From the IMG/VR virus record IMGVR_UViG_3300046010_001786: a DNA stretch of 20,000 nt; one strand, 5' to 3'. This document shows, in pieces, positions 1 to 20,000 of this stretch. The position numbers were made by a program, and so were the translations under genes. Origin of the DNA: an uncultured virus (IMG/VR IMGVR_UViG_3300046010_001786) (Duplodnaviria; Heunggongvirae; Uroviricota; Caudoviricetes). Position 1 is the stretch's first letter. Every line of letters begins with the position of its first letter. The notes below the pieces were generated by a model, which had not been told where the DNA came from, ran no database searches, and saw only the letters and a program-made list of their open reading frames with translations.

Positions 1-1
1 T

Positions 2-2500
2 GACTTGCTCCAGCCCTTCAACACCAAACAGATCTTTTTGAGCACCAGGGGGCGTCGTTCTTTCTGGTGGCGTAGGCGGAGTAAGACTGAAGAAGTCGCG
101 CTCTAGTTCCGCTCTTCTTCGTTCTTCTGGGCTTGGCTCTCTAATTTGAGGCGTTTCAGCTCTTCCAATATCCGCTTCTGAGATTGTAGGGGCAACTCCT
201 TCAGCCTCTCCAGCGCGTTCTTCTGCTGCGATTTCTGCGAGTCGGGCGTTGATTTGTCCAAGGGTCAGCTCCTTTGATAAGTTCTCAATCTTCTCGTCTA
301 TCACCCGCAATGCCATCTTGTCGTCTTCGGTCAAGAAGTCATTGTTCTCAATGCGCTCGATGATGTAGTCAACAGCATTACGAACCTTTGAAAATTCATT
401 GGGATCGTAAACATCCTCTGCACGCACGAATACTTTGAGGTCGTCAGGCAGGAAGTCGTTGAGCTGCTCGTCCTCAATCATTTGCTGCAATGGCTTGCCG
501 CGACCTGTCTTGCTAACAAAACTATTTCGCCGAAGTGTTGCTCCTCGTCCCAGGCCAAAGTCAACACGCTTCAGATCTTCATCGAGCGTTAGCATCCCAT
601 CTGGCAATGGGCGATCAGCGCCTTCAATCTTTGCAGGCTGAGCTGCTCTACCAGACAACAGATCAGCAAGGTTATTAAATCCCTTGGTGCCCTTGATGCG
701 GTTGTACTGAATGTTTAGCGCTCTCTGCTTGTCGCTAATGTCTTTGCGTGCAGTCAGCTCTTCCTCGGACAGGATTGGCTCTTTGCCAAACATCTTCTCT
801 TCAAAGACTGTCTTTGGACCTTTCGCTGGTAACTCTGGTACAGCCTCGACCTCGGGAGCAGTGACCTCTGGGGGAAGTGTTGGCGGTGTCGTAAGGGCAA
901 TCTTCTCAGCCTCAAAAGTGTTGAGCTTAGCCGCTGCTACGTCAACGGCTTCTTGGCCAACCTTGTTCTTTTTAAACGCTGTCTCGGCCCGTTTCAGTTC
1001 CTGCCGGGCTTTGTTAATGTCCGTTTGTATCTCTTTTGCAGGACGACCAGCAGGTTTAATAACAGGTGGCGTAGGGGGCGTGATCGTACCAGCAGGGGGA
1101 GTAGGAGGCGTGACTGTCCCAGAAGGAGGAGTCGGTGGTGTTGGTGGCGTAACGCTTACGCCCGTAGGAGTTACGGGAGGTGTAACAGCAGGAGGCACTG
1201 TAACATTTGTTACAGTAGGCGCGACACCAGCAATCTGGGCGGCTATGTTATTGGCTTCATCGAAAGTGCCAAATGTTCCACCATCCTGCGTCTGTCCTGT
1301 TGCTGTGTCTATCATCAAGACTTGGAACTGACCGTTCGGAGCCGGGATGATCTGCGTTTCTGTCTGATCTGCGGGGTTTGTATATCCACCCAGGATTCCT
1401 GCCGACGGTGTAACAGGTGTTACAGGAGGCTGTCCTGCGGGTGGCGTAGTGGGCGCAGCGGCAGTTGGCGCAGCAGATGGGGTAGCAGCGGGCGGCGTAG
1501 TAGTAGGAGCAGCGGCAGGGGTGGTTGGTGTCTGAGGCCCCTTATAAGCATCGATAGCTTCTTTCGTTGTTTGAACAGTAGATCCAAGTCCACCGCCCAC
1601 AATCGCCCCTTCTAGCCCCGCTAGAGCAGCCTCTTCTAAATCAAATCCTCTTTGAGTCCCAGCGGTTTCTGCTGAATAGGTACCAAACTCTTCTGCAAAC
1701 TCTGTGCCTGCTTGAACCCCAGTCTCTTTGGCAATTCTTCCGGGAGCCGTTTTTCCTGTTACCCCAGCACCAGGCAACAATCTGCCAGTAGCAAATTTTT
1801 CAAATAATGTTTCAAACGCAGCAGCGCCAGCAGCGGCAGACACATCACCAACCGTGGCTTCGGCTAAAGTCTTCTTGTCATTTTCAACACGTGACTTCAG
1901 TATCTCGTTGGTTCGTGCGGCAAAGTATGCCGGGGCCATTGAAACCGCAGCCGCCATGTCCGGGATGGAAGTTATTACTCGTTCAGCAATAAACGGGACG
2001 GCGTTTAAAGGATTTTCTGTAAGGTCTTTAAGCTCTGTGCTTGGCGCGTAACCAACGTCTTTCTCGTAGTTCAACGCCTTGTCCGCGAACTTCTTGCCTA
2101 CCGTGTCAATTGGAAGTTCAAAGACCTGGTCTTTTGGAAGGCCAGTAAGGTTTGACATCAATTGAGCTAACGTGTCTGGAACTTCTAGTGCAGCACCAGC
2201 CAACCCAGCAGTTCTGGCCACAGCACCCATCAATGGGTTTTGCGTCTTTACTTCGCCCGGTGCAATTGCCTGCGCTGGTGCAGACTCAGGCAGTATTTCT
2301 GGCCTTGCCGCACTTAAGAATTTATCTAAGAAGCCCTGCTCTTCTTCTTTTTTAAATGGGTCTGCGATCTGCCACTCGTTATTGACTAGATATGCGAACT
2401 GTCCAGTCTCTGGATTCCGAGCGGTTTGTGACGGAGGAACCCACTGATTATTAACGAGGAACAGCACCTCACCAGTTTGAGGGTTGACTGCTCTCTGCAT
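2..2500 (-). CDS. Large putative internal virion/DNA-ejection protein, N-terminal 833 codons (continues past the left edge; not in ORF track)
   Basis: ATG at 2500, preceded by TAAGGATTAAAA (previous stop plus AGGA RBS). My manual translation MQRAVNPQTGEVLFLVNNQWVPP... stays open to the edge (...DLFGVEGLEQV). It has an Ala/Gly-rich helical region (AGLEGAIVGGGLG), Pro/Thr linkers and a charged region. Size and position after smaller ejection-type genes match podovirus gp16-like proteins (inference). Confidence 0.8.
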   Translation of the reverse strand, partial: MQRAVNPQTGEVLFLVNNQWVPPSQTARNPETGQFAYLVNNEWQIADPFKKEEEQGFLDKFLSAARPEILPESAPAQAIAPGEVKTQNPLMGAVARTAGLAGAALEVPDTLAQLMSNLTGLPKDQVFELPIDTVGKKFADKALNYEKDVGYAPSTELKDLTENPLNAVPFIAERVITSIPDMAAAVSMAPAYFAARTNEILKSRVENDKKTLAEATVGDVSAAAGAAAFETLFEKFATGRLLPGAGVTGKTAPGRIAKETGVQAGTEFAEEFGTYSAETAGTQRGFDLEEAALAGLEGAIVGGGLGSTVQTTKEAIDAYKGPQTPTTPAAAPTTTPPAATPSAAPTAAAPTTPPAGQPPVTPVTPSAGILGGYTNPADQTETQIIPAPNGQFQVLMIDTATGQTQDGGTFGTFDEANNIAAQIAGVAPTVTNVTVPPAVTPPVTPTGVSVTPPTPPTPPSGTVTPPTPPAGTITPPTPPVIKPAGRPAKEIQTDINKARQELKRAETAFKKNKVGQEAVDVAAAKLNTFEAEKIALTTPPTLPPEVTAPEVEAVPELPAKGPKTVFEEKMFGKEPILSEEELTARKDISDKQRALNIQYNRIKGTKGFNNLADLLSGRAAQPAKIEGADRPLPDGMLTLDEDLKRVDFGLGRGATLRRNSFVSKTGRGKPLQQMIEDEQLNDFLPDDLKVFVRAEDVYDPNEFSKVRNAVDYIIERIENNDFLTEDDKMALRVIDEKIENLSKELTLGQINARLAEIAAEERAGEAEGVAPTISEADIGRAETPQIREPSPEERRRAELERDFFSLTPPTPPERTTPPGAQKDLFGVEGLEQV
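1055..1535 (-). repeat. Pro/Thr/Ala low-complexity coding repeats (TPPTPP-type linkers)
   Basis: Translation gives PTTPAAAPTTTPPAATPSAAPTAAAPTTPP (~1440-1530) and VTPPTPPTPPSGTVTPPTPPAGTITPPTPP (~1060-1160), on either side of a small globular-looking segment. Confidence 0.8.
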
Positions 2501-2509
2501 TTTTAATCC

Positions 2510-4054
2510 TTATGGTTGTAATACAAATCCAGGAGGTAAAGCAGGCGGCTTTCCAGTTGTACTTGACGCAGCCCTCGGAGACCCCACGTTCAACAAATAA
2601 TCTACTTGCTCTTGTAACCTTTGCCGATCTTTTGGATCCGAAAGGTCAAGCTGCTTACCGTAGTCTGTTGATAATACTTTATTGACAGCCTCTTCTCTAG
2701 TCATCGTGCCAGCGCCAACCGACCACAGTTGAGCAAAGAGTTGCGGGGTAAGCGGAACGTTATTTTTCTTAGCCCAATCTGTTGCGAGCGACCACTTTTT
2801 CTCAAAGTCTGTCATACGCGTTCCAATCGTGGATCGCGCAACATCTTTTTGAATCTCGCCAGAAAGCATCGTATTGGTAAGGTTTGTTATAGCGCGATCC
2901 CGGCTATCAGCCCTCTTCTCAACGCGATCTCGGGCTTTATCAATTTGCCCTTGAGTGATATTGGCCTTACCCATCGCGGCTTCGTTCTGCTTAAGCAACA
3001 AGTTCTGCTCGGCCAATTGATACTCGCGCTCAGCTTTTTTGATCTCTTTAATATCGGAAGCCAGATTACGCAGCGCAGGTGTAGCGCCCTTGCCAATGTT
3101 TTCAAAGGCGTTTGGTGACGTACCAGCCATGATTCCAAGGCCGGCCTCTAAGAGACGGAAGTTACGGGCTTCTGTGCGGTCTTTGGCTAATGCCTCACGT
3201 TGCCCAGAAATGTCTTGTCCCATGCGTTTGAGCAAGCCTTCGTCGTAACCAGATCTTTCAAGCAGCTCAGATGTTTGTTTGCCCGCTTGTTCGACGGTTG
3301 GAACGACATCATCAGGTCTCGGCCCGAACCCTAAAGCATCGGTTAGTCGTGTTGCTTCGCCAACAATAGAGTTAATACCACGTGATGGGGGTATAGCCGG
3401 CTCAGTCATGTCGGGAGCAATACCCAAATCTTTGGGTGGAGGAATAGCTCCAGGAACGCCAACACCTTGTCGTGCAAACTTAGATTGCTCTCGTCCTGCA
3501 TCTATAGCGGTGATCCCTGCCTGCATACCAGGAACGCCCTGTCCTTGACGCGAAAACTTCCGCGCCTCTCTATCGGTTAGTTGTGCAATAAGTTGCTGGC
3601 GTCTCTCTGGAGAAGCCTGAGCAATCGCATTACGCAGGAAGTTTGGATTGAAAGAAGGATCGCGCTGCACCATATCTGCTATGGCTTGCTCGATCATGTC
3701 ATCTTCTACCAGCCCCTGGTTCTGGAATCGCTGCACCTGTCCACCATCTTCAAACGCTACGATCCCACCACCAGCAAACTCTGGTGCCTCGATGGGGAGT
3801 TGGTCTATACCACCCTCATCCATCATCTGTTGATTCTGCGCCTGGTCCATGACCTGCTCAGCAATCGTAGGCTCCTGACCTTGTGCCATACGGGCTGCTG
3901 CGGCTGAACGCATCCGCTGCTCAAAGGCGATCTTTTCTTCCAGGAGAGGCACGCCCATGTAGGCCGGGATAGTCCCAGACTGAATGGCCTGCTGTAGCTG
4001 GGGGATGCTGAGCTTTTCTGCCGTATCCAGACGGCTAAGAGCGCTTCCGATCAT
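2510..4054 (-). CDS. Putative internal virion/DNA-ejection protein (514 aa, helical/coiled-coil)
   Basis: Q/A/E/R-rich helical protein with FAGGGIVAFEDGG motifs, a single apolar stretch (LLEAGLGIMAG) and C-terminal LPPGFVLQP. ATGA overlap with the upstream gene; located in the ejection block. Confidence 0.7.
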   Translation of the reverse strand: MIGSALSRLDTAEKLSIPQLQQAIQSGTIPAYMGVPLLEEKIAFEQRMRSAAAARMAQGQEPTIAEQVMDQAQNQQMMDEGGIDQLPIEAPEFAGGGIVAFEDGGQVQRFQNQGLVEDDMIEQAIADMVQRDPSFNPNFLRNAIAQASPERRQQLIAQLTDREARKFSRQGQGVPGMQAGITAIDAGREQSKFARQGVGVPGAIPPPKDLGIAPDMTEPAIPPSRGINSIVGEATRLTDALGFGPRPDDVVPTVEQAGKQTSELLERSGYDEGLLKRMGQDISGQREALAKDRTEARNFRLLEAGLGIMAGTSPNAFENIGKGATPALRNLASDIKEIKKAEREYQLAEQNLLLKQNEAAMGKANITQGQIDKARDRVEKRADSRDRAITNLTNTMLSGEIQKDVARSTIGTRMTDFEKKWSLATDWAKKNNVPLTPQLFAQLWSVGAGTMTREEAVNKVLSTDYGKQLDLSDPKDRQRLQEQVDYLLNVGSPRAASSTTGKPPALPPGFVLQP

Positions 4055-5589
4055 GCTGCCACCTTTTTCATAGCTTTTTGAAGGGCTAGGGTATCAATTC
4101 CTTCTTCGATCTTACCGCCTGCTTTCTTGCCCTGACCTGAACCTGCTAACTGAGAGAACCCGTATGCGGCTGTACCCAAACCTGCTAGTTGAGACACAGG
4201 ACTTGGCGCTGCCTGGTATTGAGAGACCGTAGTGACCGGAGTTTGATAACCACGTAACAGAGCGTTGTACGCCGCCAGTTGCTGCTGCGGGTACTGTTGG
4301 GCCATCGCGTAGTTCTGGATAGCCTGGTTGATGATCTGCTGCTCTTGAGACTGCTGCGCTCCGCCAACCTGCTGCTGGAACTGTAACCGCGCAATGTCTG
4401 CCGCCTGTTGCTGCTGAGCAATATCTGCAAGTGACCGGCCCATCTGGCCCATAAGTCCGTAGCCAGCCTGAGCACCAGATACACCTTGAAGCCCAACACC
4501 CGCTCCTTGCATACCTGCTTGAGCGCCCTGCATCCCAAGACCATAGAGTTGACCAGCCTGACCAAGTCCACGAAGCCCAGCTTCTTGCCCCGCCATCGCC
4601 TGGCCGATACCAGATAAGCCAAGTTGACCACCCTGTAGCGCTGTTCCAAGTCCTGCCTGTGCACCCTGGAGACCTTGCATACCAGCCGTGACGCCAAACT
4701 GTTGTGCCTGTTGAGCTTGTTGGAATGCGTTTTGAAGACCTTGGGCCTGGATGTCGCTGAGCTGCTGCTGTAGACCAGCCTCACGCTGCCCTTGGAGAAG
4801 CGCCTGGCGAGCACCACCGTATGTACCCGTGCGGACCGAACCTAGATTCTGACCGAGTTGAGCACGTTGGGCATCATCAATAGCCTTGCGTTTAGCGATC
4901 TCTGTGACGTTCTGTTGGTACGGGGACATGTAGGCTTGCATAGCCCGAGGATCGGTAGCCATACGCTCATAAGTACCGCCCATGCTTGCTGCTTGACGAG
5001 CGTACTGACGGGCTTCTTCTCCTACATCCCGGCCAAGTTCTTCAGCTCGGAGACCCATGCCACCAATGTCTGCTGCGGTGCGTCCATACATCTGTGCTTC
5101 AGGAGCCATCCCGGCCCCCATCATTCCGTAACCAGCACCAAGTCCACCATACCGCGTACCCATTTGGCCATAGTCATATGCTTGCTGAGCGCTTTCCATG
5201 CCACCCATGCCAGCACCACCAACCATTCCCTGGCCCATACCAAACCCGCCAGGTCGCTGCATCATTCCCGTTTCGTACATCGACTGCTGTTGCATCGGGC
5301 TAAACGGAGCAAAGTAGTCACGGGGATCGGCACTGTACGGCGTGAAAGGTTTGACGCCTGTGATCTCGTAAGTACCCTCTGGAGTACGCTGAGTCTGAAA
5401 TGTCTCTTGCGTCGCAGCACCCAGGAGCGCTTCGGTCTGAGGTCTTAGCCAATCAGGAATTGAAGACTGAGTGACTGTGCTGGTTGTGTGACCGCCACCA
5501 CCGCCACCGCTGCCCTCTAAAGTCATGCCGCCAAAGGGGCGCTTCTGAAAAGCCCGCTCGGGCAGCATCGAAAAGTGATCGTATCTCAT
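4051..5589 (-). CDS. Putative DNA-ejection/pilot protein (512 aa, Gly/Gln/Met/Ala-rich)
   Basis: Short leader, then a poly-Gly tract and TTSTVTQSSIPDWLRP; YMSPYQQNV and GTYGGARQALLQ motifs; C-terminal apolar segment (QLAGLGTAAYG). This architecture is typical of podovirus pilot/ejection proteins. ATGA overlaps at both ends. Confidence 0.75.
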   Translation of the reverse strand: MRYDHFSMLPERAFQKRPFGGMTLEGSGGGGGGHTTSTVTQSSIPDWLRPQTEALLGAATQETFQTQRTPEGTYEITGVKPFTPYSADPRDYFAPFSPMQQQSMYETGMMQRPGGFGMGQGMVGGAGMGGMESAQQAYDYGQMGTRYGGLGAGYGMMGAGMAPEAQMYGRTAADIGGMGLRAEELGRDVGEEARQYARQAASMGGTYERMATDPRAMQAYMSPYQQNVTEIAKRKAIDDAQRAQLGQNLGSVRTGTYGGARQALLQGQREAGLQQQLSDIQAQGLQNAFQQAQQAQQFGVTAGMQGLQGAQAGLGTALQGGQLGLSGIGQAMAGQEAGLRGLGQAGQLYGLGMQGAQAGMQGAGVGLQGVSGAQAGYGLMGQMGRSLADIAQQQQAADIARLQFQQQVGGAQQSQEQQIINQAIQNYAMAQQYPQQQLAAYNALLRGYQTPVTTVSQYQAAPSPVSQLAGLGTAAYGFSQLAGSGQGKKAGGKIEEGIDTLALQKAMKKVAA

Positions 5590-6017
5590 AGTTGTACTTC
5601 CACTAAAGTAGTTCGTGGCTCAAAGCCGTACCGTTTCCATAAACGCACGATAGATTCTCTACCGTATCCCTGGACTTTTGTCGCCCCGCGCTGCTTTAGA
5701 ATCATCTTCAACTGCTCAAACGTGTTTCTGTTTGAAATCAACTTCCCGCCGATAAGAGTGATGAACGCCACTCGGGCCATCGGGTAGTTCGCAAAAGACA
5801 CTGTGGCTGCTCCGTGGATCTCTCCTTGTTCATCTACAGCCACCAACAACAACCAGATACCGCTCGTTAAGAATCCTTGGACATGATGTATGTTGTAACA
5901 GTTACTCCACTCCGGCGCATCATTGTCTTTAATCAGGGCATCGATTAAGTAATTGTCTACACGCGGCCATACTTGGGCAATGTAGTTAGGATCAACAGCC
6001 TGGATAGAAAGATTCAT
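5586..6017 (-). CDS. GNAT-fold (acyltransferase-like) protein in the virion block
   Basis: Pattern LLVAVDEQGEIHGAATV / VAFITLIGG / LKQRGATKVQG...RLWKRYGFEP resembles GNAT strands and the terminal 'w.r.GF' motif. Small GNAT-fold genes are common in this position in podoviruses. Confidence 0.65.
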   Translation of the reverse strand: MNLSIQAVDPNYIAQVWPRVDNYLIDALIKDNDAPEWSNCYNIHHVQGFLTSGIWLLLVAVDEQGEIHGAATVSFANYPMARVAFITLIGGKLISNRNTFEQLKMILKQRGATKVQGYGRESIVRLWKRYGFEPRTTLVEVQL

Positions 6018-6712
6018 TTTTTCAACAGTGAGTCAATACCTTCTTCTACGCCGCCACCTTTTTTAAACCCACCTCCATCAAAACTTGGCGGAGGAGCTGC
6101 CGCCGCTGCATCTGCTGCCGTTCTAGCATCAACCTGGGTTTGTGTCATATAAGGAATAGGCCGGTACTGTGACTGCATCGGCTGCGGGGAGAGCATGGGT
6201 TGGAAACGCTGTTGCTGCATTCCACCTTGCAATCTGGACTGTGACATGGGTTCCGACAAAACACTCCTTCTTTCACCGGCAGGCCCAAATATATCCGCAG
6301 CCGGTCTGAACATGTCCTGTTGTTGTGGCATCTGTCTTAACGCCGCTTGTCCCTGATCCGATATATCTGTAGCTGGCCCAAACATTCCTGGCGGCATCAT
6401 GTGCTGATCCATAGGATTGTTACGGAATACGCCTTGCCCAGTCATATCAAAGTTGCTTAGGTCATCAAGTGATCTTTGAGGTTGGCTAAACTTTTGACCG
6501 AACCCCATTCTCTGCGGCATATAGAACCCACCAAAAGGTGCCTGGCCATAACCCATCGGAGAGAACTGTGAGTAGCTCGGTTGATAGATCGGCTGGTAGA
6601 ACTGTTGGTTCGGACCATACGGCATGTAGTTCGGCCTACGTGATGCTGTGTAGGGGTCGTATTGAGGAGACTGCTGCATTTGATTTTGAATTGCGCCTGT
6701 TATCCCGCCCAT
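6014..6712 (-). CDS. Low-complexity Q/P/M/G-rich protein, probable internal virion protein (232 aa)
   Basis: RBS AGGAG upstream. Disordered-type composition. C-terminal KKGGGVEEGIDSLLKK resembles the C-terminus of 4051..5589. Confidence 0.65.
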   Translation of the reverse strand: MGGITGAIQNQMQQSPQYDPYTASRRPNYMPYGPNQQFYQPIYQPSYSQFSPMGYGQAPFGGFYMPQRMGFGQKFSQPQRSLDDLSNFDMTGQGVFRNNPMDQHMMPPGMFGPATDISDQGQAALRQMPQQQDMFRPAADIFGPAGERRSVLSEPMSQSRLQGGMQQQRFQPMLSPQPMQSQYRPIPYMTQTQVDARTAADAAAAAPPPSFDGGGFKKGGGVEEGIDSLLKK

Positions 6713-6721
6713 GTCTATCTC

Positions 6722-7672
6722 CTACGCAGGAAGGTACTTGCTGGAGTTGATCTCTTTGCCCTGGCGCTTACTACCAGTACGGGACTTGCGTACCTTGTCC
6801 ATCATGGCATAGAGCTTCCGTGCGCCAGCGTCTGTGGATCCATTGCCCAGGCCAGAAACGACATCTGCCGGAACGACAAATTCACCGTCCGCTAAACGAG
6901 CAGGCTGCTTGGCCCCAATCTTGGCAGGGATGCTGTCAGACATTCCATCGCCCGGCCCTTTCAGTAGACGGCCACCATCGGAGTAAGAACCCAGATGACC
7001 GCCTTTCATGTAACGCTGTGCTACTGCGGTATCTGCTAGACCACCACTTGCCATCGCCGTGCGATACCTGTCAGGGTTGTAACTGAATCGACTAAGGGGG
7101 CCGCTGTATTCCTCTTCTTCTGGAAGACCGGGCCTGTCATAAGACTGCCCAATCGCCGCCGTCGTTGCGCCCAAACCAGCAGGCATAAGCACGGGATTTC
7201 TAGCGTAAAAGGAATTGATGGACGGGAAAGTAGGAGACCCTGCCGTGCCCATTTGACTAGCACCAACATCAGACGCTAAGTTTTGAGCCATAGCAGAATC
7301 TGCTGCTACTTGAAAACCTTGGGACGGGGCAAACGATCCCCCAGCCAACATATCTGTTCCGTATCCAGCAGTAGTCGGCGCTGATAGCCCCTGACCAAGC
7401 CCCATAGTTGCTGACTGAGTAGGAGCGACACTTGCTAAATTGGCGGCTTCCGCTGCCGTTGCAGCCTGAGAACCTGCGTTGATACCTGTTTGTACCCCCG
7501 TACTTGTCGCCCCGGTAGCAGCACCAGTCCCCGCTCCGGCTATTCCAGCCCCAACGCCACCACCGGCAGCGCCTAAGAGAGCGCCCTTAAGCGGGTCTCC
7601 ACCTGTTATTGCAGAAGTACCAGCGCCTGTTACGGCACCAATGATCATCGCCTCGCCTACGCCCGTACCCAT
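6722..7672 (-). CDS. Putative internal virion/ejection protein with N-terminal glycine zipper and C-terminal GPGDGMSDSIPA...LADGEFV domain
   Basis: Strong RBS AGGAGG. N-terminal apolar Gly/Ala helices. The GPG-x-G-x-SDSIPA-x(n)-L-x-x-GEFV motif resembles one found in phage tape-measure and ejection proteins. Confidence 0.7.
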   Translation of the reverse strand: MGTGVGEAMIIGAVTGAGTSAITGGDPLKGALLGAAGGGVGAGIAGAGTGAATGATSTGVQTGINAGSQAATAAEAANLASVAPTQSATMGLGQGLSAPTTAGYGTDMLAGGSFAPSQGFQVAADSAMAQNLASDVGASQMGTAGSPTFPSINSFYARNPVLMPAGLGATTAAIGQSYDRPGLPEEEEYSGPLSRFSYNPDRYRTAMASGGLADTAVAQRYMKGGHLGSYSDGGRLLKGPGDGMSDSIPAKIGAKQPARLADGEFVVPADVVSGLGNGSTDAGARKLYAMMDKVRKSRTGSKRQGKEINSSKYLPA

Positions 7673-7676
7673 AAAA

Positions 7677-7731
7677 TCCTCCTAAATACTTGAATTGACA
7701 TATTATCCGTGAATTAACCATCTCAGGGAAG
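7677..7731 (-). promoter_or_regulatory. RBS (AGGAGG) and possible weak promoter ahead of the ejection-protein block
   Basis: Only sizeable intergenic gap (7673-7740), AT-rich. The minus strand reads TTCCCT-N17-GATAAT, then AGGAGG 5 nt before the ATG at 7672. The RBS is clear; the -35 match is poor. Confidence 0.35.
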
Positions 7732-7740
7732 TGCTGAAAC

Positions 7741-8217
7741 TCAAATCGTGTACCACTGGGTTGTAGTGGTTGCAAACAATTGAACGACCGACCCAGCGGT
7801 CAAAGAGTAAGAATTGTTGGCACCCAAAGCATTAATTTCCGCTCCAGTCGCTGGATATATTTTTAATGTATCTGCCGCATCAGAATTTCGCACTAAAATC
7901 GTTACGCCTGGCACTGCTGTCGGTAACCTTACGCCGTCATTAGTTGCTGTTACTACAGTCACATTGTTGATGCTAGATGTTAACTCCACCGCTGCGTTCT
8001 GCGTAGTTCCTGTTGCAGTAACGCTTGAGCTCACCCCACCTACAAAAAATCCCCCGATAAACTCATCTGCTCGATAAGAGTTTGCCTGTTGAGGGGTAAG
8101 CGAATCTAACTGGTTGAAGTACAACCGTAAAGCATTGATTAACTGATCCATCTGCTGACGGTCATACTGCTCCCGTGGCAGAGGAAGTGCTGGTGCGCGG
8201 AATCCTATAAGGGCCAT
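7741..8217 (-). CDS. Small virion structural protein (helical N-terminus plus beta-rich C-terminal domain)
   Basis: APALPLP...YD...QLINALRLYFNQLD N-terminus. C-terminal LP-x-A-x-x-G...V-x-N...LKIYP-x-x-G-x-x-IN pattern as in fibre/decoration domains. TAATG overlap with the upstream gene. Confidence 0.65.
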   Translation of the reverse strand: MALIGFRAPALPLPREQYDRQQMDQLINALRLYFNQLDSLTPQQANSYRADEFIGGFFVGGVSSSVTATGTTQNAAVELTSSINNVTVVTATNDGVRLPTAVPGVTILVRNSDAADTLKIYPATGAEINALGANNSYSLTAGSVVQLFATTTTQWYTI

Positions 8218-10448
8218 TACCGTTTGCCGTCTGGCTGCGCGTCCAGCCTAGGAGCACCAAGTTGCCATTGCACCCCAAGCCCGTCTGAGCTGATCCGCAT
8301 AGCCATCTGCCGTCCTCTGGTACGGATGAATACCTGTTCCGTGTACTGGTCTACCGTAGTCTGAATGACCGGCTTCTCGTTTAGAGCGTTGTTGGTAAAT
8401 GTTGAACCAGGGAAGTTACGGGACCGAACGCCCATAGTGACTTCGGGATCGTTGGCTGTAGAGCCACTAAAGTTAATGTCTGGGATCACCCGCTTGGTCA
8501 GCATCAGCTTGTCACCGTCCTCGATGTCAAAGTCAGATGACTGGATAAATGCTTCTAGCGGCAGCGTGTTGTCATTCACCCCTACCTCATGGGTATAGAG
8601 GATGCCTGGATTCTGGTTCTGATCCGTAGATACTGCCGTGGGGAAGTCTCTGGAGGACACATCGAGCCAGGCCGTGCGGGTCAAGTTACCGTAATACCAG
8701 ATCCGATCCAGGTGGTTATAGATTACATACCGGTCAACCCAGTTGGAATTGGCGCTGCAATAGAACCACCAGACTTCGTTGTATCCCTCGTTCGTACCGC
8801 AGATTACCTGGTCGGCCTGATTGAAGTTGATGTCCTTGAAGACATACTCTCGCAGCGTGCAAGGCAGCGTCTGTACCCGGCCATCATAGGCATAGAACTT
8901 GTCCAGACCCATCCAGTACGTCACGTTGTTCACTGAGATACATGACCGTGGAGACATGATCGAGATGTTGTCGGCCAGCTCCTGGAGACCAAACACCTCA
9001 ATAGTACCTAGGAACTGAAAGCTGTACAGGTGTGTATCTGTGAAGACCACAATCTCCTGCTTCGTTGGCAGCGCCCGGACAATCCTCGATCCACGGGACA
9101 CCCGAATAAATCCAGCGGAGTTCGTCAGCAACGGTGTCCAAACGTTTGGCTGATCCTGCGTAGCCCAACGAATCAGGAGAGGGTCGAAATCACCGACAGA
9201 CCCGGCGTATGGCTGGCACCCAAACGCTAGAAGGTGTTTATCGTTTTGTGAGACCAGAATTTGATAGGCTGAATCAGGAACGTCTGCCGGGGCCACGCCA
9301 TCTAATGTCAGCCCAGAAAGAAGAACCGCCCGAGTGTTAAGTGACGCCTGTGGGTTTGTAGCCGTGTCTCGCACCCAGTAGTAGATTGGTCCGCCGGTAG
9401 AGATACCAGAACCAGTCGTAATGGCCCGGATGTTCATCACCAGGTCATTGTCAAAGTTATCAAAAAACCAATCCCGCTGCGGAAGGTTTACGGGAACAGG
9501 ACTAGCAAGCCCCCAACCAGTCGGAGACGATACAAGTTGAGCGCTGTGTGTTCCACTCTGTGTTCCCGTAGTATTGATGACTGCACCAGCAGATCCGTTA
9601 GGCAGAATCAAAGCAAGATTACATGTGTTACCAGAGGCTCCAACCACGTAATAAGACACGCCAGCAGAAAGCCCTGTAGGCAACGCACCGGTCGTAGACA
9701 AAATGATGACTGTGTTGTCCGCTGGGGTATAAGCAGCAAATGTCAAAACAGCCGGGGATGCAATAGTTACTGTAAACGTACCCATCGTAGAAAGCCCGGT
9801 TGTTCCACCGAAACCACCAGTCCCCCACCCGTAACCCGCCGTCTGGAGAGGAAAGCCTGGATGGATCTGGCATCCAACAAAGATCGCTGTACCACCCCCG
9901 TTACTCACGGTTGATGTGGCCGCAGTCGATACGGTAATCGTAAAGTTATTGTTATCTGTAACAGATGTTACAGTGTGCTCCGCGTTCAATATGGCACTGG
10001 GTATACCGCCTACGTCAGTCGCACCGGCAATCGTGATGTAGTCACCAACTAGGCATCCATGCGCCGTGATGTTGATATTGACTGTGGTTGAACCATTAGT
10101 CGTATCAATACAGTTATCTGTAGTGGGAGTCTTAAATGTGTACTCTTCATCGGGCGAGGCAAGTGGACTGCGGATAGGCGTGATGTCGTAGAACAACCCA
10201 CCAACCTCGATGTAGACCTTCTGATCCGTACCAACCGCCAGAAAGTTATCTGAATACGAAGTAACCCAGTTCCAGAGCTGCCGACAGGTTCCAATGAACC
10301 GCTCAGTCGTAGCTTCTACCCAGCCGCCAATCTTCTGCGGGAATCCAGAGTAAAACCGGACTTTGTCGCACTCGTAATAGCCGCCCTCGTTGGCGTAGTT
10401 CGTGGTGTCACGATTGATACCAGGACGCAGGACGATCTTTTTAAGCAT
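8217..10448 (-). CDS. Tail hub/nozzle protein, P22 gp10-like (packaged DNA stabilization), 743 aa
   Basis: N-terminal PGINRDTT.Y..EGG...CDKVRF..G.PQKIGGW; propeller-like repeats (DPLLIRWA, YWMGLDKFYAYDGRVQTLPC, EVWWFY, DRYVIYN...WYYG); C-terminal RTRGRQMAMRI...WQLG.PRLD..PDG.R. Located upstream of the ejection genes. Confidence 0.75.
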   Translation of the reverse strand: MLKKIVLRPGINRDTTNYANEGGYYECDKVRFYSGFPQKIGGWVEATTERFIGTCRQLWNWVTSYSDNFLAVGTDQKVYIEVGGLFYDITPIRSPLASPDEEYTFKTPTTDNCIDTTNGSTTVNINITAHGCLVGDYITIAGATDVGGIPSAILNAEHTVTSVTDNNNFTITVSTAATSTVSNGGGTAIFVGCQIHPGFPLQTAGYGWGTGGFGGTTGLSTMGTFTVTIASPAVLTFAAYTPADNTVIILSTTGALPTGLSAGVSYYVVGASGNTCNLALILPNGSAGAVINTTGTQSGTHSAQLVSSPTGWGLASPVPVNLPQRDWFFDNFDNDLVMNIRAITTGSGISTGGPIYYWVRDTATNPQASLNTRAVLLSGLTLDGVAPADVPDSAYQILVSQNDKHLLAFGCQPYAGSVGDFDPLLIRWATQDQPNVWTPLLTNSAGFIRVSRGSRIVRALPTKQEIVVFTDTHLYSFQFLGTIEVFGLQELADNISIMSPRSCISVNNVTYWMGLDKFYAYDGRVQTLPCTLREYVFKDINFNQADQVICGTNEGYNEVWWFYCSANSNWVDRYVIYNHLDRIWYYGNLTRTAWLDVSSRDFPTAVSTDQNQNPGILYTHEVGVNDNTLPLEAFIQSSDFDIEDGDKLMLTKRVIPDINFSGSTANDPEVTMGVRSRNFPGSTFTNNALNEKPVIQTTVDQYTEQVFIRTRGRQMAMRISSDGLGVQWQLGAPRLDAQPDGKR

Positions 10449-10450
10449 GA

Positions 10451-10918
10451 TTAAGCAACCAATCCAGGTAGATACATCACCTTACCGTCTCTTCTTGTTG
10501 CAGTAAGATTTTGTTTCTTTAAGTTTTGTGGGTCATACGACACGTGTACCCATCCACTATCAGGTACGCCCGGCGTTACAAACTCAAGAATCAATTGGGT
10601 GTACGTTAAATTATTTGCTATCCATTCTGCTAAATCTGGATTTCCTACCCCCGGTATCTCAATGTCAGCAGCCATTCCTCGGCAGTGATCCGAGGTTCTA
10701 GACCCCCCTACTTTAGCATTTACATCCGGCGAGCGATAGCCCGAATTAACCTTGACGCCCTTCTGGTAGTGGTCACGGATGGGCTGCAATACGTTGGCGC
10801 AGAGGTTCAAAAGATTGTTCAGTTCGTCTGGGCCAGGGTTGTTTGGTAGGTCATGGCGCAGCGCAGTCTCAGACTTCACCATCTCGGCAAGGCTAAAGTT
10901 CTTGGTCAGTTGGGTCAT
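10451..10918 (-). CDS. Endolysin, peptidase M15A-type Zn peptidase
   Basis: LTKNFSLAEM, SGYRS, VGGSRTSDHCRGMAADI (His and Asp Zn ligands) and WVHVSY (third ligand). Follows the holin-like gene with an ATGA overlap. Confidence 0.9.
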   Translation of the reverse strand: MTQLTKNFSLAEMVKSETALRHDLPNNPGPDELNNLLNLCANVLQPIRDHYQKGVKVNSGYRSPDVNAKVGGSRTSDHCRGMAADIEIPGVGNPDLAEWIANNLTYTQLILEFVTPGVPDSGWVHVSYDPQNLKKQNLTATRRDGKVMYLPGLVA

Positions 10919-11352
10919 TTCTTCTCCAGCAGATCGTCAATTTGCTTGGTTTTCTCTTTACTACCAGCAGAACTACCGAAGTAATACCCAAGCACCATCG
11001 TCATAGCAGAGGTAAGACCACCTAGCACATAGACCAGAATGTCTTTTGACTGGGCATTGACATCCACAAAGATGATGACGGTAAAGAGGATAAAGGTCAG
11101 ACCAACCGTGCCTAGCGCCAGGATAGGCGTCACCACCTTGCTGATAAAGGGTGCATTGGTTGATACGGCAATCTCAATCTCCCGCCGTCTGGCTGAGTCC
11201 ATCTCTTTAGCCATGAACTCCAGCTCAGCAAGGTCACCCTTCTGCGCCATCTCCATGAGTTTGGCTTGGGCTTCTGCTTTAGCACCGGGGTCTGGAATGA
11301 CCTTATCTAAGACCTTCTCACCAATCGATAACAGGGCGGCTATGGGTAGCAT
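10915..11352 (-). CDS. Holin-like membrane protein (resembles the GTA 3TM holin family)
   Basis: N-terminal KVLDKVIPDP..KAEAQ and DSARRRE motifs, two hydrophobic helices and C-terminal YYFGSSAGSKEK. Directly upstream of the endolysin. Confidence 0.75.
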   Translation of the reverse strand: MLPIAALLSIGEKVLDKVIPDPGAKAEAQAKLMEMAQKGDLAELEFMAKEMDSARRREIEIAVSTNAPFISKVVTPILALGTVGLTFILFTVIIFVDVNAQSKDILVYVLGGLTSAMTMVLGYYFGSSAGSKEKTKQIDDLLEKK

Positions 11353-11586
11353 TTACTTTCCTATCCTTGTGCTTGCGACGCCGGAGATCACACCAATAGC
11401 CACCAGCATAATCTCTTTCAAAATCTCAAGAAACTTCTGGTCTATGGGAGCCATCTGTGTCAGGTCATGGTCTACGAACAAAACACTAAGAATGATGCCA
11501 ATGGTTGAGATAACCAGCAACGACAGCACGCCTATGACCACCGTGGCCCAGACTATCGTTTGAATTTCTTCTGCTGTGTATTTCAT
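11353..11586 (-). CDS. Small two-TM membrane protein (possible second holin/antiholin)
   Basis: Two hydrophobic segments (IVWATVVIGVLSLLVISTIGIILSVLFV; IMLVAIGVISGVA). Abuts or overlaps both neighbours. Confidence 0.6.
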   Translation of the reverse strand: MKYTAEEIQTIVWATVVIGVLSLLVISTIGIILSVLFVDHDLTQMAPIDQKFLEILKEIMLVAIGVISGVASTRIGK

Positions 11587-12050
11587 CCTCGGCCTTTCAA
11601 CATGTATAACCAGATTGCACCGACCATCAGCCCAACAAATATAGACCCTGCCACAAACAACCAGAACCCCAGAAGAAGCTGTTCCATCAGTCTTGCACGG
11701 CGAACTTTCTTCTCCTGCGCTGCCTTTGCTACTTCTCGTGCTGCTGCTTCTCTATTCTGCCTAGCCTTGACTTGAAACGCTTGCCAGTCATCCCACAGCC
11801 CAGGTCTGCCCTGGTAGATAAACATTTCCCGCAGTTCCTGCTCTTGCTTCTTTAACTGCTCTAGCGCAAAGAATTCTTCTAGGTCGTTGCGCTTGTGATC
11901 CGGTGTTGCTACTACTTTTTCTTGAATCTTTGCCTTGTTGTCGAAATACTCAAATACCGCTTTGCCAGCCTGGATGATCTCCCCGCTGTTATTGATAGCC
12001 TCCTTTATCACTGCAAAGGCTGCGTTGGCAGCAGCAAGTTCTAACAACAT
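11583..12050 (-). CDS. Hypothetical coiled-coil protein with C-terminal TM anchor
   Basis: Helical, charged body (LEEFFALEQLKKQEQELREM, GRPGLWDDW), a basic stretch, then about 25 hydrophobic residues at the C-terminus. Confidence 0.7.
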   Translation of the reverse strand: MLLELAAANAAFAVIKEAINNSGEIIQAGKAVFEYFDNKAKIQEKVVATPDHKRNDLEEFFALEQLKKQEQELREMFIYQGRPGLWDDWQAFQVKARQNREAAAREVAKAAQEKKVRRARLMEQLLLGFWLFVAGSIFVGLMVGAIWLYMLKGRG

Positions 12051-12065
12051 GACAGACCCTTTCCA

Positions 12066-12377
12066 TTACCAAGGAACCCCTTGGGCGGTTTGTACGTGCT
12101 GCTTAGCTATGGAAGAAATTAAACCTCGCTCCATCTGAGCAATTCTTTCTGGGCCTAACTGCTCTTGAACCCATGCAATAGTCTCAGCTTCAGTGAGCTG
12201 GTCAAACGGTATAAAGTCTGGGTCTGACGGAGACTTGTACGGCACCTTTTGGCCCACGTTTCCATTGGCTTTATATTGACCATCTACCATCGAGACATTG
12301 CAACAAACCATGATTACCACGCCTTCTGGCACGGTACGAATTAGGTTATATACATTCCAGATCATCTGGTTATCCAT
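12066..12377 (-). CDS. Small tail-fibre-associated hypothetical protein
   Basis: FIPFDQLTE...IAWV...LG and terminal G-x-PW motifs, a pattern I recognise from small genes following phage fibre genes. 8-nt overlap with the fibre gene. Confidence 0.65.
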   Translation of the reverse strand: MDNQMIWNVYNLIRTVPEGVVIMVCCNVSMVDGQYKANGNVGQKVPYKSPSDPDFIPFDQLTEAETIAWVQEQLGPERIAQMERGLISSIAKQHVQTAQGVPW

Positions 12378-14019
12378 TCACCTTCTCCTTCAACGCATTG
12401 ATCTCTGCACGGAGCTTCTGAATCTCTTTCAGCATCGGCGCAATAAGCTGTTCGTAATTGATGCCAGCAACTTCACCCTTAACAAATGCACAAATCTCTG
12501 GGCGCACAGTAACAACGTCTTCGGCAATAAGGCCAAACTCTGCTGTTTCATGGATCTTGCCCGTATAGGAACCGTCTTCAGCTCTTTCACGACGGTTATA
12601 TGACACAGGCTCCAAAGACATCAACCAGTCTGCGTCTGCTATTGGCGCAATGTTAGCCTTCGACTCACGGGTAGAACTTAAGGTGCCAACAAGCCCGGTG
12701 TTATCTATATAAAGAGCACGATTAGTGCCGCCTACCGCAATTGAATACGTATCATCAAACAACACTCTATTGTCGGCTCGCAAAGAATACGTGCGACCAG
12801 CAGCTACTGTTTTAAGAGACGCATTTGCCGCTGGAGTGTCATTAATACCAATCTCTCCAGTTGCGGTAATTAATATGCGACCAAATCCGTCTGTATAAAT
12901 AGCAAAGTCTTGTGTTACACCAGTACCAACAGAATTTGATTCTATAAATGCGTTAATTGGAGAAGAGTAAAGAGATACATAGCTACAATTTGCTGGGTCT
13001 GTTGACCCATACAGAATTAATGACGTATCACTTTGTATTGACGAGACTCCAGGAATTACCCCTAAAGAAGTTCCCATAGTCGGCGTTGAGTGCTGCAACA
13101 AAAAACCATTAGCGTTTTGCGAATCAAACTTCGCTTGAAGCCTTCTAGCATCTCCACTAAATACTAAGTTGGCACCAATAGTTTGATTGGCCGTAAACGT
13201 CTGGGCTTCTTCAAGAAACGCAAAGGTTCTGTTGCCTGACACAGCAGGTACTGTCAGCGTCCTGGCTGCATTGGTGGTGTAGTTAATTGTTGCTTTGTTA
13301 GTCTGGGTGCCAACGTTCAATGTACCAATGTTGCCGGTGGTCATTGAAATTGTTGATGCTGAAAAAGAACCTGTTCCGTCTCTGGCCACAATCGTGGATG
13401 CTGTACTTGCAGACGCTGTAGTGATCGCGTGGGTGTGAGTTGATCCAGACACTAGGTTAGTTGTCGTGGTGTCGAGCGTGCTTGGCGTTCCAAGAGTTAC
13501 CGATCCAGTCGTGGTAATCGTGGAGAAGTTCATCCCATTACCAGCCGCAACAGATGAGACCGTGCCACCTGCCGTGGAGATTGCCGCCCCGCCAATCGTT
13601 GCTCCAGCAGGAAGATTAGTCACCGCGTTTACTACGTCCGTCCCATTGTTGTATAGGTGCATCGTCGCACCGTTGGGCACAGAGACACCTGTCTGGCCAG
13701 CTACCTTGACCGTAACCGCAAATCCACCAGTCGTACCGTTTTTGACGATGTAAGCTTTTTGGACCGCTGGAACTTCTAGGACAGCAGCTCCGCCAGGCGT
13801 GCCCGTAAGGTTCAGATAAAGCGCCCGAGCATCTTGTGCCGCATTGGTATTTGTGAGCGTGAGCTGTTCAGTTGTGCTCGACATCGTCACATCTGCTTTG
13901 CCACCTATGGCCTGCTCAATGGCTGTGCCTAGGTTCGTGTTTGTGGTTTGCCCCCACGTCGAAACCTGTTCGCCAGTACCAATTAACTCAATTTTTAAAG
14001 GTGAGTATGTAGATGCCAT
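12370..14019 (-). CDS. Tail fibre/spike with C-terminal intramolecular chaperone (peptidase S74-type), 549 aa
   Basis: N-terminal virion-attachment region (MASTYSPLKIELIGTGEQVSTWGQTTNTNL), Thr/Gly-rich shaft, then SSTRESKANI...LMSLEPVSY...FGLIAEDV...INYEQLIAPMLKEIQKL plus coiled coil. Ser and Lys are 5 residues apart as in the S-D-x-R-x-K autocleavage dyad. RBS AAGGA lies within the endonuclease 3' end. Confidence 0.85.
   Translation of the reverse strand: MASTYSPLKIELIGTGEQVSTWGQTTNTNLGTAIEQAIGGKADVTMSSTTEQLTLTNTNAAQDARALYLNLTGTPGGAAVLEVPAVQKAYIVKNGTTGGFAVTVKVAGQTGVSVPNGATMHLYNNGTDVVNAVTNLPAGATIGGAAISTAGGTVSSVAAGNGMNFSTITTTGSVTLGTPSTLDTTTTNLVSGSTHTHAITTASASTASTIVARDGTGSFSASTISMTTGNIGTLNVGTQTNKATINYTTNAARTLTVPAVSGNRTFAFLEEAQTFTANQTIGANLVFSGDARRLQAKFDSQNANGFLLQHSTPTMGTSLGVIPGVSSIQSDTSLILYGSTDPANCSYVSLYSSPINAFIESNSVGTGVTQDFAIYTDGFGRILITATGEIGINDTPAANASLKTVAAGRTYSLRADNRVLFDDTYSIAVGGTNRALYIDNTGLVGTLSSTRESKANIAPIADADWLMSLEPVSYNRRERAEDGSYTGKIHETAEFGLIAEDVVTVRPEICAFVKGEVAGINYEQLIAPMLKEIQKLRAEINALKEKVNG
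13963..14019 (-). repeat. Downstream (functional) copy of the duplicated 19-codon tail fibre 5' end
   Basis: ATG GCA TCT ACA TAC TCA CCT TTA AAA ATT GAG TTA ATT GGT ACT GGC GAA CAG GTT = MASTYSPLKIELIGTGEQV; 39/57 nt identical to 14830..14886. Confidence 0.95.
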
Positions 14020-14811
14020 TTACAAATCCTTTGTTAAATAAACATGGGCCTTGCGTTTTTTTATCAACAAAACCATTTTCTTAGAAACGCTATGAGCTTT
14101 TGCGGTTTGCGCTAAGGATAAATTTGAATAAAAAATTTCTTTTACCGTCTCTTCAGAAAGTTTTGCGTTTTTACTACGCTTCCCTTGAACTGCTAATTTT
14201 TGTGCAGCTATGGTAACTGCACGTAACCTATCAAACATTTCTTTTGTTTGTTGTCGTCTTTCGTTGCTTAATGGAAGTTTCCTTGATCCTTGTTTAACTA
14301 AAATTGGTGGGTGCTGTGCATCTAAATGCTTCCAACACTTTCCTTGCCTTGCTGCTTTAATTGTATCGACATTGATCTTTTGCCCAAACGCTTCTTCAAG
14401 CATCTCTAACAATTCCCTATTTGACTTGTTCCACAGACTAGGGCTTCTGATAAACGCAACCATCTCTTCTGTAAGTTTTGCGTTATGAGACTCTTCTCCT
14501 ATTTTGCGAACAACTTTGCCTTCTCCTTCTCCTCCCAAAGTAAGGTTGTATCCTCCACTACGTACATACGATCCGTACTGCGCTATCAATCCTTTTTCTA
14601 CAGCTTGTATCTCTAATCGATCAACACCTTCATACAATAGGACAATTTGAAACTGGTCTATTCCGTGCTTTCGCATAGCCTTATACAACGGCGTATCAAG
14701 ACCAGAACGAGCGGCGCATTTGTGCTCTCGCCAACGCTTTTCCAATGAACAGGCAGTAATGCCAATATACAACTTGTCATTTATTTTGTTAGTGATCTTG
14801 TATACGTACAT
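14020..14811 (-). CDS. Free-standing GIY-YIG homing endonuclease (Seg/I-TevI-like catalytic domain) with two C-terminal HTH-like modules
   Basis: YVYKITNKINDKLYIGIT (GIY...YIG variant), conserved Arg/His in KRWREH, Glu in VEKGLI, GYNLTLGGEG. Two repeats GEESHNAKLTEEMV and GKRSKNAKLSEETV. AT-richer than the flanks (60-nt lines sampled at 33-47% GC vs 50-55%). Confidence 0.92.
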   Translation of the reverse strand: MYVYKITNKINDKLYIGITACSLEKRWREHKCAARSGLDTPLYKAMRKHGIDQFQIVLLYEGVDRLEIQAVEKGLIAQYGSYVRSGGYNLTLGGEGEGKVVRKIGEESHNAKLTEEMVAFIRSPSLWNKSNRELLEMLEEAFGQKINVDTIKAARQGKCWKHLDAQHPPILVKQGSRKLPLSNERRQQTKEMFDRLRAVTIAAQKLAVQGKRSKNAKLSEETVKEIFYSNLSLAQTAKAHSVSKKMVLLIKKRKAHVYLTKDL

Positions 14812-14817
14812 TGCAAT

Positions 14818-14886
14818 TTAAACTCCGGCTACCTGCTCACCGGTTCCAATCAGTTCAATCTTTAATGGGCTGTAATCACTTGCCAT
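14818..14886 (-). pseudogene. 22-codon mini-ORF MASDYSPLKIELIGTGEQVAGV*, displaced 5' remnant of the tail fibre gene
   Basis: ATG at 14886, 3 nt after the previous stop, with a GGAG RBS. 18 of the first 19 aa match the N-terminus of 12370..14019. TAA at 14820-14818. Confidence 0.9.
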
Positions 14887-14889
14887 GAT

Positions 14890-15270
14890 TTACTCCGCTT
14901 CTACGTTGCCTGCGACCTGCATTTCAATCCAAGAACCCGTGTCTTCATCCCACGAATACATACCGCCTTCAGGCATTGGCACCGGTGCCTCCCACTGGGC
15001 CGTGTCATTGTTCAGCAGCCAAGACGCAAAAGGTTTGGGCGGTACAAACGCATCAATGTCGGCGTTGTAGGTGTAACCGATACCAGCGTAGTTCTTGCGG
15101 ATGGTGCCGTTGTAAGAGGTTTGCTTCCATGTGCCGCCAAAGAGTTTCTCGCAGAACGCAGCCCCGATGTATTCCTTCTCCACACCATTAGCGTCTGCCG
15201 TGTCTTTGTTAGCCACCACGATGACTTGCGTCACCACGTTATTACCGTCAATCTGGGCGAAGTGCGCCAT
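14890..15270 (-). CDS. Conserved phage hypothetical protein (MAHFA-type), possible fibre assembly factor
   Basis: MAHFAQID..NVVTQVIVV, WKQTSYN...RKNYAGIGYTY...DAFVPPKPFASW...WEAPVPMP...YSWDE. RBS AAGGAG. I recognise this pattern from genes beside Gly-rich fibre genes; function is inferred. Confidence 0.75.
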   Translation of the reverse strand: MAHFAQIDGNNVVTQVIVVANKDTADANGVEKEYIGAAFCEKLFGGTWKQTSYNGTIRKNYAGIGYTYNADIDAFVPPKPFASWLLNNDTAQWEAPVPMPEGGMYSWDEDTGSWIEMQVAGNVEAE

Positions 15271-15281
15271 TTAGATCTCCT

Positions 15282-15854
15282 TTACCAAGTCCATGAAACG
15301 TATGAATAACGAATGCCCGATTTCACAGGCTTTACCTCATGCGGATACATGAAGTTACTGGGAAAAACTACTACCGCCCCAGCAGGCAGATGAATACGGT
15401 GGTCACCAAACATCATCAACTCACCGCCTTCGTAATCGTCGTTTAAAGCACCCAGTATCGTCAAGGTTGGGATGCCTTTTCGCTGACCATCAAACATCGA
15501 ATGAATGTGGTCACAGTGCAGTTTCATCTGCGTGGTCGGGTCATACCGGTTAAACCGAATATTGGTGTACCCATTCCAGCCGCCAAACCAAGACTCAAAA
15601 CTAGCGAAGTCCTTTAATACATAGCGCTCGACGGCAAACCAGACCTGCTTATTGATCTCGGCCTTCTCTGCAATATCGTCATGGCTAATGGCTAGTTCGT
15701 GGTCGTAACTGACATAAGAGTCAGTCCCAGACTGATAGAAGGTGTGCTGCTTCCAGTTGATCTTGTCGAGGTTCTCTGAAGCCGACTTGCATAGATCCAC
15801 AGGTAGGTGGTTTTCATACACCTTGACATAATCTAGGAGATTCTGCGGCGTCAC
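15282..15854 (-). CDS. Prolyl-4-hydroxylase-like 2OG-Fe(II) oxygenase
   Basis: HxD (HCD), LNDDYEGGEL, VVFPSNFMYPHEVKPV (distal His) and G-x-RYSYVSW (2OG-binding Arg). GTG start overlapping the upstream TGA. Confidence 0.9.
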   Translation of the reverse strand: MTPQNLLDYVKVYENHLPVDLCKSASENLDKINWKQHTFYQSGTDSYVSYDHELAISHDDIAEKAEINKQVWFAVERYVLKDFASFESWFGGWNGYTNIRFNRYDPTTQMKLHCDHIHSMFDGQRKGIPTLTILGALNDDYEGGELMMFGDHRIHLPAGAVVVFPSNFMYPHEVKPVKSGIRYSYVSWTW

Positions 15855-16450
15855 AGGTGTAGCCCAGTCAATGATTCGTCTTGCCCAAAGTTGCCGATGG
15901 GGAAGGTGTTAAACGACAGACTAATGCGAGTCTGCTTACCCTCTACGGTCTCAACCATGTGCGTCAGGTGAGAGGGGAATATAAAGAGTCGGCCTGTGTA
16001 GGCTTCCATCCACCAAGACTCAGAGTTGTACGGATTGAAGTCTTCTGTAGGCGTCTTTAGTTGCTGATACCCGTCACGGTAGAAATAGATCTTGTCCGTT
16101 TCTTTATCGGCCTGGGGGTAAAACACACCAGAGACAAACGAATTGGGGTGAGCGTGTTTGTGGTGAAACTGACCCGGCTCGGTGTAATTGCACCATGACT
16201 GCGTGATGCGGAGCGTGGTCTCGTGCTTGGGGGCGTAGACGGCCTTGAAATAATTGGCAACAGACTGCTCAATAAAGTCCTTCACACCCTTTAGTTCAGG
16301 GTTCTTTAGGATCGTGTTATCGACGCTTGTGGTATTGCCCATGTTATTGCGCTTCTCTTGGTTCTTGATGAACGCAATTTCTGTCTCGGTAAAGTCACGC
16401 CCGAGGTCGAACATACTTAATGCGGTAGGAAATAGGTTGTGGATATTCAC
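15851..16450 (-). CDS. 2OG-Fe(II) oxygenase, HxH type (TIGR02466-like)
   Basis: LFPT N-terminus, QSWCN, HAHPNSFVSGVFY, LFIFPSHLTHMV and RISLSFN. GTG start overlapping the upstream TGA. Confidence 0.9.
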   Translation of the reverse strand: MNIHNLFPTALSMFDLGRDFTETEIAFIKNQEKRNNMGNTTSVDNTILKNPELKGVKDFIEQSVANYFKAVYAPKHETTLRITQSWCNYTEPGQFHHKHAHPNSFVSGVFYPQADKETDKIYFYRDGYQQLKTPTEDFNPYNSESWWMEAYTGRLFIFPSHLTHMVETVEGKQTRISLSFNTFPIGNFGQDESLTGLHL

Positions 16451-16704
16451 GCTACCGCCTTCTCTAAGGCTTCTACTTGACCGGTGAGTCGTGCCCAGTC
16501 TTCTGGCAACCAGATAGTATTGATGGACTCTTCAAACTGACGAATCTTTTCCATCGTCTCGTCAATCTCTTCCCATGTCGGGCAAGGTCTTGGGTCATCC
16601 CACCGAGTAATGATGCGGTTTGATATTTCCCACTTAGCACCTGGGCGCAAGAGTTCCATTGCGGTATTGATGCCAAAAAGCCTATAAATTTTTGCCTGAT
16701 TCAT
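16447..16704 (-). CDS. XkdW-like small protein (putative fibre chaperone/accessory)
   Basis: AMELLRPGAKWEI...ITRWDDPRPCPTWEEI pattern followed by a helix. Directly after the Gly-rich gene, with a purine-rich RBS (AGGAGAGGGG). Confidence 0.6.
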   Translation of the reverse strand: MNQAKIYRLFGINTAMELLRPGAKWEISNRIITRWDDPRPCPTWEEIDETMEKIRQFEESINTIWLPEDWARLTGQVEALEKAVA

Positions 16705-16714
16705 TCCCTCTCCT

Positions 16715-19700
16715 TTACCAACGAATTATGACAATTCCTGCGCCGCCTGCGCCGCCTGCATATCCAATATTATAAGTTGGGTTATTCGTACCGCCGCCAC
16801 CGCCGCCGCCACCCGTGTTAACAACTCCATTTGAACCAGCAGTATTTGTTGGGCCACCGTCGCCGCCACCCCCTGTACCACCAGTTCCCCTCGTAGCACC
16901 GCCCCCACCACCGCCCCCACCACCAGCGTAAGTTACAGACACACCAGAAATCGACGACGCTGTACCAGTGCCACCATTACCGGATTGTGTTGTTGTCCCA
17001 TTGGCCCCAACTGCTGATGCGCCGCCACCACCCCCCGCTCCATAGTTTGCAGAGGCAGTGTTATTTCCACCGTTATTGCCTTGTGATGGAGACACTGATG
17101 GTGTGTCACCAGCCCCTCCTGTCAAACTTGCTGCACGAATCCCAGCGCCGCCGCCAGAACCACCAGAACCACCATTACCTGCTGTTGCTGCAATTCCCGC
17201 AGCGCCAAACCCTCCACCGGCAGATGTTATGGTACTAAATACTGAATTTGACCCGGCCACACCATTATTTAAAGCAGGGGCAGTTGCCTGAGCACCGCCA
17301 CTGCCTCCAGCGCCTACTGTTACTGTATAAGACGTTCCAGCAGTGACTGCCAAACCGTTTCCAGTGCGATAACCCCCCGCACCTCCGCCACCGCCGCCCG
17401 AACCACCTCCACCACCCCCCGCTACAACGAGGTACTCGACTTCAGTAACCCCCGTTGGGCATACCCATGTGCTAGTAGCCTGGAAGATTTGGAAATTGGG
17501 CTTGGAGAGGTATTTAAGGATCACGATACCGGAGCCGCCGTTGCCACCAGTTGCTGACGTTGGTGCATTCCAACCGCCTCCACCAGCACCACCACCTGTG
17601 TTATCTGTGCCATTACCTCCAGCAGTAGCGGCTGGAGTTGCATTACCACCATTTCCACCACCACCTGTACCGCCTGTACCACCTGTAGTTCCACCCCCAC
17701 TATGACCGCCACCACCTCCACCACCGGAATACGTTACTGATGTGCCAGAAATAGAGGATGCTGTGCCGTTACCGCCACCTCGTGCTGGAGAACCGCTTGC
17801 CGATTGACCTACTGCGGATGCGCCACCGCCACCTCCGCCACCAAATAGGGTAGGGCCATAAATTCCTGAACCTCCGTTGTTTCCTTGGCTTGGCGAAACA
17901 GAAGGTGTATTTCCTGTACCGCCTGGGCCAAACGTAGCTGGCCCATCTTTAAGAGTGCCGCCACCACCAGAACCTCCATCTGCTCCCGTAGCAACTGCTG
18001 CCGAAGGGTTATTTATATAAGAACCACCGCCTCCGCCACCCGCAGAAGTAATTGTGCTGAATGTTGAAGACGTTCCAGAGTCAGCTTTTACTGATGAATT
18101 TTTACCAGCACCACCGGCACCAACAGTAACCGGATAAGAAGTTCCTGGGGTAACAGAAAGCCCTGTCCCCGTTCTAAAACCACCAGCACCGCCTCCACCA
18201 CCAATGTGACCACCTCCACCACCGCCAGCCACGACGAGATACTCCACCGTGCTGACCCCTGGTGGGGCTACCCATGTTCCTGAAGATGTAAAGGTGTTTG
18301 TGACCTGTAAGGCTTGAGTCCACTTGAGAATGACAATGCCGGAGCCGCCTGCGCCAGCAGCAATGTTGTCATCTCCAGCGCCGCCTCCGCCTCCGCCTGT
18401 GTTAGCGGTTCCAGCACTTCCAACAGCAGGGGCTTTTCCTCCAGCGCCGCCTCCGCCAGAACCTCCTGAACCAGCCGATCCTCCACTAGATCCCATCCCA
18501 CCGCCACCACCACCTGCATAAGTGAAAGATGATCCAGATATAGTGGATGCGGTTCCATTACCACCATTACCCGATGCGGGAGATGTTGCATTACCACCTA
18601 CCGCACTAGCACCGCCGCCACCTCCAGATGGTCTATTGTTGGCACTTCCAGATGTGAAACCATTGCCCCCATTATTTCCCTGAGATGGCGATGTAACGGG
18701 AGTATTACCAGAGCCGCCAAGCCCCTGTGTCGTGAAAAAACCTCCAGCACCGCCGCCTGATCCACCGTTCCCGCCATTTGTATCAAAACTAGCCCCGTTA
18801 CCCCCACCAGCAGATGTAATGGCGCTGGGTGCATTTCCAAATACGGAATTTGCGCCAGGACTCCCTTGATTATTGGGCGCATTTCCAGTAGCGGCAGCAC
18901 CGCCTGCACCAACAGTTACAGTGTATGAAGTACCTGCGGTAACAGAAAGTCCAGTTCCAGTTCTAAATCCGCCTGCTCCGCCTCCGCCACCCTGTTGCCT
19001 AGCTCCCCCACCCCCACCAGCAACCACAAGGTACTCAACACTTGTCACCCCTTCAGGGGCAGTCCAGTTGCCAGATGATGTAAAGGTCTGAACTACATCA
19101 ATCGTAGTCGCAGGAGTGACCGTGTATTTGATGATGACAATACCTGAGCCGCCGTTGCCACCGTCACCATCTATGGAGGGAGAACTAATAAATGCACCGC
19201 CGCCTCCACCACCACCAGTATTGACTGTGCCAGCCGTAGCATTTCCTGGACTAACACCACTACCACCCGCACCACCACCGCCTGTACCACCTGCGCCTCC
19301 TGTAGTTACAGGGGAACGTGAATCAGATCCTCCGCCACCGCCGCCAGCGTAAGTTACAGATGTACCAGAAATAGAAGATGCTGTGCCATTACCACCCGCA
19401 CCAGCAGTCGTAGTTGTGGCCCCAGTTCCAGTAGCGCCTGCACCGCCACCGCCACCCCCAACGGCATAAGAAGTTCCAGACCCATTTCCTGCTCCACCAT
19501 TATTGCCCTGTGAAGGGGACTGTGTTGGGGTGTTTCCTGTACCACCAGAATAAAAAACTATTGTTGAGGGTGATGTAAACCCTGTACTTCCGCCACCCCC
19601 AGATCCACCATTTTGACCAGAAGAAATATTAGGGTCTGCTGGTGAAGAATAAGATCCACCACCACCACCACCTGCTGACGTAATAGCTGATGGTGCATTA

Positions 19701-19999
19701 CCAAAGGCCGAATCCGTGCCAGCGGAACCTCTTGTTCCTCGTGCTGTAGCAGCATTACCACCTGCCCCAATAGTTACCGTATAAGCAGTTCCAGCGACCA
19801 CGGGCAAGGCTGTACCGGTTCTATATCCACCAGCACCACCACCACCAGCCAAAGTAGATCCACCTCCACCCCCACCAGCAACAACCAAATACTCAACCTC
19901 TGTTACACCAGCAGGGCAGACCCATGTGGTCGAAGAGGTAAACGTCTGGATGACGGTGTAAGGCTGTGCCGCCGATGGGCGAAGAAAACCTAAGAGAGC
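16715..19999 (-). CDS. Glycine-rich tail fibre/adhesin-like protein with four tandem Gly-rich domains (5' end outside the window)
   Basis: The frame stays open upstream of the track's 19888 start (ALLGFLRPSAAQPYTVIQTFTSSTTWVCPAGVTEVEYLVVAGGGGG), so the true start is beyond the edge. Four units each run from F-x-x-[ST]-x-x-W-x-x-P-x-GV-x-x-VEYLVVAGGGGG to GG[SA]GIVI[IL][KR][YW]. Confidence 0.9.
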   Translation of the reverse strand, partial: ALLGFLRPSAAQPYTVIQTFTSSTTWVCPAGVTEVEYLVVAGGGGGGSTLAGGGGAGGYRTGTALPVVAGTAYTVTIGAGGNAATARGTRGSAGTDSAFGNAPSAITSAGGGGGGSYSSPADPNISSGQNGGSGGGGSTGFTSPSTIVFYSGGTGNTPTQSPSQGNNGGAGNGSGTSYAVGGGGGGAGATGTGATTTTAGAGGNGTASSISGTSVTYAGGGGGGSDSRSPVTTGGAGGTGGGGAGGSGVSPGNATAGTVNTGGGGGGGAFISSPSIDGDGGNGGSGIVIIKYTVTPATTIDVVQTFTSSGNWTAPEGVTSVEYLVVAGGGGGARQQGGGGGAGGFRTGTGLSVTAGTSYTVTVGAGGAAATGNAPNNQGSPGANSVFGNAPSAITSAGGGNGASFDTNGGNGGSGGGAGGFFTTQGLGGSGNTPVTSPSQGNNGGNGFTSGSANNRPSGGGGGASAVGGNATSPASGNGGNGTASTISGSSFTYAGGGGGGMGSSGGSAGSGGSGGGGAGGKAPAVGSAGTANTGGGGGGAGDDNIAAGAGGSGIVILKWTQALQVTNTFTSSGTWVAPPGVSTVEYLVVAGGGGGGHIGGGGGAGGFRTGTGLSVTPGTSYPVTVGAGGAGKNSSVKADSGTSSTFSTITSAGGGGGGSYINNPSAAVATGADGGSGGGGTLKDGPATFGPGGTGNTPSVSPSQGNNGGSGIYGPTLFGGGGGGGASAVGQSASGSPARGGGNGTASSISGTSVTYSGGGGGGGHSGGGTTGGTGGTGGGGNGGNATPAATAGGNGTDNTGGGAGGGGWNAPTSATGGNGGSGIVILKYLSKPNFQIFQATSTWVCPTGVTEVEYLVVAGGGGGGSGGGGGGAGGYRTGNGLAVTAGTSYTVTVGAGGSGGAQATAPALNNGVAGSNSVFSTITSAGGGFGAAGIAATAGNGGSGGSGGGAGIRAASLTGGAGDTPSVSPSQGNNGGNNTASANYGAGGGGGASAVGANGTTTQSGNGGTGTASSISGVSVTYAGGGGGGGGGATRGTGGTGGGGDGGPTNTAGSNGVVNTGGGGGGGGTNNPTYNIGYAGGAGGAGIVIIRW
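16718..19960 (-). repeat. Four diverged tandem coding repeats of about 0.8 kb
   Basis: EYLVVAGG anchors near 19890, 19030, 18240 and 17430. Shared motifs GAGG[YF]RTG, G[ND]TP...SPSQGNNGG, GTAS[ST]ISG...TY[AS]GGGGGG and NTGGG. Confidence 0.9.
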
Positions 20000-20000
20000 A

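What the first reader, a model, noticed from the sequence alone, without database searches (positions are those of the whole stretch)
13963..14886. Homing endonuclease inside a tail fibre gene carries its own synonymously recoded replacement 5' end
Seen: the GIY-YIG gene lies between two copies of the fibre's first 19 codons. The upstream copy (14886-14830, MASDYSPLKIELIGTGEQV, then AGV-stop) is truncated; the downstream copy (14019-13963, MASTYSPLKIELIGTGEQV) continues into the full gene. Of the 18 identical residues, 11 use different codons, including both Ser AGY-to-TCN switches. DNA identity is 39/57, and the downstream copy is AT-richer (21 vs 25 G+C), like the endonuclease. This is not a simple target-site duplication. 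Established: free-standing GIY-YIG enzymes (T4 seg genes) spread by intron-less homing, and some fungal mitochondrial endonuclease elements restore the invaded gene by carrying a replacement terminus. Inference: this splicing-free cassette cuts the conserved 5' region of an essential structural gene, displaces the native start and supplies a cleavage-resistant start with an RBS. I cannot judge from sequence alone whether this phage 5'-replacement arrangement is already described.
Basis: partly seen in the sequence, partly recalled or inferred. Interest (0 to 1): 0.9.

Follow-up and report, generated by a model that had tools for sequence, protein, structure and literature searches.

The report
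Homing endonuclease displacing tail-fibre gene start
A selfish DNA-cutting-enzyme gene has recently invaded the start of a lake phage's tail-fibre gene, bringing a foreign copy of the first 25 codons and leaving the original first 20 codons as a dead stub; this is a clean natural before-and-after snapshot of a known kind of gene spread.

Summary
On the minus strand lie the MAHFA gene (15270-14890), a 60-nt stub of the fibre start (14886-14827), an 882-nt insert (14826-13945), and the rest of the fibre gene. The insert holds 15 nt of foreign leader, an intact I-TevI-like GIY-YIG gene, and 75 nt of foreign fibre start.

- An endonuclease-free relative (L081) has one fibre gene directly after MAHFA. 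Its first 60 nt match the stub 60/60.
- Over the 1650-nt gene it differs from the window at 25 positions, 24 of them in nt 7-75.
- Independent contigs of public runs span both junctions. Other contigs carry the empty allele.
- All 42 analysable relatives of the endonuclease abut a fibre start. 34 have no stub. A second lineage has a 74-nt stub and its own empty allele (L255). A third fuses five fibre codons to the enzyme.

Best reading (0.72): a free-standing endonuclease homes into fibre genes cut near the invariant T-W-G codons. It co-converts a foreign, presumably resistant start, and stubs mark imprecise left joins. "Synonymous recoding" is just a foreign natural allele. Cleavage is untested.

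Earlier unchecked notes of this scan report this layout on other phage DNA many times.

The parts
14890..15270 (-). Upstream neighbour gene (126 aa, starts MAHFA), function unknown. It is the left flank of the invaded site.
   Evidence: ORF. phrog_7759, unknown function, E 4e-46. No Pfam match. 95% aa identical to the gene directly upstream of the fibre gene in L081.
14827..14886 (-). Stub: the native first 60 nt (20 codons) of the fibre gene, with its own GGAG ribosome site and ATG.
   Evidence: 60/60 identical to the fibre start of endonuclease-free L081, as are the 20 nt upstream. The empty-allele contig of run X6 joins 14827 directly to 13959.
14812..14826 (-). Left end of the imported segment: GGAGTTTAA, which closes the stub ORF as ..AGV-stop, plus a 6-nt spacer before the endonuclease ATG. 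Probably the last codons and spacer of the donor's upstream gene.
   Evidence: Sequence. In other carriers the gene upstream of the endonuclease ends 6-9 nt before its ATG with ..ATAGCCGCATAA..ATAGCGGCCTAA or ..ATAGCAGCGTAA. This suggests a TAGCC microhomology with fibre nt 56-60. Inference.
14020..14811 (-). Free-standing GIY-YIG homing endonuclease gene (263 aa). N-terminal I-TevI-like catalytic domain, a disordered linker, then two helix-turn-helix-like helical modules.
   Evidence: Pfam PF01541 E 3.3e-10. PHROG homing endonuclease families, E 1e-28. I-TevI catalytic domain 1mk0 by sequence, E 1.3e-3, and 1ln0_A by fold, TM 0.79, rmsd 2.2 (model pLDDT 72.5). Y4, Y15, G17, R26, H30, E72 and N89 are invariant in 9 relatives. 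G+C 39.0% against 51.1% for the window.
14027..14031 (-). AAGGA, a likely ribosome-binding site of the live fibre gene, inside the last codons of the endonuclease gene. The endonuclease stop TAA (14022-14020) abuts the fibre ATG (14019).
   Evidence: Sequence. The C-terminus ..KAHVYLTK[DEG]L and the -4 to +2 nt spacing to the fibre ATG are conserved in relatives.
13945..14019 (-). Imported foreign fibre start (nt 1-75 of the live gene): 24 substitutions relative to L081 in nt 7-75. 17 codons changed, 15 synonymous, plus D4T and A20S.
   Evidence: Fisher test of 24/69 against 1/1575, p = 3e-34.
12370..13944 (-). Native remainder of the tail-fibre gene (nt 76-1650), with a C-terminal intramolecular chaperone domain.
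   Evidence: 1 mismatch in 1575 nt to L081. Pfam Peptidase_S74 E 1e-5. PHROG tail and tail-fibre families. N-terminal relatives are annotated as tail or tail-fibre proteins in cultured phages.
11842..14976 (-). Block of near-identity to L081 that encloses the insertion site. It covers the end of MAHFA, the fibre gene, the DUF7936 gene and the start of the next gene. The flanks are only 87-96% identical.
   Evidence: Apart from the insert and its 24 changes, the only differences inside the block are at 13806 and 12033.

Best explanation
The element is a free-standing, I-TevI-like GIY-YIG homing endonuclease gene. Its family lives immediately in front of tail-fibre genes of freshwater phages.

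Shown:
- The window's lineage was recently an empty allele like L081, with MAHFA followed directly by the fibre gene.
- It gained an 882-nt segment made of 15 nt of foreign leader, the endonuclease gene and 75 nt of a foreign fibre start.
- The native first 60 nt were left upstream as a 22-codon stub ORF.

Inferred mechanism:
1. During co-infection the enzyme cut the empty allele within roughly nt 55-80 of the fibre gene, around the invariant T-W-G codons (TGGGG).
2. The right end of the break invaded the donor's fibre gene. Repair synthesis copied leftwards through the donor's (presumably uncuttable) fibre start and the endonuclease gene.
3. On the right, exchange resolved about 15 nt beyond the break. 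That is why only nt 1-75 are foreign.
4. On the left there was no usable homology, because the donor had a different upstream gene. The end was joined at a short microhomology (TAGCC), and everything left of the break stayed as a stub.

The three ORFs are tightly stacked. The stub stop lies 6 nt before the endonuclease ATG, and the endonuclease stop abuts the fibre ATG. The enzyme is therefore probably translated by re-initiation from the fibre's original ribosome site, and the fibre from the AAGGA inside the endonuclease gene's end.

Where both flanks are homologous, the same homing gives the clean, stub-free arrangement seen in most relatives.
For: Before and after alleles:
- L081 has MAHFA then fibre, with nt 1-60 identical to the stub.
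- 24 of the 25 differences in the 1650-nt gene lie in nt 7-75.
- L081 nt 61-75 are absent from the window, so L081 cannot be a deletion derivative of it.
- The empty allele also appears in runs X6 (1963-nt contig, depth 23, joint 13959->14827) and X3 (depth 6). The carrier form spans both junctions in X1 and X3, and the right junction in X5.

Enzyme intact.

Family habit:
- 42 of 42 analysable carriers have the endonuclease stop -4 to +2 nt from a fibre ATG. These are 37 of 39 IMG/VR loci, 4 metagenome loci and the window.
- 34 of the 42 show no stub.

Second, independent event:
- L185, L186, L188 and L189 carry a 74-nt stub (tblastn E 1.6e-11).
- That stub is 74/74 identical to the fibre start of the empty relative L255.
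- Their live gene differs from L255 by 26, 13, 3, 2 and 0 positions per successive 75 nt. The foreign tract therefore ends about 22 nt beyond the stub end.
- The two left junctions lie 4 nt before and 8 nt after the start of the invariant TGG.

Other support:
- Microhomology hint at the left junction.
- No intron: no Rfam match of note across 13500-15400.
- Published mechanisms. Intronless homing with co-conversion, and one-sided homing by illegitimate repair at microhomologies, are described in the T4 review PMC2988022 (sections 5 and 7 read).
Against: - No cleavage data exist. The cut site, and the resistance of the imported start, are inferred from junction geometry only.
- The direct donor was not found. 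The nearest endonuclease relative is 66% identical, and exact searches for the imported start and for the left leader found nothing. The microhomology argument rests on distant relatives.
- In the second stub lineage the recipient did have an upstream gene of the same kind as the donors' (W-repeat protein). Lack of left homology is therefore not a sufficient explanation there.
- Stubs recur in 3 lineages, counting the 5-codon in-frame fusion in L176, L178 and L181. In every case the stub is tightly coupled to the endonuclease start, which could mean the stub form is selected rather than accidental.
- A comparison of bases around TGGGG in 29 carrier and 36 empty alleles gave no interpretable resistance signature, because the two sets come from different protein subfamilies.
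Confidence: 0.72

Rival explanations
1. Dedicated start-replacement cassette. Stub, endonuclease gene and new start together form the evolved mobile unit. The stub serves as the left homology arm and as the translational launch pad for the enzyme, and the unit homes as such from phage to phage.
For: - The layout recurs in three lineages of this one family.
- The stub ORF always ends 0-6 nt from the endonuclease start, or is fused to it.
- The 3.1-kb block of near-identity to L081 encloses the insert asymmetrically, 150 nt to the left and 2.1 kb to the right. It could be the co-conversion tract of a later homologous homing of the whole unit.
- Many unchecked notes of this scan describe the same layout in other phages and nuclease families.
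Against: - 34 of 42 carriers have no stub, and the enzyme there starts 1-10 nt after an unrelated gene's stop.
- Stub lengths differ (5, 20 and 24 codons), and the stubs match each lineage's own empty allele exactly. They arose separately and were not inherited with the element.
- No second backbone carrying the window's stub form was found.
Confidence: 0.15
2. The endonuclease is a passenger. Ordinary illegitimate or modular recombination between co-infecting phages, which often swap fibre modules, created the junctions without any cut by this enzyme.
For: - Fibre modules do swap in this group. L001 shares the window's backbone (93-95% DNA identity on both sides) but has a fibre gene with only 48% aa identity over its N-terminal 129 residues.
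- The conserved N-terminal coding region is a natural crossover point.
Against: - Two independent events put the left junction within about 12 nt of the same invariant TGGGG. Each has a foreign tract ending only 15-25 nt further on. That is the signature of a site-specific break next to the nuclease gene.
- The enzyme's catalytic residues are conserved across relatives down to 49% identity in the 9-sequence alignment.
- It abuts a fibre start in 42 of 42 carriers.
Confidence: 0.08
3. Assembly chimera joining reads of two co-occurring strains.
For: - The window is a metagenome-derived IMG/VR contig (30,367 nt, about 50% complete).
- Carrier and empty alleles co-occur in the same samples.
Against: - Logan contigs built by a different assembler span both junctions with 0 differences at even depth in X1 and X3.
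- A 497-nt contig from another sample (X5) spans the endonuclease end, the imported start and the native part.
- A chimeric left join would need a shared 31-mer between a fibre start and an unrelated gene end.
Confidence: 0.02
4. Local tandem duplication of the fibre start, followed by divergence in place.
For: There are two copies in direct orientation.
Against: The stub is 60/60 identical to L081, and the gene beyond nt 75 is 1574/1575 identical. That leaves no time for 24 substitutions in 69 nt. The intervening DNA is foreign, with 39% G+C.
Confidence: 0.01

Closest known systems
Free-standing GIY-YIG 'Seg' homing endonucleases of phage T4 (intronless homing). Review: Edgell, Gibb and Belfort 2010, PMC2988022; sections 5 and 7 and matched passages read.
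   Same: - The GIY-YIG enzyme is encoded outside any intron or intein, between conserved genes.
- It is present or absent among close relatives.
- It spreads with co-conversion of flanking donor sequence.
   Different: - By that review, T4 free-standing enzymes cut hundreds to thousands of bp away from their own gene. Here the junction geometry puts the cut within about 60-80 nt of the gene.
- Here the invaded gene's start is duplicated. The passages I read report nothing like this for the Seg genes.
[quoted passage not shown] Seen only as summarised and cited in PMC2988022 section 5; the paper itself is not held.
   Same: Homology on one side of the break only, and junctions at microhomologies on the other side. 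It was proposed as the route by which such elements invade new sites.
   Different: That was a laboratory construct with the td intron. Here it is a natural event with a free-standing gene, and both the empty and the filled allele survive in lake metagenomes.
Mobile endonuclease ORFs (mORFs) that make gene hybrids in fungal mitochondria: Allomyces macrogynus atp6, and Glomus atp6, atp9, cox2 and nad3. Beaudet et al. 2013, PMC3630166, matched passages read. The Allomyces work is known to me only as cited there.
   Same: - The endonuclease ORF sits inside a protein gene with no splicing.
- A foreign, divergent duplicate of the gene's terminus arrives with it.
- The native terminus persists and stays nearly identical to that of the close relative. 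Their values are 91-98% for the native end against 64-81% for the inserted one. Here they are 100% against 68%.
   Different: - The terminus is the opposite one. The fungal cases replace the 3' end in phase with the gene body. Here the 5' end is replaced, with a new ribosome site and start codon.
- The genome is a phage, not an organelle.
Endonuclease insertions that split phage genes but keep them working: T4 mobA with gene 39/60, and Aeromonas phage Aeh1 mobE in nrdA. Recalled. For mobA/gene 60 I saw only a search listing.
   Same: A free-standing endonuclease lands inside an essential gene, and function is kept without splicing.
   Different: Those cases yield two polypeptides or a ribosomal bypass. 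Here the gene stays whole, because a complete substitute start is supplied.
Nuclease genes at the boundaries of genetic exchange between phages. Barth, Dunham and Seed 2023, PMC10448857; abstract and three matched passages seen.
   Same: The endonuclease gene sits at the edge of a recombination block. Here the insert lies 150 nt from the left edge of a 3.1-kb block shared with L081.
   Different: None of the terms tail fiber, remnant, recoded or synonymous occurs in that text. It describes no stub or replacement start.

Membership tests
GIY-YIG homing endonucleases (I-TevI / Seg type) | GIY-YIG catalytic domain with the conserved Tyr, Tyr-x-Gly, Arg, His/Tyr, Glu and Asn residues | tested here: met
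   PF01541 E 3.3e-10. 1mk0 E 1.3e-3, aligned across the GIY, YIG and Arg region. Fold match to 1ln0_A, TM 0.79, rmsd 2.2 Å over 92 residues. Y4, Y15, G17, R26, H30, E72 and N89 invariant in 9 sequences. That these are the catalytic positions of I-TevI is recalled, not tested.
GIY-YIG homing endonucleases (I-TevI / Seg type) | Separate C-terminal DNA-binding domain joined by a flexible linker | tested here: inconclusive
   The model shows a disordered stretch at residues 82-111 and then helical modules at 112-160 and 220-252. The only PDB matches to these are weak ones to bipartite helix-turn-helix domains, E > 0.1.
GIY-YIG homing endonucleases (I-TevI / Seg type) | Site-specific double-strand cleavage of the endonuclease-free allele | not testable with these tools
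   Inferred only, from two independent left junctions within about 12 nt of the invariant TGGGG.
Free-standing homing endonuclease genes (intronless homing) | Not embedded in a self-splicing intron or an intein | tested here: met
   Own ATG and stop. The fibre gene restarts with its own ATG. Rfam scan of 13500-15400 at E <= 1 gave only a chance snoRNA match, with no group I or II intron.
Free-standing homing endonuclease genes (intronless homing) | Presence/absence polymorphism at the same site among close relatives | tested here: met
   Empty alleles: L081, contigs of X6 and X3, and L255 for the second lineage. None of 9 loci with at least 91% identical fibre N-termini (L081-L088, L094) has the gene.
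Free-standing homing endonuclease genes (intronless homing) | Co-conversion of donor flanking sequence with the endonuclease gene | tested here: met
   A foreign tract covers nt 1-75 in the window (24 changes, then 1 in 1575 nt) and about nt 1-96 in L256.
Free-standing homing endonuclease genes (intronless homing) | Sits in an intergenic spacer | tested here: not met
   In the window it lies 20 codons inside the former fibre gene, behind a stub. The feature is met in 34 of 42 relatives.
Fungal-mitochondrial-type mORF gene hybrids | Endonuclease ORF plus a foreign duplicate of the invaded gene's terminus, with the native terminus retained and near-identical to that of the close relative | tested here: met
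   Native stub 60/60 to L081. Imported copy 51/75 to L081.
Fungal-mitochondrial-type mORF gene hybrids | The replaced terminus is the C-terminus, read in phase with the gene body | tested here: not met
   Here the N-terminus is replaced, with a new ribosome site and ATG.
Transposon-type target-site duplication | Short, identical direct repeats of the target flanking the insert | tested here: not met
   The copies are 39/57 identical and of unequal extent, 60 against 75 nt of divergence.

The most novel reading that the evidence does not exclude
This endonuclease family is specialised on the invariant anchor-coding start of tail-fibre genes, and it acts as a motor of host-range module exchange among lake phages. 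Each homing event can drag along anything from 75 nt to a whole receptor-binding module. On this reading, the 3.1-kb block shared at about 99.9% between the window and L081, inside backbones that are 87-96% identical, is the co-conversion tract of such an event. The stub, the endonuclease and the new start would then already be moving as one unit.
Probability: 0.2. Interest if true: 0.75.

Novelty: new variant of a known kind. Interest (0 to 1): 0.55.

Why it matters
- **A natural record of a homing event.** Filled and empty alleles differ by essentially nothing but the event itself. This is a natural counterpart to what was worked out with engineered T4 crosses.
- **A testable cut-site prediction.** The scars point to a cleavage region of about 25 nt around the invariant T-W-G codons. 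One in-vitro cleavage assay would test this.
- **Invasion without splicing.** A selfish nuclease can enter an essential structural gene with no intron or intein, by bringing a substitute gene start. My literature searches found this described only for gene ends in fungal mitochondria.
- **Possible link to host range.** The target is the conserved anchor of the receptor-binding fibre, so such elements could influence how host-range modules move between phages.
- **Annotation.** The stub (a 22-codon ORF with a perfect ribosome site) and the seemingly "inserted" nuclease are easy to misread.

Tried and rejected
Searches that found nothing or were not informative:
- Exact search for the imported start (41-mer) and a degenerate search for the left leader plus endonuclease start in IMG/VR: 0 hits each. 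The donor and other carriers of this exact cassette remain unfound. The window's own record may be hidden from those scans.
- Genome-contig scan with the endonuclease: 115 pattern hits, none confirmed.
- blastn against cultured and deposited phages: only 2 weak partial hits. There is no isolate to work with.
- Base-by-base comparison around TGGGG in 29 unique carrier and 36 unique empty alleles, looking for a resistance signature. It was confounded by protein subfamily and is uninterpretable.
- Promoter and terminator scan of 13800-15400: counts no higher than in shuffles.
- Fold search for the C-terminal half of the enzyme: no significant match.

Run evidence that stays inconclusive:
- The X5 record covering 14680-14830 reaches only 4 nt into the stub. 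It does not bridge the left junction.
- X6 holds low-depth endonuclease pieces, but none across the left junction.

Literature:
- Searches for a phage precedent of an endonuclease with a duplicated or replaced gene start found none. The library lacks most subscription journals, and I read no supplements.

Readings rejected:
- Group I intron or intein.
- Target-site duplication, in-place duplication with divergence, and L081 as a deletion derivative.
- My own intermediate view that the stub was a one-off. One search overturned it.
Full report
**1. What is in the window**

All genes of the window lie on the minus strand. Read 5'->3' on that strand:

- a 126-aa gene that starts MAHFA (15270-14890; phrog_7759, function unknown);
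- 3 nt later, a 22-codon ORF, MASDYSPLKIELIGTGEQVAGV-stop (14886-14818);
- 6 nt later, a 263-aa GIY-YIG ORF (14811-14020);
- directly abutting its TAA, a 549-aa tail-fibre gene (14019-12370) that starts MASTYSPLKIELIGTGEQV.

The fibre gene has a C-terminal Peptidase_S74 chaperone domain and tail or tail-fibre PHROG matches. Its N-terminal relatives in cultured phages are annotated as tail, tail-fibre or tailspike proteins.

**2. The endonuclease**

It matches Pfam GIY-YIG (E 3.3e-10) and PHROG homing-endonuclease families. It matches the I-TevI catalytic domain both by sequence (1mk0) and by fold (1ln0_A, TM 0.79, rmsd 2.2 Å; model mean pLDDT 72.5).

In an alignment with eight relatives (49-65% identity), Y4, Y15, G17, R26, H30, E72 and N89 are invariant. 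The enzyme therefore looks active. Behind a disordered linker lie two helical, helix-turn-helix-like modules with no significant PDB match.

Its G+C is 39.0%, against 51.1% for the window. No intron-like RNA is detectable around it.

**3. The empty allele exists, and it matches the stub**

Scans of IMG/VR with the MAHFA protein (80 loci kept) and with the fibre N-terminus (52 loci) gave 132 loci. None has a close copy of the endonuclease.

L081 has MAHFA (95% aa) followed 6 nt later by the fibre gene (97% aa over the first 140 residues).

- Its first 60 nt and the 20 nt before them are identical to the window's stub and leader. The downstream copy matches only 39/57.
- Over the whole 1650-nt gene the window and L081 differ at 25 positions. 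24 lie in nt 7-75 and one at nt 214. Fisher test of 24/69 against 1/1575 gives p = 3e-34.
- L081's nt 61-75 do not occur in the window, so L081 cannot be a deletion product.

The window is the derived state. An 882-nt segment (14826-13945) was added: 15 nt of leader, 792 nt of endonuclease gene and 75 nt of foreign fibre start. The native first 60 nt remain as a stub.

**4. It is not an assembly artefact, and both alleles circulate**

The window equals a 30,367-nt IMG/VR contig.

- Logan contigs of two lake-water runs span both junctions with no differences: X1, 3100 nt, depth 83; X3, 2959 nt, depth 72. These may be the source samples, but the assembler is different.
- A 497-nt contig of another sample (X5) covers 13823-14319 identically.
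- In X6 a 1963-nt contig (depth 23) joins 13959 directly to 14827, which is the empty allele of a roughly 90% related strain. Low-depth pieces of the endonuclease gene are present as well.
- X3 also holds a minor empty allele (depth 6).

**5. Is the new start "recoded"?**

17 codons differ from L081, 15 synonymously; the other two give D4T and A20S.

Endonuclease-free alleles of the same protein subgroup (L081-L087) already differ from each other at 7-18 of 75 nt, with 0-2 amino-acid changes. The imported copy differs from them at 19-24. TCN serine codons also occur in natural alleles.

The imported start is thus the most distant member of a natural series. It is a foreign allele, and nothing points to deliberate re-spelling.

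**6. The family's habit**

Scans with the protein found four full-length relatives in IMG/VR and four further ones in metagenomes. A profile scan found 39 relatives in IMG/VR at 45-66% identity.

In all 42 analysable carriers the endonuclease stop lies -4 to +2 nt from the ATG of a fibre gene with the conserved N-terminus (..G[ED]..G.WG). The 42 are 37 of the 39 IMG/VR loci, 4 metagenome loci and the window. The enzyme's C-terminus ..KAHVYLTK[DEG]L is conserved.

In 34 of the 42 there is no stub. The enzyme's start lies 1-10 nt behind the stop of an unrelated gene. tblastn of each fibre start against the upstream DNA gives E >= 0.019, against 2e-10 for the window as positive control. For L153 only 112 nt of upstream DNA was available.

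**7. Two more stub lineages**

*L185, L186, L188 and L189* are near-identical contigs whose enzyme is 46% identical to the window's.

- They carry MATAYTSLLGLALPVTGELAGTWG+EV-stop 2 nt before the enzyme's ATG (E 1.6e-11).
- An exact search with that stub found L255, an endonuclease-free relative.
- The stub equals L255's fibre start for 74/74 nt and then diverges.
- The live fibre gene differs from L255 by 26, 13, 3, 2 and 0 positions in successive 75-nt bins. The foreign tract therefore ends near nt 96. It changes 9 of 32 residues.

*L176, L178 and L181* have an enzyme ORF that begins MPSSYL|VYKISN or MPATYL|VYKISN. That is the fibre's first five codons fused in frame to codon 2 of the enzyme, and their fibres begin MPSSYT...

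**8. Mechanism**

The two long stubs end 4 nt before and 8 nt after the start of the invariant TGG of the T-W-G motif. In both, the foreign tract stops only 15-25 nt further on. This fits a double-strand break in that roughly 25-nt region, with three consequences:

- short conversion to the right;
- copying of the donor's fibre start and endonuclease gene;
- an imprecise join on the left that preserves everything up to the break.

There is a microhomology hint at the window's left junction. The foreign leader GGAGTTTAA resembles the last codons of the genes that precede the enzyme in other carriers (..ATAGCCGCATAA and similar). This suggests a TAGCC microhomology with fibre nt 56-60.

Both ingredients are described for T4: intronless homing with co-conversion, and one-sided homing through illegitimate repair at microhomologies (PMC2988022, sections 5 and 7). 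Cleavage, resistance of the imported start and the translational coupling of the three stacked ORFs are inferences.

**9. What argues against this reading**

- The donor was not found.
- In the L185 lineage the recipient had an upstream gene of the same kind as the donors', so missing left homology is not a full explanation.
- Recurrent stubs, always tightly coupled to the enzyme's start, leave room for the view that the stub form is itself a selected, mobile unit.

**10. Context**

The window and L081 are nearly identical from 14976 to 11842, apart from the insert. They are only 87-96% identical outside that block. L001 shares the backbone (93-95%), but its fibre N-terminus is only 48% identical in protein.

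So a 3.1-kb fibre module moved recently between lineages, and the insert lies 150 nt from the block's left edge. Whether the endonuclease drove that exchange is open.

**11. Comparison with what is known**

The enzyme is a new member of the free-standing GIY-YIG homing endonucleases.

The layout of stub, endonuclease and substitute start mirrors the mORF gene hybrids of fungal mitochondria, but at the opposite gene end (PMC3630166, passages).

My four literature searches found no phage description. The library is incomplete and I read no supplements.

Earlier unchecked notes of this scan report the same layout on many other phage contigs and with other nuclease families. As an architecture it is therefore not unique to this window. 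This case adds a nearly mismatch-free before/after pair, a second independent pair within the same enzyme family, and a stub-free majority that shows where the element normally sits.

**12. Verdict**

- The element is a new variant of a known kind.
- Interest is 0.55.

Noticed in passing
window 11842-14976, compared with L081 and L001: A 3.1-kb block (end of MAHFA, fibre gene, DUF7936 gene, start of the next gene) is about 99.9% identical to L081. The flanks are 87-96% identical. L001 shares the backbone, but its fibre N-terminus is only 48% identical in protein. This points to a recent exchange of the fibre module between lineages, with the endonuclease 150 nt from the block's left edge.
   Followed up: partly
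L176, L178, L181 (endonuclease ORF starts at about 2483): The endonuclease ORF begins with the fibre gene's own first five codons (MPSSYL- or MPATYL-VYKISN..), behind a GAGG ribosome site. The enzyme seems to have captured the fibre's original start.
   Followed up: partly
L155:1393-2016: A 207-aa relative (57-59% identical) lacks the whole C-terminal helix-turn-helix module yet still abuts a fibre start. It is possibly a decaying copy.
   Followed up: no
L140:363-647 and L162:3001-3285: A GIY-YIG gene matching only residues 1-96 of the window's enzyme (44%) lies about 350 nt upstream of a fibre start of the same N-terminal type. This could be another, shorter or degraded, member of the association.
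   Followed up: no
window 15282-15854 and 15851-16450 (minus strand): Two adjacent, overlapping 2OG-Fe(II) oxygenase genes (PF13640, PF13759) lie just upstream of the MAHFA gene, inside a tail-gene cluster.
   Followed up: no
window 16715-19888 (minus strand): A 1057-aa protein with four Gly_rich_2 domain stretches (PF21722, E 1e-88). Its internally repeated DNA also aligns with itself in L081.
   Followed up: no
L134-L136, L152, L155, L156, L185 and L255, upstream of the endonuclease or fibre gene: The gene that usually precedes the endonuclease or fibre gene encodes short repeats ending in Trp (..TQTANWQNIGNTQSPSW..). Its function is unknown. Its 3' end seems to supply the left junction sequences.
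   Followed up: no
runs X3 and X6 laid on window 13600-15300: Carrier and empty alleles co-occur in the same lake samples at very different ratios: about 72:6 in X3 and about 3:23 in X6, by contig depth, which is only a rough measure.
   Followed up: no
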